Part shown: one piece after another, positions 1-64,000 of the stretch
Position numbering within the stretch: the stretch's first letter is position 1
How the letters are laid out: each line of letters starts with the position of its first letter
Source of the DNA: Candidatus Marinacidobacterales bacterium
Lineage (GTDB): Bacteria; Acidobacteriota; Vicinamibacteria; Marinacidobacterales; SMYC01
DNA length: 64,000 nucleotides
Assembly: GCA_965237955.1 (NCBI GenBank)
Contig: OZ250169.1
Location: 5,152,001-5,216,000, forward strand
Reading direction: 5' to 3'
Program-made: the position numbers and the translations under genes
Notes under the pieces: generated by a model
Database searches by the model: none
Told to the model about the DNA's origin: nothing
The model's input: only the letters and a program-made list of their open reading frames with translations

Positions 1-1
1 G

Positions 2-571
2 TATCCCAGTCGGCCGCTCGCGAACGACGCCTCTCGGAACTCCATGGTTCTCGGCGAAGGCGCTGCCGTCTTTTGCGTGGATCGACGGGACGGCGCAAGT
101 GAAGAGGATGCATCCCCGCCTCTCGCCGTCGTCGATAGCGTCGGCTATGCAATTGAGCGGCTTTCCCACCACGCGTCTCTATCGAAAGAGGGGGAGTGCA
201 TCTACAACTCGATGAAGATGGCTCTGGACGCCTTGGAAAGCAAGAAGACGGTCGACGCGATCGTCTTGCACGACCCCGGTACGTTGCAAGGCGGTCGGTC
301 GGAGCTGAACGCAGTGCAAAAGCTCTTCGGAGAACGCATCCCCTATCTTTTCTCTAACAAGTGGAAGATTGGTCACACGTTGGGCGCTTCCGGTGCCCTG
401 AATATGGAGCTCGCAATCCTGATGCTGCAGCACCAGAAGTGCTTGCCCTTTCCCTACCCCGTACTTCTCAACGGGGATCCGAGAGAGCTTCGGGCGATCA
501 TGGTGAACGCGTCCGGTTTCGGGGGTAATGCGGCAAGCGTAATCGTGAGTCACCCCGAGTATTCACAGTGA
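2..571 (+). CDS. Beta-ketoacyl synthase family protein, C-terminal part (5'-truncated by window)
   Basis: LGEGAA, SNKWKIGHTLGASG and NASGFGGN motifs of KAS enzymes; frame open from base 2. Confidence 0.85.
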   Translation, partial: YPSRPLANDASRNSMVLGEGAAVFCVDRRDGASEEDASPPLAVVDSVGYAIERLSHHASLSKEGECIYNSMKMALDALESKKTVDAIVLHDPGTLQGGRSELNAVQKLFGERIPYLFSNKWKIGHTLGASGALNMELAILMLQHQKCLPFPYPVLLNGDPRELRAIMVNASGFGGNAASVIVSHPEYSQ

Positions 572-595
572 CTCCAGGAATTCCCCTCATCGTTA

Positions 596-830
596 TCAAT
601 CCTGCCGCACGCTGAGTACCACGCCGTGCTCGAGGAGCTCGCGCCGACAGTTGGCGATCCAGCGCTCCACGGTCCCGTTCTGCGATGTGAGGTGCGAACA
701 GGTTTCGCGACGGTGTCCGCGGTGACGATCACCAGGCGGCTCGTTAGAGCCGCTCGACGACGCACGCCGTCCGTGGCTGCGGGCTCGGAAACACGGATCG
801 GCGACCGTCGGTAACGCTTCATCACATCTT
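596..830 (-). pseudogene. Internally deleted integrase-core (rve) transposase remnant
   Basis: LVIVTADTV joined to KPVRTS, then QNGTVERWIANCRRELLEHGVVL in another frame; resembles the QNGxAERWxGSCRRELLDHVIVL motif. Confidence 0.5.
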
Positions 831-1435
831 TCCCGTAATCCTGCTCGGCCATGTAGATGTTGTGCGCTCTGCAATGCTGGGATTCGTTCGGCCGCCCGAC
901 GAAGTCAATCATGTGGTGCCGGGGGACGCGCCCGTGAAGGCCCTCGTCATCTGCGCGCCCGGGTGTGAAGCGGCTCGTGTTCTCCAGAACTGGGAGAAAC
1001 AGCCGTGAGCCGGGCTAGACACGATGAATTGCGTGATAGCTAACATCCTGCGGGCCAGGAGGATCCGACGATTCGTATCGGGATTCAAACATTTGGAGTG
1101 GCTATAAGCAGAGCAGTTTTTTCCTAAGGCATTAAATATCAATAGTTTGCGTGGTTCGTCCGTTTTTGGATAGCTCCGGCGGACGTTGGCCTGTTTGCTG
1201 TTAATTGCTGTCGAGGATTCGGGAAACAACCGATCGGTGATAGTCTGCCCGTCGGTTTGATCCGTAATGTATCTGGTGCACACTTTGACGGTTGCGAAGT
1301 TGGAGCCATACCAGCTAGGGCGTCTTCGTGCGCATCGGGTAGGGAGCCTGGCTCCTTTTCGTCTCCCGCGATGCTCGAACTCGCTGTTGGCGACGAGTAT
1401 CGCATCTCACCACTGGTTTCATTTCCCTTGCATGC

Positions 1436-4400
1436 ATGAGAGACTTTATCTACGTGCTCATTAGTCTGATGCTCCTCCTACCCGCCTTCGCGTCGGCTCA
1501 GACGTTTCAGGGTGGTGTTCGAGGGGCAGTGCGTGACAGTGACGGCGGGGTGTTGCCAGGCACCACGATGACGCTGATTAACACCCAGACCCAGTTGCCT
1601 CGTACCGCGGTGACGAACGAGCGCGGGGAGTATGTCTTCGCCGCCCTCACACCGGGCACGTACGACCTTGGCGTGGAGCTCCCCGGGTTTGCACCGTTCA
1701 CCCGAGAAGAACTCGAAATCGGTGTGGCGGACTTTCTCGTCGTGGACGTGACGCTCCAGGTCGGCGGCATCGCCGAGTCGGTCACGGTAACGGGTGAGAC
1801 ACCGCTCATCGAGACGGGGACGGCCTCACTCTCGTCCGCCATCGACAAGGCGCAGATGGAAGTGCTGCCGACGCCGGGTCGGAACGTCTTCATCATGGCG
1901 GTGACGACGCCGGGCGTGGTCCATGCCGGCGACCCCATCTTCGTTCGCATGCAGGACCAGACGAACGCCTCGCTTCTCTCGCTCGGCGGTGGGCCAATGC
2001 GCGGCAACAACTACACGCTCGACGGCGTGTCCATCACCGACATGAGGAACCGGGCCTCCATCAATCCCAGCTTCGAGTCCCTCGAGGAGATGAAGGTTCA
2101 AATCCAAACCTACGATTCCGAGATGGGGCGCACCAGCGGCGGCGTCTTCAACTCGATCCACAAGAGTGGCTCCAACCAGTGGGCGGGTAGTGTTCTCTAC
2201 CAGACCCGCCCCCAATTTGGACGCTCCTTGACGTTCTTCGAGGCGAGACAGGGGCAGGTCGCGGCCGAGTCACCCTACAAGCTGTGGGGCGGTTCTTTTG
2301 GCGGGGCCATCGTTCCCGACAAGACCTTCTTCTGGTGGGCCCACGAGGGATACTTGAACACCGATACGCGGACGCGCACCATTTTTCTTGCCACGCCAGC
2401 CATGGCCAATGGCGATTTCTCCGGGACCGGCATCACGCTTACCGATCCGCAGACGGGCCTACCCTTTCCCGGGAACGTCATTCCCCAGAATCGCCTCGAC
2501 CCCGTCGGTGTCGGTCTGGCCAACCTGCTGGCGGGTGTGTCCGAGGAGGCCGGAGCACAAAACCCCTCCGTGACGGCTCTCCTCCATAGCTGGGCCTGGC
2601 AGATGAGCGGCAACGTTAACCACTCTTTCAGCGACTCGTGGCAACTCAGCGGGACGTACATGTACTATCAGTCCGAAGAGCCGAGCAACACCTACTACCG
2701 GGAAGTCTTCGGCGCCTCCGAAGCTCCGGTCTACGACGACACGGCGATCTTGTTGAGGGATGTCAACATCTTCGCGATCAACAACACCTTCATTCCCACC
2801 GACGACTCGGTCTTGACGTTGCGCTTCGGCTATGCACGCTTCAACGACAGCCCCTTCAACCCCGAGTTCACGGCCCAGGACGCCATCGGCTTAGGCTTCA
2901 ACGCGGATCAGATGAATGCCATCGGCGACGGCATCCGGCAGTTCCCGTACGTCATCGTCGGGGGTTACGGGTCCGATCATACCCACGGAAGCTGGCCGAC
3001 CGCCGATCGCGTCTGGAAGTCCTCCGAAGCCAGCGGCGTTTACTCGAAGTTCGTCGGCTCCCACACGCTCAAGTTCGGATTCGGGTTCACGCAAAAGGAC
3101 GTGGATTTCGACCGCACCGCGGCGATGAACTTCACCTTCGACCAGAACAGGTCCAATGACAACCTCGCCGATATGCTGCTGGGTCTGCCCACCAGCGGCA
3201 GCGCCGAGGTGGGCAATCCGGCGAACCAGTTCATCAACTACTACGGCGGCTTCGTCCAGGACGACTGGCGGGTGAACGACAACCTCGTTCTCAACGTCGG
3301 GCTTCGCATCGAGCATGAGGACGGCCTCAAGGAGAGAGACAACCGGATGGTGGTCGGGTTCGAACGGGATGCGCCCTTCCCGATCCAGGTCGACGGCTTC
3401 CGCACGATCAGCGGAGGTCTGCTCTATGCGGGCGTTGACGGGGCTCCGGACTTTGCGACCGATCCCAAGAACGTCAAGTTGGGACCGCGCGTGGGGTTCG
3501 CCTACTCCGTCAACGAGTCAACGGTCATCCGCGGCGGCTACGGCGTCTTCTGGGCGCCGCACGCGTACAACAATCCAAGCATCAACCGTAGCGCACTCCT
3601 GGGGTTCAGCGCGTCCACCAGTGTTCTCCAGGGTCTGGTGAATAGCGGCGAAGCCACGCTGTCGAACCCCTTCCCCCAGGGCGTCAACCAGCCCGTGGGT
3701 AGCTCCAACGGACGTCTCCAGAACCTGGGCGGAACTCTCGACTTCATCGACCAGTTCCGTGAATCGCCCTACATCCAGCAGTGGTCCATCGGTTTCCAGC
3801 GTGATTTGGGATCGAACATTGCCCTGTCCATCGGCTACGCCGGGAGCAAGGGGACGAACCTCAGCATCGGTGGCACCGAAGACGAATGGACCAACCTCAA
3901 CCAGTTGGCCCCGGAGCACTTGGTCCTCGGCGATGCGCTGAACGATCTGGTCCCCAACCCCTTCTTTGGGACCCCGTTGGGAGTCGGCGTGGTCGCGGGA
4001 GAGACGGTTGCACAAGGTCAGCTCCTGCGCCCCTACCCGCAGTTCGACAAGGTTCGCGTGCACCAGCGGAGCACGGGTCGGTCTCGCTATGACTCGGTCC
4101 GCTTCGAGGTGGAGAAGCGCTTCCGCGGCAACTGGGGAGCTCGAATCAACTACTCCTTCACCAATCAGAGTGACAATGGAACGGACCGCATCAGGGCGCA
4201 TGACGGTGATGAGACGATCCGGCGCGTCTACCGGACGGGCTTCGAGGAGGACGACTTCGGGCGCTCCCGCCTCAACGTCCCGCACCAGGTCAACTTGAAC
4301 GGCCTCTACCGCTTTCCCAGCCCGGCCGGCGGCGCGGCCGAGGTCCTTGCGGGTGGCTGGTCGGTGTCGGTGTCGACCATCTTCCGGAGCGGCTTTCCCA

Positions 4401-4807
4401 TGGTCATCCGTCAGGGGGCCAACTGGGGGAGCGCGTTCGGCTACGAGTATCAGCGGCCCAACGTGACCGGTGATCCGAATACGTCGGGCAGCACCGAGGA
4501 TCGGGTGGACGGCTACTTCAACCCGGCCGCCTATGCCGAAACCGGTCTCTTCACCTTTGGGAGCGCGCCTCACACCGATAATGACGTTCGCACGCCTGGG
4601 TTGTACAACTGGGACGTCTCCTTCGAGAAGATGACGTCCCTCGGTGGTGGTGCCAACGTGAGCCTCCGCTTCGAGTTTGTCAACTTCTTCAACCAGCCCA
4701 ACTGGAGCGGACCGGTGAACAACATCGGAGCAGGGAATTTCGGCGTGATCACGGGACAGGGCGGCTTCCCGCGCGTGTTCATGTTCATGGTGAAGTTCTT
4801 GTTCTAG
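1436..4807 (+). CDS. TonB-dependent receptor (Oar-like, N-terminal carboxypeptidase-regulatory-like domain)
   Basis: 1123 aa; signal peptide; NNYTLDG, GRTSGG, FVQDDWRV, GPRVGFAY motifs; C-terminal Phe. Confidence 0.95.
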   Translation: MRDFIYVLISLMLLLPAFASAQTFQGGVRGAVRDSDGGVLPGTTMTLINTQTQLPRTAVTNERGEYVFAALTPGTYDLGVELPGFAPFTREELEIGVADFLVVDVTLQVGGIAESVTVTGETPLIETGTASLSSAIDKAQMEVLPTPGRNVFIMAVTTPGVVHAGDPIFVRMQDQTNASLLSLGGGPMRGNNYTLDGVSITDMRNRASINPSFESLEEMKVQIQTYDSEMGRTSGGVFNSIHKSGSNQWAGSVLYQTRPQFGRSLTFFEARQGQVAAESPYKLWGGSFGGAIVPDKTFFWWAHEGYLNTDTRTRTIFLATPAMANGDFSGTGITLTDPQTGLPFPGNVIPQNRLDPVGVGLANLLAGVSEEAGAQNPSVTALLHSWAWQMSGNVNHSFSDSWQLSGTYMYYQSEEPSNTYYREVFGASEAPVYDDTAILLRDVNIFAINNTFIPTDDSVLTLRFGYARFNDSPFNPEFTAQDAIGLGFNADQMNAIGDGIRQFPYVIVGGYGSDHTHGSWPTADRVWKSSEASGVYSKFVGSHTLKFGFGFTQKDVDFDRTAAMNFTFDQNRSNDNLADMLLGLPTSGSAEVGNPANQFINYYGGFVQDDWRVNDNLVLNVGLRIEHEDGLKERDNRMVVGFERDAPFPIQVDGFRTISGGLLYAGVDGAPDFATDPKNVKLGPRVGFAYSVNESTVIRGGYGVFWAPHAYNNPSINRSALLGFSASTSVLQGLVNSGEATLSNPFPQGVNQPVGSSNGRLQNLGGTLDFIDQFRESPYIQQWSIGFQRDLGSNIALSIGYAGSKGTNLSIGGTEDEWTNLNQLAPEHLVLGDALNDLVPNPFFGTPLGVGVVAGETVAQGQLLRPYPQFDKVRVHQRSTGRSRYDSVRFEVEKRFRGNWGARINYSFTNQSDNGTDRIRAHDGDETIRRVYRTGFEEDDFGRSRLNVPHQVNLNGLYRFPSPAGGAAEVLAGGWSVSVSTIFRSGFPMVIRQGANWGSAFGYEYQRPNVTGDPNTSGSTEDRVDGYFNPAAYAETGLFTFGSAPHTDNDVRTPGLYNWDVSFEKMTSLGGGANVSLRFEFVNFFNQPNWSGPVNNIGAGNFGVITGQGGFPRVFMFMVKFLF

Positions 4808-4823
4808 AGTCTTTCGGAACTAA

Positions 4824-4980
4824 GGGTCCGGGCAAGAATAAATGCCCATTCTTGGGCGTCGAGGCGCCCGTCTGGCAAGGCGCGAGAAGTGAATAATATC
4901 TAGATATATGACCGACGAGCAACGCAGCCAGACGGGATGGATCGGCGTCCAAGAATGGGTAGTTATTCTTGCCCGGGCCC
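4824..4980. mobile_element. 157-bp MITE-like palindromic element flanked by TAA
   Basis: Imperfect TIRs of about 38 bp (GGGTCCGGGCAAGAATAAATGCCCATTCTTGG / CCAAGAATGGGTAGTTATTCTTGCCCGGGCCC); internal IR CCCGTCTGGC/GCCAGACGGG; TAA at 4821-4823 and 4981-4983. Confidence 0.8.
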
Positions 4981-4986
4981 TAAGCG

Positions 4987-5017
4987 AAGGGCGGGCCTTT
5001 CGGCCCGCCCTTTTTTT
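4987..5017 (+). terminator. Rho-independent terminator
   Basis: AAGGGCGGGCC-TTTC-GGCCCGCCC stem followed by T7. Confidence 0.85.
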
Positions 5018-5028
5018 CCGATTGCCGC

Positions 5029-6517
5029 ATGGCGAAGAAGAAGCGCACAAAAGCTCGAGCTCCGGAACCGAGGCAGGAGAAGGAGCGCGCTTGTCGTCGA
5101 TTTCTGGGGCCTCTGGGGCTTCTGGCGCTCTTCGTCATCTTCGGTGTCTTCGTTGTCGGCACATCTCTCTATTTCCTCCGCTCTCGAGAGCTCCCCGAAG
5201 TCCCCGATCCTGATCGCTCGGTCATGGAGCCTCCGGTCGCGGCGAAGATCGCATCGCACCGGGAGGCGGTTTTCCAGGATCCAGGGTCCCACGAAGCTTG
5301 GGGGAGACTCGGCATGGTGTTCCAGGCTCATGGGCTCGAGGCCGAGGCCGCGGAAGCTTACGAGAGGGCCGCGACGCTCGAGGCTCGGGAATTTCGATGG
5401 CACTATCTTTGGGCGCACGCCTTGCGGCAGATCGATCGCGGCGCGGCCCTCGAAAGGGCCGCGCGTGCCGGCGAGATTCGTGAGGACTACGGGCCTCTCT
5501 ACGCGCTTCGCGGTGAGCTCCTGGAGGAAGACGGCGCTCTCGACGAGGCGTCTCGAATGTACCGGAAAGCGCTCACCTTCGACGAAAACATCGCCAAAGC
5601 CGAGTTCGGCCTGGGACGGATTGCCCGATCCCGCGGCGACGACCACTCGGCCCTCGAGCACCTGAAGCGAGCCTCGGAGCTGTCACCCCGCGTGGGATCG
5701 GTTCACGCGGCACTGGCGCAAGTCTATCGACGGCTGGGCGATCAAGAGGCGGCGGTTCGGGAGGCCAAGATCGCCTCCGAGCACAACGATCCCGTCGGCG
5801 TGGAGGACCCCGTCCACTTTCGTATGACGGGGGAGTCCGTCTCCACCACCGCTCAGCTCCGCCGGGCCCAGGCCGCGGACGAGGCGGGCGAGTTCGCGCG
5901 CTCCGAGCGCATCTATCGTGAGCTTGTCTGCTCGAGGCCGGAAGATGCCGACATGCACGCGCGTCTGGGCGACGCGCTGGCCCGTCAGAGCAAGCGGGAC
6001 CAGGCCAAGGAGGCGTACCGGAAGGCACTCGAGTTGAACGCCGATCAACCCGCGGCGCTCTACGGGCTCGGGAACATGCTCAATCTCGAGGGGAGCCATG
6101 ACGAGGCGTTGCGTCATTATCGAAAGGTGCTCGAGGTTCGGGGAGATCACGTCCCGACTCTCGTGAATCTCGGGAGTCTCCTCGCCTACCAAGGCAAGCC
6201 GGCCGAGGCAGAAAAGCTGTTTCGCCAAGCCCTCGAGGCCGAGCCCGCAAGTTTCGCCCTTCACCGGCAGCTCGGCCTCCTTCTCTCCAACCAGAAGAAG
6301 TTCGAGGAGGCGGTGGCGCACTTTCAGGCGGCGCTCGAGGTTCGGGCGGAGTTCGGCCGTCTCCATGTCGAGCTCGCCATCGCTCTCGCTGCCGGGGGGG
6401 GAGTTTCGAAAAGCCCGGGAGCACGTTAGGAGGGCCCAGGAGCTCGCTGAGACCGTCTCTCCCGATCTGATCGAAGCGCTTCAGAACCGCTCGCGGAACG
6501 GTTCTTCGCTACGGTAG
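5029..6517 (+). CDS. Membrane-anchored TPR protein; probable frameshift in the G-run near 6395
   Basis: N-terminal TM helix and many TPRs; alternative frame continues EFRKAREHVRRAQEL to TAG near 6517. Confidence 0.85.
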
Positions 6518-9150
6518 AGCTCGAGTCGCGTCCGAATCTCGTCCGCCAGTCCCCCCTCTCGAGTCGCAGCCAGCGCAACCGCTCTTTCGGCGGCGCGGAC
6601 GGCTCTGGGAAAATCGCCCGCGGAGGCGTAAGCGGCAGCCAGGGTGTCCAGAACGACGGGCTGCCGGTGCCCAGTGAGCTCCGCGGCGCGCTCGGCGAGC
6701 CGGACGGCCTCCTCGGGGTTCCGCTTCGCTTCATCGGGATGGGTGGCGACGATCCAGGCGATCTCGTTCATCGGCTCGGTCCACTCCGGCCTCTGGGCGA
6801 GGGCGGCTCGGAAGTGGGCGAGGGGCTCGTCGCCCTCGCCCCTCATGCGGAGGGCCAGGCCCAGATTGTTGTGCGCTTCCGCATGCCTGGGATCGGTCTC
6901 GAGACATTGTCGAAAGTGGACGATGGCCTCCTCGAGCTCGCCCTGCGATCCGGCCAGGCTGCCGAGATTGTTGTGCGCTGCGGCGAGGTGTGGATCGAGT
7001 GCCAACGCCCGGCGGTAGTGGCGTGCAGCTTCGTCCGACTTGCCCTGTTGCTTGAGCGTCACCCCGAGCTCGTTGTGCGCAGGCGCGAGGTCGGGATCGA
7101 TGCGCAAGGCCTCCTCGAGCTGTTTTTTGGCCTCGTTCGTCTTCCCGAGATCCCGGAGAGCGACGCCGAAACGGTACCGCACGGGGGCGCGCTCGGGATC
7201 GATCCGAAGCGCTTCGCGAAAGTGATCCAGGGCCGCCTCCGGCTTTCGCTGAGCCAAAAGGGCGTTCGCGAAGTAGAAGTGCGCTTCCGCCGAGCCACCG
7301 TCGAGAGCGAGAGCCCGACGGTAGTACGTCATCGCCTCGTCGAGCTTGCCCTCGGTTGCCAGCACCAGTCCGAGGTGGGCGGTGGCCTCGGCGCTGTCCG
7401 GCTCCGCGGCAACGGCCTCGCGCAGCAAGGCCGCGGCCTCATCGATCCGACCCTGCTCGGTGAGCGCGCGCGCCAGGCCGGCCTTGGCCTCCGTGAAGTC
7501 GGGCCGAAGCTCGATGGCTCTCCGAAGGTGGGGGATGGCCTCGTCCGTCGCGCCCAGCCTTCTCAGGGCACGCGCCAGCCCGAAATGGGCGCTCTCTTTC
7601 TCGGGTTCGAGCTCCACGGCACGTGCATAAGCGTCTCGGGCCTTGGCCGGTTCCTCCTGTCCCTGGGCGATCTCTGCGACCAGAAGGTGAGCCGGGACGT
7701 AGTAGGGATGCGTTGTTAGCATGCGCTCGGCGAGGGGCCGCGCCCGATCGTAGTCTCCTTCGTGCACGAGCTCCGTCGCCTGCTGATGATCCCCGTAGAA
7801 CTCGATCCAGTCCTTCGGATCGTCTTTGCCCTGCTCGAAGCGAAGCTCGATCGCGTTCGAGCCCCGGGCGAGATACCCCAGGGACTCCAGACGCCGTATC
7901 GAGGCGTCATCGAGCTCGAGGGTGTTCTCGTTCTCTTGTCGCCGGCTGTGGGATTCCAGAATCTCCGCCAGCCGCGTCTTCATCGCTTCGGCGAGCTCGG
8001 TCTCTTCCTGGACCAGATTTCGTTCTTCGTCGGGGTCGCTCTCGAGGTCATAGAGCTCGGGCCGCGTCGACTGGATGTACTTCCACTTGGAGGTCACGAG
8101 CCCGTAAAGCGAGCTCGTGTCGTAGAAGCGGGTCGGGGTGAGGCTCTGAGCGTAGAACTCTTTCGCCTTGCCGGACACGGGCTCTCCCGAGAGCAGGGGC
8201 GAGAGGTCGTCGCCTTGCGCCGCCGGGGGCGGATCCAGACCGAGAATGCCGGCCAGGGTAGGTACGATGTCGATGAGCCCGACCGTCTGGTCGACCTGCC
8301 TCGGCTCGGTGAGGCCCGGCGGCCTGATGATGAGCGGCACCTCGAGCGCGCTTTGATAGATGAAGTATCCGTGGTCGCGCTCGCCGTGCTCGCCGAGCAT
8401 CTCGCCGTGGTCGCTGGTGAGGACGATCCACGTCGAGTCGATGAGGCCGAGCTCTTCGAGCTTGTCCACGACCTGGCCGACACCGTGGTCGACGAAAGCG
8501 ATCTCACCGGCATAGAGATCGTCGGCGAAACGCGAAGCGAAGGGCTCGGGCGGATCGTAGTCGTGGTGCGGATCGTAGTAATGGAGGAACAGGAAAAAGT
8601 TTTCGTCTCGGTGGTCTTCGAGCCATTGCCGCGCCAATCGCGTCGTCTCATCACCTTTCCTCTCGCCCAAGAGGAGTATCTTGTGCTCCTCTTCGAAGCG
8701 GTCGTCATCGGTATCGAAGCCCTGGCTCAAGTTGAATTTCGAGTCCAGGACGAAGCTTGAGACGATGGCTCCCGTCGTGTAGCCCCTTTCTCCCAGCATC
8801 TCGGCCAGGGTCACGTTCGCGTCGTCGAGGCGATAACTGAGGTTATCGTGCATGCCGTGGACCGGAGGGATGGTTCCCGTCAACATCGAGCTGTGCGCGG
8901 GCAGAGTCGTGGGGACGGGGGAGATCACGTGTTTGAAGAGCACGCCCGCTCGCGCGATGGCATCGATGTTCGGCGTCGTCTCACGTGGGAAACCGTAGCT
9001 CGTCGCGTAGTCGGCCCTCAGCGTATCGATGCTGATGAGGAGAACGTTGGGGGTTGCCGAGCGGAAGGGGTCGCAGGACAAAAAGAGCGCCATCGCGAGC
9101 ACGGCCGCCGCCAGCAGAGGATTTCGTCGACTCTCGGATGTGTCGGGCAC
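6481..9150 (-). CDS. Sulfatase-like hydrolase with C-terminal TPR array (putative lipoprotein)
   Basis: NVLLISIDTLRAD, TLPAHSSMLTG, YDPH, SDHGE motifs; LSC lipobox-like; start uncertain (GTG 9150). Confidence 0.9.
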   Translation of the reverse strand: MPDTSESRRNPLLAAAVLAMALFLSCDPFRSATPNVLLISIDTLRADYATSYGFPRETTPNIDAIARAGVLFKHVISPVPTTLPAHSSMLTGTIPPVHGMHDNLSYRLDDANVTLAEMLGERGYTTGAIVSSFVLDSKFNLSQGFDTDDDRFEEEHKILLLGERKGDETTRLARQWLEDHRDENFFLFLHYYDPHHDYDPPEPFASRFADDLYAGEIAFVDHGVGQVVDKLEELGLIDSTWIVLTSDHGEMLGEHGERDHGYFIYQSALEVPLIIRPPGLTEPRQVDQTVGLIDIVPTLAGILGLDPPPAAQGDDLSPLLSGEPVSGKAKEFYAQSLTPTRFYDTSSLYGLVTSKWKYIQSTRPELYDLESDPDEERNLVQEETELAEAMKTRLAEILESHSRRQENENTLELDDASIRRLESLGYLARGSNAIELRFEQGKDDPKDWIEFYGDHQQATELVHEGDYDRARPLAERMLTTHPYYVPAHLLVAEIAQGQEEPAKARDAYARAVELEPEKESAHFGLARALRRLGATDEAIPHLRRAIELRPDFTEAKAGLARALTEQGRIDEAAALLREAVAAEPDSAEATAHLGLVLATEGKLDEAMTYYRRALALDGGSAEAHFYFANALLAQRKPEAALDHFREALRIDPERAPVRYRFGVALRDLGKTNEAKKQLEEALRIDPDLAPAHNELGVTLKQQGKSDEAARHYRRALALDPHLAAAHNNLGSLAGSQGELEEAIVHFRQCLETDPRHAEAHNNLGLALRMRGEGDEPLAHFRAALAQRPEWTEPMNEIAWIVATHPDEAKRNPEEAVRLAERAAELTGHRQPVVLDTLAAAYASAGDFPRAVRAAERAVALAATREGGLADEIRTRLELYRSEEPFRERF

Positions 9151-9250
9151 GGTTGATGATAGAGCTTGGTATCCGACCTGAGCAAGTTTCGTGGTCCCGC
9201 TAGCCGCCGCGTTGACAACTCTCATATCGCACAACAGAATCTACGAAAGC

Positions 9251-10915
9251 ATGAAACACCCGGCCCTGAGTGTAGTGTGGCTCGCGACCGCGGCGGCGGC
9301 GGCCGAGGGGCCGATTTTCACGGAAATCACACGGAAAGTCGGCATCGATTTCGTCCACGAGGCGGGCGCCGAAGGGAAGTACGTGCTTCCCGAGATCATG
9401 GGTGCGGGAGCGGCCTTTCTCGACGTCGAGGGCGACGGGGATCTGGACGTCTATCTCGTCCAGTCGGGCCCCCTTCCGGAATCGGGAGCGAGAGACCGAC
9501 CAGCGAATCGTCTCTTCCACCAGAACGATGATGGCTCTTTCACCGACATCACGGTGGACTCCGGGCTCGGAGATCGGGGTTATGGAACGGGAGTCGCGGT
9601 CGGGGATATCGACAACGACGGTCTCGTCGACGTCTACGGTGGGAAACTATGGGCCCGACGCTCTCTGCCGCAACGACGGTGGCGGCAAGTTCACCGAGGT
9701 GACGCGGCGGGCAGGCATCTCGGTTCCCACCTGGACGTCTTCCATGGTCTTTTGTGACTACGACGGGGACGGCTTCCTGGACCTCTATGTCACGAGCTAT
9801 GTGAGCCACGATGCTTCCAAGGCCTGCGTTCGCGGCGACGGCGCCCCCGACTACTGCAGCCCGCAGAGCTTTGCCTACGATCCGGATACCCTCTATCACA
9901 ACAACGGAGACGGGAGTTTCACCGACGTTTCGAAGAGCTCCGGTATCGGCCGTATCGACGCCCCCGGTCTCGGAGTCGTGTGCTCGGATCTCACCGGCGA
10001 TGGGCTTGTCGATTTCTACGTCGCCAACGACGGCGAGGCCAACCAGCTCTGGGAGAACCAGGGTGACGGGAAGTTCGCCGATGCGGCTATCCTGCTGGGC
10101 GCCGCTCTGAACGCCATGGGGCAGGCGGAAGCGAGCATGGGTGTAGCCCTCGGAGACGTGGACGGCGACGGCGATCTCGACCTCTTCATGACCCACCTGG
10201 AGAACCAGACCAACACCTTGTATCTGAACGACGGCCACTGAGGTTTCGAAGACGTGACCTCAGCTCGCGGTCTGGGCGCGCCCAGCGTCAAATTCACGGG
10301 TTTCGGAACGGCTTTCTTCGACTTCGACCACGACGGCGATCTCGACATCGTCGTCGTGAACGGTCGCGTGGCCTGGGCCGAATCGCTTCCCGGCGCGAGC
10401 GGCGACGAATACTGGGGTCCCTATGCGGAGCCGAATTTTCTGGTGGAGAACGACGGGCGGCGAAAATTCACGGACGCCAGTGAGCGTACAGGGGAGTTTG
10501 GACGGCTGGTCGAGGTGAGCCGCGGGCTCGCTCTCGGAGACGTCGACGGCGATGGTGATCTGGACCTGCTGATGACCCACACCGGCGGCCCGGCCCGACT
10601 CTTCCGAAATGACGCGGCGAAGGCGGGGAGCTGGCTTCTCGTTCGTACCGTTGAAGGCAAACGTGACGCCCACGGTGCCGTCGTTACCCTGCGTGCCGGC
10701 GGGAGAAGCATGACACGCGAACCGCCGACCCTGCTTACAGCTATCTCTCGAGCAACGATCCCCGCGCCCACTTCGCCGTCGTCGTCGCCGAGCGTTTCGA
10801 GGAGATTCTCGTGCGCTGGCCCGACGGCTCCGAGGAGAGCTTCTCAGGCGGTGCTTTGAACCGGATCCTGGTTGTCGAGAAGGGCACGGGAAAGAAGAGG
10901 CCTGGCTCGGAATGA
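9251..10915 (+). pseudogene. CRTAC1/ASPIC-UnbV family protein (FG-GAP/VCBS repeats), broken by two frameshifts and a TGA at 10239
   Basis: DxDGDGDLD repeats, SRGLALGD, SYLSSNDPRAHF and VRWPDG spread over three frames. Confidence 0.85.
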
Positions 10916-13080
10916 GAAAATGAGGCGCACCGTCACGCTTGTGCTCGTCTTTCGAGCCGGGATCGCGCTCGCCTCGGAATCGAGCCACGAGAGGATGCTG
11001 TCGCTCCTGGCCGAGATCCGCGACCGTGCCCCGGAAGAGCATACGTACTTGAGCGATCGCGAGGCGCGGCGACTTGGGGCACGCCTGGCCGAAATGAAGC
11101 CGGGGGCGCTCGATCTCGTCCGCCTCGAGCTCCACCTGAAGCTCGGCGAGGAGGAGCAGCGCCTCGGGAACGAGACCGCCGCCATCGAGAGCTTGACCGC
11201 GGCCTATCGCCTGCTTCCACGGGTGAGGGAGGACGTGGCCAAAGAGTGGATCGTCAGGCTTCTCTTCCGTCTGGCAATGGCGCACCTCCGTTTGGGAGAG
11301 ACGCGGAACTGCGCCCTCACAACCTCTCCCGACGCCTGCATCCTTCCCATTCGAGGTGGCGGCATTCACGTGGACCCGGAGCCCTCGCGCGAAGCCATAC
11401 GATATTTCGCCGAGTGCCTCGAGGAGGCGCCTTTCGGATCGGACCCCTACCTCTCCGCGAGGTGGCTCATCAACATCGCCTACATGACGGTGGACGGCTA
11501 CCCGGACGACGTGCCACCCTCTTACCTCATCCCCGAAGAGCGCTTTGTGTCCGAGCTCGCCTTCCCGCGATTCGAGAACGTGGCTCTCGGCGCCGGCGTC
11601 GCCACGTTCAGCCTCGCAGGGGGTGCCATCGCCGAGGACTTCGATCTCGACGGCCATCTCGATCTCGTCGTCTCCACCGGCGATCCCGCGGGGCAGATGC
11701 GCCTGTTCATTAACGACGAGGAGGGCGGTTTCACCGGAGCGCACCCGTGAGGCCGGACTCGTTGGCTTGTTCGGCGGTTTGAACCTGGTTCAAGCCGACT
11801 ACGACAACGATGGAGACGTCGACGTGCTCGTGCTTCGGGGTGGGTGGATGGTGCGTGAGGGCAGGCATCCGAACTCGCTCCTCCGCAACAACGGTGACGG
11901 CAGCTTTACCGATATCACCTTCGACGTCGGGCTGGGTGAGGTGCACTTGCCCACGCAGACCGCCTCTTGGGGTGATTTCGACAACGACGGGGATCTCGAC
12001 CTCTACGTGGGTAACGAAACGACGCCCGAGCTTCGAGAGGCGCCGTGCCAGCTCTTTCGAAACGACGGAGGGTACTTTCGAGACGTGGCGGCGGCGGCAG
12101 GGGTTACGAACCGGCGGTTCACGAAGTCCGTCGTCTGGGGAGACTACGACGCCGACGGCTGGCTCGATCTCTACGTCTCCAACATCCACGGCGACAATCG
12201 GCTCTACCGCAACCGGGGCGACGGGCGTTTCACGGATGTGGCGCTGGATCTCGGCGTGGCGGACCCCCAAGTGAGCTTCCCCGCCTGGTTCTGGGATTTC
12301 GATAACGATGGCCATCTAGACCTCTACGTGACGTCCTATGACACGAGCATCGGGGATCTCGCGGGCGTCCACCTCGGCCTCGGCTTCTCGAAGGAGCTGG
12401 CCAAGCTCTACCGCGGTGATGGAGGAGGAGCCTTCGTCGATGTAGCCGAGAACCGCAACTTGACCATGCCGGCGGCCACCATGGGCTCCAACTTCGGCGA
12501 TCTGGACAATGACGGGTTCCTCGACTTCTACCTGGGTACGGGAGCGCCGCCCTACGAGGACCTCATGCCGAACGTGATGTATCTGAACCGGGAGGGCGAG
12601 CGCTTCTCCGACGTGAGCGCCGCGGGAGGCTTCTCTCACTTGCAGAAAGGCCACGGGGTCGTGTTCGCGGATCTCGACCACGACGGCGATCAGGACGTGT
12701 TCGAGCAGATGGGTGGCTTCTTCGCCGGGGACCGGTTCCACGACGCGCTCTACGAGAACCCGGGCTTCGGCAACCGCTGGCTCACGGTGGAGCTCTTCGG
12801 CGTCCAATCCAATCGCCTTGCGGTCGGCACGCGGCTCCGCGCTCGCATACGGGTAGGGGGAGGGAGCCTCGACGTGTACAAGCACGTCAACAGCGGTGGC
12901 ACCTTTGGCGCCAACTCCTTTCGTCAGACTCTGGGTCTCGGAGAGGCCGAGAGTCTTCTGGAGCTCGAGGTAGTCTGGGCGGGCTCCGGACGTCGTCAAA
13001 TCTTCACCGACATCCCGCTCGACAGCTTCGTCCAGATCCGCGAAGGCTGGTCCGAGCCCCGGCGCGTCTCGCTCCCTTAG
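10912..13080 (+). CDS. CRTAC1/ASPIC-UnbV family protein with N-terminal helical region; frameshift near 11735
   Basis: ORFs 10872-11750 and 11545-13080 join; DYDNDGDVD repeats, HLQKGHG, SGGTFG motifs. Confidence 0.85.
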
Positions 13081-13179
13081 GGCCCTTAGCTTCGACCTGC
13101 GCTCGACCGGGCTTGCCTCCGGCGGTCGGGCACGGCTAACCTATTGGGGCAGAGAATGTTTTCATTGGAAGAAACGGCG

Positions 13180-15312
13180 ATGAGCGTTTCACGTTTCATG
13201 GGAGTCCCGCTGGTGCTCGCCCTCGCGACGAGTGCCGCCCTGGCCGCCGACGAGCGGGTGGAGCGGCTTCCCGAGGCGTACCGCGAGTGGCTCGAAGAGG
13301 AAGTCGTCTACATCATCACCAAGCGTGAGAAAAACGTCTTTCTCGACCTCACGACGATTCAGGAGCGGGATCGCTTCATCGAGTCCTTCTGGGACCGGCG
13401 CGATACCGACCCGGCGACGCTAGAGAACGAGTTCAAGGTCGAGCACTATCGGCGCCTGGACTACGCCAATACCGTCCTTGCCCGCGACGCCCCGCGGGCC
13501 GGCTGGAGGACGGATCGGGGTGAGTACTACATCATCCTGGGCAAGCCCCTCGAGATCCAGAGATACGACGGGGAGGCGGACGTGGTGGCGATCGAGATCT
13601 GGTTCTATATGGGGGATGCGAAGTACGGGCTACCCGGCCGATTCAACTTGATGTTCTTCAAGGAGAACGACATCGGCGAGTACACGCTTTATCATCCTCT
13701 GGGGGACGGCCCGGAGAGACTCCTGCGCGGAGGCTACGCGAACCAGCTCTTTCAGGTAAACCAGAATATCGCTATGGACATCCTCGAGGGCCTGTCTATC
13801 GATTTGGCGCGGGCCTCTCTGACCATCGACTTGACGGAGACGACGACGCAGTTTCTCAGCTACCGTAACTCCAGGGATCCCATTGAACTCAACGTTCGAC
13901 CTGCCATGAACGTAAACCGCACGCTCGCCGATATCATCGAATCGCCCATGCGGCGCGTCGACACCGAGTATCTGGATGGCTATCTCGAGTTCGGGGACCG
14001 GGTGTCGGCGGACTACAGCTTCAAGTACTTCGCCGTGGAGCACAGTGTGGCCGTCCTCTACGGGCCGAACCGAACGCCCTTCGTCCACTACGCCCTCGAG
14101 ATCGCTCCCGAGAAGTTCACCCTCGAGTCGGACCGCGACGAGACGAGGTATTACACGACCCTGGACGTCGACCTCCAGATTCGAGACGCGGAAGGTCGTC
14201 TGATGGCGACGGACCTCAACCAGCCGCTACTGCAGCTCAGTGCCAGCGATTTCCAGAAAGCCAATGGCTCTCCTTTCGGCTATCGGGACAACTACCCCGT
14301 TCTTCCCGGGGACTACAAAGTGAGCGTCGTCCTGAAGAATCGCGCGACCAAGGAGTACACGGCATTCGAGCGGGAGATCCACGTGCCCGCGGTCGAGCCC
14401 GGAAAGCCTTTCCTCGGAGAGATCGTTCTCGGCTACGGGAAGGGAATTGCCAGCACCCGTCCAGGTGGTCACTTGACCTATCAGCTCGGTGCCACGGAAG
14501 TCTATCCCGTCACGGAGGAGGCCTCCTTTCAAGTGTCCGCGAACGTGGAAGTGCTCGTTCAAGCCCTCGAGGTTCCGCCCGACTATAGCCTGCGCTACTC
14601 CATCCTCGGTCCCGAGGGAACGGTGAGCGAGGAGGAGCAACCCGTGGGAGATTCTGGGGACGCCGCGGCGAAAACGATGTCGCTTCTGGGTCTCGATGCC
14701 GGAAACTACGAGGTCCAAGTCGAGCTGGCGGATCAGGGAGGCTCGGTCGTGGCGACGCGCAAAGCCCCCTTTGTGGTGAGCCCTCGCACCGTCGTGCCCC
14801 GACCCGCTTTCGTCTATCGGCACAGCTTCAACGCCGGCGTTCCGGGCTTTCTGGACTTCACCCTGGGCAATCAGCTCATGGCCGCGGGCCGGACGGCCGA
14901 GGCCGAGGCAGCTCTCGAGCGGGCCGTCGCTTTCGACAATCCCGATCTCCCCATGGCCCGGTGGCGCCTCGCCAGCATGGTGCTCTTTTCGCGCGATGCG
15001 GATCGTGCGTTGGAGCTACTGCTGCCACTCGTAGACGCCCACCCCAACGAGTACGAGGTCGTCGAAGGCATCGGCTTTGCCTGGTACATCAAGCAGGACT
15101 ATGCCCAGGCGAAGGACTACCTCGAGCGCTCGGCGGGAATTCGAGCACCGGACACGAGCCTCTTGAATGCGGTCGGGGACTGCTACGAGCGCCTGGGTGA
15201 TAACGCCAAGGCCAGGGAGTACTACGAGCGCTCGCTCGAGCTCAACCCGCAGCAAGGGGGTGTGAAGGTACGGCTCGAAGGACTCGATAGCGCCGGTAGC
15301 GGGAGCCCTTAA
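13180..15312 (+). CDS. GWxTD domain protein with C-terminal TPR
   Basis: WLEEEVVYII, FWDRRD, GWRTDRGEYYIILG motifs; signal peptide. Confidence 0.92.
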   Translation: MSVSRFMGVPLVLALATSAALAADERVERLPEAYREWLEEEVVYIITKREKNVFLDLTTIQERDRFIESFWDRRDTDPATLENEFKVEHYRRLDYANTVLARDAPRAGWRTDRGEYYIILGKPLEIQRYDGEADVVAIEIWFYMGDAKYGLPGRFNLMFFKENDIGEYTLYHPLGDGPERLLRGGYANQLFQVNQNIAMDILEGLSIDLARASLTIDLTETTTQFLSYRNSRDPIELNVRPAMNVNRTLADIIESPMRRVDTEYLDGYLEFGDRVSADYSFKYFAVEHSVAVLYGPNRTPFVHYALEIAPEKFTLESDRDETRYYTTLDVDLQIRDAEGRLMATDLNQPLLQLSASDFQKANGSPFGYRDNYPVLPGDYKVSVVLKNRATKEYTAFEREIHVPAVEPGKPFLGEIVLGYGKGIASTRPGGHLTYQLGATEVYPVTEEASFQVSANVEVLVQALEVPPDYSLRYSILGPEGTVSEEEQPVGDSGDAAAKTMSLLGLDAGNYEVQVELADQGGSVVATRKAPFVVSPRTVVPRPAFVYRHSFNAGVPGFLDFTLGNQLMAAGRTAEAEAALERAVAFDNPDLPMARWRLASMVLFSRDADRALELLLPLVDAHPNEYEVVEGIGFAWYIKQDYAQAKDYLERSAGIRAPDTSLLNAVGDCYERLGDNAKAREYYERSLELNPQQGGVKVRLEGLDSAGSGSP

Positions 15313-15383
15313 TCGAAGGTCAAGCGTTCGTTGGAGCTCAGACGGGACTGTTGCAAAGAGAACTACTGGGATCTCGTCGCGAG

Positions 15384-17051
15384 CTAGCGCGGAGGCGGCG
15401 AAACGAAAGCAGCCCCGCTCTCGTAGAGCGCGAGCCGCTCGCGCAAAAGCGCAACCAGCTCGTTGGCTCCAGCCGTTTCTGCAATCTCGATCGCTTTGAG
15501 TACGGCGTTTCGTGCCGTCTCCAAATCTCCGGAGGCAGCATAGGCGGCGCCGAGCGTATCGAGCATGATGGGGTTGTTGTAGCCGGTAGCGGCCGCTGCT
15601 CGCTCGGCGAGTCGCACCGCCTCCTTGGGCGCTCTCGAAGAGGGCTCGGGGTGCGTCGCGAGCACCCACGCGATGCCGTTGAGCACCATCGAATGATCCG
15701 GTGCCAGGCGATCCGCTTCACGAAAATGCTCGAGCGCTTCCGTCAATCGATTCAGTTGCCGCAGCGCCGAGCCCAGAGCGGCGTGGCCTTCGGCGAAACC
15801 AGCGCTGATGGCGAGAGCCCGTTCGTAGTGGGTCGTCGCTTGCTCATACGCGCCGCGCTCCGAAGCGACCTCGCCGAGATCGAAATGGGCCCGTTTCGCG
15901 TACCCACTGGAACGCGTCCTCGTGTCGCTCGAGCCCGAAGAAGATTTCCGCGAGCCCGAGTGCAAGGCGAGAGCGCTTTTCTTCGCCGAGCCTCGATCTC
16001 CCACCCGTTGCGGTAGAGAAGCTCGAGGTAGTTCAGGTCGTCACGTTGACGCGCGGAGCCGAGCGGCGGCCTGGCGCCTGGTACCCGAATCCAATGATCG
16101 GTGAACGTCATGCCATAGAAACCCTCCGACTCGTTCGTCATGTGGCAGCCGATGCAGTCTGATGCCGGTGTGACCTGCTCGTACTCGTGCGCGGAACCGG
16201 GCTCGGCGTGGCAACGCAAGCACGTTTCGCGGTATTGGACGTGATCGGCGGCAGCAGTGTTCCTATGCGGAGAGTGGCAGTCGGTGCATGTCAGTGTGCG
16301 ATCGCGCGGCGACGAGCGGAAGCATGCGCTCATCATCAAACCCGCCCCCGCGTGACGGGCGAGCTTCTTCGTGCGCCCGAGCACTTCGAGCGGCTCGAAG
16401 TCGATCGGTTGACGGTGGCACTGCGCGCAAAAACGTACCTGTGCGTGTCGGGTCAGTACCGTGGGGTTGAAGATCTTGGGTGTTCCCGGCGAGCCGTCTA
16501 CGGCAGCGTCGATATGCGTGCTTCCGGGGCCGTGGCATCGTTCGCATTGGATCCCGAATACGGACTGCGACGCGTCGAGCACGTCGTCTTGCCATGCGAT
16601 CGTGGTCGCGTGGCATGCGAGGCACTCCCGTGACTGTTCTACCGTCTTGAGGCTACCGAGGGGGTCGTCGATGTCGTCCGTGCCCGGTGTGCGGAACCAT
16701 GATCCGAGAATGACCGAGTAGGACAGCAGATGCTCGCGGATCGTGCGTCCGGGAGCGGCCCGGATCGGGGTGACGCCGTGGATTCCCGAGCCGAGGATGG
16801 CGGAAACGTCCTCGGGCCGTGGAATCACTTGGGAACCCGCGTCCGCCGGGATCGAGAAAAGCGGGTCGCGCGCTTTCGCACGACGCCCGGTGTGCGCCAT
16901 GTGGTGGGTCTTCTGTTGCTCAATGAGATCTTGGTGACATGCGCCGCAGCGTTCCGAGCCGACGTAAATCGGCGCGATAAGGAAGCGCGAGATTACCCAT
17001 CGCTTCGATGTCGACGCTTTGAGTGAGCACGAGCCATAGAAGCACCACCAT
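15384..17051 (-). CDS. Multiheme c-type cytochrome fused to TPRs; frameshifts near 16975 and 16000
   Basis: CxxCH motifs CGACH, CLACH, CERCH, CAQCH, CTDCH, CLRCH, CIGCH; FTDHWIR; TPR tail in ORF 15384-16004. Confidence 0.85.
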
Positions 17052-17108
17052 GACGAGTCAGGATAGCACTGTCGCCGTCGTGGTCATATAATCCCCGCGC
17101 ACTGGTAC

Positions 17109-17625
17109 ATGGAGCCATCGATGGAACGTAACTTTTGGGTAGGACTCGGCATCATCGCACTCGCGGTTGGCTGCGCGGCACCAGATCCCGAAAACGCCGC
17201 CGATCTCATCATCCACAACGGGCGTGTCTACACCTTTCACTGGGGCGAGCCCGCTCCGGACGGCACACCCGCTCCGGACGCGCCGCACTCCGAGAGCGGA
17301 TGGAGCCCGGACGCCGAGGCAGTCGCGGTCAAGGACGGCGCAATTCTTTTCGTCGGCTCGAGTGCCGACGTCGAGCAGTACCGGGGGAGCGAGACCGAAG
17401 TGATGGATGTCGGGGGTGCCACGGTATTGCCTGGTCTCATTGACTCCCACACGCATGTCGACGACCTCGGTAAGCTCGAGGTGCGGGTCAATTCTCATCG
17501 GTGTGGAGACCGAAGAGGAGGCCATCGACCCCCTCGTCGTGGGTGACGCTGAGCCCGGGCAACTGTTCGACGGGAATGTCGTCATGACCATCGTGGGCGG
17601 TAAACTCCTATACAAAGCGGAGTAG
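17109..17625 (+). pseudogene. YtcJ-like amidohydrolase lipoprotein remnant with large internal deletion
   Basis: N-terminal ADLIIHNGRVYT and VLPGLIDSHTH joined almost directly to C-terminal VVMTIVGGKLLY. Confidence 0.8.
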
Positions 17626-17628
17626 AGA

Positions 17629-18000
17629 ATGTCGAACACAAGAGTTCTTTTGTTGATGCTGGTGACTGCGTTGGTCTCCGCGGCCGCGACTCTGGTAGTA
17701 CAGGAGCAGCGTACGCGGCGCGAGCCCCAGTTCGAGAACGATCACGTCAAAGTGTGGAAGAGCATCATTCTTCCGAACCAGCCGTTACGTTTGCACCGTC
17801 ACGAGAACGGTCGTGCACTGATTGCACCCACCGATGGCGATCTAAAAGTCGTCAACGAAGCGGGGGAAACCGTCGATACCTACGAGTGGAAGGCCGGTAA
17901 GGCCTATTGGCTGGACAAAGATCCGCCCGAGGTTCTGCACGGCGATTTGAACGAAGGACCGGGCACGATCGAAGTGATCGTCGTCGAGCTCCAGAACTGA
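17629..18000 (+). CDS. Small exported cupin-like protein
   Basis: FENDHVKVW, LHRHENGRAL, HGDLNEG, IEVIVVEL; hydrophobic N-terminus. Confidence 0.75.
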   Translation: MSNTRVLLLMLVTALVSAAATLVVQEQRTRREPQFENDHVKVWKSIILPNQPLRLHRHENGRALIAPTDGDLKVVNEAGETVDTYEWKAGKAYWLDKDPPEVLHGDLNEGPGTIEVIVVELQN

Positions 18001-18097
18001 CGCTTTAGCGGCGCGTGTTGTCGGCCATAGATTCTAGAAGCCGCAGAAGGACACCCCCCTCACGCGATGGCGCGGGCAGCGTTGTCGCTTGCGGTGG

Positions 18098-19276
18098 TTA
18101 CGCAGCCTGTGCTTTGGCTGCGCTCAGGACCGTGTCGAAGACCTTGACCGCCCTCTGCATCTCGTCCATCGTGCCGATGGAGATGCGGCAGTGCGTCCAC
18201 AGCGGCGGGAACGGACGTCCCACGCGCACGCCTTCGGCGCGGCATGCCTTCTGGAAATCCTCGATCGGCATCTTGACGTCGACGAACATGAAGTTGGCCT
18301 GCGCGTCGGTGTCCTGGTAGCCGTGATCGTGGAACCACTTCCGCGTGAACGAGCGAGCTTCGCTGTTGCGCTTCTGCTCGTTGGGGATGAAGCTCGGATC
18401 TTTGGCGTCGCGCTCCAGCGCGGCGATGGCAGCCGCGTAGGTGAGGCTCGAGATCGCGTTGGCATGGTGGTACTTCGAGAGCTCCTTGATCGTGTCCTCG
18501 TGCGCGATGGCGTAGCCGACGCGGAGTCCAGCCATTCCGTAGGCTTTCGAGAACGTCCGCGCGACGATGAGGCGCGGCTCGTCGAGAGCTGCCTCGATCA
18601 TCGTCTTGTGGCCTGGAGTGGTCACATAGTCGATGTAGGCTTCGTCCACGAGGATGCGAAGGTCTTTGTTCATCTTGAGAACGCGCTTGATGAACTCGGG
18701 GCCTTCACTCGGGTTGACGAGCGACGCCACGGGGTTGTTCGGGTTGCAGTAAAAGAGCATCCCGGCACCCTTGCAGGCGTAGAACGTCTGGTCGAGATCC
18801 ATCGTGTACTCGCTAGTGAGCGGTACGGCCTTCGTCTTGTGGCCGACGAGAGCCGCATAGCCGAAGCACTCCTCATACGTCGGGAGCGAGCCCACGAGAG
18901 CGTGGCTGTTCGACGTATAGGTCTGCGTCGCGTCTACGAGGATCTGGGTCGAGCCAGCGCCGACGAGGACGTTCTCCGGCTTGACGTTCCACTTCACGGC
19001 GATGGCCTCGTTGAGCGGCGTCGCGAGGTCGAAGGGATAGCGTCCGGGCTTCTCGCCGTGCATGCCGAGGGCCGCCTCGATGCCGTTGAGCACCGGTTGT
19101 CCCGGTCCCATCGGGTTCTCGTTGGTGGCGAGGTTGATCACCTCGTCGACGGGGACTCCCGTCTCGGCAGCGAAAGCAAGGGACTCCTGCTTCCGCGTGC
19201 TGATGAGCGTCGCGGCATAGGCTCCTGCAGCACCGACGCCCAAAGTCTTCATGAAATTTCGTCGCGATTGCGACAT
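18098..19276 (-). CDS. HisC-like class I/II PLP aminotransferase with Tat signal
   Basis: SRRNFMK; NENPMG, CNPNNP, DEAY, RTFSKAYGMAGLRVG; RBS CAGGAGG. Confidence 0.92.
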   Translation of the reverse strand: MSQSRRNFMKTLGVGAAGAYAATLISTRKQESLAFAAETGVPVDEVINLATNENPMGPGQPVLNGIEAALGMHGEKPGRYPFDLATPLNEAIAVKWNVKPENVLVGAGSTQILVDATQTYTSNSHALVGSLPTYEECFGYAALVGHKTKAVPLTSEYTMDLDQTFYACKGAGMLFYCNPNNPVASLVNPSEGPEFIKRVLKMNKDLRILVDEAYIDYVTTPGHKTMIEAALDEPRLIVARTFSKAYGMAGLRVGYAIAHEDTIKELSKYHHANAISSLTYAAAIAALERDAKDPSFIPNEQKRNSEARSFTRKWFHDHGYQDTDAQANFMFVDVKMPIEDFQKACRAEGVRVGRPFPPLWTHCRISIGTMDEMQRAVKVFDTVLSAAKAQAA

Positions 19277-19328
19277 AGCAACCTCCTGAATCTGTTCTGA
19301 AAACTTGTCTCTAGACATTCGACTCGGT

Positions 19329-20522
19329 CTAGTCGTTGCTGCCCGAGCCGGCGTCGGTGGCCGAGATACCAAGCACTTCGCGGAACACTTCCGTGGCGCG
19401 TTTCATCTCGTCCATGGTGCCGAGCGAGATGCGAGCGTACTCCTTCTCGTATGGAGGGAAGTCGCGGCCCACGGTCACCTTGTGTTTCGCGCACCCTTCG
19501 CGAAAGGCCTTCGCGGTCATGTTGGTCTTCACGAAGATGAAGTTCGTCTGGCTATCGGTTGTCCAGTAGCCGTTGCTGCGGAAGAAGTCGAGCGTGTAGT
19601 CGCGAACGGCGGTGTTGCGCTCGACCTCTTTCTCCAGGTGAGCGGGATCGTCGAGAGTACCGGAGATCGCCGCGAGGCCGAGGATGTTGGTACCGAACGT
19701 GAGCATGTAGCCACGGATCTTCGCGGCCGTTTCCTTGGTCGCCAGCGCGTACCCTTGACGAAGCCCCGCCATGCCGTACGCCTTCGAGAACGTGCGTCCG
19801 AGGAGAACGTTTCTGTACTTCAGAGCGAGGTCGGCGCCGGTCTCGTACGCCGGATCGGTCACGTATTCGTTGTACGCCTCGTCCAGCAGAATGTACGTGA
19901 ACGGCGATTCCTTCACCACCCAGCGGACGAAATCGGTGATGGCGCGCTTGCTGTGCGCCGTGGCCGTGGGATTGTTCGGGTTACAGAGGAACACGAGGCC
20001 CGCACCGATGGCGGCTCCCGCCATCTTGTCGAGATCGAGGCCTAGATCGCCGGAGTTCGCGACCTTCTTGACTGGGAGGTCGAAGAGCTCGGCGGTCTCC
20101 ACCGGGGCTCCGTAGCTCAACTCGCCCGTCACCAGAGGACGATTCGGGCCGCAGAACGCGCGAACACAATTGCGCAGGACCTCTCCCGAGCCGGGGGCCA
20201 TGACGATGTTGTCCGCGGTCGCACCGTCGTACATCTTGGCGAGGCGCGCACGAATGTCGCGGTACTTGATCCGGCTGCTGATCGGATAGCGGTTCGACTG
20301 ATCGATGTTGTCCTTGATCGCCTGGATTGCGGACGATCCCGGTCCCAACGGATTCTCGTTGCTGCTGATGCGGATTTCGTCCACGTCGGCCGGCGGAATG
20401 AGCGCCACTTCTACAACGCCGAATTCCCCTTCCAAGGCCTCACGACCCCTGGCGGTGATCATCGCAGGGGAGGGGGCTCCTGGTCCTACAGTGCGCAAAA
20501 ACGCACGACGGGTAAACGTCAT
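19329..20522 (-). CDS. HisC-like PLP aminotransferase paralogue with twin-arginine motif
   Basis: TRRAFLR; NENPLG, CNPNNP, RTFSKAYGMAGLR. Confidence 0.92.
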   Translation of the reverse strand: MTFTRRAFLRTVGPGAPSPAMITARGREALEGEFGVVEVALIPPADVDEIRISSNENPLGPGSSAIQAIKDNIDQSNRYPISSRIKYRDIRARLAKMYDGATADNIVMAPGSGEVLRNCVRAFCGPNRPLVTGELSYGAPVETAELFDLPVKKVANSGDLGLDLDKMAGAAIGAGLVFLCNPNNPTATAHSKRAITDFVRWVVKESPFTYILLDEAYNEYVTDPAYETGADLALKYRNVLLGRTFSKAYGMAGLRQGYALATKETAAKIRGYMLTFGTNILGLAAISGTLDDPAHLEKEVERNTAVRDYTLDFFRSNGYWTTDSQTNFIFVKTNMTAKAFREGCAKHKVTVGRDFPPYEKEYARISLGTMDEMKRATEVFREVLGISATDAGSGSND

Positions 20523-20785
20523 GAGTTCCTCCTTAGTACTTGCTGAGTTGGTGGTGAAATGGTGGGAAACCCGGACCCGCTAAGTGGCAGACACTTAGTA
20601 TGGTGCGGGTGCATCCAGCTTCCTTACCTTCAGAGCCACACTAACTTACACTCCATGTGGGGGCAAAGCAAGCGAACAATGCCTGCTGACAAAGGGCGGG
20701 GCGAACGGGCAAAGTCCGCAGTTAGGGCTGCAAATGGCTGTCGGTAGGACGCTTGCGCTTACCGCCCTTGCCTCAGGTTCCGATC

Positions 20786-20880
20786 GGGCACGGGGCAGAA
20801 GCAAGGGCAGGGGAGTGAACGGGAAGGAGCGGGGACGGGCAGGGGCAGGGGCAGGGGACACCGAGTTGGAACTGGAGCTT
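20786..20880. repeat. Purine-rich simple repeat (GGGCAG/GGGGCA units)
   Basis: gggcaggggcaggggcagggg and variants in the intergenic region. Confidence 0.6.
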
Positions 20881-20903
20881 CGGTGCGGCAAGATGGGTGA
20901 AGC

Positions 20904-21221
20904 ATGGAACTACTTCGAAACACCGAAGATTTCGAGCGTCTTCTTGTCGAGCCCCTCGCGATCATCTTCAAGCACAGCACCATGTGCGGGATCAGCGCTC
21001 GCGCGCACGACGAGACCGAACGATTTCTCGCCGAGAATCCCGAGCAGGCGGTCTACAAAGTCGAAGTCATCGAGTCGAGGCGGGTGTCCGACTACGTCGA
21101 GGAAAAAACCGGTGTCCGCCACGCATCCCCACAGCTTCTCGTGCTGAGGAGTGGCGAGGTCGTCTGGCACGTCTCCCATGCCGGCGTCACTGCGGAGGCC
21201 ATCGCGGCGTCTTTGGGTTAA
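20904..21221 (+). CDS. ytxJ: YtxJ (DUF2847) monothiol thioredoxin-fold protein
   Basis: IFKHSTMCGIS, GVRHASPQ, VVWHVSH motifs. Confidence 0.88.
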   Translation: MELLRNTEDFERLLVEPLAIIFKHSTMCGISARAHDETERFLAENPEQAVYKVEVIESRRVSDYVEEKTGVRHASPQLLVLRSGEVVWHVSHAGVTAEAIAASLG

Positions 21222-21238
21222 GCTTCGGGATTAGGATC

Positions 21239-21727
21239 ATGGCTGCCCAAAAAGAGCGTCGCGAGGAGTTCGACGTCCTCGACGACTACCTCGCGAAAAA
21301 CGGCCTCAAACATTCGAAACAGCGCGAGACCATCCTCCAGCACTTCCTCGACACCAGCGGGCACATGACGGCGGACGATCTCTACCGCGTCATCCATCGA
21401 AAGCATCCCGGTGTCGGGCGCACCACGATCTACCGCGCCCTCAAGGTGTTCGTGGATGCCCAGCTCGCAGACGCGATCGAGCTCCGTGACGGCCTCACCC
21501 GCTTCGAGCACAAATTCCGCCATGCTCACCACGATCATATGATTTGCGTCGAATGCGGCACCATCTTGGAGTTCGTGAGTCAGGAGATCGAGCGTCTCCA
21601 AGACGAGATTGCCGAGGCGTACGGCTTCGTCATCGAGTCCCACCGCCATCAGATGTTCGGCCGCTGTCAGAAGTGTACCCGTAGCAGGAAGTCCGCCCGA
21701 CCGTTAAACCAAACCACCTCTCGTTAG
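21239..21727 (+). CDS. fur: Fur family transcriptional regulator
   Basis: HMTADDLY, TIYRAL, HHDHMICVECG, GRCQKC. Confidence 0.92.
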   Translation: MAAQKERREEFDVLDDYLAKNGLKHSKQRETILQHFLDTSGHMTADDLYRVIHRKHPGVGRTTIYRALKVFVDAQLADAIELRDGLTRFEHKFRHAHHDHMICVECGTILEFVSQEIERLQDEIAEAYGFVIESHRHQMFGRCQKCTRSRKSARPLNQTTSR

Positions 21728-21739
21728 GTCCAACTCCAT

Positions 21740-23306
21740 ATGAGATCGAAACTTTTGTGGCTTGCGGTGGCAGTCGTCCTCCCGGCTGTCGTTGTTTCCT
21801 CGGAGACCGGTCTGACGGAGCGGGATAGGGCTCGGCTTCTTCTCTCCCGCGCCACGTATGGCGCGCGGCCCGGAGATTTGGAAGCGCTCGTGGCGCAGGG
21901 CACCGAGAGCTGGCTCGACGAGCAGCTTCAGCCCGAGCGGATCAAGGATTCCGTCGTTGATGCCAAGCTCGCGCGCTTCGACAACCTCGAGCTCTCCACC
22001 TCCGAGCTGATGAAAAAGTACCCGCGGCCGACCCGCGAAGAGCGCCAGGCGATGCAAAAGGCGCGAGAGCAGGGATCCCGGATGCCTGGCATGCGAGGGG
22101 CCCCGCACGATTCTTCGCGACCTGTCGCACGCGAAGCTCGTTCGCGCCGTGCACTCGGAGCGCCAGCTTCACGAAGTCATGACCGACTTCTGGTTCAACC
22201 ACTTCAACGTCTACGCGCGTAAGAACCGCAATACCCTGCTCGCGCTACCGTCGTACGAGAGAGACGCGATCCGACCGCATGCGCTCGGAAGCTTCCATGA
22301 CCTACTCCTCGCCACCGCCGAGCATCCGGCGATGCTCTTTTACCTCGACAACTGGATCAACACGAAAGACGGTTTCAACCCTCGCGAGGCGCTCCAGGCC
22401 CAGATACGCGGGATGACGGGCGGGCGCCGTCGTGGACGTCCTGGACAGGGACGAGCTCGGCGAGACGAGGGCGAGTCGCGAACGTTCGGTATCAACGAGA
22501 ACTACGCTCGCGAGCTCATGGAGCTTCACACGCTCGGCGTCGACGGCGGATACGACCAGCAAGACGTCGTCCAAGTGGCGCGAGCGATGACGGGGTGGTC
22601 GGTCGTCGGTCCGCAGGCGGCGAAGATACGAGAGCGTATCGCCAGACGCGCCGGACGGAATCGAGTGCCTGCGGCACTTCGTTCGATTCCCGACGAAGGA
22701 AACTTCTTCTTCAACCAGATGGCGCACGACGAGAGTCCCAAGCCGGTGTTGGGGACGCGTATCGATGAGGGCGGCATCGACGACGGGCTACAGGTGATCC
22801 GGATCTTGAGCCGGCATCCGTCGACGGCGCGATTCGTTTCCACGAAACTCGCCAAGCGTTTCGTTTCGGATACGCCCTCGGACGCTCTCGTGAACGAGAT
22901 GAGCGACACGTTCTCGAGAACCGATGGAGACATTAGCGCCGTGCTGCGCACGATGTTCATGTCACCCCGTTTCGTCGAGGAGGGGAACGCCACTGACAAA
23001 GTCAAAGTCAAAACACCGCTCGAGCTCGTCGCGAGCGCGCTGCGTGCGATCGGTGGAGCCGTCGATGGACCTGCTCCGGCTCACTTCGTCGCCGAGCTCG
23101 GGATGCCGCTCTACTTGTGCCAACCGCCGACGGGCTACGACGAGGACGCGTCCGCATGGTTATCGGCTGGCAGTGTATTGACGCGCATTCGTTTCGCGGG
23201 TGCGCTCGCCTCCGGCAATATCCCTGGGGTACGCCTGCCCGAACCGCGCGAGGATCCGCCGGAGCTGGCGCTCCTGCTCGCAAGCCCCGATTTTCAACGC
23301 CAATGA
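21740..23306 (+). CDS. DUF1800 family protein; frameshift near 22100
   Basis: QLHEVMTDFWFNHF, PAMLFYLDN, NENYARELMELHTLG. Confidence 0.9.
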
Positions 23307-23315
23307 GGATGAGTC

Positions 23316-24572
23316 ATGACTGAGAACGCTATCATCGAAACTATCGGCGAAACTATCGGGCGTCGCAAGTTCCTGCGGCTAGGAAGCTCGACACTCTTTC
23401 TGCTCGGTGGCACCCCGCTTGCGGCACTGGCTCGGCCCGAGCGCCGGCAGCCGGTTCTCGTGGTCGTGTTCCAGCGCGGTGCCGCCGATGCGCTGCACAT
23501 GCTCGTGCCGTACCGAGATCCAAAGTATCGTGAGCTTCGAGGTGCGCTTGCCCTCGAGGAGCCGGGTAGGGGGGAGAACCCGACCCTGGACCTGGGCGGT
23601 GGCTTTGCTTTCCATCCCGCTCTGTCTCCCCTCTACCCTCTCTACAAATCCGGACGCCTCGCCCCCATCATCAATGTCGGCTCGCCCGACGGGACGCGCT
23701 CGCACTTCGACGCACAAGACTACATGGAGTCCGGGACACCCGGATTGAAGTCGACGCGCGATGGCTGGCTCGCGCGTGCGGTCAAAGCACTCGCTCTCGA
23801 AAGTGCGAGCCCCTTCACCGCCGTGGCGCTGACGAGTCAGATGCCGCGCTCGCTCGCCGGCACCCACGACGCGATCGCGCTCGAGGATTTCGGCAAAATC
23901 GCGTTTCCTCGTCGAAGCGACCCACTCACCGAGCGTATCGAGCGTCTGTACCGCGAAGACTCGAGTGCTCTGTTCGGAGATGCTGGAGAGGATGCGTTCC
24001 GCGCGATGCGGCTCATGCGCGATCGTGATCCGCAGTCGCAACCGACGAGCGACGGGGTGCAATACCCGCGCGGTAGAAAATCGAACCCGCTCGCCGAGCT
24101 CGCCAAACTTATCAGGGCCGACCTCGGCGTGCGCGTGGCGTTCGTCGAGAGCGGCGGGTGGGACACGCACTTCGCGCAGGGTGCCGCCACCGGAGCGATG
24201 GCGAATTTGATGGGTGAGCTCGCCGGTAGTGTGGCCGCATTCGTCGAAGATGTTGGTGACGCTGCCGCGGTAACGCTGTTGCTGGTCACCGAGTTCGGGC
24301 GGACGGTGGCGCTCAACGGCGCGGGCGGAACCGATCATGGCCACGGAGGCGCGATGATGGTCGTCGGGCACGGCGTGCGAGGCGGCCGCGTCCATGGCGA
24401 ATGGCTCGGCCTCGAAAAGCGGAATCTCTACGAGGGAAGAGACTTGCCGGTGACGACGGACTTCCGCGACGTCTTCTCCGAAGTCGCGGGTGAGGCTTTG
24501 GGGCTTTTTCCGTCGGCTGCGCTATTCCCGGGCTATCGCCCGCAGTCAGTGGCCGCCATGAGCCGCGGATGA
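23316..24572 (+). CDS. DUF1501 family protein (Tat motif)
   Basis: GRRKFL; FQRGAADAL, RSHFDAQ, GGWDTH, TEFGRT, GTDHGHG; usual partner of DUF1800. Confidence 0.92.
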   Translation: MTENAIIETIGETIGRRKFLRLGSSTLFLLGGTPLAALARPERRQPVLVVVFQRGAADALHMLVPYRDPKYRELRGALALEEPGRGENPTLDLGGGFAFHPALSPLYPLYKSGRLAPIINVGSPDGTRSHFDAQDYMESGTPGLKSTRDGWLARAVKALALESASPFTAVALTSQMPRSLAGTHDAIALEDFGKIAFPRRSDPLTERIERLYREDSSALFGDAGEDAFRAMRLMRDRDPQSQPTSDGVQYPRGRKSNPLAELAKLIRADLGVRVAFVESGGWDTHFAQGAATGAMANLMGELAGSVAAFVEDVGDAAAVTLLLVTEFGRTVALNGAGGTDHGHGGAMMVVGHGVRGGRVHGEWLGLEKRNLYEGRDLPVTTDFRDVFSEVAGEALGLFPSAALFPGYRPQSVAAMSRG

Positions 24573-24935
24573 TTCGTCGAGTCGAGCGGCGAGCTCGGCG
24601 AAACGTTGCAGGTACGCGTCGAGCATATCTTCCGACCCTTTCTCGATGCGGGTGAACTCCAGCCCGACGCCGTTGATTCGAGGGGTTCTCGTATCCGGCG
24701 ATTTTGGATCGTTTCGCCACACCACGCGCGCTCGGGCGCGAAGCTCGCCCAGGTTCCAGGGGAGAGGCGCGCGGATCGAGAGTTCGGTGCCGATTTCAGG
24801 AGGAACGTCCGTCGCTAGAAACGCTCCGCTGGCGCTGATGTTCGTCAGATAGCCCTCCCCAATCTCGCCGTCGACATCGAGGCGGGCCTTGAGGACAAGT
24901 GGGCCGAATCGTGGGTTGGTCCGCTTCTCCGTCAT
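24546..24935 (-). CDS. PilZ domain protein
   Basis: RTNPR and NISASG c-di-GMP motifs. Confidence 0.85.
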   Translation of the reverse strand: MTEKRTNPRFGPLVLKARLDVDGEIGEGYLTNISASGAFLATDVPPEIGTELSIRAPLPWNLGELRARARVVWRNDPKSPDTRTPRINGVGLEFTRIEKGSEDMLDAYLQRFAELAARLDESSAAHGGH

Positions 24936-24938
24936 GGG

Positions 24939-26487
24939 TCAGTATCCCTCCCGCGTGATCTTCGTCAGCTCTTGAGTCAGCGGTCCTTGATTGTCCAGCG
25001 AGAACTGACTTTCGAACGAACGAAGCCTTCGGTGGAGTGACGCGTTTTCCATCGCCATTCCCGCTTGCGCGAGAAAAAGTGCGAGCCCGGACAATTTTCC
25101 GAGCGCCTTTCGGGAGTTGGGGTTGTCGCAGTACAGGATCGAGAGCACTTCGTGATTGTGGAGCAGCGGGAGGAGCATGTACTCGCGCGCTTTTCCGGGA
25201 TCGACCAACGGCGGCAGCGGATTTTTCTCGTGGTTGAGCGCGAGCGGCTCGCGCGAATAGACGACCTCGGCGAAGGATCGCACTTCCTGAAGCTCGAACG
25301 AGATGTCTTGAATTTCTTCGGTGACGTGCCTGGCAGGCCGTCCGAGGTGGAGTGCCGCGAGCCCGCGCGCTTTGGGGCCTTTGACGAGAAATAGAGCGAC
25401 CCGTTCGCAGTACTTCGATCCGACACGGAGGATCATGCGTGCTATTCCATTGGCCGGGCATGTCAGTTGATCGGTCATCGTCTTCAGGAAGTCGAACATC
25501 ACGGCGTGGTTCAGATCGGGCACGGTAGACAATTCCGCCTCCTGCTTCGCGTCTTCCATCAACGCTGCGAGCTCGCGACGTACGACGGTCGCGAACGAGC
25601 GCAAATCCGCGCCGTACTCATCCGCATCCGCATCCAGCTTCGTGAGCGCTGGCTTGAATGTGACTTTGCGAACACCTAGGGAGATCGCGCGCGCGCGCTT
25701 CGGACGAGAGGCTTTCGGTCATCAGAATGGTTGGCGTTTTACCTCTCGACTTCCGCACATGCTCGATCACCTCGATGCCGCCTTCGAACGTATCCCCCCC
25801 CGAGCTTGGCATGGCGACGTCGGTGACGAGAATCATCGGCCGCCTCGACTCCACGATTTTGTCCACGAGCGCGAGAGCGTCCTCGGCGCCCGCCGCGGTT
25901 TCCACGGTGCATCCTGCTCCTTCGAGCTCCTCGCGGACGACGTCGAGCACTTGCGGTTCGTCGTCCACGAGCAGGACGGTCACGTCGCTGTCCGCGAGCG
26001 ACGGTACCGCGATGTTAGTTGGCTCGACTTCTGGCGGCGCGACCGCACCGGAAGATTCGAGAAGTGACGAGCTGTCCTTCCTCTCGTTGTCGATCTCTCG
26101 CGCGAGCTCGAGCATGAGCTCTTGCGGATCGACGCCCTTCGTCAGCAAGAACTTTCTGACGTCCATTCCTTCGAAGTGAGTGGGGGGCTCGGTGCTGATG
26201 ACGAACTCGAAACGTCCTTCGCGCAGACCCACGAGCTCGCGCAACGCGATGCGGATTTCGTCCTCGAGCAGCAAGGCTCGCGACTGGTCGAGCGTCCGAC
26301 CGGCCATCGGGCTCAAGATCGGAGTCGTGGACGACGACAGCGCGCACAACACCAGACCGTCCCGAAACAACACCGCGCCCCGTGCGACGTTGCCTTCGAC
26401 CTTCAACGTCCCTGTCTTCTTGGCGAAGGCAACGATCTGAAGAATCTCCAGGAGGTTGAGATCCTCGAGGCGTCCGTTCAAAGCCAT
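24939..26487 (-). CDS. DUF4388 + receiver + GAF-like signalling protein; frameshift near 25680
   Basis: ALNGRLEDLNLLEILQ (DUF4388); LLVDDE and VTDVAMP receiver; ILYCDN and AMENASL. Confidence 0.85.
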
Positions 26488-26594
26488 GGGATTGCACGCC
26501 CGACGATCCTGTCGGGCTTGGATCCTTCCGTGAGGTGCTGTTAAGCGAAAGCTCAGGTTGTCAAGTGTTTACGGATCTATCGTAACCCTGGTTT

Positions 26595-27209
26595 TCACCA
26601 CAGGCAAGGGATCAGGCGAGAGCGCACTTCCACTTGATAGCGACGATAGGTTTCGGAGCCGGACAAAAGACGCTCCTCTGCGTGAATACGGAGCCCAACG
26701 AACGGCAATGCGGCAACGAGGACCAAGGCAGACCACACCGAAGCGTCGGACAGCGCGCACGCGAAGATCATGACGAGCTCGCCGGCGTACGCCGGATGGC
26801 GCACGAGTCGGTACGGGCCGTGGGAGACGATGCCACGCCGGGCGGGGAGCACGGAGAAGCTCTCGCCCATCGCCAGGAAGGTCCAAATGGCGAGCGCAGC
26901 CCCGACAAGAAACGCCACTTCGAGGAATACCGGCCAGGTTCCCAGAGGCGCGGCCAACCGCAACGCCACTCCGGCGAGCACCAGCGCGGGCAAACTCGAC
27001 ACCAGGGCTCGTGGTGAGCCGAGGCGCTCGAGCGGGGCGCGACGGAAGATCGCGTACGCGACCGTCAGGTGTAGTAGCGAGATCGCCCATCGCGTTGTCG
27101 TCGCCGGGGCGGTCGTCGCCATCAAGCCGAGCGCTGCCCACGAAGCGACAGACACCGCGAGCAAGGTGTCGAATACCCGCTCGAGTGTTGGTCCTTCTGC
27201 CGCAGGCAC
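26595..27209 (-). CDS. Isoprenylcysteine carboxylmethyltransferase/PEMT family membrane protein
   Basis: GPYRLVRHPAYAGE, RIHAEERLL, Y..Y...VRSRLIP. Confidence 0.85.
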   Translation of the reverse strand: MPAAEGPTLERVFDTLLAVSVASWAALGLMATTAPATTTRWAISLLHLTVAYAIFRRAPLERLGSPRALVSSLPALVLAGVALRLAAPLGTWPVFLEVAFLVGAALAIWTFLAMGESFSVLPARRGIVSHGPYRLVRHPAYAGELVMIFACALSDASVWSALVLVAALPFVGLRIHAEERLLSGSETYRRYQVEVRSRLIPCLW

Positions 27210-27240
27210 GGCAGTCGTTTGGGTAGCTATGGGGCCTGGC

Positions 27241-27345
27241 TCAGTAGATCCAGAAAGACCAGCCGAACATCCAGCTCAAGAAATTGACCAGGATGAGCAC
27301 GCCGATCCAAACCAACCAGCCACCAGCGCCGTCTTCATCGCTCAT
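27241..27345 (-). CDS. 34-aa small membrane protein MSDEDGAGGWLVWIGVLILVNFLSWMFGWSFWIY (not in ORF track)
   Basis: Translated by hand; RBS GAGGT upstream; one TM segment; co-oriented with the downstream gene. Confidence 0.65.
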   Translation of the reverse strand: MSDEDGAGGWLVWIGVLILVNFLSWMFGWSFWIY

Positions 27346-27465
27346 GCGTTACCTCTTATTCAGTTGATTTAGGATTGATTGCTGGGCCGGATCGACCGTG
27401 TATTATGCTAGCAACTTTTCGGGTGTTTGACTAGCCGCTCCTCATCAACGGTGGCCGAAAAAGAA

Positions 27466-27551
27466 TAACGCAAAGTCGCGAAGGCGCAAAGTGAAGCGCC
27501 TTCGGCGCTGATTCTCTCTTTGCGTCCTTGCGCCTTGGCGCCTTTGCGTTA
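27466..27551. repeat. Short inverted-repeat element built from cgcaaag/ctttgcg units
   Basis: TAACGCAAAG...GGCGCAAAG arm and CTTTGCG...CTTTGCGTTA arm around an AGCGCC-TTC-GGCGCT hairpin. Confidence 0.7.
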
Positions 27552-27574
27552 AAAAAAAAGGGGGTGAAAAAGCT

Positions 27575-29413
27575 TTATCGTGCCGTTTGCTTGATTGGGA
27601 GGCGAATTTCGAAGGTCGTGCCTTTGTCGAGCGTGCTTTCGACAGTGACCTCGCCGTGGTGTTTCGAGATCACAGCCTGCACATTCGCGAGGCCGACATG
27701 GAGGCGTATCCGCGAGCCCTTCTCGGCGAAGCCGACGTCGAAAAGCGTCGCCAATCCCTCCTCTGGAATGCCACGTCCGGTGTCGCTCGCGGTGATGCGA
27801 ACGTAGCCGTTTTCACGCGTAGTCTTCACCGTGATCGTACCCTCGTCTTCGATGGCTTCTCCCGCGTTCACGAGTAGGGTCATGAGCGCCTGGTTCAGCT
27901 CGGTGGGGTAGCTCTCAATCGCGGGGACATCGCCGAGCTCCCGGACGACGCGGATGCGTTCGCCCCACTGCGGCTCGAGCAGGGACAACGTGCTCTCGAT
28001 GCCCTCGCGAACGTCCGCGAGCTGGAAATCAGCCTGGTCGAGCCGGGTGAAGCTCTTCAAGCTTTCGACGATCTTGCTCAGACGCCGGCCTGCATCGGAT
28101 GCAGCTCGACGGCTCTCCTGCAGATTTTCGATCATCGTCTGCGCCGCCGCGTCCTTTTCGAGATCGGTGGCGAGCCGGCGGAGCCCTCGTTCGAGGACGT
28201 CGGTGGTGCTGAGGATCACGCCCGCCGGGGTATTGATCTCGTGCGCCACGCCCGCGACGAGTTTGCCGAGCGCCGCCATTTTCTCCGACTGGATCAGCCG
28301 CGCTTGCGCTTGCTTCAGTTGCTCGAGGGCCTCCGCTTCGAACTTGATCTGGAGGTTCTTGAGGCGGGTGGCGCTCTCCTCGCCGAGCACTTCCTCTTTG
28401 AGCTTTTGGAACGTGCGCTGGTGCTCGAGTGCCTTCTCGAAATCGCCGCGAGACGCGTGCGCTCGGGCGAGGCCTTCATGGGCGCGGTAGATCTTGGGCT
28501 TGGTCTTGGTTTGCTCTGCGAGCTCCAGAGCTCTCGCGAGCGTCGCTGTGGCTTCTTCGGTGTCGCCCCTCTTGATAAAGAGGGACCCGAGATCGAGCAG
28601 GCTCGTGATCTCGGCGGATTGGTTCCCGAGGGCCCGACGGATCTCGAGTCCTTGGGTCAAGTAGTCTTCCGCTTTGTCGAGCTCTCCCTTGGCGAGGTAG
28701 ACGGTTCCAATATCGTTGAGCGCGCGCGATTCGGCCAGCCCATGGCCGGTTTCACGGCCCAGCTCGAGGCTTTTGAAATGGTGCTCGAGTGCCTTATCCA
28801 ACATGTCAGGGCTGTCAGGCCCTCCCTGTCGCTGGTACACGGTACCGAGCCCGGTGAGCGCTCGACTCACACCCAGCCCATCGTCGTTGCCACGAAACAG
28901 CTCGAGGGCTCGCGTGTGACACTCGATGGATTTGTCCAAGTCGCCAATGCTCTCGTACACACCGCCGAGGGACGTGAGCCCCCAAGCTTACCGGTCGGTG
29001 TCTCCGAGGTCGCAGAAGAGCTGATTGGCGGCGTGCAGGTGCGAAACCGCTAGCTCGTAGTCGCCGAGACTCCAAAAGATGAGCCCGAGCCCCATACGCA
29101 CGTTTCCGACGCCCCGCGGTTCCTCGAGCTCTTCGAAGATCTCGAGAGACTCGAGCGCTTTGCTCATGGCGACGTCATAGCGAGCAACGAAATAGTCTCG
29201 ATAGGCGTCGTTCAAGAGCCCCCACGCGATCCCGTGCGGGTACGAGAGCTCGCGTGCGAGCGAGGTCGCTTCTTTAGCCAGCTCGGCGGTCCGGTGGACG
29301 TTGGTGAAACCAACTTCCCACGCAAGCGCATTGAGCGCGTCGACGCGCTCCCGGGTCGCGGCGGGACCAGCCAAATCGAGCGCGCGCTCGAGATCGGAGA
29401 GGGTGTTGGTCAC
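27575..29413 (-). pseudogene. TPR-sensor histidine kinase interrupted by one in-frame TAA (28988-28990)
   Basis: The two ORFs are in frame; SEKMAALGKLVAGVAHEINTP H-box; HATPase N and G boxes. Confidence 0.88.
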
Positions 29414-29456
29414 GATCTCACTCTAGCGCAAGAGGCGCGGTTATACTTCGTTCTCG

Positions 29457-30623
29457 ATGAAGCGCATCGCGTGGCTGTTAGCGACGATTTCGGCGTTCGG
29501 GCTTGCGCTGACACGGGTATCGACGCTTCCGCCCGCCGCGTTCGACATCGACGCAACCGTACGGCCCGTTGCGAGCCTTGAGGCTGTCCCTTTCTTCGAG
29601 ACGCGGTTCGCGTCCTCAGGTGCCACCCCTTCCGTTCATAGCGCGACCGCGGTAGAGCTCACCGGTGGACGGATTCGCGCGTTCTGGTACGGCGGGAGTC
29701 GCGAAGGCGCGACCGACGTCGCGATCTACACGTCCCTGTTCGACGACGAGCGCGGTCAATGGAGTCGCGAGGTCGTGGTGACTACGCGGGCGGAGACGCA
29801 AGCGGATGTTCGTCGCTACGTCAAAAAGCTCGGAAACCCCGTCGTGTCACGCGACCGCGACAAAAGGCTGTGGTTGTTCTACGTCAGTGTTTCCGTCGGC
29901 GGCTGGTCGGGAAGTGCGATCAACTTCCGGGTCTCCGAAGATGAAGGCGAGAGCTGGAGCGTGGCGAGACGGCTCGTCACGTCGCCGTTTCTCAACATCA
30001 GCACGCTCGTTCGCGGCCCGGCGGTGCTCTACGCGGATGGGACCCAAGGCGTTCCGGTGTATCACGAGTTGCTCGGGAAGTTCGGAGAATACATCCGCCT
30101 GGGTCGCGAAGGTCGCGTGCTCGACAAAGCGCGGATGTCCTCCGGGTACTCGTCTCTCCAACCCGTGGTCGTGCCTCTCGACACCGTGCGAGCGGTCGGA
30201 CTCATGCGTAAGAGCGGAAACAGTCCGGCGCGCGTTCTTTCCGTGGAGACGGGCGACGCTGGCTCGAGCTGGAGCGCGATGACCCCGACACCGCTCGCCA
30301 ATCCAGATGCTTCTATCGCGGCTCTCCGCACCTCCTCCGGTGAGTTACTGGTCGCGTTCAACGACAGCGAGCACGATCGCAGTAACTTGAGTCTCGCTTT
30401 ATCCGAGAACGACGGCGACAGCTGGGAAGTAGTCCACGTCTTCGAGCCTCCCGCGCCGGTGCCCGCGCCGGTGGATGTCCCGTCGCTTCGATTCGCATAC
30501 CCGTGGCTGCTCGAGTCCACCGACGACGAGCTCCACCTCTTGTATACATGGGACCGGGACCGCATCGCGCACGTGAGGTTCAACCGCGCATGGCTTCTTG
30601 GACAATCGGTAATCGGGCGGTGA
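29457..30623 (+). CDS. BNR/Asp-box sialidase-family protein
   Basis: WYGGSREG, SEDEGESW, SENDGDSW Asp-boxes, FAYP. Confidence 0.88.
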   Translation: MKRIAWLLATISAFGLALTRVSTLPPAAFDIDATVRPVASLEAVPFFETRFASSGATPSVHSATAVELTGGRIRAFWYGGSREGATDVAIYTSLFDDERGQWSREVVVTTRAETQADVRRYVKKLGNPVVSRDRDKRLWLFYVSVSVGGWSGSAINFRVSEDEGESWSVARRLVTSPFLNISTLVRGPAVLYADGTQGVPVYHELLGKFGEYIRLGREGRVLDKARMSSGYSSLQPVVVPLDTVRAVGLMRKSGNSPARVLSVETGDAGSSWSAMTPTPLANPDASIAALRTSSGELLVAFNDSEHDRSNLSLALSENDGDSWEVVHVFEPPAPVPAPVDVPSLRFAYPWLLESTDDELHLLYTWDRDRIAHVRFNRAWLLGQSVIGR

Positions 30624-31150
30624 TCGGTCTTTTTGGCGTGACTCTGTTGCTCGTGCGAGCCGGGTTTGCACTCGGCACGGGGCGGCGCGGCGTCTGGTTT
30701 GCGGCCGTTGCCCTCGGGCTCGCGCTGGCACCGCTTGGAGGGCTCACGCTCGCTGGCTACGTCCGCGGGGTCACCGGCGACTTGAGCGTGACGACGCTAG
30801 TCCTCTTGTCGGTGGGCTTTTTGGGCGGTGTCGAGCCGAAAGAGCGGCGTGCGCTTTCCGTGTTCGTTGTTCTCGGAGCCCTCTTCCTCTATCCCATGGC
30901 CCTCGGCTTGGGTTCGTTCGATCCTTACCGGTTGGGCTTCGTGCCTTCGGGGCTCCTCGCGGCTCTCTTCGTCGTCGCCGTGCTCGCCTGGCTCCGTCAG
31001 TTCCACGTTTTGCTTCTCTGTATCCTGGTCGCGGTCTCGAGCCACGCGCTCGAGCTCATGGAGTCTTGGAACCTTTGGGACTACCTCGTTGACCCGTGGC
31101 TCGTAGCGGCGTCGATTTACGATCTTCGCTCGCTTCGCCGAAACTCGTAA
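30620..31150 (+). CDS. Hypothetical integral membrane protein
   Basis: Hydrophobic; GDLSVTT, DPYRLG, ESWNLWDYLVDP; GTGA overlap with the upstream gene. Confidence 0.75.
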   Translation: MIGLFGVTLLLVRAGFALGTGRRGVWFAAVALGLALAPLGGLTLAGYVRGVTGDLSVTTLVLLSVGFLGGVEPKERRALSVFVVLGALFLYPMALGLGSFDPYRLGFVPSGLLAALFVVAVLAWLRQFHVLLLCILVAVSSHALELMESWNLWDYLVDPWLVAASIYDLRSLRRNS

Positions 31151-31226
31151 ACGGATCGCGACAGGGCCCGAACGCAACATTCCTGTAACTGCTTGCGTTG
31201 TCGCGGCTTCGTCGAAGGCAAGCTAC

Positions 31227-31242
31227 TGGCACCTCGATTGCA
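31227..31242 (+). promoter_or_regulatory. Sigma54 -24/-12 promoter upstream of the Crp/Fnr gene
   Basis: TGGCACC-TCGA-TTGCA (GG-N10-GC). Confidence 0.7.
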
Positions 31243-31258
31243 CTGAAATGAAGACGCG

Positions 31259-31978
31259 ATGCAAGCGAGCGCAACATTAGCTGACGAGACGGTCATGCTC
31301 ACGCTTTCGGGACAGATCCTCGCGGCGATGTCCGGGCTCGGCCATACACCGGTTCCGCTTCGAATTGGGCGAGGCGAGCTCATCTGTCTCCAAGACGGCC
31401 GCGGCCGAGGCGTGCACGTGCTGTCATGTGGCCGCATGAAAGTCTTGCGTTTTTCGGACGCGGGCCGAGTGATTCTTCTGGACCTCGTCGAGCCTGGGGA
31501 CGTGTTTGGCGAGCTTTCGTTTCTCTCCGAGGATTCTGGCGCGACGCACGTCGGGGGCGGACCGAGCTACGCGGAAGCTCTCGAGGAAGCCACCGTCTAT
31601 TCGATCCCGCGCATTACCTTCGAGCGTCTGCTACGGACGCATCCCGGATTGGCGCTCGGCATCGCCAGTCTTCTCGGCGATCGGTGCAACAAGCTCGAGC
31701 GTCGTTTGGAAGCTCATGTGTTCCATAAAGTCCCGACGCGGCTCGTCAATCAACTGCTCGAACTAGCCGAGAGCTATGGGGTCGAGCACGAAGGAGGCAC
31801 TCTGCTGTCCATCCCCCTCAGCCAACAAGACCTGGGAAACCTCATCGGGGCGAGTCGCGAGATCGTGAGCCTCACCCTGTCGGATCTGAAAAAGCGCGGT
31901 CTCGTCGGCTCCAAAGGCAGACGTCTCGTCGTGCACAAAGACAGGCTCCGCGAGGAGCTTGCTACAATCACTAGCTGA
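31259..31978 (+). CDS. Crp/Fnr family transcriptional regulator
   Basis: PGDVFGE cNMP fold; LSQQDLGNLIGASREIVS HTH. Confidence 0.92.
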   Translation: MQASATLADETVMLTLSGQILAAMSGLGHTPVPLRIGRGELICLQDGRGRGVHVLSCGRMKVLRFSDAGRVILLDLVEPGDVFGELSFLSEDSGATHVGGGPSYAEALEEATVYSIPRITFERLLRTHPGLALGIASLLGDRCNKLERRLEAHVFHKVPTRLVNQLLELAESYGVEHEGGTLLSIPLSQQDLGNLIGASREIVSLTLSDLKKRGLVGSKGRRLVVHKDRLREELATITS

Positions 31979-32171
31979 ACAGCCGGGGCAAGCCCTGCTT
32001 GGCCCCCGGTGGGCGTGGGGGTAGAAACCTACCTGTAGAGTGACAAAATGTAAGATCTTCCGTTGAGGCACGTTGATGACAGCCGGGCGATTCCGTTGGT
32101 TGCTCTTGCCAATCATCTGTTTCTAAGGTACTTATACGTTAGACTCACACCGTGGTGCCGACGCTCCGAAC

Positions 32172-32187
32172 TGGCACGGGGGTTGCT
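32172..32187 (+). promoter_or_regulatory. Sigma54 promoter of the pilin gene
   Basis: TGGCACG-GGGG-TTGCT, an exact consensus match about 50 nt before the ATG. Confidence 0.88.
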
Positions 32188-32236
32188 CTAGACGAGGGAC
32201 GGAAGAGACAAAACAGTCCTTTTGGGAGGCATTGGA

Positions 32237-32776
32237 ATGAAGAACAACAAAGGTTTCACCCTTATCGAGCTACTGATTGTGGTTGCGATTATCGGCATCA
32301 TCGCCGCGATCGCGATCCCGAGCTTGCTCCGCGCCCGCGTCTCGGCTAACGAGGCCCAGGCGATTGGCGACACCCGTTCGGTGATCTCCGCTGAGCAGAC
32401 GTACGCGTCCGCCAACGGTGGAATGTTCTCGAACTTGGTCAACCTCTGCCGGAACGGCGGCAACTGCGCCGGCATCGGCATCCCGAACTATCCGACCGCC
32501 GCTCCGGAGTTCTGCGGTGGCGACCTCGGCCGCACTTCGCCTTACACGAAGTCCGGCTACTCGCGCCAGTGGACTGCGGGTCAGGCTCCGACGAACGTGT
32601 CGACGAACCTGGATCCGGCCAGCGTGTTGGACTACTGCTACGACTCCTCGCCGGCCAGCCTTGGTCTGACGGGTGCGCGTTCGTTCTCGGGCTCGGGTAC
32701 CGGTGCGCTCTACGTGGATCCCTCGGGTGCACAGATCGCTTGCCCGATTCCCGCTGCTACCGCGTTTCTCGAGTAG
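32237..32776 (+). CDS. pilA: Type IVa major pilin
   Basis: MKNNKG/FTLIELLIVVAIIGIIAAIAIP prepilin motif; RBS GGAGG; own promoter and terminator. Confidence 0.92.
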   Translation: MKNNKGFTLIELLIVVAIIGIIAAIAIPSLLRARVSANEAQAIGDTRSVISAEQTYASANGGMFSNLVNLCRNGGNCAGIGIPNYPTAAPEFCGGDLGRTSPYTKSGYSRQWTAGQAPTNVSTNLDPASVLDYCYDSSPASLGLTGARSFSGSGTGALYVDPSGAQIACPIPAATAFLE

Positions 32777-32797
32777 GTTTGCTTAGGCTCACGCATC

Positions 32798-32828
32798 AAA
32801 GGGGTAGCGCGCAAGCGCTGCCCCTTTT
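32798..32828 (+). terminator. Rho-independent terminator
   Basis: AAAGGGGTAGCGC-GCAA-GCGCTGCCCCTTTT. Confidence 0.85.
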
Positions 32829-33319
32829 CGCTTTTCCCTCTACTTTGGCCCGTCTCTAATGCGCCACCAAACCTCGGTGGACTCCGTGAGCACGCGATAG
32901 CATTCCCGACACTCCGTTATGTGGGCTTCGAGTGCCGCTCGCTCCTCTGAGCTCAATTTTCCGTCGATGAGTCTTGCTACCGTCTCAGCGGGAGGACATT
33001 TTTCCGAGTCCTATAAGAACGACCTACCCTACGGCGACTTTTCGGGCAGTCGAGCCGTGCGCTGGCTCACGCTGTATTACTCTCTGAGGCCTTCACGGCC
33101 AACCGTCCTCACGAGTCTCTACATCTCGCAGTCTTTCGCACCTTTACCCGCTTGTTGAAGGGGAGTGGAGCACGTTTTCCATGCCGCGGGGAACGAAAAC
33201 GCGCGGTATAGGCTGCGTGCGCGCATTCTCCCCGCGAACGTCGGTGACCTCCGTGCCTCCGTGGTGAAAAACGCCGCATGCGCGTCCCCGCCGCGTTGAA
33301 GTACAATCCATCGGATCTG

Positions 33320-35953
33320 ATGTCGCTAGGCTTCGAAGCGTATTGGCCCTTACTCCTGCTGCCGGCCGTGGCTTACCTGTGGTGGGTCCGGTGGGGTACC
33401 GATACGTCGTTGTCACCGCGGCATTTGAACCTTCTGACCGCCCTCCGTACCGCTGTCGTCTTCCTGCTGCTGCTCGCGCTGATGCGGCCGCTTCTGAATC
33501 GGCCGGGCAAAGAGATCTCGTCCATCTTCCTCGTCGACGTCTCGCGTAGCATTTCGCCCGAGTTCCTCAGTGCTGCCATCCAATGGAGTGGCGAGGCGGT
33601 CGAGACCGGACAGCCCGCCCACGCCCGTTTCATCGGCTTTGCGGCGCGGTCGGCCATCGTCGAGCGCGCCGAAGAGCTCGGCTCCTTGGCCGTCTATGAC
33701 GGCGCCTCGGTAGAATCCGGGGCGAGTCTTTCGCCCGGCGCTATCGACCAGAGCCGCACGAACATCGAGCGAGCTCTTCGTCACGCTCTCACGAGCTTCG
33801 CGCCTCACAAGCTCCGGCGCCTCGTCCTGATTACCGACGGGCACGAGACCGAAGGGTCTCTCGATGACGTTCTCGCCGAGCTCCAGGAGCAAGGCGTGCG
33901 CGTTTTCACGGTTCCGGCCGCGGTGCGCGCAGAAGGCGACAGCTGGATCGAGTCCGTCGAGATCCCGGGAAACGTTCGTGCCAAGGAAATGAACGAGGTC
34001 TCCGTGATCGTGTTCAGCCGTAGCGAGAAAGAGGCGATGATCACGCTCGAGACGTCATCCGCTCGCCTTGCCGGCCGCGAGCTGTCGTTGTCACCGGGCT
34101 TCACCCGGATTCCGTTCGAGGTGCGCTTACCCGACGAAGGACTGGTGGACTTACAGGCGCGGATCGAGACCGCGGAGGACCCTTTCCAAGTCAACGACAT
34201 ACGGGTCGAGACGGTGTCCGTAGGCGCGGCGCCGAAGGTGCTCTACGTCGAAGGCCATCTCGCGAGCGCTCGCTACCTGCGAGGGGCGCTCGAGTCCGAG
34301 GGATTGGACGTGACCGTCCGCTCGGGCGCCAACTTGGCTTCGGTGCCGTGGAGCTCTTTCGACGCTGTCATCCTGAGTGACGTTTCCGTAAAGAGCCTCG
34401 ATGACAGGACCATGCGCGCCCTCGAGCGCTACGTGCGCGACGAAGACGGCGGGTTCATATTCGCCGCGGGCGAAACCAGCTACGGCGAGGAAGGTTATTC
34501 CGACACCATCGTCGAGCGGATCCTCCCGGTGGAGTTTCGCGTCGAGGAGAAGTGGAAAGACCTGTCGCTCATCATCGTGCTCGACAAGTCTTACAGCATG
34601 TACGGCCGCAAGATCGCGCTCGCGAAAGAAGCGACCAAGGCGGCGCTCGATCTGCTCGAAGAAACCCATCGCTTCGGCGTCATCACCTTCGACTGGAATC
34701 CGTACACCACGATTCCGCTTCAGCTCGCCGCCAACAAGGACGTCATCAAAGACGGCATCAGCCGCATTCAGGCGAGCGCACAAACCAATATCTACCCGGC
34801 CCTCGAGCGCGCGTTCGAGCAGCTCGGAGAGAGTCCTTCGAAGGTCAAACACGTTATCTTGCTTTCGGACGGCAAGACGTACCCGGACGATTACCAAGAG
34901 CTCGTCGAGCGGATGACCGAAGAGGACATTACCCTTTCCACGGTTGCGGTCGGTGAAGAGGCGGACCAGGAGCTTCTGGCGGACATCGCCGAGTGGGGCG
35001 ACGGCCGGAGCTACTTCATTGCGGATGCTGAGCGTGTCCAGCAGATTTTCATCGAGGAAACGCAAATCGCGCTCGAGTCGACTCTGATCGAAGAATCTTT
35101 CGCGCCTCTCGTGAAGCTCGAGATCGAAGCGTTCCGCGGGATCGATTTCGATACCGCGCCCGAGTTGAAGGGCTACGTCAGCACGCTTCCCAAAGACACC
35201 GCGGAAGTCATCCTCGAAGCTCAGGACGAAGATCCGCTACTAGCGCGGTGGCACTACGGTATCGGCCGCTCGGTCATGTTCACGTCGGACGTCAAGAACC
35301 GGTGGGCCGTCGATTGGCTCACGTGGGACGGTTATGGGAAATTCTGGGCGCAGCTCGTCCGCAAGACCCTTAGGCGACAACACGGAGCGGAAGTCGATTT
35401 TCGCGTAGTGAGAAAAGGCGATGCGGCCGAAGTCGAGCTTCGCGTCATCGACGAAGACGGCCACTATCCCAAAGGACTCAGGCCCGCGCTCGAGATCACA
35501 GACCCGGCAAGCGCGGTCCATACCCAGGCGATGCGCCAAACGGCGCCCGGTGTCTATTGCGCGTCGGTGCCGCTCACGATCTCACCGGATTCGCCGTGGC
35601 GGTTCCGTCTTTCGGCTAACGGATTGCCGGAAGAGGCGCTGAGCAACGCAGGCGCGACGCGTGCCGTGTTCTATCCGTATCCGGACGAGTATCGCTTCTA
35701 CCCGCCCGATGCGACGAGGCTCGAGGCCATCGCGACCGAGACCGGCGGCAAATTCCGACCCGAGGTTTCCGACATCTTTGCCGACCTCGACGAGTCCGCG
35801 AGCGTTCCCACGGAGCTATGGCCGCTCCTCGCAGCACTCGCTTTGCTATTCTATCTTGTGGACATCGCACTGAGGCGCGCTCCGTGGCTCTGGGAATTGC
35901 TCGAGGCGCGCGTTGGCTCAATCAGACCTACCAGAGCAGAATTCACAGATTGA
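33320..35953 (+). CDS. Membrane protein with two VWA domains and a GATase1-like domain
   Basis: DVSRS and DKSYS MIDAS motifs; ITDG/LSDG; PLLARWHYGIGRSVMFTSD. Confidence 0.88.
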   Translation: MSLGFEAYWPLLLLPAVAYLWWVRWGTDTSLSPRHLNLLTALRTAVVFLLLLALMRPLLNRPGKEISSIFLVDVSRSISPEFLSAAIQWSGEAVETGQPAHARFIGFAARSAIVERAEELGSLAVYDGASVESGASLSPGAIDQSRTNIERALRHALTSFAPHKLRRLVLITDGHETEGSLDDVLAELQEQGVRVFTVPAAVRAEGDSWIESVEIPGNVRAKEMNEVSVIVFSRSEKEAMITLETSSARLAGRELSLSPGFTRIPFEVRLPDEGLVDLQARIETAEDPFQVNDIRVETVSVGAAPKVLYVEGHLASARYLRGALESEGLDVTVRSGANLASVPWSSFDAVILSDVSVKSLDDRTMRALERYVRDEDGGFIFAAGETSYGEEGYSDTIVERILPVEFRVEEKWKDLSLIIVLDKSYSMYGRKIALAKEATKAALDLLEETHRFGVITFDWNPYTTIPLQLAANKDVIKDGISRIQASAQTNIYPALERAFEQLGESPSKVKHVILLSDGKTYPDDYQELVERMTEEDITLSTVAVGEEADQELLADIAEWGDGRSYFIADAERVQQIFIEETQIALESTLIEESFAPLVKLEIEAFRGIDFDTAPELKGYVSTLPKDTAEVILEAQDEDPLLARWHYGIGRSVMFTSDVKNRWAVDWLTWDGYGKFWAQLVRKTLRRQHGAEVDFRVVRKGDAAEVELRVIDEDGHYPKGLRPALEITDPASAVHTQAMRQTAPGVYCASVPLTISPDSPWRFRLSANGLPEEALSNAGATRAVFYPYPDEYRFYPPDATRLEAIATETGGKFRPEVSDIFADLDESASVPTELWPLLAALALLFYLVDIALRRAPWLWELLEARVGSIRPTRAEFTD

Positions 35954-37062
35954 CGACGCCCCTTCCTCATCGACGCATCATTGGCCGGCTATCGAGTCCC
36001 AACCCGGGGTCGATGCTCGTGGCGGTCGGTGGGCTCCACGGCAACGAGCGTGCCGGAGCCCATGCGCTCGTGCGCGTGGTCGAGCAACTCCAAGACGGCG
36101 CACCTCTCGTGCGCGGTGACGTGCTCGCCCTCACGGGGAATTTGAAGGCCCTGGAGGTTGGCAAGCGTTTCCTCGATGAGGATCTGAACCGTCGTTTTTC
36201 CCGTAGGTCAGTGGATGGTGACGTTGCCGAAGATCGCGAACGCACCGAGCTTCTCGACTTCCTCGACGACGCGTTCGCGAACGCGCGCGGTCCCGTCGTT
36301 CTCCTCGACCTTCACACCACCTCCGGCAAAGGCGCGCCCTTTGGTGTCTTTGCCGACACGATGGTGAGCCGTAACTTCGCGCGCCGCTTTCCCGTTCCGC
36401 TCGTGCTCGGTCTCGAAGAACAGCTCGCCGGAACGCTCGTCGACTTCGTGGGACTGAAGGGCCACGTCGCCGTTGGCTTCGAGGGAGGCCAGCACGACGA
36501 TCCAAAATCGATTGACCACCTGGCGTCCATCGTATGGCTTGCACTCGCCTACCTAGGACTCGTCGAGCGAAGCGTGGACGCCGAACGGCGTGCACTCGAG
36601 CGTGTGGCGAAAGATGCCCCCCGGGTACTCGAAGTCACCTATCGGCACGAGGTCGCACCGAGCGATGGCTTCCTCATGTTGCCGGGCTTTAGCTCGTTCC
36701 AGCTCATCGAGCAACGCCAGGTGATTGCCGAAGATGTGCGTGGTGACGTGGCGGTGCCCGAGAGCGGCTACCTCCTCATGCCTCTCTACCAGAGCCAGGG
36801 TGACGACGGCTTCTTCGTCGTCCAGAAAGTGTGGGTGTTCTGGCTGTGGCTGTCGGCCCTGCTGCGCTACGCGCGCGCGGGTAGGATCGCGCATTGGCTT
36901 CCGGGTATCGACCGCGTCGACGGCGAAGAGCACCGGGTGGTTGTCTATCGCCGAGTCGCGCGATGGTACTCGCTCGAATTCTTGCATCTACTCGGCTTCA
37001 GACGCCGGGAGGAGAGTGACGGCGTCCTGTTGATGGAGCGGCGTGCGCACGACTTGCCATGA
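35950..37062 (+). CDS. Succinylglutamate desuccinylase/aspartoacylase (M14) family protein
   Basis: GGLHGNE, DEDLNR, LDLHTTS, FEGGQH. Confidence 0.9.
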   Translation: MTTPLPHRRIIGRLSSPNPGSMLVAVGGLHGNERAGAHALVRVVEQLQDGAPLVRGDVLALTGNLKALEVGKRFLDEDLNRRFSRRSVDGDVAEDRERTELLDFLDDAFANARGPVVLLDLHTTSGKGAPFGVFADTMVSRNFARRFPVPLVLGLEEQLAGTLVDFVGLKGHVAVGFEGGQHDDPKSIDHLASIVWLALAYLGLVERSVDAERRALERVAKDAPRVLEVTYRHEVAPSDGFLMLPGFSSFQLIEQRQVIAEDVRGDVAVPESGYLLMPLYQSQGDDGFFVVQKVWVFWLWLSALLRYARAGRIAHWLPGIDRVDGEEHRVVVYRRVARWYSLEFLHLLGFRRREESDGVLLMERRAHDLP

Positions 37063-37295
37063 ACTTACTTCTTCTCTCCGCATTCTACCACTCGCTCGCG
37101 CTCGTGGCCGGCGTTCTGCAAACGACGGCACCTATTCTCACCGCAGTGACCGGTGATGCGACATTCGCGAAAGAGTTTTGCGCGCGCTACATCTATGACA
37201 GCGAGCTCCCCGACTACGAGACGCTTCTCGCGCTCGCGGGGTTCGAGCTCAGGCTCGTGGACGAAAAGAAACTGGACTTGGTTCCCAAGCCCTGA
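37059..37295 (+). pseudogene. Short fragment resembling an M61 aminopeptidase C-terminal region
   Basis: VTGDATFAKEFCARYIYDSELPDYETLLALAG; catalytic domain absent. Confidence 0.4.
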
Positions 37296-37297
37296 TC

Positions 37298-37975
37298 ATG
37301 TTTCATCCCGACGGGCCGACGTTTTGGGAGTTGGCCCGCCAGGCACTTTCCTCCACCGAGCATGGCTACGATCTCATCGCGCCGAAGTTCGACGTCACAC
37401 CGTTTCGCACACCTGACGCGATCTTGACCCGCGCGTGCGCGTACATCAGCGAGCATCTGGAGCCGGGGCGAGTCTTGGATCTTTGCTGCGGCACTGGAGC
37501 GGTGCTGGAGATGCTCGATTACGAACACGCGGTTGGGCTCGATAGGAGCCGGGGCATGATGGAAGTCGCTCGCAAGAACGCTCCATCTGCGGCGTACGTG
37601 CGCGCGGACGCATTGCATCCGCCATTCGAAGCCGCATTCGACCTCGTGACCTGCTTCAGCGCGCTCGGCCACATCCTTCCCGCCGACGAGCAACCTTTCG
37701 TGCACGCAGTGAAATCATGCCTACGCCCAGGCGGGCATTTCGTGTTCGTCACTAGCCGCATGCCTTCGATGTGGTCTAGCAGCTATTGGGTCTCCCGTGG
37801 CTTCAACGCCGCCATGCACGTTAGAAACGCCCTCTGGTCGCCGCCGTTCGTCATGTACTACTTGACGTTCCTGTTGCCGAAAGCGACCGAGTACCTCGAG
37901 GACGCCGGGTTCGAAGTCCGTATCGTGGACGAGATGTTGGAGCGCCTCGTCCTCGTTGATGCGTCCCTCGATTAG
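37298..37975 (+). CDS. Class I SAM-dependent methyltransferase
   Basis: VLDLCCGTG, GLDRSRGM, LRPGG. Confidence 0.9.
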   Translation: MFHPDGPTFWELARQALSSTEHGYDLIAPKFDVTPFRTPDAILTRACAYISEHLEPGRVLDLCCGTGAVLEMLDYEHAVGLDRSRGMMEVARKNAPSAAYVRADALHPPFEAAFDLVTCFSALGHILPADEQPFVHAVKSCLRPGGHFVFVTSRMPSMWSSSYWVSRGFNAAMHVRNALWSPPFVMYYLTFLLPKATEYLEDAGFEVRIVDEMLERLVLVDASLD

Positions 37976-38064
37976 CTGATGTAGTCCTCTCGTTGTCCCG
38001 CAGGTGCGGCCCCAGCATCAGCGACCTAATCTAGACCACGGTGACAATGGGACTCGCGATTGGC

Positions 38065-38910
38065 CTAGGCCGAGTACCCCGGCGGGTACCAGCGGCCCGG
38101 GGGTTCCCATTTGCCTTCGTCGTTCTGCACCGTCAGAACGCGGACGCCGTCTTGAGTGACGGCGAGAGTGTGCTCGTATTGCGCTGAGAGCTTCCCATCG
38201 ATGGTGACAGCGGTCCAGCCGTCGTCGAGGACCTCCATCTCCCACCCGCCAACGTTTATCATCGGCTCGACGGTGAAGACCAGGCCGGGGGTCATGCGTT
38301 TGCCTCGCCCTTGCTCGCCGAAGTGGGGGACTTGCGGTGCTTCGTGAAACCCGCGACCGGTGCCATGTCCGACGAAATCGCGCACGACAGAGTAGCCCAA
38401 CGGCTCGACGTGCGATTGGATGGCGTGTCCAATGTCGCCCAAGCGGTTGCCGGGCTCGACGGCCGCGACACCCAGACGCTGCGCTTCGAGCGTGGCGACG
38501 AGTAGCTTCATCGTGTCTTCGCTGACTTCGCCTACGGGAATGGTCGAGGCGTTGTCGCCGTGGAAACCTTCGACGATGAGGGTCACATCGACGCCGACGA
38601 TGTCACCTTCTGTCAGTACTTGTCTTGGATTCGGAATGCCGTGGCAGATGACTTCGTTGACGGCGGTGCAAATGCTCTTGGGAAACCCCCGGTAGTGGAG
38701 CGGCGCGGCGACGACGTCGTGCTTCTTGGCGAACTCGACTTGCAGGTCGTCGATGTCTTGGGTGGTCATGCCGGGCTGGACTTGTTTGACGATCCACTCG
38801 AGGCATTCCGACGCGAGTCGGCCCGCCTTGGCCATGGTGTCTATTTCGGCCTGGCTTTTGATGAAGACGCGGCCGCTGGATTCGTAGAAGTTTTGGCCTG
38901 TTTCTTTCAT
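38065..38910 (-). CDS. map: Type I methionine aminopeptidase
   Basis: NEVICHGIP, GFHGD, GHGTG..FHEAP, TVEPM, SAQYEHT. Confidence 0.97.
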   Translation of the reverse strand: MKETGQNFYESSGRVFIKSQAEIDTMAKAGRLASECLEWIVKQVQPGMTTQDIDDLQVEFAKKHDVVAAPLHYRGFPKSICTAVNEVICHGIPNPRQVLTEGDIVGVDVTLIVEGFHGDNASTIPVGEVSEDTMKLLVATLEAQRLGVAAVEPGNRLGDIGHAIQSHVEPLGYSVVRDFVGHGTGRGFHEAPQVPHFGEQGRGKRMTPGLVFTVEPMINVGGWEMEVLDDGWTAVTIDGKLSAQYEHTLAVTQDGVRVLTVQNDEGKWEPPGRWYPPGYSA

Positions 38911-38993
38911 TCCAGCATCCAGCATTCAGCATTCAGTTGTCTACGCGGACTTCATATTGCGTTTCGTCTTATTGTAACGTCATCGGCTTCGGG

Positions 38994-40400
38994 TTAGGCG
39001 AGTTTCTTCGAGTAGGGGCCGAGGATTGCTTTGCCTTCGTGGGCGATTCGGGATCGGGAGGCTAGGTAGAAGATCAGGCCTAGGGCGGACCATAGGATCA
39101 GGATTAGCCATTCTTGGGGCCAGATTAGGGCGGACGGGCTTCCGGGGAGGTAGAGGAGGATGAAGAACAGCGTTGCGATGAGGGCCAGCGAACCTACCAG
39201 CTTGGGGGCGGGGACTTGGTAGGGCCGCTCGAGATCTGGGTAGCGCTTTCTCAGTCGTAGGAACGACACCGTCACTAGGAAGTAGCCGAGTACGGTGGCC
39301 AGGCCGCCGGCGTTGACGAGCCATACAAGGACTTGGCGGCCGAACCACGGCGCGACGGTGGAGATCGCGGTCAGCAGGATGATGACGGCGACGGGGGAGT
39401 CGTAGCGGGGGTGAAGTCGGGCGAACACGGCAGGCAGCATTCCGCCTCGCGCCATGGCGAAGAGCAGCCGTGACGCGCCGATGAAAAAGGCGTTCCAGCT
39501 GGTGATGATTCCGAGGAGGCCGCCGAAGATGAGTGCTCGTGCTCCCCACGGAGAGTCGTAGACCGCGGCCATCGCGTCGGCCGTCGCGAGCGCGGAGGTT
39601 TCGCGGGCGGAGGCATCGAGGTTCAGCCCGACGGTCCACTGCACCAGGACGTACCAGGTCATCGCTATGACGATCGAGACCAACATCAGTTTTCCGACGG
39701 TGCGGAATGGAATCTTGATTTCCTCAGCTACTTGCGGGATGACGTCGAAGCCGAGAAATAGAAACGGTGTCATGATGACGACGCGGAAGAATCCTTCGAC
39801 GCTTACGAAGCGAGGTGCGAGGTTTGCGGTGTCGCCGGTAACGTTGCCCGGTATGAAGAAGGCGAGCCCTACCAGAAAGAGGGTTGTGGCAGCAGCGCCT
39901 TGAACGAACGACGACAATCGGATCCCGAAGTAGTTGACGATGCCAATCCCGACAGCACCTGCGATCCCGACGAGGACCCACGGCAAATGCACGTCCCAAC
40001 CGGCGATCGTGTAGAGATAGCCGGTATTCAATCCGGTGACGACGTACCCCGCGACGGTAGGAAGGGAAACGACTTCGAACGCGACCACGGTCAAGTAGGC
40101 GAGCACGAGCGCCCATCCGCACACGAAGGCCGCGCGGGGACCGATGCCGGCGTACGTGAACGCGAGCTCGCCGCCCGCGCGAGACAGCGACGACGTGAGC
40201 TCGGCATAGGTCAGGCCGACGAGGAACACCATGACCGCACCGAGAACGAACGCAAGTGCGGAACCGATGGTGCCGGCGCGCGCCGTCATTTCGCCGGAGA
40301 GAACTACCCAGCCCCATCCGATCATCGCGCCGAAGGTGAGGGCGAGCACGTCGTGCCGGCCGAGGACCTTCGTCAGCTCGTTCCGAGTGTCGCCGCTCAT
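38994..40400 (-). CDS. APC family amino acid permease
   Basis: GAMIGWG, YAEL, GFDVIPQVAEE; many TM helices. Confidence 0.93.
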   Translation of the reverse strand: MSGDTRNELTKVLGRHDVLALTFGAMIGWGWVVLSGEMTARAGTIGSALAFVLGAVMVFLVGLTYAELTSSLSRAGGELAFTYAGIGPRAAFVCGWALVLAYLTVVAFEVVSLPTVAGYVVTGLNTGYLYTIAGWDVHLPWVLVGIAGAVGIGIVNYFGIRLSSFVQGAAATTLFLVGLAFFIPGNVTGDTANLAPRFVSVEGFFRVVIMTPFLFLGFDVIPQVAEEIKIPFRTVGKLMLVSIVIAMTWYVLVQWTVGLNLDASARETSALATADAMAAVYDSPWGARALIFGGLLGIITSWNAFFIGASRLLFAMARGGMLPAVFARLHPRYDSPVAVIILLTAISTVAPWFGRQVLVWLVNAGGLATVLGYFLVTVSFLRLRKRYPDLERPYQVPAPKLVGSLALIATLFFILLYLPGSPSALIWPQEWLILILWSALGLIFYLASRSRIAHEGKAILGPYSKKLA

Positions 40401-40424
40401 TTTTAGGCAGTGTATCATCGCGAC

Positions 40425-41165
40425 ATGAAGCCGATTCCGCGCGTGTCGCTCGTCATCCCGGCACGGAACGAGGAGCATTATTTACCGGCACTTCTCGATA
40501 GCGTTGATGAGGCGAGAGCACGTTTTCGGCACGGGCCGGACGCCGTCGAGGTCATCGTGGCCGACAACGCTTCGACCGATCGTACGGCTGACATCGCGTG
40601 CGCAAGAAATTGCGCCGTCGTCCGCGTAGAAAAGCGCGTCATTGCCGCAGTGCGCAACGGTGGAGGCCGGGCGGCGCGTGGCGAGGTCGTCGCTTTCGTC
40701 GATGCCGACTCGTGGATTCATCCCGAGACGTTCGACGCCATCGATGAAGTGATGTCCCTCGAGGACATTGTCGGGGGCGCGACCGGTCTCAAGATGTCAC
40801 GAATGTCCGCCGGGCTCGCCGTCACTTACGCAATCATGCTCGCGTTCGTGTGGACGAGTGGCTTGGACAACGGCGTCGTGTTTTGTCGGCGCACAGATTT
40901 CGACGCCATCGGAGGATACCGCGAGGACAAAGATTTCGCGGAAGATGTCCAATTCCTGCTGGACCTGAGAAAGCTCGGTCGCGGCCGCGGGGAGAAATTC
41001 GCTCGAGCCACCGCCGCCAAAGCAGTTACCTCGACACGCAAGTTCGACAGGTATGGCGACTGGCACTATCTCGTGAATTTCTTCCGCTCCCGGTACTGGT
41101 ATTTTCGGGATAAAACCGCACTTCACGAGTGGGGTCAGGACTACTGGTACCGGGACCGGGAGTAG
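40425..41165 (+). CDS. Glycosyltransferase family 2
   Basis: VIPARNEE, DNASTD, FVDAD, AEDV. Confidence 0.92.
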   Translation: MKPIPRVSLVIPARNEEHYLPALLDSVDEARARFRHGPDAVEVIVADNASTDRTADIACARNCAVVRVEKRVIAAVRNGGGRAARGEVVAFVDADSWIHPETFDAIDEVMSLEDIVGGATGLKMSRMSAGLAVTYAIMLAFVWTSGLDNGVVFCRRTDFDAIGGYREDKDFAEDVQFLLDLRKLGRGRGEKFARATAAKAVTSTRKFDRYGDWHYLVNFFRSRYWYFRDKTALHEWGQDYWYRDRE

Positions 41166-41240
41166 CGCTTCTAGCGTGCACCGGTTAGAATCCCGCCATC
41201 CACAAAATGTAGTCTCGGTGCTATCAACGGGGGGATTTCG

Positions 41241-42257
41241 ATGCGTCTCACGCTTGCGATTGTGTTCATCGCCACCACCCTCGCCGCGCAGGACAAAGCC
41301 GGTGAAGGAGTTTGGCGCAACTACGACTTTACGCCCGGCAAGACCGCCTGGGTGGCTACTGATTTCTAGGAAGAACCCGTGGGCCGGTTTCCGGTGAGCC
41401 AGTTAGAGTTCGTCAAAGGCAACATGCAAATCGTCGAGCCCGACGGAGAAAAGGTACTTGAGGTATCGACGAACAGCGTGTTTCGGATCAACTTGCCCGA
41501 AGAGCTTCCCGAGGAGTTTACCCTCGAGGTGGTGGCGCGAGCGGGCGCGCCCAATCAAGCCACTAGGATCTTCTTCTCTCCACTCGAGGGAAGTATGAAG
41601 ACACACTCGGGTGTGTACCTGACGCTGAACCGCTGACCTGGTGTCTATTCCCACGGGCAACCCGTGTCGATGATCGATGCGCAGCGCGGCATCGCGGATC
41701 AGATGAACGACGTGAAATTTCAGGCTGACGGTGAGTCCGCGATGATGTACGTCGGTACCGAGCGCGCTGCCAATCTACCGAAGGCCGAGCTCGTCCGCTC
41801 GAACGTCATCGAATTTCACGTCACCGCTAACGCGCGACTCAGGAGCTACATCAAAAACGTCGTCGTCGCCGTGGGCATCGACAAGCTCTATGACTCGTTG
41901 ATGGCGAGGGGCGAGTTCACGACGCGCGGCATCTTCTTCGATTTCGACAGCGACGTGCTGCGTCCCGAATCGACACCGGTTCTCGAGGAGATTCGAGCGA
42001 CGCTCGCCGAGCACACCGAGCTCGAGGTGGTGATCGAGGGCCACACGGACAGTGCAGGCGAAGACGCCTACAACCTGAGTTTGTCCGAGCGTCGCGCGCA
42101 GTCGGTCGTGGCCTATCTCGTGGCGAACGGCATTGCCGAGAGTCGTCTCGGTGCTGCAGGGAAGGGTGAGACCGAGCCCGTGGCCGACAATGACTCACCG
42201 GAAGGTCGCGCTCAGAACCGTCGCGTCGTGATCAAAAAGAAGGCCGGCGCATCATGA
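41241..42257 (+). pseudogene. OmpA-family protein with two in-frame stops (TAG 41367, TGA 41634)
   Basis: Signal peptide and NYDFTPG; same frame throughout; IEGHTD, LSERRA, GRAQNRRV. Confidence 0.85.
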
Positions 42258-42398
42258 AGCGAGGCAGTGTCCGGGCGCGTACTTACACTCTTTTCCAACA
42301 CGCGACGTTTGCAAGAGCGCTCGTGCGGATCTTTGCTGGATTCGCGCCTTGCCTCATCGCGTGGCAATCCAGTATCCTCGAAGAAGGAGGAATCTCGC

Positions 42399-42788
42399 AT
42401 GCTCGTAATCCTAGCCCTTCAAGATCTTGGCAACGACGGCGGCGGCATCGCCGGCGCGATTGGTGGATTGATTTACCTGGCGTTCCTGGTGTTGATGGTG
42501 GCCAGCCTCTGGAAAATATTCGACAAGGCCGGCGAGCCGGGCTGGGCGGCCATCATCCCGATTTACAACGTCGTCGTGCTGCTCAAGATCGTGGGGCGCC
42601 CGATATGGCGGCTCGTTCTGATGTTTATTCCCCTCGTCGGTGCCATCATCGCGATCCTCGTTACGATTGATCTCGCGAAGTCTTTCGGCCAGGGGGTCGG
42701 GTATGGAATCGGGCTCGTATTCCTGCCCTTTATTTTCGGCCCCATGCTCGCGTTCGGCGACGCCAGCTACGGCGGCCCGGCCGCCTGA
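42399..42788 (+). CDS. DUF5684-like membrane protein
   Basis: WKIFDKAGEPGWAAIIPIYN, LAKSFG; RBS AGGAGG. Confidence 0.85.
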   Translation: MLVILALQDLGNDGGGIAGAIGGLIYLAFLVLMVASLWKIFDKAGEPGWAAIIPIYNVVVLLKIVGRPIWRLVLMFIPLVGAIIAILVTIDLAKSFGQGVGYGIGLVFLPFIFGPMLAFGDASYGGPAA

Positions 42789-43017
42789 CCTTCAGTCGCG
42801 CGCGCGCGACCACAACGCTGACAGCAGCGCTCGTTCTGTTCTGCGCGGCAGCGATGGGGTTCGTCGTCAGACAGAGATTCGCCGGGCGCGATTGTATGAG
42901 CGCTCCGTCACCGACTTCGAAGGCCGGCTCGGAAATCTCGGTGCCCAGGCGGGTGACGAAGGATTCGTGACGTCGTGACCGGCGTCGCGATGTGCTCGCG
43001 CCCGCCCTTGTTTTTGT

Positions 43018-43719
43018 CTACAGCGCGCTTCGTTTTCTTCGGTCCGCGAGAAGGCCGACGACGCCGATGACGATGAACCCCAGCGCGGCCGGTTCGGGGA
43101 CTGCCGTAATCACGCGGATCTCATCGAGGCGCGATGTGGTGGAGAAATCGAAACGAACCGTGCGGAAATCTGCAGAGAGCGTGACGATGTCGTTCACTGT
43201 GATACCCTCGGTCTCGAAGCCGGGTCCTTCCACTCCGCGAAAATCGTCGAGCTGATACGTCGTCGCGAGAGCGCCGAGCAGCGCGTCGGTGGCGTCGAGT
43301 GAGCTCGTCTGGACGAGGATCCCCAGGATGTCGCGATTGAACGTCACCGAGCCACCGGAAGCTCCAGAACCGGACAGCGGGTCGAAATGGAACAGATAGG
43401 AGTCGACGCGCGTCCCCGATAAAATCGTTCCCGGCGTGAGATCCGCCGCCTCGTCCACGACACCCGGTGACGTGACGTCTGCATCCACGTCGGAGCCGAG
43501 AATGAGAGCGGATTGCTCAAGAAAAACCCGGGTGAGCAGATCGTCTTCCAACGCGCCGAGAACGACGGATGGCGGCGGCGCTATGAAATCGAGATCGCCG
43601 AGAAAGCTGATGATGCCAGCTTCTACGCTTGATGAGGACATCACGACGATGAGGAGCGCGGCCAGAGGATAACGCGATCGCTCACTGCGCGGTTTTGTTG
43701 CGGGAATAGCATTGCGCAT
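43018..43719 (-). CDS. PEP-CTERM sorted surface protein
   Basis: Signal peptide; C-terminal VPEP, TM segment and RRKR. Confidence 0.88.
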   Translation of the reverse strand: MRNAIPATKPRSERSRYPLAALLIVVMSSSSVEAGIISFLGDLDFIAPPPSVVLGALEDDLLTRVFLEQSALILGSDVDADVTSPGVVDEAADLTPGTILSGTRVDSYLFHFDPLSGSGASGGSVTFNRDILGILVQTSSLDATDALLGALATTYQLDDFRGVEGPGFETEGITVNDIVTLSADFRTVRFDFSTTSRLDEIRVITAVPEPAALGFIVIGVVGLLADRRKRSAL

Positions 43720-43775
43720 TTCACTCACTCCTGAAAGGACCCGGGAACTCGAGTCGTTCGCAATCTCGAACGCGT

Positions 43776-43791
43776 TGCAACTCTCGATCCA
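43776..43791 (-). promoter_or_regulatory. Probable sigma54 promoter of the PEP-CTERM gene
   Basis: Minus strand TGGATCG-AGAG-TTGCA (GG-N10-GC). Confidence 0.6.
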
Positions 43792-44384
43792 CTCGCGTAA
43801 CGTGTTGAAACGAACCATGATCGCCGCGATGAGCGACATCCAATTGTCAAGAAGGGTGACGGTCGGGTATGGGCGAGCTCATGGTGGCGTTCCTGTTCTG
43901 CCTGCCGTTTCAACGAGTTGTACCCACGCTTCGGTTGGAAGGGCTACGTGTAAGAGCTTCCGACACCACGCCGACGTCGAGGCTTCCTGTGTTCTCTCGG
44001 ATGGCACGCTCGGGCGAGAGTCGTCTCTCTACCCGGAGGCCTACGTCCGCATCCCGCTCGGTGAGCAAGTTCGGCTTGCGGATCGCCGTGACCGCGCGCA
44101 CACCCGAAGGCGCGCTACCGCAGGTGATGACCGTGGCGATGAACGGCGACGTTCTCACGTCAGCGAGCCTGACGACCAGCTTCAAGGAGATACGCTTCGT
44201 GACCCCGAAAAAAGAGGCTCGTCGCCGCGCACGTGGAGCGGATTCAACTTCCTTGAGACTTCGCGCGATCAGACCCTAATCCCTGCTAGCACGCCCAAAA
44301 GGATAGCCGCGGCTGTCGATTTGCAGGGTCACCGTTCTCTAGGTTAGTATATAGTCAGTTCCTTTTGACCATGAGCGTGTAAAC

Positions 44385-44624
44385 ATGACCACTCGCAACA
44401 AAACGATTAGCGCCAGCGATTTCAAAGCTCGATGCGGTCAAGTGATCGCTGACGTCGCAGAGGGCCGAGGTCCTGTCGTGATTACGAAGCGCGGGCGGCC
44501 CACCGCTAAGTTGGTGCCGGCGGACGGGGAGCGCAAATCGCTCTTCGGCTTCGCACGGGGCTGCATTACGATTCGCGGCGATATCGTGGAGCCCATCGAC
44601 GTCGAGTGGGATGCGGCTCGTTGA
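44385..44624 (+). CDS. Phd/YefM family antitoxin
   Basis: ISASDFKARC, PVVITKRGRPTAKLVP. Confidence 0.92.
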   Translation: MTTRNKTISASDFKARCGQVIADVAEGRGPVVITKRGRPTAKLVPADGERKSLFGFARGCITIRGDIVEPIDVEWDAAR

Positions 44625-45024
44625 GGCCGACACCCATATTCTCATCTGGCTCGCCGAAGGCACCGCCGAGCTGGAGTCTTCATCGGTCGCGCGCTTGGAG
44701 GATGTCACACGAGCCGACGGGTTAGCGGTTTCGGCGATCTCGTTTTGGGAGGTCGCAATGCTTCAGGAGCGGCAGCGGATCAACCTTTCTCTTCCCGTTC
44801 GCCGTTGGCGAGAAATCGTCCTCGAGACTTCCGGCTTCATCGAAGCTCCTCTCACGGGGGAGATCGCGATCGAATCCGTAAATCTCCCTGGCACGTTCCA
44901 TCACGATCCGGCGGACCGCATGCTCGTTGCCACTGCGCGCTTGAATGGATGGGCGATCGCGACGCGAGATGACCGTATCCTGTCCTACGGGAATGCGGGC
45001 AACGTAGACGTTTTGCACGTGTAG
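44611..45024 (+). CDS. vapC: VapC PIN-domain toxin
   Basis: DTHILIW, SAISFWE, HHDPADRMLVA, TRD; overlaps the antitoxin. Confidence 0.92.
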   Translation: MRLVEADTHILIWLAEGTAELESSSVARLEDVTRADGLAVSAISFWEVAMLQERQRINLSLPVRRWREIVLETSGFIEAPLTGEIAIESVNLPGTFHHDPADRMLVATARLNGWAIATRDDRILSYGNAGNVDVLHV

Positions 45025-45093
45025 CCTTTCTCCGCTGCAGCCTTCTCATTCTCGGAAGATGCAATACATCCGGCGATCGGGACCGGAGTAGGT

Positions 45094-45834
45094 TCAGAAA
45101 GAGATCCGCCGCATGACGAAGCGCGGCAGGTTCCGTATCACCACCATGACGTAGCGCCAGATTCCGGGCGTGTACACGATCGGCGTCCCACGCTCGATCG
45201 CCTTCAAGATGTCCTTGGCGACTTCTTCGGGCTCACCCGCGAACGGCGGCGGGTCGAGCCCGGCGGTCATCCCCGTTTTCACGAACCCCGGTTTCACGCA
45301 GATGGTTTTGAGCCCTTGCGCGCGGAACTTGTGGTCGAGCCCTTCGAGGTAGGCGGAGAGTCCCGCTTTGCTCGCGCCATAAATGATGACGGGTTTTCGT
45401 CCTCGCTCGCCTGCTACCGAGGACAGGACACAGAGTGTGCCCCCGCCGGAGCTCATGAGCCGTTTGCGTGCGTCCTCGCAGAACGAGACCGTGTTCGCGA
45501 AGTTCACGGTGACGACCTCGCGCGCAAGCGCAGTGTCGGCTTCGAGCTCCTCTTCGGTCGCGAACAGTGCGGCGGTCACGACGACGGTGTCGAGCCCGCC
45601 GAGCTTTTCCGAGGCGCTATCCAGTGCGGCTGCGAAACCCTCGGGGTGGAGCAAATCGCATTCGGCAACTGTGACTTTTTGATCGCTTCCCGCACGCACC
45701 TCCATGTCGCGTGCGGACGCGTCGAGAGCTTCGACGTTGCGACCGAGCAGGCAAATCGTGTGACCACGCTCGGCGAGAAGCCGCCCGAGCGCGCGTCCGA
45801 TACCTTTCGTGCCCCCGAGAAGAACGACCTTCAA
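45094..45834 (-). CDS. SDR oxidoreductase, DprE2-like
   Basis: GGTKGIG, SSVAGERGR, YGASK, KPGFVKT; TTGA overlap with the upstream gene. Confidence 0.88.
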   Translation of the reverse strand: MKVVLLGGTKGIGRALGRLLAERGHTICLLGRNVEALDASARDMEVRAGSDQKVTVAECDLLHPEGFAAALDSASEKLGGLDTVVVTAALFATEEELEADTALAREVVTVNFANTVSFCEDARKRLMSSGGGTLCVLSSVAGERGRKPVIIYGASKAGLSAYLEGLDHKFRAQGLKTICVKPGFVKTGMTAGLDPPPFAGEPEEVAKDILKAIERGTPIVYTPGIWRYVMVVIRNLPRFVMRRISF

Positions 45835-47138
45835 CTCGGATCTCCGAGAACTCGAACCGACTGCGCGCTCCGTATCCGAAGCTCCGGGTCCCAACGCTTG
45901 CGCACTTCCATCCACTGATCGAGACGAGGCTCCATCGCGCGGAAATGCTCGGCGCGGGTGAAGGCGTCCTTGGCGAGATAGATTCGACCGCCGTCCGCGA
46001 GAACGGCTTCGTTCAAGTGATCCACCAGTGTTTGGGTGTTCTCGTCGACGGCGAGATCGAGAGCGAGGGAGATTCCGGGGAGCGGAAACGACAGCATGCC
46101 CTGGCCCTCGCCGGCGCAGTCTTTGACGACGCACAAAAACGCGGCGCCGCGATGCTTTTGGAGCAGAGCGAGAAACGGTGCGGCGCCGTCCGCTTTCGAG
46201 AGCACGCATTGGTATTGGATGAATCCCCGACGACCGTAGATGCGATTCCAGTGGAGCACCTTGTCGAGCGGATAGAAGAACTCCTCGGGGTTGATCACGC
46301 CTTTGGCATTTCCGCGGGTGTAGTACGTCAACGCGTTGAACGCGCGCATGGACCAGCGGTTCAGAAACCAGTTGGGAAGCTCGAACGGTACAGAAAATTG
46401 TCGGGGTGGTGACGGCGGGTGCGGTGGCGCTTCGTCCTTCTCGGCCCATCGGCCTCGGTTGAGGATGCCGCGCCCGTTGCCCAGACAGTCGAGCCACCCG
46501 ACGGTGAATGGCCAATCCGCCGCGGAATCCTCGAGGGCCGCGACGAGTGCGTCGATGTCGCGACAGCGAAGCCGTTGCTCATAGATCCAGGGTGATGGAA
46601 TCGATCGCATCCCGAACTCGACTTCGAGAATATGACCGGTGAGACCCATGCCGCCGACCGTCGCCCAGAAGAGCTCGGGCTCGTGCGAAGGCGAGCACTC
46701 GACAATGCGGCCGTCGGCGACGCGCAGCACGAGCGATGTCACATGGGCGCCGAACGTTCCTTCGACGTGATGGTTCTTTCCATGAACATCCGCTGCCACC
46801 ATGCCGCCCAACGTGACGAATTTGGTGCCCGGCGTGACCGGCGGAAACCAACGTCTGGGAAGGAAAATACGATTCAACTCGTGGAGCGATAGTCCGGCTT
46901 CGGCGCGCAGCACGCCCGTCGTTTCGTCGAAAGCGAGGATGCGATCGGCGAGCGTCGTGGTTGCGACCTCGAGATGGCTCGGGGGAGGCAGCGCTGAGTC
47001 ACCGTAGGAACGCCCGAGCCCCCGTGAGAGGACGGCGCCGCGGCTCAGCGCGCGGAGGTCTTCGGAGAAGACTTCCTTGCCTGGTTTCGGGAGGCGCCCC
47101 CAACCGGAAAGCATGGGCGTTTTGTGGGGCATTTCCAT
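45831..47138 (-). CDS. FAD-binding oxidoreductase, DprE1-like
   Basis: RGLGRSYGD, PVTPGTKFVTLGG, DVHGKNHH, GGRIYLAKD. Confidence 0.92.
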   Translation of the reverse strand: MEMPHKTPMLSGWGRLPKPGKEVFSEDLRALSRGAVLSRGLGRSYGDSALPPPSHLEVATTTLADRILAFDETTGVLRAEAGLSLHELNRIFLPRRWFPPVTPGTKFVTLGGMVAADVHGKNHHVEGTFGAHVTSLVLRVADGRIVECSPSHEPELFWATVGGMGLTGHILEVEFGMRSIPSPWIYEQRLRCRDIDALVAALEDSAADWPFTVGWLDCLGNGRGILNRGRWAEKDEAPPHPPSPPRQFSVPFELPNWFLNRWSMRAFNALTYYTRGNAKGVINPEEFFYPLDKVLHWNRIYGRRGFIQYQCVLSKADGAAPFLALLQKHRGAAFLCVVKDCAGEGQGMLSFPLPGISLALDLAVDENTQTLVDHLNEAVLADGGRIYLAKDAFTRAEHFRAMEPRLDQWMEVRKRWDPELRIRSAQSVRVLGDPS

Positions 47139-47205
47139 TGGCGTTTAGTTTAGTCCAGCTATCCGCTATCAGCTATCCGCTTGGTTTCTTGCCTTCGGGA
47201 GGGTC

Positions 47206-48135
47206 GTGCTGGTACGCTCCCCGGTCGTGTTTCTTCGGGCGTTGGTATTCTCTGTATTAATAATGATGGTTGTCATGACGGGTTCGGTGGATGCGCAGGG
47301 ATCCCGGGTCAACAAGATCGTGGCTCTTCTCGAGGCGGGGAAACCTGTTTTCGGTATTTTTTCCGGGCCCAAAACCCCGGAGAGCGCCATGGCGATCGCG
47401 GTGACGGATGCGGATTTCGTCTTCTACTCCATGGAACGGGGTCCGTTCGACGTGCCCGGGATGCAGGTCTACATGCAGTTCATGATGGACCGCAAGAGCC
47501 TTGCCGCAAGTGGCTTCAACGAACAGCCCATCCTGACGCGGATTCCGCCAATCCGTGATGGAAAGGTCGAAGCGCAAGACCGGACAAAAAGACTCCTCGA
47601 TGCCGGCGTCTACGGGGTCGTGTTCCCACACGTCGAGACCGCGGAGGACGCGGCTTGGGCGGTTCGATCGATGCGTTATCGTCCCCAAGGCGCGCGCCCG
47701 CCCGAGGCGGGCGTCGCTGCGCGCTATTGGGGTTTGACCGACGAAGACTACGAGCGCCGCGCGGACCTCTGGCCTGTCAATCCCGCCGGCGAGCTCGTCA
47801 GTTTCATGCTGATCGAGAATCAAACCGGGATCGACAACGTGCGGGAGATTGTTTCGACCGAAGGCGTTAGTATGGTGTCGCCGGGGCCGGGGGACCTTCG
47901 GCGGGTGTACGATGGTGACATGGTGGCGGTCGAGAGGGCGATCCAAGCGGTGCTCGCCGCGTGCAAGGAGTTCGACGTCCCGTGTGGTGTCACCGCCGGG
48001 CCGGACGACGTCGAAAAGCGGCTCGACGAAGGATTCCGCGTCATCATCGCGACCGCGCCCGAGGCCATTGCCATCGGACGCCGCGCGTCCGGTCGCGTGG
48101 CGACAACGGGTCGCCACGCGAAGCGACAGCCCTGA
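47206..48135 (+). CDS. HpcH/HpaI aldolase family protein, possibly exported
   Basis: LDAGVYGVVFPHV, MLIEN, GPGDL; start uncertain. Confidence 0.85.
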   Translation: MLVRSPVVFLRALVFSVLIMMVVMTGSVDAQGSRVNKIVALLEAGKPVFGIFSGPKTPESAMAIAVTDADFVFYSMERGPFDVPGMQVYMQFMMDRKSLAASGFNEQPILTRIPPIRDGKVEAQDRTKRLLDAGVYGVVFPHVETAEDAAWAVRSMRYRPQGARPPEAGVAARYWGLTDEDYERRADLWPVNPAGELVSFMLIENQTGIDNVREIVSTEGVSMVSPGPGDLRRVYDGDMVAVERAIQAVLAACKEFDVPCGVTAGPDDVEKRLDEGFRVIIATAPEAIAIGRRASGRVATTGRHAKRQP

Positions 48136-48220
48136 GCCGCGCGGAGCCGCTTGTCGGGCGGAGCGCAGAGCTCGTTTGAGCGGAAGTCCGACGAGCTCTA
48201 ATGAAGAAAAGAGGATTTCA

Positions 48221-49573
48221 ATGGCAACGTCACAAGTTCAATCGAAGGCCGAGCTCCTCGCTCGGGATCAAGCGCATCTGATCCACTCGCTTCACAGTCC
48301 GGCGGTCCATGAAAAAGGACACGTATGGGCGCGCGGCGACGGCGCACGCATCTACGACGTAGACGGCAAGGAGTACATCGACGGCCTTTCCGGGCTCTGG
48401 AACGTTTTCGCGGGGCACGGACGGAAGGAGCTGGCTCGAGCGGCGGCCCAGCAAATGGAGACCCTCGGCTACTGCTCCGGATATTCCGGAAGCACGAACG
48501 TCCACGCCATCGACCTCGCCGAGCGTTTGTCCGAGTGGGCGTACCCGAAGATCAATCATTTCTTTTTCACGTCCGGCGGCGGCGAGTCGAGCGAGTCGAG
48601 CTTCAAGACCGCGCGCTACTACTGGAAGCTGAAAGGCAAACCGGATAAGACGAAAGTCATTGGGCTTGGGTGGGGCTATCACGGCGTGACGCTCGCGGCG
48701 ATGAGTGCCACCGGGATGTCTGTCTACTGGCCGATGTTCGAGCCGCGGGTTCCCGGGTTCATCCACATACCATCGCCTTACCCGTACCGCTACCAGGCAC
48801 CGGACGGCGTCAGCCAAGGTGTCGCCGCGGCGAACGAGCTCGAGAAGGCGATCCTCGCCGAAGGACCCGACACCGTCGCGATGTTCCTCGCCGAGCCGGT
48901 CCAAGGCGCGGGCGGTGTCATCGTGCCGCAAGACGACTACTTCGCTCGCGTGCGAGAGATCTGCGATCAGTACGACGTGCTCCTGGTGACGGACGAAGTC
49001 ATCACCGGCTTCGGTCGCACTGGAAAGAAGTTCGGTCTCGAGCACTGGGGCGTCGAGCCCGACATGATTCAGTTCGCCAAAGGCGTGACTTCGGGCTATT
49101 TTCCGCTCGGTGGCATCGGCATCAGCGACGAGATTGCCGACGTGCTCAACCAGAGCGATCCGGTGTGGATGCACGCCTACACTTACAGCTCGCACCCGGT
49201 CGGCTGCCGCGTCGCTTCCGCTAACCTCGAGATCATCGAGCGCGAAGGCCTCGTCGCGCAGGCGGGCGAGAAGGGGAAGCGACTTCTCGAGGGGCTCGAC
49301 AAGGCTCTTTCCGGACATCCGCATGTAGGCGACGTCCGCGGGCTCGGGCTCATGTGCGCCGTCGAGATCGTGGCCGACAAGGCGACCAAGGTAGAGTTTC
49401 CCGCTAGCGACAAGACTGGTCCTCGGGTTCATGCGGAAACGGAAAAACGCGGTTTGTTCTCGCGCGTACGAGGGGACGTCTACGTCCTCGCACCACCCGT
49501 CGTGATCACCGACGCGGAGATTGACCGGACCGTAGAGGTGCTTTCCGAATCTGTAACCGCGGTGCTAGGCTGA
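48221..49573 (+). CDS. Class III PLP aminotransferase
   Basis: YIDGLSGLW, GYHG, AEPVQGAGG, DEVITGFGRTG, AKGVTSGY. Confidence 0.95.
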   Translation: MATSQVQSKAELLARDQAHLIHSLHSPAVHEKGHVWARGDGARIYDVDGKEYIDGLSGLWNVFAGHGRKELARAAAQQMETLGYCSGYSGSTNVHAIDLAERLSEWAYPKINHFFFTSGGGESSESSFKTARYYWKLKGKPDKTKVIGLGWGYHGVTLAAMSATGMSVYWPMFEPRVPGFIHIPSPYPYRYQAPDGVSQGVAAANELEKAILAEGPDTVAMFLAEPVQGAGGVIVPQDDYFARVREICDQYDVLLVTDEVITGFGRTGKKFGLEHWGVEPDMIQFAKGVTSGYFPLGGIGISDEIADVLNQSDPVWMHAYTYSSHPVGCRVASANLEIIEREGLVAQAGEKGKRLLEGLDKALSGHPHVGDVRGLGLMCAVEIVADKATKVEFPASDKTGPRVHAETEKRGLFSRVRGDVYVLAPPVVITDAEIDRTVEVLSESVTAVLG

Positions 49574-49640
49574 AAATGCGTGCCTCGAGAGACTGTGCTA
49601 GTCTGATAGGACTACACCACACATGAGGAGCACACAAGGC

Positions 49641-49790
49641 ATGGAGCCCATCCGTGAAAAGGATGTCGAGCGGAGGCGTGACGCGGAGCCTGATCGTATT
49701 CGTCGCGTTTTGCGGGACATCGCCGCCGACGCGCGCGCGTTGAAGGACCGCTACCTCGACGACACGATTGTGCCCGAGGGCGGCGAGTAG
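49641..49790 (+). CDS. Candidate Pup-like small modifier, 49 aa, ending GGE (not in ORF track)
   Basis: MEPIREKDVERRRDAEPDRIRRVLRDIAADARALKDRYLDDTIVPEGGE*; RBS GAGGAG at 49625-49630; ends 29 nt before a PafA/Dop homologue. Confidence 0.82.
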   Translation: MEPIREKDVERRRDAEPDRIRRVLRDIAADARALKDRYLDDTIVPEGGE

Positions 49791-49819
49791 TCCTCGCCCC
49801 CAGGCATTGGAAGTGAGCG

Positions 49820-51493
49820 GTGCTGTTCTCTCGCCTGATGGGGCAAGAGACCGAGTACGCGATACGATTCTCTCCCAAGCTCGGCCATCCCGGTAACGAC
49901 CGTATCTACGGTTTTCTAGCCCAGGCCATCGGACGCCACGTTCGCACCGAGCCGGGCCTCTATCCGGGCCGCCCGCAGATCTTCATGCAAAACGGCGGCG
50001 GCTTTCACTATGAGTATCGGCCTCATCGTGTCGGTGATGGGCTCATCGAAGGCGCGACCCCCGAATGCCGTGGTCCGGGTCAGCTACTCTTGTATCAGAA
50101 AGCGCAAGAGGCGTTGCTCATGAAGGTCATCCCCGCGGCGGAGACGAGCCTTAGCGAGCAGGGTTTTCCCGGGAAGCTGGGCCTTCTCAAAAACTGCCGC
50201 GACGCGCAGGGAAATGTCTACGGCGCGCAGGAGAGTTTTCAAGTGAGCGTCGCGAGTGGGCTTTCGCTCGTGGCCTACCGTTTAGGATTGGCCGGCTTGC
50301 TGCCGCTCCTCGCGCTCACGGTTGTGCTCGGCTGGCTATTCATTTTCGTCGCACTCGTAGCACTCGCCTTGGCGGTCGCTGGTGGCGTCGTTGTCGCGTT
50401 GCCCCCGTTTCGCCGGCGTCGATGGCTCGAGCGTCTCATGGATTTCGAAGAGAAAAACGTCAAGAGCGCGCTCGGTCGTATGCGTGACGCGACGACGTGG
50501 CCGTTCTTCGCTGGCTTGTGGCTCGTTACGAAGCTGTTCGCATTCCGTAAGGTTCGGCGGACCGCCATGGCCTTTTTCGTTTCTCGCGCTGCCTTCTCGG
50601 GCGCCGGGAGTGTCGAGGCCCATGGTCGGTTCTCGCTCTCCGAGAAAGGTGCCGCGATCAACAGGATTCTGCGGCGTTCCATGAGTCCGTCTGAGCGGCC
50701 GATTTTCGATACCGGCAACCTCATGAGGCCGGCGTTCGCGGCCGCTCATTTTCATCTCGATCCCGTCGCGGGCCTGTTCGCGCGCAAGCAACGCTTGCAG
50801 CTCGGGCTTGCAGACTCGAGCATGCTCGAAGAGGCCGAGTTTCTCAAAATGGGCACGACCGCTCTCGTGATCGACATGGCGGAAGCGGGATTTCTCTCCG
50901 ATGCCCCTCGACCGCTCGACCCCGTTGCCGCGCTGCACACACTCGTGAGCGACCCCGCGCTCGAGGCAGTCGTGAACACGAACCAGGGCGAGCTGACCGC
51001 GCTCGCGCTCCAACGCTTCTACCTCGATAAGTCCAAAGCGTTCGTGACGGAGTCGAAAGCGACGTCACTCGAAGCGTCGGAGGTCGTCAACCTCTGGGAC
51101 GAAGTGCTGAGTGCGCTCGAGGAGCGCAAGATGGACAAGCTCGTCGGCCGCGTCGATTGGGTCACGAAACGGTATCTCCTCGAAGCGTGTGGCGACGAAG
51201 GTGATGCCGCGATGCTGAAAACGATCGACCTGCGCTACCACGAGCTCGGCGAAGGTTATGCAGAGCAGTTTGCCAAGACCGGGAACGTTCACCGCCTTCT
51301 CGCACCGTCGGAAGTCGAGCGCGCGATCGAGGAGCCGCCGGAAGGTACCCCAGCCTATACGCGCGGCCGCTTCATTCGGTCGCGGGCAGCCAACTTGACA
51401 CCGGTGCGCATCTCGTGGGACTCGGCTTTGATTGGCGGGCGCATCAAAGGGAAGATCATCCGGTTTCCCGATCGGGGCGGTCCGACAGAGTAG
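49820..51493 (+). CDS. Divergent PafA/Dop (Pup ligase/depupylase) family protein with a transmembrane insertion
   Basis: [67 protein letters not shown]. Confidence 0.9.
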
Positions 51494-51506
51494 AATACGG
51501 GCACGC

Positions 51507-52589
51507 ATGGCAGGCAACAGTTTCGGTGAGCTTTTTCGGGTCACGACCGCGGGCGAAAGCCACGGACCAGGCTACGTCGTCATCATTGATGGCGTGCCGC
51601 CCGGTCTCGAGCTTGCAGAAAGCGACCTGACGCCCGACCTCGATCGCCGCCGTCCCGGTCAATCGAAGGTGACCACCCAGCGTCAAGAGGCCGACATACC
51701 CGTGATTCTGTCCGGCGTTTTCGAAGGCAAGACCACCGGCACATCCATTGCTATCTCCATCCAAAACCGCGACCAGCGTCCGAAGGACTACTCGGAGGTC
51801 AAGGAAAAGTATCGACCCGGCCATGCCGACTACACCTTCGACGCCAAGTACGGCACGCGAGATTACCGGGGCGGGGGACGCTCGAGCGCGCGTGAGACTT
51901 CGGTTCGCGTCGCTGCGGGGGCGGTGGCGAAGAAACTTCTACGGGAGCGCTACGGCGTCGCCGTTGTGGGCTTCGTGAAACAGATCGGCGACATCGTTGC
52001 CGACGTCCGTGAGCCCGAGAGCGTGACGCTCGAGGACGTCGAAGCCAACATCGTTCGCTGCCCCGACACAAAAGCGGCCGAGCGCATGATCGAGCTCATC
52101 GAGACGGTGCGCAAGGACAGTGATTCGATCGGCGGAGTCGCGGAGATCGTCGCCACCGGTGTTCCTCCGGGATGGGGCGAGCCCGTCTTCGACAAGCTCA
52201 AAGCCGACCTCGGCAAAGCGATGCTGAGTCTGCCAGCGGTGCTCGGCGTCGAGTACGGCGCCGGCTTCGGTGTCGCCACGATGAAAGGAAGCGAAGCCAA
52301 CGACGTCTTCACCAAAGACGGCGATCGCATCGTAACGCGGACGAATCGGCATGGCGGCATGCTCGGAGGCATTTCTTCAGGAATGCCTATCGTCGTGCGG
52401 TGCGCCGTCAAACCGACGAGTAGTCTTCCTAGAGAGCAAGAGACGGTGACGCGCGGCGGCGACCCTACGACAATCGCGACGAAAGGTCGCCACGACCCGT
52501 GCCTGCTCCCACGATTCGTCCCCATGGCCGAAGCGATGATGGCGATCACGCTCGCCGACCACGCCCTGAGGCAGAAAGCGCAGCGGTAG
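51507..52589 (+). CDS. aroC: Chorismate synthase
   Basis: [33 protein letters not shown]. Confidence 0.98.
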
Positions 52590-52912
52590 CAGGTTCCCCC
52601 GAGGGCTCCACGCGAACGATGTGACGTGGCCACGGTTGTGTCACCGTGGTGACATAGCAAAGCAGCTCACGCTCCGCGGACTACTCGATTACGTCGCCGA
52701 GCGTCTGGCGGGACTCAGTGAATCTCCACCGACAACTGAGAAAATGTTGGCTGTACGTTGGGTGCGCCAGCATTGGGCTCACTTGGACTGAAGGTCCTCC
52801 TGCCCTTTCTGTGGATCCCGATTAGGCGCGCAGGCCATCGCGCCTCCAGCAGACCACGGTGCTCACCGGCGTCAAAGCTGCCCTCGCTTCGCTCGACCGC
52901 TGCGCCGGCCTT

Positions 52913-52944
52913 GACTCCTTATTCTGACGTCAGAATAAGGAGTC
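52913..52944. repeat. Perfect 32-bp palindrome
   Basis: GACTCCTTATTCTGAC|GTCAGAATAAGGAGTC. Confidence 0.9.
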
Positions 52945-53052
52945 TTATTCTCCCCTTGCGATTATGCAGACCTTGTACGTAGAGAGCGCCGCCCGGTATG
53001 TGCACAACCTGCCATGGAGACGAGGTCGCGATTTAGCCCGAGCTGCAAGAGC

Positions 53053-53861
53053 TCATCGCCGAGTCCCACCCGGACGACGAGGCGACCGGTTTCGAAGTCG
53101 ACGACCTCCGAGGCTGGATGTGGGCCGAAGTGCCTCGCGAGCAATAACCTCTCCCCGCTTGGGCCGCTTGGGCCGCTTGGGGAAGACTCCTGGGAACGAC
53201 TCTCTGTCTAGACGGAGTTGAAGTGTCGGTTGCGGTTCACGCACGCGGTCCGCTGAGCGACGGTAGCGGTCCATCTTGTCTTTGCCGAAGTCCAGCTCAG
53301 CCATGTAACCGTTATGCGTTTTGCAAGCGAGCCGAATATTTTCAGCGCTTCGATCGCCGCCGACGCCATAGGGCTCGTCGTGGTGGAACTCCACTCCCTC
53401 GCGCGCCGGGCAGCGCCTGCCGTCTTTGGTCTCATACGTGCATTGACCGCCGTCACGCTCCCATACGAAGCGTCTCACCGGGGCGGAGATGCCCCGCGCA
53501 CACCGGGCGACGTGTCGGCTTCTTCGAGACTCTTTCTCGTGTTTTTCGTCTTACCGAAACGCTTGGCTTCCAGCCGTTCGAGTTTCTCGCTCACGGCAGC
53601 TTCCATAACCGAAGCGAGGTCTACGCCAGGCATGAGCGCGGAGAGCCGCTCGATTTTGTCACGAAACTCGGCGCTCGCCGTGAACTGAACTTTATAACGC
53701 GCGGGGGCCAGCGGCTCGACGACCGCCAGCTTCTCAGGTGCTTTCGGAGCAGGAGCTGGCGGAGGGGCCTGACAATTCTCTCCGACGCTGTCTGGACCGG
53801 CTCCGTCTGAACGAGGCTCGGATTTAGACGCTCTGAGTTGGCGCCTGTCGGGTGTAAACAC
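53053..53861 (-). pseudogene. HNH endonuclease-domain protein; 5'-truncated, frameshift near 53490
   Basis: PLAPARYKVQFTAS; RRFVWERDGGQC, EFHH..P...GG, NIRLACKTHN. Confidence 0.82.
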
Positions 53862-53995
53862 TTCGAGAGACTTTCGAATTCATTTCGAGCGAAACGATGC
53901 GCTTGTCGTTTCTTCAGCGCGTGCTCAGTGGCATTACAGATCGTGTCTGCGATTTTTGTCGAGTGGCTTCGAAAAGGCTGTCAAGCAAAAAGTGG

Positions 53996-54045
53996 GTCCG
54001 GACCGGGTACATTGGTAACAAAACAGACCGGCGACATGGGTGACA
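53996..54045 (-). mobile_element. Isolated IS-end remnant, IS481-like
   Basis: Tandem imperfect repeats GACCGGGTACATTGGTAACA / GACCGGCGACATGGGTGACA, reading TGTCACCCATGTCGCCGGTC on the minus strand. Confidence 0.55.
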
Positions 54046-54067
54046 ATGTGGACAACAGGAGGTCGAT

Positions 54068-54211
54068 ATGCCAACGGCGCGGGGTTCGCTCTCTGCAAGC
54101 GTCGTCGACGGAAAGTTGTATGCGATCGGCGGAGGCCAGAGGACTCAGGGAACTTCTCCGCCCACGGCGCTGGCAATGGTGGAAGAGTTTGTCACCCTCT
54201 CAAACGAGTGA
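54068..54211 (+). pseudogene. Single Kelch-repeat fragment
   Basis: Hand translation MPTARGSLSASVVDGKLYAIGG...MVEEF. Confidence 0.65.
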
Positions 54212-54339
54212 CAACAATATATAGAGGACGTGGCGATCAAAGTCTTGCCCGAGGAGAGACCAAAACACCGTCGTTATCGTCGCCCCATACGGAAATCCCG
54301 CCATTGGAGCCACGCCGAGCTTTCCATCCCGCGCCCGAT

Positions 54340-57117
54340 AGACCTCTCCCATCCTGGTCACAAACTCGCCCGCTACGAGATTCTCGAGCCCATCGGCAAG
54401 GGCGGGGAGTTCGCTGAGAACGAAGAACGCCTAGTCCCCTGTATCAGAACAAACTAGATAAAGCAGAGCTTGCCGAAACCCTTCTAAGTGCATGAATCTT
54501 ATGAATCTTATGGGCTGGCGAAAAGCCTAACTTTGTATACTAATCAAAGATCCAGGGGACTAGCCCGATTCAAGCGAGAGGCCAAGGTTCTTGCGTCTTT
54601 GAACCATCCGAACATCGCTGCCATTCACGGGCTGGAGGAGTCCGAAGGTACACATTACCTCGTTCTCGAGCTTGTCCCGGGCGAGACTCTGGCCGAAAGG
54701 ATCTCACGCGGTCCCATTCCGGTTGAAGAAGCTATCGAGATCGCCACCAAGATCGCCGAAGCCCTGGAGGAGGCGCACGAACAAGGAATCGTTCACCGGG
54801 ATCTAAAACCCGCCAACATCAAGCAGACCGACGACGGCAAGATCAAGGTTCTGGACTTCGGTCTCGCCAAAGCTTTCGCCAAGGAATCGCCCGAGGCCGA
54901 CAGCTCGATGTCTCCCACGCTTACTAGAGATGCAACTCGGGTGGGCGTGATTCTCGGGACCGCGGCGTATATGAGTCCCGAGCAAGCCAAGGGAAAGCGT
55001 GTTGACAAGCGAACCGACGTGTGGGCGTTCGGTGCGGTCGTCTACGAGATGCTTACGGGAAAGCGGGCGTTCGCTGGTGAAGATGTTTCCGACACGCTCG
55101 CCGCTGTGCTACGAGCGGAGCCGGGCTTCGACGCGCTGCCCGCTGAGACGCCTGCCTCACTCCGGCGGGCGTTGAGGCTCTGCCTGACGAAAGACGTGAA
55201 GCAGCGCTTTCACGCCATGGGTGACGTGCGACTCATGTTGGAGGGTGCACTCGAGCCCGAGCAACCGCTCGGCCGAGCGGGCCCGTCACCACCGGCTCCA
55301 CCGGCGCGGGTCCGCACGGCGGCAGTGTTGCTGCTCGGTGTTGCGACGGGAGCGGCTGCGATTTGGTTCCTTTCTTCGCGCGAGCCTTCGCCGAAGCCGA
55401 TGGTCCGGCGGGCAGAGATCGTGCTGCCCCCATCGGAGAGGTTGTTCTATGGTGCGGGCATCGGGCGTCCCGTGATCGTGTCGCCCCAGGGGACGCATCT
55501 CGTGTACGCGGCGAGGAGAGAATCGTCTGTGCGCCAGCTCTTCGTTCGGCGTTTCGATACGGATCTCGCCACGCCTATCCCCGGAACCGAGAGAGCACTA
55601 CAGTTCTTCTTTTCCCCTGAAGGCGACTGGCTCGGTTTTTTCGCCGACGGTAAGCTCAAGAAGGTCGCACTCTCGGGAGATGTTCTCAAGGAGCTCTGCG
55701 ATGTAACCTATCCACTCGGCGGAGACTGGGGTCGCGACGAGGTCATCTACTTCGCGAGTAGTGCGTGGAGAGACGGAGAATTAGATCCATTGCTATCGGG
55801 TCTCTTTCGGATCCCGTCCGATGGGGGTGTCCCAGAGCAACTGGTGACGGCAGAAGGCGAGCATGCAGATGCTGCTCACCGGTGGCCGCACATTTTGCCG
55901 AAGGGTGACGGAGTCCTCTACACATCCTACGCGCGGGACACATTCTCATCCAACATCGTGTTTCAATCGTTGTTGACTGGAGAGAGCCGTGTCCTGATTG
56001 AAAACGGTGCCAACCCAGTCTATCTGCTGACTGGACACATTCTCTTCCGGCGAGACGACGCTCTTTTGGGGCAGCGCCTCTTGATGCCATCCGCTACCAG
56101 GTCAATGGCAATCCCGCTGAGGTGGCTGACGGGGTCTTAAGCCGTGGAGCGTTCGAATCCGGCTTCCACGTTTCGTTGGAAGGAACGCTGGTTTACGTGC
56201 GAGCTCAGGAGAATCCCGAAAGCGAGCTCGTGTGGGTGGATCGGCAGGGAGGGACGGAGCTCCTGCGCGACTCGAGGGCCGAGCATACTCCGCACCCTCG
56301 GCTCTCGCCGGAGGGGAGACGCGTTGCGGTGACCCGCGGCGGGCTCGGCGCTGATCCGCCGAGCATTTGGATTTACGAGATCGATAGAGGCATCTCGACA
56401 GAGCTGACATTATCGGACGCCGCTAGCTATCGGCCGCTTTGGACGCCGGACGGCAAGAGCATTGTCTACGGGCGCGACGCCACTGGCGGTGTTGACATTT
56501 ACATGACTCGCTCCGACGGGAGCGGGGAAGAGCACCAACTAACGTCGGGAGGGTATCGAGTCCCGACCTCCGTGTCGCCGGACGGCGCGTTCGCGTTCTT
56601 CCGCGAGATGGGACGCAGCTGGGATATCGGCATGGTGCGCCTCGACGGGTCGAGCGGCCCGGAAACGCTGGTCGCATCTGATTACGCCGAGCACACTCCT
56701 GTACTTTCGCCCGATGGGCGGTGGCCCGCCTACGTGTCCGACGAAAGCGGACGCGAGGAGATCTTCGTTCGCCCGTTCCCAGAACTCGAACCCACGACGC
56801 GTCTTTCAACGGAGGGCGGCGCGGAGCCCGCTTGGGCCAGAGGCGGAACTGAGCTCTTTTATAGGAACTTCACGAAGATGATGCTCGTCCCCATCCGAAC
56901 GGGGACCGAACTCCTGCCGGGGCGTCCTGCCGAACTCTTCGAGGGCTGGTATCAGATGGGAGACATTCAGTCGGCTCCCAATACGAACTACGACGTCTCT
57001 CTGGATGGGAAGCGGTTCCTCATGTTGCGGGATGTTGCCGGAGGTCACCTGGACTCACGTATTCAGGTAGTCTTCAACTGGCACGAAGAGCTGCTTAGGC
57101 TGGTTCCGGTGAATTGA
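54340..57117 (+). pseudogene. Hanks-type Ser/Thr kinase with TM and PD40/TolB-like propeller; N-lobe deletion, MITE insertion and frameshift near 56070
   Basis: YEILEPIGKGG, HRDLKPAN, DFGLAK, GTAAYMSPE; SPDG repeats; ends VFNWHEELLRLVPVN. Confidence 0.9.
54435..54559. mobile_element. 125-bp MITE with CTAG target duplication inside the kinase gene
   Basis: TIRs TCCCCTGTATC / GATCCAGGGGA; CTAG at 54431-54434 and 54560-54563; removal restores ERL-ARFKRE. Confidence 0.88.
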
Positions 57118-57174
57118 GTGGGGATGTGATGGACGCAGCTCGCGAAAGAACATGAAAAACATTTCCGGTTAAGG

Positions 57175-57360
57175 CAGACTGGTGCGGTCCGGAGCGGTGA
57201 GATCGACGAACCAGTGGGGCCGTTGAGACCGTTCAACTGGCTGATCCGGCGTGTGCGTTGGTAGAGCGAATAAGTAGGCGTCGCCGTGAGCGCTTTGTCC
57301 ACGGTGCGAGCCTGAGATCCTGATTAATGAAGTTGATTAGCACGCGCTCCGCTGCGGCGA
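57175..57360 (+). ncRNA. Putative IS110 bridge RNA
   Basis: Structured leader containing segments that match the right-flank target (CGAACCAGT, TTCAACTGG) and the element end (GATCCTG). Confidence 0.65.
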
Positions 57361-57372
57361 TGAGGAGGAGCG

Positions 57373-58651
57373 ATGCCAAACCGGATTGCTGGGATAGACG
57401 TTCACAAGAAGATGCTGGCGGTGGTGGTCGCCGACATCGCAGTAGAGGGCGAGTATAAGTTTTCGCGCCGGCGTGTGGGCACGAGACCGAGTGAGCTTCG
57501 GGCTCTGGCGGAGTGGCTGGTGGCCGAGGGGGTCGATGAAGTAGTGATGGAATCGACCGCGCAATATTGGCGCCCGGTGTGGGAGGCGTTGGAGCGGTCC
57601 TGGGCTCCGCAGTGCCGAGCTCGGCCGGGCGCGGGTGCGCAGTCGGGCAACTTGCATCTGGCGCAAGCAAAGTCGAATCGCGGCGCGCGGGGTCGGAAGC
57701 GGTATTTTCCGGATGCCGAACGATTGGTGAAGCGTTTGGTGGCGCAGGAGCTGACTCTAAGCTTCGTTCCCGAGCCGGAGCAGCGCCTGTGGCGAACGGT
57801 GATGCGCCGCAAGTACCAGTTCACGCGTAACCGGGTTCAGCTCCAAAACCGCCTAGAGTCGTTGCTGGAGGAAGCGCATCTAAAGTTGTCGAGCCTGGTG
57901 TCGGATCTTCTGGGGCTGAGTGCGCGGCGGATGTTGCAAGCCTTGGCGGACGGGGAAACGGAGCCGGCCCGCTTGGCGGAGTTGGCCGACCGTCGATTGC
58001 GTGCCACGCCCGAGCAGTTGTGCGATGCGCTCGGCGCGTGTGCCGATCTCAACCCCGTCTATCGGAAGCTCGTGCAAATGACGCTCGAGGAATTACGATT
58101 GCTCGAAGAGCAGAGCGCGCAACTCGATGAAGAGATGGCGCATCTGCTCGGCGAGCATCAAGCAGCTGTGCAACGACTCGCTGAAGTGCCTGGGCTCGGC
58201 GTGGATTCGGCGCAGCAGATCATCGCGGAAGTCGGGGCGAGCGCCGAGACGTTTCCGTCGGCCAAGCACCTCGCGTCCTGGGTGGGCGTGTGCCCCGGAG
58301 AGCACGAAAGCGCCGGCAAAAGCTACAGCCATCGCTCGCCCAAAGGCAGTCGGCCGATGCGCCGCCTCCTCAATCAAGCCGCCAACGCGGCCGTCAAGAC
58401 CAAAGGGAGTTTCTTCCAGCTCGTGTACCGGCGCTTGGTTCCACGCCTGGGGCACGCGCAAGCCATCTGGGCCGTTGCCCATCGGTTGTGTCGTTTAATC
58501 TGGAAGATTCTCCACCAGGGCGTTGACTATGAGGAACGTGGCCCCGACGTTAGCCGCGCGCGCTCCAAACGACGCATTGCCAAATATGATCCGCGACCTG
58601 CGCAAACTCGGATATCACATCGAGCCTTCTCTACGGGGAGATCCAGCATGA
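57373..58651 (+). CDS. IS110 DEDD recombinase/transposase; frameshift near 58585
   Basis: GIDVHK, VMESTAQYW, VPGLG, HESAGK; true tail MIRDLRKLGY ends at TGA 58651. Confidence 0.93.
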
Positions 58652-58670
58652 CGATAGATGTTTTTCGATC

Positions 58671-59360
58671 CTGGTTCGAAGAGTTGAAGCGCCTCGTCCC
58701 GACCGACAACTGACATGCCCCTCACCCCGGAACCAAGCTCGGCACCTACGAGATCATCGCCGCCATCGGCGCAGGTGGAATGGAGAAGTCTACCGAGCCA
58801 GCGACACCAAGCTCGACCGAGACGTTGCAATCAAAGTCCTTCCCGAGGAGTTCGCCCAAGACAAGGAGCGCCTTGCCAGGTTCGAGCGGGAGGCCAAGCT
58901 CCTGGCGCAGCTGAACCATTCGAACATCGCCACGCTCCATGGGCTCGAAGAGCACGAAGGCCAGCAGTTCCTGGTGATGGAGCTCGTCGAGGGGGAGATC
59001 TTGGCGGAGCGGATTGCGCAGGGTCCGATCCCCGTCGACGAAGCGATCCCGCTCTTCATCCAGATTGCCGAAGGCCTCGAAGCGGCTCATGACAAGGGAA
59101 TCATTCATCGAGACCTGAAGCCGGCGAACATCAAGATCGGTCCAGACGGCAAGCCGAAGATTCTGGACTTCGGTTTGGCGAAGGCGCTGGAAGGGGACGA
59201 AGGTAGTGATCCGTCGGAGTCGCCCACGATGACAGCCGCCCCCACGCGGGCGGGTGTGATCATGGGCACGGCGGTGTACATGTCGCCGGAGCAAGCCCGG
59301 GGCAAGCCAGTCGATAGGCGGGCTGACATCTGGTCGTTTGGCGTCGTGCTCTTCGAGATC
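58671..59360 (+). pseudogene. Orphan kinase 3' end (WFEELKRLVPTDN*) followed by a frameshifted, truncated Ser/Thr kinase (ATG 58715)
   Basis: GTYEIIAAIGAGG, DVAIKVLPEE, HRDLKPAN, DFGLAK; homology stops after DIWSFGVVLFE. Confidence 0.88.
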
Positions 59361-59513
59361 TCGCCTCGGCAACTACGAGGTCCTCTCCGACCTGGGCGCT
59401 GGCGCGCTGAGACCACCCGGCGATCGCCTCCGCCGCCGCATGAACTTCTCCGAGCGCTAAAGCGCAAGCGGTCGGAGCCTGAAAGAAATCCCGGGGTAGG
59501 TGATACTTGGCGA

Positions 59514-59897
59514 CTAGCGATCAGGCGGGGTGAAGGCTGTTGAATCGAGTATGGTTCGGAGTGTCTCGCGCTTGCCCTCCGACAGTCCCGTGAACTCGAT
59601 TCCACAAAGCGCCTGGCTGCCATCCGCCTTGAGCGGTTGGCTCCAGACTACGCGCCCGCTCGCTTCCAGCATCTCTCCGTCGGAAAAACTCAGCATCATC
59701 TGGATGCCACGCCGAGTGTATACCTCACCCGTCTGCACACACGCGCCGCCCTCGGAGATGTTGGTCACGACCCCGTACGCGAACGGGAGGCCGTGCTCTA
59801 GGACGGCAACGGTTACTGATTGAGCTGGTACAAGGCGCGGTGATCTGCGAGCAGGAGCGAAGGGTTCGAGCGATTTGGGTTTCTTTGCCCCCTGCAT
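59514..59897 (-). CDS. PilZ domain protein
   Basis: RRSPR and NISEGG motifs. Confidence 0.85.
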   Translation of the reverse strand: MQGAKKPKSLEPFAPARRSPRLVPAQSVTVAVLEHGLPFAYGVVTNISEGGACVQTGEVYTRRGIQMMLSFSDGEMLEASGRVVWSQPLKADGSQALCGIEFTGLSEGKRETLRTILDSTAFTPPDR

Positions 59898-60398
59898 GAT
59901 GAATCCCCCAAAGCCTGTGCCCTGGGGGCAGGATGCGGCATTTGATGTACGTTAGAAGCAAACACCATGCTAGGAGTTGGCGCCATCGCTTGCCCGCGTC
60001 GGAGGTGGCTTGTTTGCTGTCGGATACGTCGATGCAGAAAGTATTGTGGTATCCGTCCCGTGGGTAGTTCCCAACAATACCGTGTCGCCACGTAGCATTG
60101 CATGCCCAAGATGGTCATCCGGCGTCGGCGATGTGTACCTCACCATGTGTCGAAGTGGGGCACTGCCAAGTCGCGGCTGACGAAGAAGACACGTCTTTCG
60201 CAGACTGGACGCAGGGCTGCTCCAACCCGAGCCGTCCCTCGAAGTCGAATGTTAGCGGCGGGCGTAAATTGCACACTTATGGCGGACGAAAATTGCACAC
60301 TCGGCCATCCGTAAAAGGAGGCCGTTGTCGTGTGTCTGGAGTGCCAGACATGACGGCGCGCCTTCAATCAGAATGGCGTTTCCGGAGTGGAGGCGCCG

Positions 60399-61442
60399 AT
60401 GTACGGAAGGGAGAAACGAGTGTTACTACGAGAGTATTTGGAGCAGGGAATCAAGAAGGCGGCGCTAGCAGACAAGCTAGGAATCAGCCGCCGAACGGTC
60501 CACCACTGGATAAAGACGGGTCAACTGGACCGAGAGTTGGACGAGGAAACGGTGCGCTACAAGAAGCGTCCGCGGATCGAGCGCAGGATCGACCCGTACC
60601 GGGAGATCCTTCATTCGCGCCTGCACGAGTTCCCGGAGCTGAGTTCAGTACGCCTGCATGATGAGATCCGTGCCGCGGGCTATGAAGGCGGCTACACGCA
60701 GGTCAAGGAGTACGTGCGGCAGATTCGCCCACAGCCACCGGCGGAGCCGCTGGTGCGTTTCGAGACCCCACCAGGCCACCAAGCTCAGGTCGATTTTGCA
60801 CACTTTCGTTTGCCATGGGGTCGTCGGTGGGCACTTCTCGTGGTGCTCGGATACTCGAGGCTGCTATGGCTTCGGTTTTTCAAGCGACAGGACATGCGGA
60901 CGTTGTTCGCGGGGCTTGAGCAGGCCTTCCTATTTTTTGGAGGAGTTCCCAAAGAGCTCCTTTTTGACCAGATGCGTTCGGTCATCGTCGAGGATCACCG
61001 CCGGGAAGGTGGCCCTCTCGTTGAGAACCCAGAGTTCGTCCGCTTCGCCCACCACTGGGAGTTTCGAACAAGAGCGTGTCGCCCGTATCGGGCGAAGACC
61101 AAGGGCAAAGTGGAAAGGCCAATCCGCTATGTGAGAGGAAGCTTCTTCTACGGTCGCCACTTTATCAACGATGACGACCTCGATGCTCAGCTCGAGCGTT
61201 GGCTGAGTGACGTCGCCAACGTCCGACTCCATCGCACAACCAACGAACGACCGATAGAACGATTCGCGCGCGATGAAAGGGCCACTCTGAGACCGCTCGT
61301 TGAGCGGCCATATCGCTCTCTTGTACTGCCAAACCAACCCGCGAGAAGAACTCCAAAAGCCTGCTTAACCACACTGCCTTCGATGGATGTCGAGCATCGT
61401 CCCCTCGAAGTCTACACGCGGCTCGTTGGAGGTGGACAATGA
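60399..61442 (+). CDS. istA: IS21 transposase IstA
   Basis: RFETPPGHQAQVDF, GGVPKELLFDQM, KTKGKVER. Confidence 0.96.
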   Translation: MYGREKRVLLREYLEQGIKKAALADKLGISRRTVHHWIKTGQLDRELDEETVRYKKRPRIERRIDPYREILHSRLHEFPELSSVRLHDEIRAAGYEGGYTQVKEYVRQIRPQPPAEPLVRFETPPGHQAQVDFAHFRLPWGRRWALLVVLGYSRLLWLRFFKRQDMRTLFAGLEQAFLFFGGVPKELLFDQMRSVIVEDHRREGGPLVENPEFVRFAHHWEFRTRACRPYRAKTKGKVERPIRYVRGSFFYGRHFINDDDLDAQLERWLSDVANVRLHRTTNERPIERFARDERATLRPLVERPYRSLVLPNQPARRTPKACLTTLPSMDVEHRPLEVYTRLVGGGQ

Positions 61443-62266
61443 AGGCGAGCACAATATCGCGACGTGAGCAGATCCGTACGATGCTGGCCGACCTAAAGAT
61501 GCCTGGCGCGCTCGAAGCTGTCGACCGCGTACTATCTGATGCCGATGGCGGTGCGGTCACAACGGCGGAGGCCATCGAGAACCTTCTTGGAGCGCAGATC
61601 ACGTTGAGAAACAACCGTCGTCTCCAAGCGGCGATGCGCTCCTCACGACTCCCCGCGGTCAAAACAATCGATGAGTTCGATTTTTCGTTCCAGCCATCGA
61701 TCAAACGCGAGCAGATTGAGAACCTTCACGAGCTCGGGTTCGTTGAACGTAAGGAGAACGTCGTCTTATTGGGACCTACTGGTGTGGGCAAAACTCATCT
61801 TGCCATCGCCGCTGCCCAGAATGGACGGCGCGTCTATTACGGCACCCTGGCTGAGCTCATCACCTCCCTCGAAGAGGCTCGTGACGCGGGCCGCCTCACT
61901 CGTCGACTCGCGGTTCTCAGTTATCCGTCACTGCTTGTTGTCGATGAAATCGGATACCTACCCGTCACCCAGACCGGCGCGGTGCTTTTTTTCCAGCTCA
62001 TAAGTAGGCGATACGAGCGCGCTTCGACCGTGCTCACCTCTAACAAAAGTTTCGAGGAATGGGGCGAGATCCTTGGCGACGAAGTCATGGCCGCCGCTCT
62101 CATCGACCGCATTCTGCACCACTGCCACCTCGTCAACATCCGAGGAAACAGTTACCGCATGAGAGAGCACTCCGAACTGTGGCGAGCGCTCCATCCGGCG
62201 GGTTCGGACGAACCTCACCCGCCGGCTAAATCTCATAGGAAATACACGGAGGCGACGGCGTCATAG
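61439..62266 (+). CDS. istB: IS21 helper ATPase IstB
   Basis: GPTGVGKT Walker A, VVDEIGY, DRILHH, GNSYR. Confidence 0.96.
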   Translation: MKASTISRREQIRTMLADLKMPGALEAVDRVLSDADGGAVTTAEAIENLLGAQITLRNNRRLQAAMRSSRLPAVKTIDEFDFSFQPSIKREQIENLHELGFVERKENVVLLGPTGVGKTHLAIAAAQNGRRVYYGTLAELITSLEEARDAGRLTRRLAVLSYPSLLVVDEIGYLPVTQTGAVLFFQLISRRYERASTVLTSNKSFEEWGEILGDEVMAAALIDRILHHCHLVNIRGNSYRMREHSELWRALHPAGSDEPHPPAKSHRKYTEATAS

Positions 62267-62568
62267 GGTTCGCCACCCATGGCTCGGGTGTGCAATTTTC
62301 ATCCGCCATGAATGCGCAGTTTTCGGCCAGCGTTGACATCGAAATTCCCGCGATTCAATTCTTCCATTTCGCGTCGTCGCGCTTCTTCGAAAAGAGGATG
62401 CCTTTCTTCTTCATAGCGACAGACCTGACAAATTTGTTCTGTGTTGAAGGAGCTTCCCTCTGTGGCCCGGTGGACAAAAACACGACAGCCCTTTACCGCA
62501 TCGTAGCTTTAGGACAATAATAGGGCCCTGCCGACCCAACACCGTGCCGAGAGTCTGGAGATTCACTA

Positions 62569-62796
62569 ATGAGCCCATTGAGTAACGTCCTTGTTTCTCT
62601 TCGCAAAGAGCAAGCACACCTGGAGCGTCTGCTCGCTCGCGTGAACCGTGCTATCGACGCTCTGACTGATGCGCCAACGAAGAAGAAAGTTGCTACGAAG
62701 AAGCGCAAGCCGATGTCAGCTGCTGCGAGAAAGGCTGTCTCTGATAAGCTGAAGCAGTATTGGGCTGCCAAGAAGACGGCTGGTAGAAAGAAATAA
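62569..62796 (+). CDS. Small basic putative nucleoid-associated protein
   Basis: N-terminal coiled coil plus KKRKPMSAAARKAVSDKLKQYWAAKK; RBS GGAG. Confidence 0.7.
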   Translation: MSPLSNVLVSLRKEQAHLERLLARVNRAIDALTDAPTKKKVATKKRKPMSAAARKAVSDKLKQYWAAKKTAGRKK

Positions 62797-63106
62797 CCTC
62801 GACGGGAACACGAGTAAAGACACCCGGCCGAGCTTTTGGCAGATGGTACGAGGCCGCGCAGGTTGACGGAGAGGAGCAATCGACGAGCCTGATTTTCAGC
62901 GCACGAGGCGTTGTGAGCAAAGCACAGCCCGAACGAACATCTAAGAGAAGGACGACAAATCTCTCACATCCGCGGAGAGCTGCCTCGACAGCGGCGGAAG
63001 CCCGTGTCGGCACATCTTGCACCTGCGGGGCCCGTCACGTATCTTTGCCGAGGCGGGGTAGCCTGGGTTTCCCGCCGAATGGCGCAAGTCGACTGGGGGC
63101 TAGTGG

Positions 63107-63592
63107 ATGTCCGACGATGGCAAGCTCGCTCGGGCGACGCGTCTGTGGCAAGAGGGCTGCCGAGCCCTCTCAGATGGCGATCTAACGAAAGCCATCGATC
63201 TCTACGCGCGCTCGATCGAAACCTGTCCCACCGCCGAGGGCTATACCTTCCGTGGATGGGCGATGAGCTTCGAAGGACAGATCGATGAGGCGATCTCCGA
63301 GTGCTTGAAGGCCATCGAGGTGGATCCGAGTTTCGGAAACCCCTACAACGACATCGGCTGCTACCTCATGCAGCAAGGAGACCTGGACGAAGCTGTCCAC
63401 TGGCTGCGGAGGGCCAAGCAGGCCACCCGCTATGAGTCACCTCACTTCCCGTGTCTCAATCTGGGACGCATCTACATCATTCAGGAGATGTACTCTGCGG
63501 CGCTCAAGGAGTTCGAGCAGGCCCGCAAGCTTCACCCGGACGATCCGATGGCCGAGGCCGCTGTCCGTGCTCTGAAGAGGACGATCCAATAG
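63107..63592 (+). CDS. TPR protein
   Basis: TPR helices; FGNPYNDIG, NLGRIY. Confidence 0.88.
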   Translation: MSDDGKLARATRLWQEGCRALSDGDLTKAIDLYARSIETCPTAEGYTFRGWAMSFEGQIDEAISECLKAIEVDPSFGNPYNDIGCYLMQQGDLDEAVHWLRRAKQATRYESPHFPCLNLGRIYIIQEMYSAALKEFEQARKLHPDDPMAEAAVRALKRTIQ

Positions 63593-63924
63593 ATGGATGG
63601 GCGATGGCCCGGCCGCGCGACCGCGGGTATTGTCAAGTTGAGAGCTCCCAGGGCGATCCGACCGCGTACCAACCGACATCGCGGGGACTGTTACTGCCAC
63701 ACCCAGCGTGGTTGCTCGAAATGGGCCACGCGCGTGGCGCGTCCATGTAGCAGGACTTCGCGGGTTTGATACAGCATCGTGGCCGTAGGCGCCCAGATCG
63801 TCGTACCAAGAAGCGGCATGGGGAAACAAATCAACGGGCGCTCGCCTGGTAAATTTCGAGATGCTGCCGGCCGGTGAGGTGTTCCGTGCCCTCGTAACGC
63901 CGGCATCGTGTTAGGCTCTTCCGC

Positions 63925-64000
63925 ATGTGGATTTCCTATCTCGCGCTCCTTCTTGCGGTCCAGTCGGCTCCGTTCGAAGTCGGCAGGCCCCGTCCCGGCT
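63925..64000 (+). CDS. Possible start of an exported protein (runs off the window)
   Basis: MWISYLALLLAVQSAPF signal-like sequence; frame open to the end. Confidence 0.35.
   Translation, partial: MWISYLALLLAVQSAPFEVGRPRPG

Follow-up and report, generated by a model that had tools for sequence, protein, structure and literature searches.

A Glu-ending small tag and a transmembrane-insert PafA/Dop-family ligase form a candidate proteasome-free pupylation-like pair in Acidobacteriota

The tag and ligase genes and their surroundings

The window, a 64,000-nt stretch of an acidobacterial contig, carries on its forward strand a small ORF and, 29 nt after its stop codon, the start of a PafA/Dop-family gene (Table 1). 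The first-pass annotation had described the former as a 49-aa charged ORF with a ribosome-binding site and a PEGGE terminus, and re-reading of the sequence bears this out. The product contains 14 D/E and 12 K/R residues, and an alternative in-frame ATG at position 49623 would extend it to 55 aa. The GTG of the ligase gene is preceded at a distance of 6 nt by GGAAG. A promoter scan of the locus returned 0 sites, and terminator-like sites numbered 4 against 3.1 expected.

Table 1. Coordinates of the features of the tag–ligase locus (positions within the window)
Feature	Position	Strand	Description
GAGGAG, Shine-Dalgarno-like	49625..49630	+	10 nt 5' of the tag ATG (sequence)
Tag ORF	49641..49790	+	49 aa, Pup-like, C-terminus PEGGE, stop TAG (end 49790)
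Ligase gene	49820..51493	+	557-aa PafA/Dop-family carboxylate-amine ligase, transmembrane-insert clade; GTG start
GhExE metal/ATP motif, strand 1	49841..49855	+	G-Q-E-T-E, residues 8-12; E10 in 127/130 and E12 in 128/130 homologues
Glu65	50012..50014	+	Site of the PafA/Dop catalytic Asp; aligns with Asp of 4B0T (Asn in 4BJR)
Insert after core strand 4	50240..50548	+	About 100 aa (residues 141-243): predicted membrane hairpin (147-193), then basic residues and amphipathic helices
Clade-specific helical segment	50714..50785	+	Residues 299-322, where PafA/Dop have the short, polar RDEPHA loop
Helices 453-489	51176..51286	+	Predicted surface for the tag's helix (co-fold interface)

A metagenome scan with an alignment of 130 ligase proteins yielded 79 loci, from which we examined the 64 with a listed match at or near the ligase start, setting the other 15 aside. 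Searching upstream of these homologues for conserved short GG[E/Q] ORFs, a check proposed in the first-pass annotation, revealed an open frame ending in G[EQ]-stop within 400 nt of the ligase in 59 of the 64 loci, several of which are near-duplicates. As a background, a G[EQ] frame lies within 300 nt upstream of 153 of the 4182 long ORFs in the host's own genome, and the stricter GG[EQ] frame upstream of 25 of the 4182. Among 17 close copies of the tag, differences fall at codon position 3 in 2032 cases, compared with 1043 at position 1 and 684 at position 2, and single-base codon changes are synonymous in 1143 cases versus 464 that are not. Given the enrichment of the frame over the background and the third-position bias, the tag ORF does not represent a chance frame, and the small ORF is a genuine gene. 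An identical protein is present on 13 contigs of a gene-call collection, where the only cluster name is "hypothetical protein".

Three of the 5 loci without a tag frame are accounted for by their structure: L125 has just 25 nt of DNA 5' of the ligase, and L134 and L136 are canonical Dop loci with their Pup downstream. The other 2, L094 and L112, encode insert-bearing ligases with no G[EQ] frame directly upstream (L094:4200-4630; L112:5580-6000); here, the tag may be located elsewhere, have diverged or have been lost. At 3 further loci (L048, G305:C25:9539-10189; L090; and L091), the middle of the ligase (query residues approximately 204-526) is mostly lost and the upstream tag ORF is intact; these loci have the appearance of decaying copies and are followed by a KptA-like gene.

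Contigs assembled from 2 RNA runs of a single study match positions 49653-49869 and 49702-49873 with no mismatch. The same runs also cover scattered spots over a 19.9-kb stretch, and their contigs give neither strand nor level and may contain DNA; their coverage of the tag is at most a weak hint of expression. Contigs from these runs also pile up over positions 54430-54564 in a repeat-like manner.

The pair is flanked by genes for a class III aminotransferase and chorismate synthase (aroC), neighbours that the first-pass annotation had named correctly, as judged by domain matches. Alternative frames blurred an all-versus-all clustering of ORFs from 99 loci, and upstream neighbours were analysed less cleanly than downstream ones. 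Recurring among the 43 downstream ORFs are aroC (9 loci) and KptA (3 loci), both in close relatives only, plus 5 pairs, and none of these ORFs forms a cross-lineage cluster larger than a pair. We therefore rejected the aminotransferase, aroC and KptA as parts of the system. No conserved third gene that would name a target, a reader or a protease was found among the neighbours. At L035-L037, a Tpt1/KptA RNA 2'-phosphotransferase gene directly follows the ligase gene; it is missing at the host locus. The locus L120 encodes downstream (7849-12504) an 876-aa protein whose N-terminal part contains hydrophobic segments and which matches nothing in Pfam, along with a 670-aa low-complexity protein. 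The 876-aa protein may correspond to the membrane-protein gene reported for this type of locus (PMC2588565); it has no counterpart at the other loci, and the match in the host genome spans just 60 aa at an E value of 0.009.

Several other ORFs of the window could be read from their translations. Two short adjoining ORFs at 44385-45024 resemble an antitoxin and a PIN-domain toxin, and an ORF at 57373-58713 resembles an IS110-family transposase. The region 54488-57117 encodes a Ser/Thr kinase-like protein with a hydrophobic segment and beta-propeller-like repeats, apparently split across 2 frames around 56120-56140. On the minus strand, 2 overlapping ORFs at 53053-53861, one of them HNH-like, possibly represent a single frameshifted gene.

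Relation of the tag to Pup and UBact, and gene content of carrier genomes

A helix, Asp30, Tyr38 and the G-E end are common to the 59 aligned tags, all of which terminate in Glu (56 in GGE, 2 in SGE and 1 in DGE). The tag profile has one match in the host genome (E = 1.9e-14, the next best being 0.92), indicating a single copy. UBact tags end in R[S/T]G[E/Q]. Scoring against Pup and UBact HMMs, another check suggested at the outset, gave no match for the host tag or any of the 59 aligned tags with either the Pup profile PF05639, which recognised 2 control Pups at E values of 1e-20 or better, or the UBact profiles PF20513 and NF033388. The tag matched none of the Pfam and NCBIfam families, the Atlas offered no usable match, and a search of PDB sequences with the tag profile returned non-significant matches throughout, the best at E = 0.067 and none of them a Pup. 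Profile–profile alignment (hhalign) with 8 Pup-like tags was weak (E = 0.011, probability 3.8%), and that with 5 GGQ-ending tags was negative (E = 0.18). The first-pass annotation had stated that the peptide has only its terminus in common with Pup and lacks the UBact motif. The PEGGE end and the absence of profile matches agree with this statement, but its wording goes a little too far: the conserved helix and an aromatic residue approximately 12 positions from the end align weakly with Pup, and the co-fold interface (see below) comprises the last 34 residues of the tag.

The host genome consists of one contig of 8.13 Mb and is 98% complete. The absence of ARC/Mpa, prcAB and a second PafA/Dop gene, first noted for the window, extends to the whole genome. 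Whole-genome searches recovered one Pup_ligase (PF03136) gene and one tag, with no prcA or prcB, no ARC over the cut-off (best score 139.6 versus 504.75 bits) and no Pup or UBact over the cut-off. The sole PF00227 match in the genome was taken to be HslV because it directly precedes an ORF that, by eye, reads like HslU in translation. A strong match to canonical Pup or UBact together with a standard proteasome operon, which would have removed the novelty claimed by the first-pass annotation, was searched for in the host genome and not found. What remains at the genome level is a minimal two-gene tag/ligase module, as had been proposed, with one enzyme, one tag and no proteasome or ARC genes.

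Of 18 family genomes, 15 carry the ligase, and these same 15 carry the tag; one genome, G306, gave no match, its contig ending early. In 16 other carrier genomes, a search for the 20S alpha subunit gave no match, whereas it is present in 3 of 5 two-enzyme genomes from this phylum; the extra Pup_ligase matches in the 16 carrier genomes are fragments of one gene.

Two sets of two-enzyme loci were noticed in Acidobacteriota. One set (L005-L011 and L020-L025) encodes Pup-like tags with weak PF05639 matches and 2 enzymes, and a 20S alpha subunit is present in the 3 genomes tested; in one of the paralogues, a long insert occupies the Dop-loop position although the motifs are PafA-like. In the other set (L012-L015, L017 and L026-L029, from G208, G254, G290, G081 and G245), the tag ends in GGQ, the Pfam Pup profile matches 1 of 5 tags, weakly, and both enzymes lie on long branches. 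The 20S alpha subunit was searched for in G208 and G081 and not found, and these loci possibly represent a further divergent pupylation-like type.

Fold, membrane insert and active site of the ligase

The ligase matches Pup_ligase (PF03136) at E = 2.4e-71 and scores 163 bits against the curated PafA model (cut-off 551) and 149 bits against the Dop model (cut-off 492). Its AlphaFold model (pLDDT 95.2, pTM 0.94) has only Dop or PafA structures among its 10 best PDB matches (E values of 2e-28 to 4e-21). We checked the motif set of the family as defined in PMC2588565, namely, GhExE, acidic residues on strands 2 and 3, [HQ]x[NH], [QH]x4D and 2 arginines. These motifs are present (G8/E10/E12, E65, E77, Q137, Q327/D332, R325 and K276), and E77, E82, D128, R256 and R325 are invariant across the 130 homologues. 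Position 276 is Lys in 110 and Arg in 20 homologues, and position 139, Ser here, is Asn in 111 of the 130.

Co-folding of peptide and enzyme, also among the checks proposed, gave a score of 0.86, compared with 0.00 for the best of 3 controls; the runs share at least 96% of contacts, and the partner pLDDT is at least 74. Of 157 solved complexes, 116 reach the mark used for such scores, as do 2 of 215 mismatched pairs; with the alignments used here, these counts are only roughly valid. In the predicted complex, tag residues 16-49 contact helices 453-489 as well as E12, E65, N125, D128 and Q137, and the tail of the tag is placed at the active site. Because the solved PafA–Pup and Dop–Pup complexes (4BJR and 7OXY) may have primed the prediction, the co-fold is to be read as a modelled likeness to PafA/Dop–Pup and not as binding.

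The enzyme differs from Dop in a hydrophobic insert: the alignment to Dop stops at ligase residue 144 and restarts at 236. By Kyte–Doolittle (KD) hydropathy, 2 strong hydrophobic segments lie within residues 148-186 and are followed by RRRR, and in the AlphaFold model the insert forms long helices. A 19-residue window with KD of at least 1.6 is found in the insert of 129 of the 130 homologues, and 126 of the 130 have no such segment elsewhere; the number of hydropathy segments per insert is none in 1 homologue, one in 21, two in 54, three in 50 and four in 4. The hydrophobic insert agrees with the first-pass description of the enzyme as a membrane-anchored homologue; the ligase is likely to be anchored in the membrane, with a topology predicted from hydropathy alone.

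Such enzymes have been noticed before. Iyer, Burroughs and Aravind predicted computationally in 2008 a Pup beside a Pup ligase in Plesiocystis pacifica and Rhodopirellula baltica, the ligases carrying 4 predicted transmembrane segments directly after core strand 4, with no link to the proteasome and, in 2 genomes, with a linked membrane-protein gene; the small gene was unannotated, and regulatory pupylation of membrane proteins was proposed (PMC2588565). In Hecht et al. 2020, single-copy planctomycete paralogues serve as the outgroup to PafA and Dop, and the Rhodopirellula and Pirellula rows of its supplement have the same insert and motifs (PMC7947786). L120, whose tag ends in DGE and whose ligase is approximately 28-31% identical to that of the host, resembles by eye the Rhodopirellula rows of that supplement. 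In a quick tree with midpoint root only, 29 insert-bearing rows, including L120 and the host ligase, split from 26 non-insert rows with an SH-aLRT of 100. The host ligase almost certainly belongs to the transmembrane-insert clade predicted in 2008, and the identity of the tag family with the tags described then rests on L120. The nearest Atlas clusters are mostly from Myxococcota and Planctomycetota; the named taxonomic range of the family derives from these clusters and the one supplement, the tree and comparison being without a Plesiocystis sequence.

The claim that the system is new does not stand, the same gene pair and role having been predicted in 2008 (PMC2588565) and L120 falling in the same clade. 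The host locus is like the 2008 system in its small G[EQ] gene beside a PafA-family gene, its strand-4 insert, its lack of a proteasome and a tag that often goes unannotated, and unlike it in the acidobacterial host, in having 2 strong hydrophobic segments rather than 4 and in the lack of a linked membrane-protein gene, a linkage that we did not count as a defining trait because the clade does not conserve it. Experimental work on the clade was not found in the literature searched, the coverage of which leaves out most subscription journals.

Three active-site features mark the clade. The first is Glu65, conserved in 129 of the 130 homologues; the Asp at the matching site of PafA/Dop is described in PMC3511204 as a catalytic base or nucleophile. 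The second is the loss of the equivalent of PafA R193, a residue whose loss abolishes PafA activity (PMC7947786). Its site, located by counting, corresponds to ligase position 299, which is Gly in 98 of the 130 homologues; position 303 is basic (Lys in 114 of the 130, Arg here), and one might guess that this residue stands in for R193. The third is the helical segment that follows, which is 24 residues long and mildly hydrophobic (median KD +0.12, above 0 in 82 of the 130), compared with a polar loop of 9-10 residues and KD of −1.5 to −2.4 in PafA/Dop.

Other diagnostic features are mixed. The strand-1 motif and the NG motif are separated by 50 residues here, compared with 43 in actinobacterial PafA-like enzymes and 74-81 in Dop-like enzymes with the full loop; judged by this spacing, the Dop loop of approximately 37 residues is absent from the ligase. 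According to PMC7947786, loss of the Dop loop favours ligation, and the alpha-loop tells PafA (helix) from Dop (loop). The alpha-loop of the ligase is modelled as a strand plus loop at residues 280-293, without the PafA helix and with a sequence like neither enzyme; the 2 alpha-loop threonines of PafA are not retained, and the diagnostic triplet is mixed (A-T-P). The remodelled acceptor side and the non-helical alpha-loop weaken a simple reading of the enzyme as PafA plus an anchor.

Possible function of the pair

We favour, with a probability of about 0.68, the interpretation that the 2 genes encode a proteasome-free pupylation-like pair that would tag lysines of membrane-associated proteins in an ATP-dependent manner and without proteasomal degradation. 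The ligase would be anchored in the inner membrane with its catalytic domain in the cytoplasm, and the tag is predicted to dock on it and extend its tail into the active site. By analogy with PafA chemistry, ATP would be used to form a phosphorylated tag intermediate, from which the side chain of the last Glu would be transferred into an isopeptide bond with a lysine. The steps of which we are least sure are the last ones, in which the acceptor would be a lysine of a nearby membrane-associated protein and the mark would have a regulatory role or be recognised by a machine other than the proteasome. Because every tag ends in Glu, a deamidase would be unnecessary; were the sole enzyme a pure deamidase or depupylase, it would have nothing to act on, given that the tag already ends in Glu.

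Comparison with known systems places the pair as follows. With the actinobacterial Pup–proteasome system it shares the fold, the core catalytic residues, the GGE end and the predicted mode of tag binding, whereas the single enzyme, the lack of ARC and 20S genes, the membrane insert, the Asp-to-Glu replacement, the rebuilt RDEPHA loop and the PF05639-negative tag set it apart. Like UBact, it combines a small G[EQ] tag with a PafA/Dop-like enzyme outside Actinobacteria, but it is single-enzyme, proteasome-free and unmatched by the UBact profiles. The soluble pupylation system of Corynebacterium glutamicum retains ARC, unlike the host genome. Pupylation in that species also proceeds without 20S, with a non-degradative outcome on ferritin, as described in PMC8223512; the system there keeps Dop, whereas the host genome is without a separate Dop.

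An unlikely alternative, though the one that survives best, is that the ligase joins the tag to a non-protein membrane amine, such as an amino-phospholipid or an amino-acid lipid head group, yielding a lipid-anchored tag. The enzyme has its own predicted membrane anchor, its acceptor side is rebuilt clade-wide (Glu65, the missing R193 equivalent and the more hydrophobic 24-residue segment), no conserved gene for a protein target, reader or protease lies nearby, and ligation of small amines is known in the wider fold (PMC2588565). However, no lipid-synthesis gene is linked to the pair and the segment 299-322 is just mildly hydrophobic. Furthermore, to our knowledge, all characterised PafA enzymes modify protein lysines. 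A lipid acceptor would make the pair a two-gene bacterial protein-lipidation system, with Atg8-like logic and glutamine-synthetase-fold chemistry, that spans planctomycetes, myxobacteria and acidobacteria.

Slightly less probable still is that the one enzyme both adds and removes the tag, like an ancestor of PafA and Dop before their duplication, with ATP versus ADP plus phosphate setting the direction. The strongly supported separation of the clade from all 26 non-insert rows, its use as an outgroup, the nearly equal PafA and Dop model scores, the mixed diagnostic features and the lack of a separate eraser in the genome would fit such an enzyme, as would the engineered Dop hybrid that had both activities (PMC7947786). 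The missing Dop loop, on the other hand, speaks against removal, the tree has no true root, leaving ancestry unsupported, and the forward reaction overlaps with tag ligation as proposed above.

The Dop-like alpha-loop of the model and the lost R193 equivalent could also be taken to mean that the small protein is a non-covalent regulator or a hydrolase substrate that is never conjugated, but we consider this improbable, as the G-E end is kept in all 59 tags, the ATP/metal residues are conserved and the tag has no amide to hydrolyse. A chance origin of the small ORF, or membership of the locus in an ordinary Pup– or UBact–proteasome system, as the tag's lack of a Pfam or NCBIfam family and of a usable Atlas match might suggest, is hardly credible in view of the upstream frames (59/64 loci versus 153/4182 ORFs), the third-position bias and a genome in which prcA, prcB, ARC, a second enzyme, Pup and UBact are all missing.

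With the pair and its likely role already predicted in 2008, what is added here is a member from Acidobacteriota and the remodelled acceptor side; the analysis supplies a tag family that escapes the current Pup and UBact profiles, a high-confidence model of the ligase and 3 clade-specific changes in the active site. A membrane-anchored, orthogonal tag/ligase pair could serve in proximity labelling, a present use of PafA. If tagging of membrane proteins by the favoured pupylation-like pair indeed requires no proteasome, ARC or Dop, the pair would be the smallest pupylation-like system and would need a different reader.

What the first reader, a model, noticed from the sequence alone, without database searches (positions are those of the whole stretch)
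50245..50570. Hydrophobic insertion of about 100 aa inside the PafA/Dop catalytic domain
Seen: between YGAQES and FFVSR..FSGAG lies a hydrophobic run of about 50 residues ([50 protein letters not shown]), then RRRR and a second apolar segment ([16 protein letters not shown]). Established: characterised PafA and Dop are soluble, with only a short spacer between YGxHENY and FLV[S/T]RQ..GAG. Inference: a TM hairpin tethers the enzyme to the inner membrane.
Basis: partly seen in the sequence, partly recalled or inferred. Interest (0 to 1): 0.75.

Follow-up and report, generated by a model that had tools for sequence, protein, structure and literature searches.

The report
Membrane-anchored Pup-type ligase with tag
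This gene encodes a relative of the bacterial protein-tagging enzymes PafA and Dop, with a conserved greasy insertion that likely anchors it in the cell membrane, and it sits directly behind a small tag-like gene; the arrangement was predicted from genomes in 2008 and I found no laboratory test of it.

Summary
ORF 49820-51493 (557 aa, Pfam Pup_ligase) has 123 residues from YGAQES to FFVSR, against 29 in solved PafA and Dop: about 94 extra, with a 43-residue uncharged run. All 200 scorable top-ranked homologues share the insert, so it is no artefact. The genome has no second PafA/Dop gene, 20S proteasome or ARC ATPase. The kind is known: Iyer et al. 2008 (PMC2588565) predicted transmembrane-insert Pup ligases in Plesiocystis and Rhodopirellula, and this protein is 43% identical to the Plesiocystis one, insert included. 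This scan reported the module at least nine times on other genomes. Added here: hydropathy and charge favour a two-pass hairpin plus surface helices over four passes; the clade has a rewired active site (Asp to Glu, two His to Gln, an essential Arg to Gly with a new Lys nearby); it reaches Acidobacteriota, Myxococcota, Planctomycetota and Spirochaetota. Reaction direction, acceptor and purpose remain untested. New member of a known kind; interest 0.3.

The parts
49641..49790 (+). Pup-like tag, 49 aa, ending YLDDTIVPEGGE; AGGAG 10 nt before the ATG; no Pfam or NCBIfam match
   Evidence: sequence; homologues upstream of the ligase in 76 of 80 loci by profile, 78 of 79 assessable after inspection; invariant Y38, G47, G48, E49; model: helices 6-33 and 35-41 with an extended tail
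49820..51493 (+). PafA/Dop-family carboxylate-amine ligase of the membrane-insert clade, 557 aa
   Evidence: PF03136 241 bits; below the TIGR03686 and TIGR03688 cut-offs; model pLDDT 92, Z 43.6 to Dop 5LRT and 38.4 to PafA 4BJR; 43% identical over 583 columns to Plesiocystis pacifica PPSIR1_01914
50246..50557 (+). The insert, residues 143-246, after core strand 4 (YGAQES)
   Evidence: model helices 147-193 and 202-240
50282..50410 (+). 43-residue uncharged run (155-197): predicted two-pass hairpin, between invariant R154 and RRRR; conserved P162 and W172
50423..50545 (+). Amphipathic helix 202-219 (hydrophobic moment 1.32) and apolar segment 227-242: predicted to lie in the membrane surface, not across it
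   Evidence: inference from hydropathy and flanking basic residues
50729..50785 (+). Second, shorter clade-specific insertion (about 304-322), apolar and amphipathic, replacing the RDEPHAD loop region of soluble PafA/Dop
   Evidence: alignment; moment 1.1 for 299-320; model helices 299-308 and 314-318

Best explanation
The gene pair is likely a membrane-tethered protein-tagging module: the 557-aa enzyme is predicted to hang on the cytoplasmic face of the inner membrane by its hydrophobic insert, and would use ATP to join the terminal glutamate of the 49-aa GGE-ending tag to lysines of proteins at the membrane. Shown: the insert, its conservation, the adjacent tag, the intact PafA/Dop fold in a model, and the absence of a second PafA/Dop gene, 20S subunits and ARC from this genome. 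Inferred: membrane insertion (about 0.93), the two-pass hairpin with surface helices (about 0.6), activation of the tag's glutamate as an acyl-phosphate as in PafA (about 0.85), a protein lysine as acceptor (about 0.65). Because the tag is encoded with Glu, no deamidase is needed. With no proteasome the mark would be regulatory or be read by another machine; FtsH is present in the genome but nothing links it to the module.
For: Insert conserved in 200 of 200 scorable homologues; positive charges flank the run. Tag in 78 of 79 assessable loci, all ending GGE (72 of these were first picked by that ending). Metal, ATP and tag-binding positions stay fixed in 262 aligned sequences: E10 and E12 256 each, E65, E77, Q137, R256, R325, Q327 262 each, R293 254, D332 259. 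Fold match to Dop and PafA over about 425 residues at 2.4-3.2 A. One PF03136 gene in this 98% complete single-contig genome; the only PF00227 match is HslV beside HslU; no TIGR03690 or TIGR03691 match, no TIGR03689 match over cut-off. 44 of 46 clade genomes have only this PF03136 gene, and 0 of 46 have TIGR03691 against 4 of 7 genomes with soluble PafA/Dop. Same prediction in PMC2588565 (whole text read).
Against: The active site departs from characterised PafA. Catalytic D64 is Glu; R60 is Ala/Gly; H68 is Leu; H130 and the RLH His are Gln; the TT pair is gone; the NTRDEPH Arg is Gly (256 of 262), although R193A kills M. smegmatis PafA and R207A nearly kills C. glutamicum PafA. Rescue by K303 (251 of 262; Arg here) is only my inference. 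The model scores slightly closer to Dop than to PafA (Z 43.6 against 38.4), and the clade lies outside both groups (PMC7947786 used the planctomycete copy as outgroup). No conserved substrate, protease or membrane-protein neighbour. One locus (L079) has the ligase without an upstream tag. The model draws the insert as two long antiparallel helices, not as the hairpin I favour. No expression of the ligase shown.
Confidence: 0.62

Rival explanations
1. Same anchor and tag, but the acceptor is a membrane amine that is not a protein lysine (phosphatidylethanolamine, an amino-lipid or a cell-wall precursor), so the tag itself becomes lipid-bound.
For: The loop that grips protein substrates in PafA (T197, T198, R199, R201, R207, P210) is the part most changed here and gains an apolar 19-residue insertion. 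No proteasome and no conserved substrate or protease neighbour.
Against: R293 (PafA R201) is kept in 254 of 262. All characterised members of the family act on protein lysines (established). Nothing here points to a particular lipid.
Confidence: 0.1
2. The single enzyme is Dop-like or two-way: it removes the tag, or both adds and removes it.
For: Higher structural score and identity to Dop (Z 43.6, 29%) than to PafA (Z 38.4, 25%). The G-to-YG distance of 126 lies between PafA (113) and Dop (146) (my count). PMC7947786 says planctomycete copies partly align with the Dop-loop and that few changes switch activity.
Against: A pure remover makes no sense where no other ligase exists. The tag already ends in Glu. 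The Arg and His that hold phosphate in Dop (R227, H241) are Gly and Gln here.
Confidence: 0.13
3. The anchor has another topology: four passes (the 2008 prediction) or a long hairpin lying in one leaflet without crossing.
For: PMC2588565 states four segments. The Plesiocystis insert has a longer apolar second half. The model gives two long helices, 147-193 and 202-240. No conserved turn residue or charged loop splits the 43-residue run.
Against: Greedy 19-mer counts give 2 or 3 windows in 114 of 121 sequences, 4 in one. Between R220 and K238 only 17 positions are apolar in the family, too few for two passes, and here R222 and D223 interrupt them.
Confidence: 0.3
4. The insert is not a membrane anchor but a hydrophobic stalk for dimerisation or partner binding in a soluble complex.
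For: The model shows a continuous helical hairpin; AlphaFold does not place membranes.
Against: Residues 173-194 are apolar on all faces (moment 0.38-0.45, mean KD 2.7) and vary freely among apolar residues, as lipid-facing helices do; the run is bounded by basic residues.
Confidence: 0.05

Closest known systems
Transmembrane-insert Pup ligases with adjacent Pup of Plesiocystis pacifica and Rhodopirellula baltica (Iyer, Burroughs, Aravind 2008, PMC2588565; computational)
   Same: Insert right after core strand 4; single copy; adjacent short GGE-ending ORF; no proteasome link; Q variants of the [HQ]x[NH] and [QH]x4D motifs; 43% identity to P. pacifica PPSIR1_01914, whose insert span is 130 aa; one clade with it at SH-aLRT 100 with the insert removed.
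   Different: Here in Acidobacteriota. Hydropathy suggests two passes, not four. The linked membrane-protein gene of the paper is absent: neighbours are a class III aminotransferase and chorismate synthase; a DUF456 gene follows in only 4 of 79 loci. The Rhodopirellula protein itself was not retrieved.
Actinobacterial PafA (TIGR03686; C. glutamicum 4B0T, 4BJR)
   Same: Fold (Z 38.4, 425 residues), GxExE motif, most acidic and Arg active-site positions, adjacent tag ending GG[EQ].
   Different: Soluble, 29-residue spacer, works with Dop, ARC/Mpa and the 20S proteasome. This protein scores 163 bits against a cut-off of 551 and lacks R60, D64 (Glu), H68, H130 (Gln), the TT pair and R207.
Dop depupylase (TIGR03688; 4B0R, 5LRT)
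   Same: Fold (Z 43.6, 427 residues); TPE motif after the strand-3 Glu.
   Different: 149 bits against 492; no full Dop-loop; R227 and H241 equivalents are Gly and Gln.
Pup (PF05639) and UBact tags (UBact recalled; the paper was not held)
   Same: Short, acidic, helical core plus extended GGE tail, encoded beside the ligase.
   Different: 0 of 70 aligned tags match a Pup or UBact model in Pfam at E up to 1. The tail is YLxETxVPxGGE, not FV/F..xQxGG[EQ]; profile comparison with one soluble-system tag gave probability 3%.

Membership tests
Transmembrane-insert Pup ligase clade (Iyer 2008) | PafA-family catalytic domain | tested here: met
   PF03136 241 bits against cut-off 25; fold
Transmembrane-insert Pup ligase clade (Iyer 2008) | Hydrophobic insertion immediately after core strand 4 | tested here: met
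   residues 143-246 follow YGAQES
Transmembrane-insert Pup ligase clade (Iyer 2008) | Four transmembrane segments | tested here: inconclusive
   2 KD windows here, 2-3 in most relatives; no topology predictor available; the Plesiocystis protein aligns through the insert
Transmembrane-insert Pup ligase clade (Iyer 2008) | Adjacent Pup-like ORF ending G[EQ] | tested here: met
   49641-49790 ends GGE
Transmembrane-insert Pup ligase clade (Iyer 2008) | No linked proteasome genes | tested here: met
Transmembrane-insert Pup ligase clade (Iyer 2008) | Groups with the Plesiocystis protein | tested here: met
   43% identity; clade support 100 in a quick tree with the insert removed
Transmembrane-insert Pup ligase clade (Iyer 2008) | Linked membrane-protein gene (reported for the two founder genomes; a neighbourhood remark, not a property of the enzyme) | tested here: inconclusive
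   None beside this gene; 22 of 79 loci have some ORF with 2 or more hydrophobic windows within 1.5 kb, of unrelated kinds. The paper's supplement naming the gene could not be read.
PafA proper (TIGR03686) | Equivalog score of at least 551 bits | tested here: not met
   163 bits
PafA proper (TIGR03686) | Catalytic Asp64 and loop Arg207 | tested here: not met
   Glu65 in 262 of 262, Gly299 in 256 of 262
PafA proper (TIGR03686) | ATP-dependent isopeptide ligation of the tag to protein lysines | not testable with these tools
   needs biochemistry
Dop proper (TIGR03688) | Equivalog score of at least 492 bits | tested here: not met
   149 bits
Dop proper (TIGR03688) | Dop-loop of about 40 residues | tested here: inconclusive
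   the region is 13 residues longer than in PafA and 20 shorter than in Dop (counts)
Pup/UBact tag families | Match to the Pfam models | tested here: not met
   0 of 70
Pup/UBact tag families | Helical core with extended GG[EQ] tail | tested here: met
   model pLDDT 79, helices 6-33 and 35-41; a common shape, weak evidence

The most novel reading that the evidence does not exclude
The membrane-insert clade has changed acceptor: its rewired active site and the apolar loop beside it join the GGE tag to a membrane lipid amine, a bacterial counterpart of Atg8 lipidation built from the Pup machinery, in lineages (Planctomycetota, Myxococcota, large-genome Acidobacteriota) known for complex cell biology.
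Probability: 0.1. Interest if true: 0.85.

Novelty: new member of a known kind. Interest (0 to 1): 0.3.

Why it matters
All characterised pupylation feeds a proteasome or works with Dop in the cytoplasm. This two-gene module has neither and appears tied to the membrane, so its targets and purpose are an open question since 2008. It is testable with two genes in E. coli, and cultured carriers exist (Plesiocystis pacifica, Chondromyces crocatus, Paraliomyxa miuraensis, Pseudenhygromyxa sp.). A self-anchoring ligase with its own tag could also serve proximity labelling of membrane proteins. The finding itself adds a member, not a kind.

Tried and rejected
Assembly artefact or frame error: rejected (open frame, 200 homologues, matching contig). 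Proteasome link: rejected. Conserved third gene: none; aminotransferase and chorismate synthase flank 13 and 12 loci, all Acidobacteriota near kin; KptA follows in 3 and DUF456 in 4 of 79 loci. Second tag copy in the genome: none (next best E 0.37). Covariation (MI-APC, 262 sequences) to fix the helix pairing: dominated by lineage signal around residue 310, uninformative; a 167-226 pair at z 4.4 fits the model's register but is not above that noise. ESM Atlas for the tag: no usable hit. Promoter scan: no sigma-70-like site; terminators at chance level. Expression: three runs on record as RNA held 6-8% of the words; in X1 one 217-nt contig at depth 2.3 covers 49653-49869 (tag and ligase start) with no difference, X4 covers only the upstream gene end; neither covers the ligase body, and DNA carry-over is not excluded. 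Trees are quick IQ-TREE runs without bootstrap; one search left out 9 rows (duplicates, fragments, very divergent) and half of the membrane-type rows, one search left out 10 and three quarters; no actinobacterial PafA/Dop sequence was in them. Literature: searches found no experimental study of this clade; they cover open papers only. The 2008 supplement (alignments, neighbourhoods) and the UBact paper could not be read and may bear on the segment count, the linked gene and whether this tag family was named.

Full report
Observation. The finding lies in ORF 49820-51493 (+), 557 aa, a Pfam Pup_ligase at 241 bits that falls far below the PafA and Dop equivalog cut-offs (163 of 551, 149 of 492). 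From Y134 of YGAQES to R256 of FFVSR there are 123 residues. My count from the printed alignments gives 29 in PafA 4B0T and in Dop 4B0R, and 12 soluble relatives from the same phylum have 36-41. The insert holds a 43-residue uncharged run (155-197, best KD19 2.95), reached by 2 and 1 of 2000 shuffles; 27 soluble control rows reach at most 28 and 2.01.

Conservation. Of 207 proteins from two homology searches (the best 120 listed of 646 and of 630), 200 have both flanking motifs and all 200 have a hydrophobic span of 111-144 aa; 5 of the other 7 are partial. The sample favours this clade. The gene is found in 15 of 18 genomes of the same family and 0 of 22 from two other families of the order. 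In 301 genomes of the phylum 14 have a PF03136 match; this genome and G168 are of the membrane type. A genome-wide scan confirmed 341 stretches and returned 79 loci, from Acidobacteriota, Myxococcota, Planctomycetota, Spirochaetota and a few others. The nearest named relatives, at 68% identity, are labelled Ca. Marinacidobacterales (Acidobacteriota).

Topology. R154 is invariant in 88 rows, P162 is in 85, W172 in 58, and at least two K/R follow the run in 84. Residues 202-219 are amphipathic (moment 1.32). The second apolar stretch lies between R220 and K238, 17 positions in the family, and scores only 1.18 here. By the positive-inside rule (established knowledge) 154, 198-201, 220 and 238-247 are all cytoplasmic, which gives two passes in 155-197 and surface helices after them. 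This is inference. The AlphaFold model (pLDDT 92, 88 sequences) instead draws helices 147-193 and 202-240 as one long hairpin, so a one-leaflet arrangement stays open. The core matches Dop and PafA over about 425 residues (Z 43.6 and 38.4), so the insert leaves the fold intact in the model.

The tag. A 49-aa ORF at 49641-49790 ends VPEGGE, 29 nt before the ligase start. A profile from 72 such ORFs, picked by their GGE ending, finds one in 76 of 80 loci. Of the four left, L053 and L063 show the tail (contig edge, frameshift), L084 starts inside the ligase and L079 has none: 78 of 79 assessable. The consensus tail is IxxDAxxxxxxYLxETxVPxGGE. None of 70 aligned tags matches Pup or UBact in Pfam.

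Genome context. This genome (98% complete, one contig, 6% contamination) has one PF03136 gene, HslV as its only PF00227 match, no 20S alpha or beta match and no ARC over cut-off; the best AAA match is FtsH. I gave 46 of the 79 loci's genomes to further searches: 44 have only this gene, some in pieces, and G375 and G385 also have a separate pair; 0 of 46 have TIGR03691, against 4 of 7 genomes with soluble PafA/Dop. Many are incomplete assemblies. No third gene is conserved beyond near kin.

Active site. In 262 sequences E65, E77, Q137, R256, R325 and Q327 are invariant, and E10, E12, R293 and D332 nearly so. Against soluble enzymes the clade has Glu for the catalytic Asp (D64 in C. glutamicum PafA; bioRxiv 10.64898/2026.04.10.717840, passages), Gln for two His, Lys for the SQR Arg, no R60 or H68, no TT pair, and Gly for the NTRDEPH Arg. 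That Arg is essential in PafA (PMC7947786, passages) and holds phosphate in Dop (PMC8599861, passages). K303, four residues on in a modelled helix, is present in 251 of 262 (Arg in this protein) and may replace it; that is inference. These changes are the main evidence against a plain PafA reaction, while the invariance of the site and of the tag's GGE argues that chemistry on the tag is kept.

Mechanism. Most likely the enzyme is held at the cytoplasmic face of the inner membrane, phosphorylates the tag's terminal Glu with ATP and joins it to lysines of nearby proteins (0.62). Rivals: another topology (0.3, compatible with the same chemistry), a removing or two-way enzyme (0.13), a lipid or other amine acceptor (0.1), a soluble stalk (0.05). 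Binding of tag to enzyme was not modelled.

Prior art. [quoted passage not shown] The P. pacifica protein PPSIR1_01914 is 43% identical over 583 columns with the same insert and falls in one clade with this protein when the insert is removed (SH-aLRT 100, quick tree). PMC7947786 (section 5) notes a single planctomycete copy outside both PafA and Dop. A 2025 review (PMC12288473) has no hit for membrane, Planctomyc or UBact (term search only). PMC2837639 (passages) only cites the 2008 paper. Searches found no experimental study. Nine earlier notes of this scan describe the module on other genomes; my reading was fixed before I saw them.

Verdict. Real, conserved and probably membrane-anchoring, but a new member of a kind predicted in 2008. 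The residual interest lies in the untested function and the rewired active site. Interest 0.3.

Noticed in passing
L079:5592-5978 (+): The one intact locus without an upstream tag has a 128-aa ORF with three hydrophobic windows directly before the ligase.
   Followed up: partly
G375:C5:770508-773592 and G385:C29:306588-309738: Two planctomycete genomes carry a separate tandem pair of PF03136 genes besides the membrane type, yet have no TIGR03691 match.
   Followed up: no
L091-L094, L104-L107 (G198, G240, G272, G077): Divergent soluble PafA/Dop pairs with a GGQ-ending tag between them; G077, G198 and G272 gave no 20S-alpha match (G240 not searched).
   Followed up: partly
L098-L103: The PafA-like partners in these Acidobacteriota have a longer N-terminal loop region than their Dop-like partners (motif distance 151-156 against 144-146), the reverse of the actinobacterial pattern.
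   Followed up: no
L006, L007, L020, directly after the ligase: A KptA/Tpt1 RNA 2'-phosphotransferase gene sits between the ligase and chorismate synthase in 3 of 79 loci; absent in this window.
   Followed up: partly
L040, L041, L050, L055, directly after the ligase: A DUF456 membrane protein follows in 4 planctomycete loci; possibly the linked membrane protein of the 2008 paper (not checkable).
   Followed up: partly
window:54488-59372: Ser/Thr kinase and PD40-repeat ORFs appear split (54488-56140, 56122-57117), followed by an IS110 transposase (57373-58713) and a further kinase fragment (58974-59543); IS21-like istAB at 60387-62266.
   Followed up: no
window:45094-47138 (-): FAD-binding oxidoreductase and short-chain dehydrogenase pair resembling DprE1/DprE2 (label recalled; Pfam gave FAD_binding_4 and adh_short).
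   Followed up: no
window:43018-43839 (-): 273-aa ORF with no Pfam match at E 1e-4, ending in a VPEP motif, hydrophobic stretch and basic tail, like a PEP-CTERM sorting signal (recalled).
   Followed up: no

Follow-up and report, generated by a model that had tools for sequence, protein, structure and literature searches.

We describe an IS110-family element that probably carries a bridge RNA aimed at the Asn-Trp codons near the 3' ends of Ser/Thr kinase-PD40 genes, and whose first 39 bases encode an in-frame replacement for the displaced C-terminus, with which the kinase protein would stay complete after insertion. The element lies in a stretch of 64,000 nucleotides (the window), where it is inserted at a TG core inside a Trp codon, with the original gene end orphaned on its right and the new tail in frame on its left. 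At the level of sequence, the tail restores both the reading frame and the conserved residues of the interrupted kinase. An earlier note on this DNA recognized the element and its likely guides but overlooked this apparent element-supplied C-terminus. With less assurance, we also favor a broader reading, that the element belongs to a widespread Acidobacteriota clade of RNA-guided insertion sequences with self-repairing insertion. Here, a codon-tolerant guide would parasitize an expanded kinase family, the tail would form a generic, selected C-terminal helix, and the donor loop would read the right end only, with the target loop defining the left end. The features on which these readings draw are as follows:

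54488–57078, + strand: Ser/Thr kinase-PD40 gene of the host, as far as the Asn codon in VFN/W (Pkinase E 1e-41, PD40 E 1.6e-14).
57079–57080, + strand: left junction core, most likely TG, with which the Trp codon opens; both junctions have CTGG in common.
57079–57117, + strand: putative element-borne replacement C-terminus, WHEELLRLVPVN and a stop, 39 bases in frame with the host gene.
57154–57162, + strand: sub-terminal inverted repeat on the left, GAAAAACAT, set 75 bp in from the element's left end.
57186–57357, + strand: predicted bridge RNA, with a closing stem, a target hairpin (57198–57248) and a donor hairpin (57249–57347) in the consensus fold.
57205–57213, + strand: target guide 1 slot (GACGAACCA), reverse complement of the core and right flank; about 5 bases beyond the core covary.
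57233–57241, + strand: target guide 2 (TCAACTG) and the handshake dinucleotide GC (57240–57241), which matches the first two element bases after the core.
57265–57273, + strand: first donor guide slot (AGCGAATAA), nearly invariant and without a match to the left end.
57314–57322, + strand: second donor guide (GAGATCCTG), matching the right end GATCC-TG.
57373–58651, + strand: IS110-family DEDD recombinase gene (PF01548, PF02371; NF033542 at 211 bits, cut-off 140).
58658–58666, + strand: sub-terminal inverted repeat on the right, ATGTTTTTC, with 5 bp separating it from the core that follows.
58672–58713, + strand: right junction core TG (58672–58673) and the displaced, orphaned original host end, WFEELKRLVPTDN and a stop.

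The element spans 57079–58671 (~1.59 kb), an extent given by the start shared among copies, the right junctions, and a step in sequencing depth at 57079. Ten copies are present in the genome at >99% identity, and the sequence identical among them starts inside the apparent 3' end of the upstream kinase gene. All eight copies whose left end is intact read CAAC-TG-GCACGAAG there, through WHEELLRLVPVN and its stop, behind six different upstream sequences, four of which are kinase-PD40 ends according to an HMM built from the host part only. At the right end, seven of the ten copies meet host DNA and three are tandem joins; six of the seven host flanks are tails reading WFxELxRLVP, and the flank in the window is a kinase-gene 3' end, as the earlier note had stated. 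A repeat contig from public run X2, which may be the source of the assembly, likewise begins at 57079, with a depth of 185 vs. 18 for the flank. The start at 57152 that had been proposed therefore has to move to 57079, and the supposed neighboring kinase end at 57073 becomes the element's own left junction (57073–57081). Rejoining the flanks at five sites recovered 13, 12, 11, 10, and 10 positions of the 13-bp target, with all 13 matched at the window copy. Beyond the short shared core there are no terminal repeats or target duplication, and the target is specific, as expected for IS110. Searches of eight public runs found neither a circle joint nor an empty-site joint, and the element was barely covered in the raw-read run X24.

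The core shared by both junctions is most likely TG (57079–57080 and 58672–58673), because guide 1 finishes with CA and one variable base, TG closes 82 of 95 right ends, and the joins of right end to left end in tandem copies share TG. The alternative core CT, which had been suggested earlier, was rejected on the same grounds of guide 1 and tandem joins, and because relatives share only G or TG at both junctions.

Some copies depart from the simple arrangement. The array at C1:5882279–5889048 (L004) holds four copies, three of them extended on the left by ~140 bp of additional host DNA and one without its first 51 bp. Its outer flanks come from different loci, non-kinase on the left and an orphan kinase end on the right, which suggests rearrangement between copies. 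The copy at C1:6927310–6928634 is interrupted at the recombinase start codon by other sequence and retains only a right junction, with the orphan end WFEELKRLVPAP and a stop. At C1:5372287–5373887, the copy occupies a site without an HMM-detectable kinase end, and its right flank (WSQGLDRRVPRSQ and a stop) is either a degenerate tail or an off-target site.

The genome contains 62 kinase-domain loci, among which near-perfect empty sites persist (12 of 13 positions at C1:5574931 and 4436733). The host gene in the window is split in this assembly into two frames (54488–56140 and 56122 onward), and many host genes in the assembly have broken frames, both with and without the element. Directly after the orphan tail, a second kinase gene begins (58715–59543, Pkinase) that is frameshifted and appears truncated. 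On the minus strand, 59514–59897 encodes a PilZ-domain protein, and 53053–53861 holds two overlapping ORFs with no Pfam match at E 0.001, the second of which we take to have an HNH-like motif. Two ORFs at 60387–62266 presumably correspond to IS21-family istA and istB, which their translations resemble, and 51432–52589 (+) we assume to be a likely chorismate synthase gene. Several other multi-copy IS110 families occur in the genome at 25–30% identity.

The only gene within the element encodes the IS110 recombinase, with no tyrosine or serine integrase. Both domains of the family, the DEDD RuvC-like domain and the Transposase_20 domain, are present, and alignment to ISCro4 places the catalytic DEDD residues and the Tnp serine at D9, E60, D111, D114, and S313 in P0001. 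The protein is 425 aa long in 8 of 10 copies, and its best plasmid matches reach 35–36.5% identity. Alone among the ten copies, the window copy carries D111Y (57703); it also has an extra A at 58582, from which a 446-aa ORF reaching 58713 results. Because this extra A is missing from all four public runs compared, it is an assembly error or private to the strain.

Two 9-mers had been singled out in the earlier note, and both are present, CGAACCAGT at 57207 and TTCAACTGG at 57232 and again at 57073. Their paired pattern occurs once in the window and in none of 100 shuffles, and a 9-mer from each strand of the 13-bp target was found in 0 of 200,000 mononucleotide shuffles of the leader. These 9-mers are the predicted target guides of a bridge-like RNA and covary with the flanks over 44 distinct guides, which, together with the WFxELxRLVP right flanks, upholds the proposal that the leader is programmed against the NW(F) codons of kinase-PD40 gene ends. 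Their limits shift slightly: the last two bases of CGAACCAGT fall outside the covarying guide, and the last G of TTCAACTGG is a handshake base.

Relatives were drawn from a protein scan, which returned 79 related loci (most of them in Acidobacteriota), and from a metagenome pattern scan, which fixed AAY-TGG in guide 2 and yielded 102 matches, spread over 101 loci, with an NW-type guide. A pattern search of 400 phylum genomes matched only the source genome (1 of 401). Guide 1 agreed with right flanks at 4.21 of 7 positions over 44 distinct guides (null 2.15 ± 0.18, 0 of 10,000 permutations), with per-position matches of 0.89, 0.78, 0.70, 0.63, 0.59, 0.35, and 0.27; 19 loci had no loop match and 69 of 164 loops no readable right end. 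In guide 2, the one informative position (free position 3) matched the host in 66 of 80 cases (null 38.8, maximum 55), and position 1, the first T of TTCAACTGG, did not covary with hosts (7 of 80, null 7.0). Of 70 distinct elements, 58 have a handshake that matches the first two post-core element bases (null 25.8, maximum 41), and 12 have one that mismatches the tail. The target loop thus covaries with both target arms, and the handshake reads the donor, as in IS621. Because the handshake covaries with the first bases of the tail, the tail is identified as the donor end independently of copy number. These permutation tests overstate significance, as the sequences are related rather than independent.

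Position 6 of guide 2 corresponds to the Asn wobble position. In the NW-guide clade it is U in 100 of 108 loops, and hosts have AAC in 71 of 80 cases; a G-U wobble here would let one guide read both Asn codons. The window guide has C at this position, and the four AAT-TGG-TTC paralogue ends in the genome are empty.

Folding was among the checks put forward in the earlier note. The consensus of 133 distinct leaders predicts a closing stem and two hairpins with internal loops, but a single leader was only as stable as its shuffles (z 0.0). Rfam returned no matches for the leader, and a sigma-70 promoter and terminator scan of 56950–57420 found none on either strand. RNA-library contigs span the leader at low depth and carry no strand or end information. 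One of them, from run X15 (window-equivalent 57064–57352), runs from the host kinase gene through the tail into the leader at a depth of 5.7 and may be DNA or read-through.

The donor loop appears to pair with one end only. Its second guide tracks the right end in relatives (GATCCT, GACCCT, GAGCCT, and GACCTT), by inspection and without a permutation test. In IS621, both donor arms are paired by the donor loop; here, left-end starts vary yet the first slot is almost invariant, and no partner for AGCGAATAA was found by inspection or by mutual information within the RNA. A 4-base complement of this slot to the invariant TTCG of the right end was too short to count, and GTCCAC at 57298 was rejected as a first donor guide since it sits in a variable hairpin. 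Inverted repeats of 5–12 bp occur in 73 of 75 distinct pairs, and their positions 5–11 covary (3.87 vs. 3.23 ± 0.11, maximum 3.6). Right ends also join other TG sites: in the C1:5.88 Mb array these lie 142 bp upstream of the left end and 51 bp within it, and in L070 ~50 bp upstream. Such joins indicate that the left partner is loose.

The replacement tail recurs in relatives sharing 69–100% recombinase identity. An AAY-TGG junction lies upstream of the guide loop in 91 of 108 loops, or 84 of the 87 with at least 170 bases upstream; 14 of the 17 loops without a junction have <170 bases upstream. Tails are 12 aa long in 77 of these 91 cases, 7 aa in nine, 11 aa in four, and 20 aa in one, and they comprise 37 peptides and 58 DNA sequences, with seven groups sharing the first 45 bases behind different hosts. 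Across 50 distinct 12-aa tails, W1 (by the definition of the junction), E4, L5, V9, P10, and the stop are invariant, while two to four codons are used at each of E4, L5, V9, and P10, along with three stop codons. The pN/pS ratio of the tail is 0.39–0.52 overall and 0.23–0.44 for codons 4–12. The first stop falls after 7–14 codons in the host frame in 75 of 76 distinct left ends, compared with 7 and 4 in the other frames.

The genes upstream of these tails resemble the host gene in the window. Pfam was run on 24 of 27 upstream in-frame ORFs (omitting L007, L170, and L178), of which 18 matched PD40 and 7 also Pkinase. The L105 host gene provides an unbroken 987-aa frame that ends in the element's tail, and in an AlphaFold model of this protein, the tail forms an ordered helix after the last propeller strand (pLDDT ~90); Foldseek of the host-protein model returned generic propellers only. 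Right flanks in the clade (n = 44) comprise 30 long family tails, 9 short ones (some doubtful), and 5 others. An element's guide 1 matches its own tail less well than its host flank (2.82 vs. 4.45 of 7, n = 40).

The tail also appears to rebuild a target for kin elements. In L134, L148, L036, and L057, elements are stacked into the left junction of a relative, and the right flank in L134 and L148 is the left end of another element. Two basal relatives that the pattern missed, L063 and L074, are also tail-bearing, and relatives with short left ends and other targets have no tail. One sister group (L049, L057, L058, L070, L081, L088, L097–L099, L104, L106, L033, and L080) targets a conserved repeat ending in GATTTCCGCAAC followed by TG, possibly the end of another mobile element, and most of its left ends start TGGTT, the same as the first bases of the target's right half. 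Tail-bearing elements were basal and tail-less ones nested in a tentative tree (support 82; FastTree only, with a distant outgroup, built from 115 distinct sequences of 166 loci with a match).

From these patterns we propose a mechanism. The target loop would read ~5 + 2 + 5 bases in an IS1111-like order, with the handshake reading the tail's first two bases, as their covariation suggests, and a + strand bridge RNA may direct IS621-like chemistry on a flipped site. If the donor loop reads only the right end, the left end would be set by target guide 2, the core, and the handshake, which match the left junction over 10 bases. Left-end sequence would then be free to change and could acquire host DNA; the tail likely arose from such DNA. 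A boundary shift could capture a kinase end in this manner, and selection would presumably keep the tail, since insertion into a large paralogue family would become nearly harmless. The looseness of the left partner fits with half-match recombination and boundary growth.

Several other explanations for the tail and its guides were weighed. The tail could be a neutral by-product of the loose left boundary, repeatedly recaptured or gene-converted from paralogues in the host, its conservation reflecting selection on host genes. Such an origin agrees with the joining of right ends to other TG sites, with native WHEEL ends in this genome (C1:1421592 and 4072010), and with several tail types (WQAALG, WHPERGK, and WQETLKK), and recapturing host ends again and again could keep pN/pS low without selection on the element. 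Yet tails are more uniform than host ends (12 aa in 77 of 91 vs. 17 of 29), a single tail peptide extends throughout a whole recombinase branch, and the handshake has co-changed with the tail. Moreover, pS exceeded pN (0.20 vs. 0.078) among pairs with at least 90% recombinase identity (17 non-independent pairs), and we consider neutral hitchhiking unlikely. It is more improbable still that the tail acts as DNA or RNA, or as a stop signal keeping host ribosomes off the bridge RNA, with no functional protein end rebuilt. The nearly invariant stop position speaks for such a role, as do the co-orientation of element and host gene and the X15 contig across gene, tail, and leader, which may be DNA. 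However, it does not account for four invariant residues (E4, L5, V9, and P10) whose codons vary, with differences mostly at third positions (3582, 3590, and 6540), and short-left-end relatives manage without a tail.

We give next to no credence to WHEELLRLVPVN as the true end of the upstream kinase gene, with the element starting near 57152. The frame is continuous and the peptide resembles native ends, but the DNA is identical in eight of eight copies, including at sites without an upstream kinase gene, and both the orphan tails on the right and the depth step at 57079 contradict a native end. The guide order is indeed that of the strand opposite the transposase, as the earlier note inferred, the loop's 5' side being the complement of the top strand. 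A guide RNA transcribed from that opposite strand would make the order conventional, and the lack of a promoter on either strand in the scan and of strand information in the RNA-library contigs leaves room for it. Still, the IS621 arrangement, in which the core forms the 3' end of each guide, guide 2 is followed by the handshake, and the target loop comes ahead of the donor loop, is obtained only on the + strand, so transcription from the other strand seems extremely improbable.

A replacement C-terminus carried by the element and kept by selection remains our preferred reading. If true, the element would be the first IS110 to carry an attP-like replacement coding sequence, and it would represent a natural bridge system in which free sequence makes up the left donor arm. 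No IS110 with a replacement coding end was described in the literature searched, which included few subscription journals and neither supplements nor ISfinder. By this route, a minimal RNA-guided transposon could inhabit protein-coding genes yet spare them from destruction; phage and island integrases are known to use this strategy. The element would also offer a natural case for how bridge recombinases define their ends, as one donor arm appears unread and the handshake co-evolves with a coding tail. Should the left arm be free, this subgroup becomes a candidate tool for replacing or tagging, in frame, the C-termini of chosen genes. As a caution, such left ends are bound to be annotated as host gene, which would misplace the element boundary.

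The element, a member of the IS110 family, would work like IS621, yet it departs from IS621 in two features and from IS1111 in two. As described in the available portions of the IS621 and ISCro4 reports (PMC11208160, PMC11208158), those systems likewise combine a DEDD plus Tnp recombinase with a left-end RNA whose target loop precedes its donor loop, a 2-nt core, and handshake bases reading the donor; handshake pairing with the donor is already known for IS621 (PMC11208158). By contrast with these systems, as far as those portions describe them, the guide order here is opposite relative to the transposase, TG is the most likely core, a match exists to a single donor arm, inverted repeats of 5–12 bp are present, and the left end encodes a host protein tail. 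In transposase orientation, the 5' side of each IS621 loop matches the left arm, whereas here it complements the core and right flank. The 425-aa recombinase shows distant similarity to that of ISCro4 (E 5e-7).

The reversed guide order is known from IS1111 seekRNAs (PMC11187229), and in the parts of that report covering ISEc11, ISKpn4, and ISPa11, a complement of the top strand precedes a match to the bottom strand, as it does here. IS1111 elements are there described with a downstream non-coding region, a protein of 330–350 aa, and inverted repeats of 11–13 bp, set 7 bp in from the left end and 3 bp in from the right. Here, by contrast, the non-coding region is upstream (a 294-bp leader, with ~20 bp downstream), the protein has 425 aa, and the 9-bp repeats are set 75 bp in from the left end and 5 bp ahead of the right core. 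The same source describes ISEc21, an IS110 element whose upstream RNA is aimed at a conserved coding motif, the codons around the second D of IS3-family transposases. Both elements thus have an upstream RNA targeting a coding motif common to a gene family, but ISEc21 inserts inside the catalytic domain and has the IS110 guide order, and the portions of PMC11187229 that treat it describe no replacement sequence. Coding-motif targeting and reversed guide order are therefore already known and are not new here.

For integrases directed at tRNA or protein genes, attP as a rule includes a replacement sequence, according to the accessible part of PMC10111431. The resemblance to attP replacement at tRNA genes and icd lies in an element-borne substitute gene end that displaces the old one and, in those systems, keeps the target gene functional, as it would here. 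Those systems, as that part presents them, use a tyrosine integrase at a single protein-specified site, whereas a minimal RNA-guided insertion sequence here would supply one generic tail to many paralogues. Studies of half-match recombination and expanded IS110 elements (10.64898/2026.08.31.748434, 10.64898/2026.08.14.744561) report, in the sections available, that one donor arm suffices, that boundaries shift and incorporate adjacent DNA, and that tandem units form, all as seen or proposed here. The looseness of the left partner also fits copy-out top-strand transposition as outlined in the available text of 10.1101/2025.10.25.684509. In the accessible text of 10.64898/2026.08.14.744561, the wording in-frame, restoring, C-terminal, stop codon, or kinase does not occur, and the outcomes in the available sections of both half-match papers are off-target events or cargo gain. 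By contrast, one-sided donor matching appears to be the normal state of the whole subgroup described here, and the captured DNA appears to repair the target.
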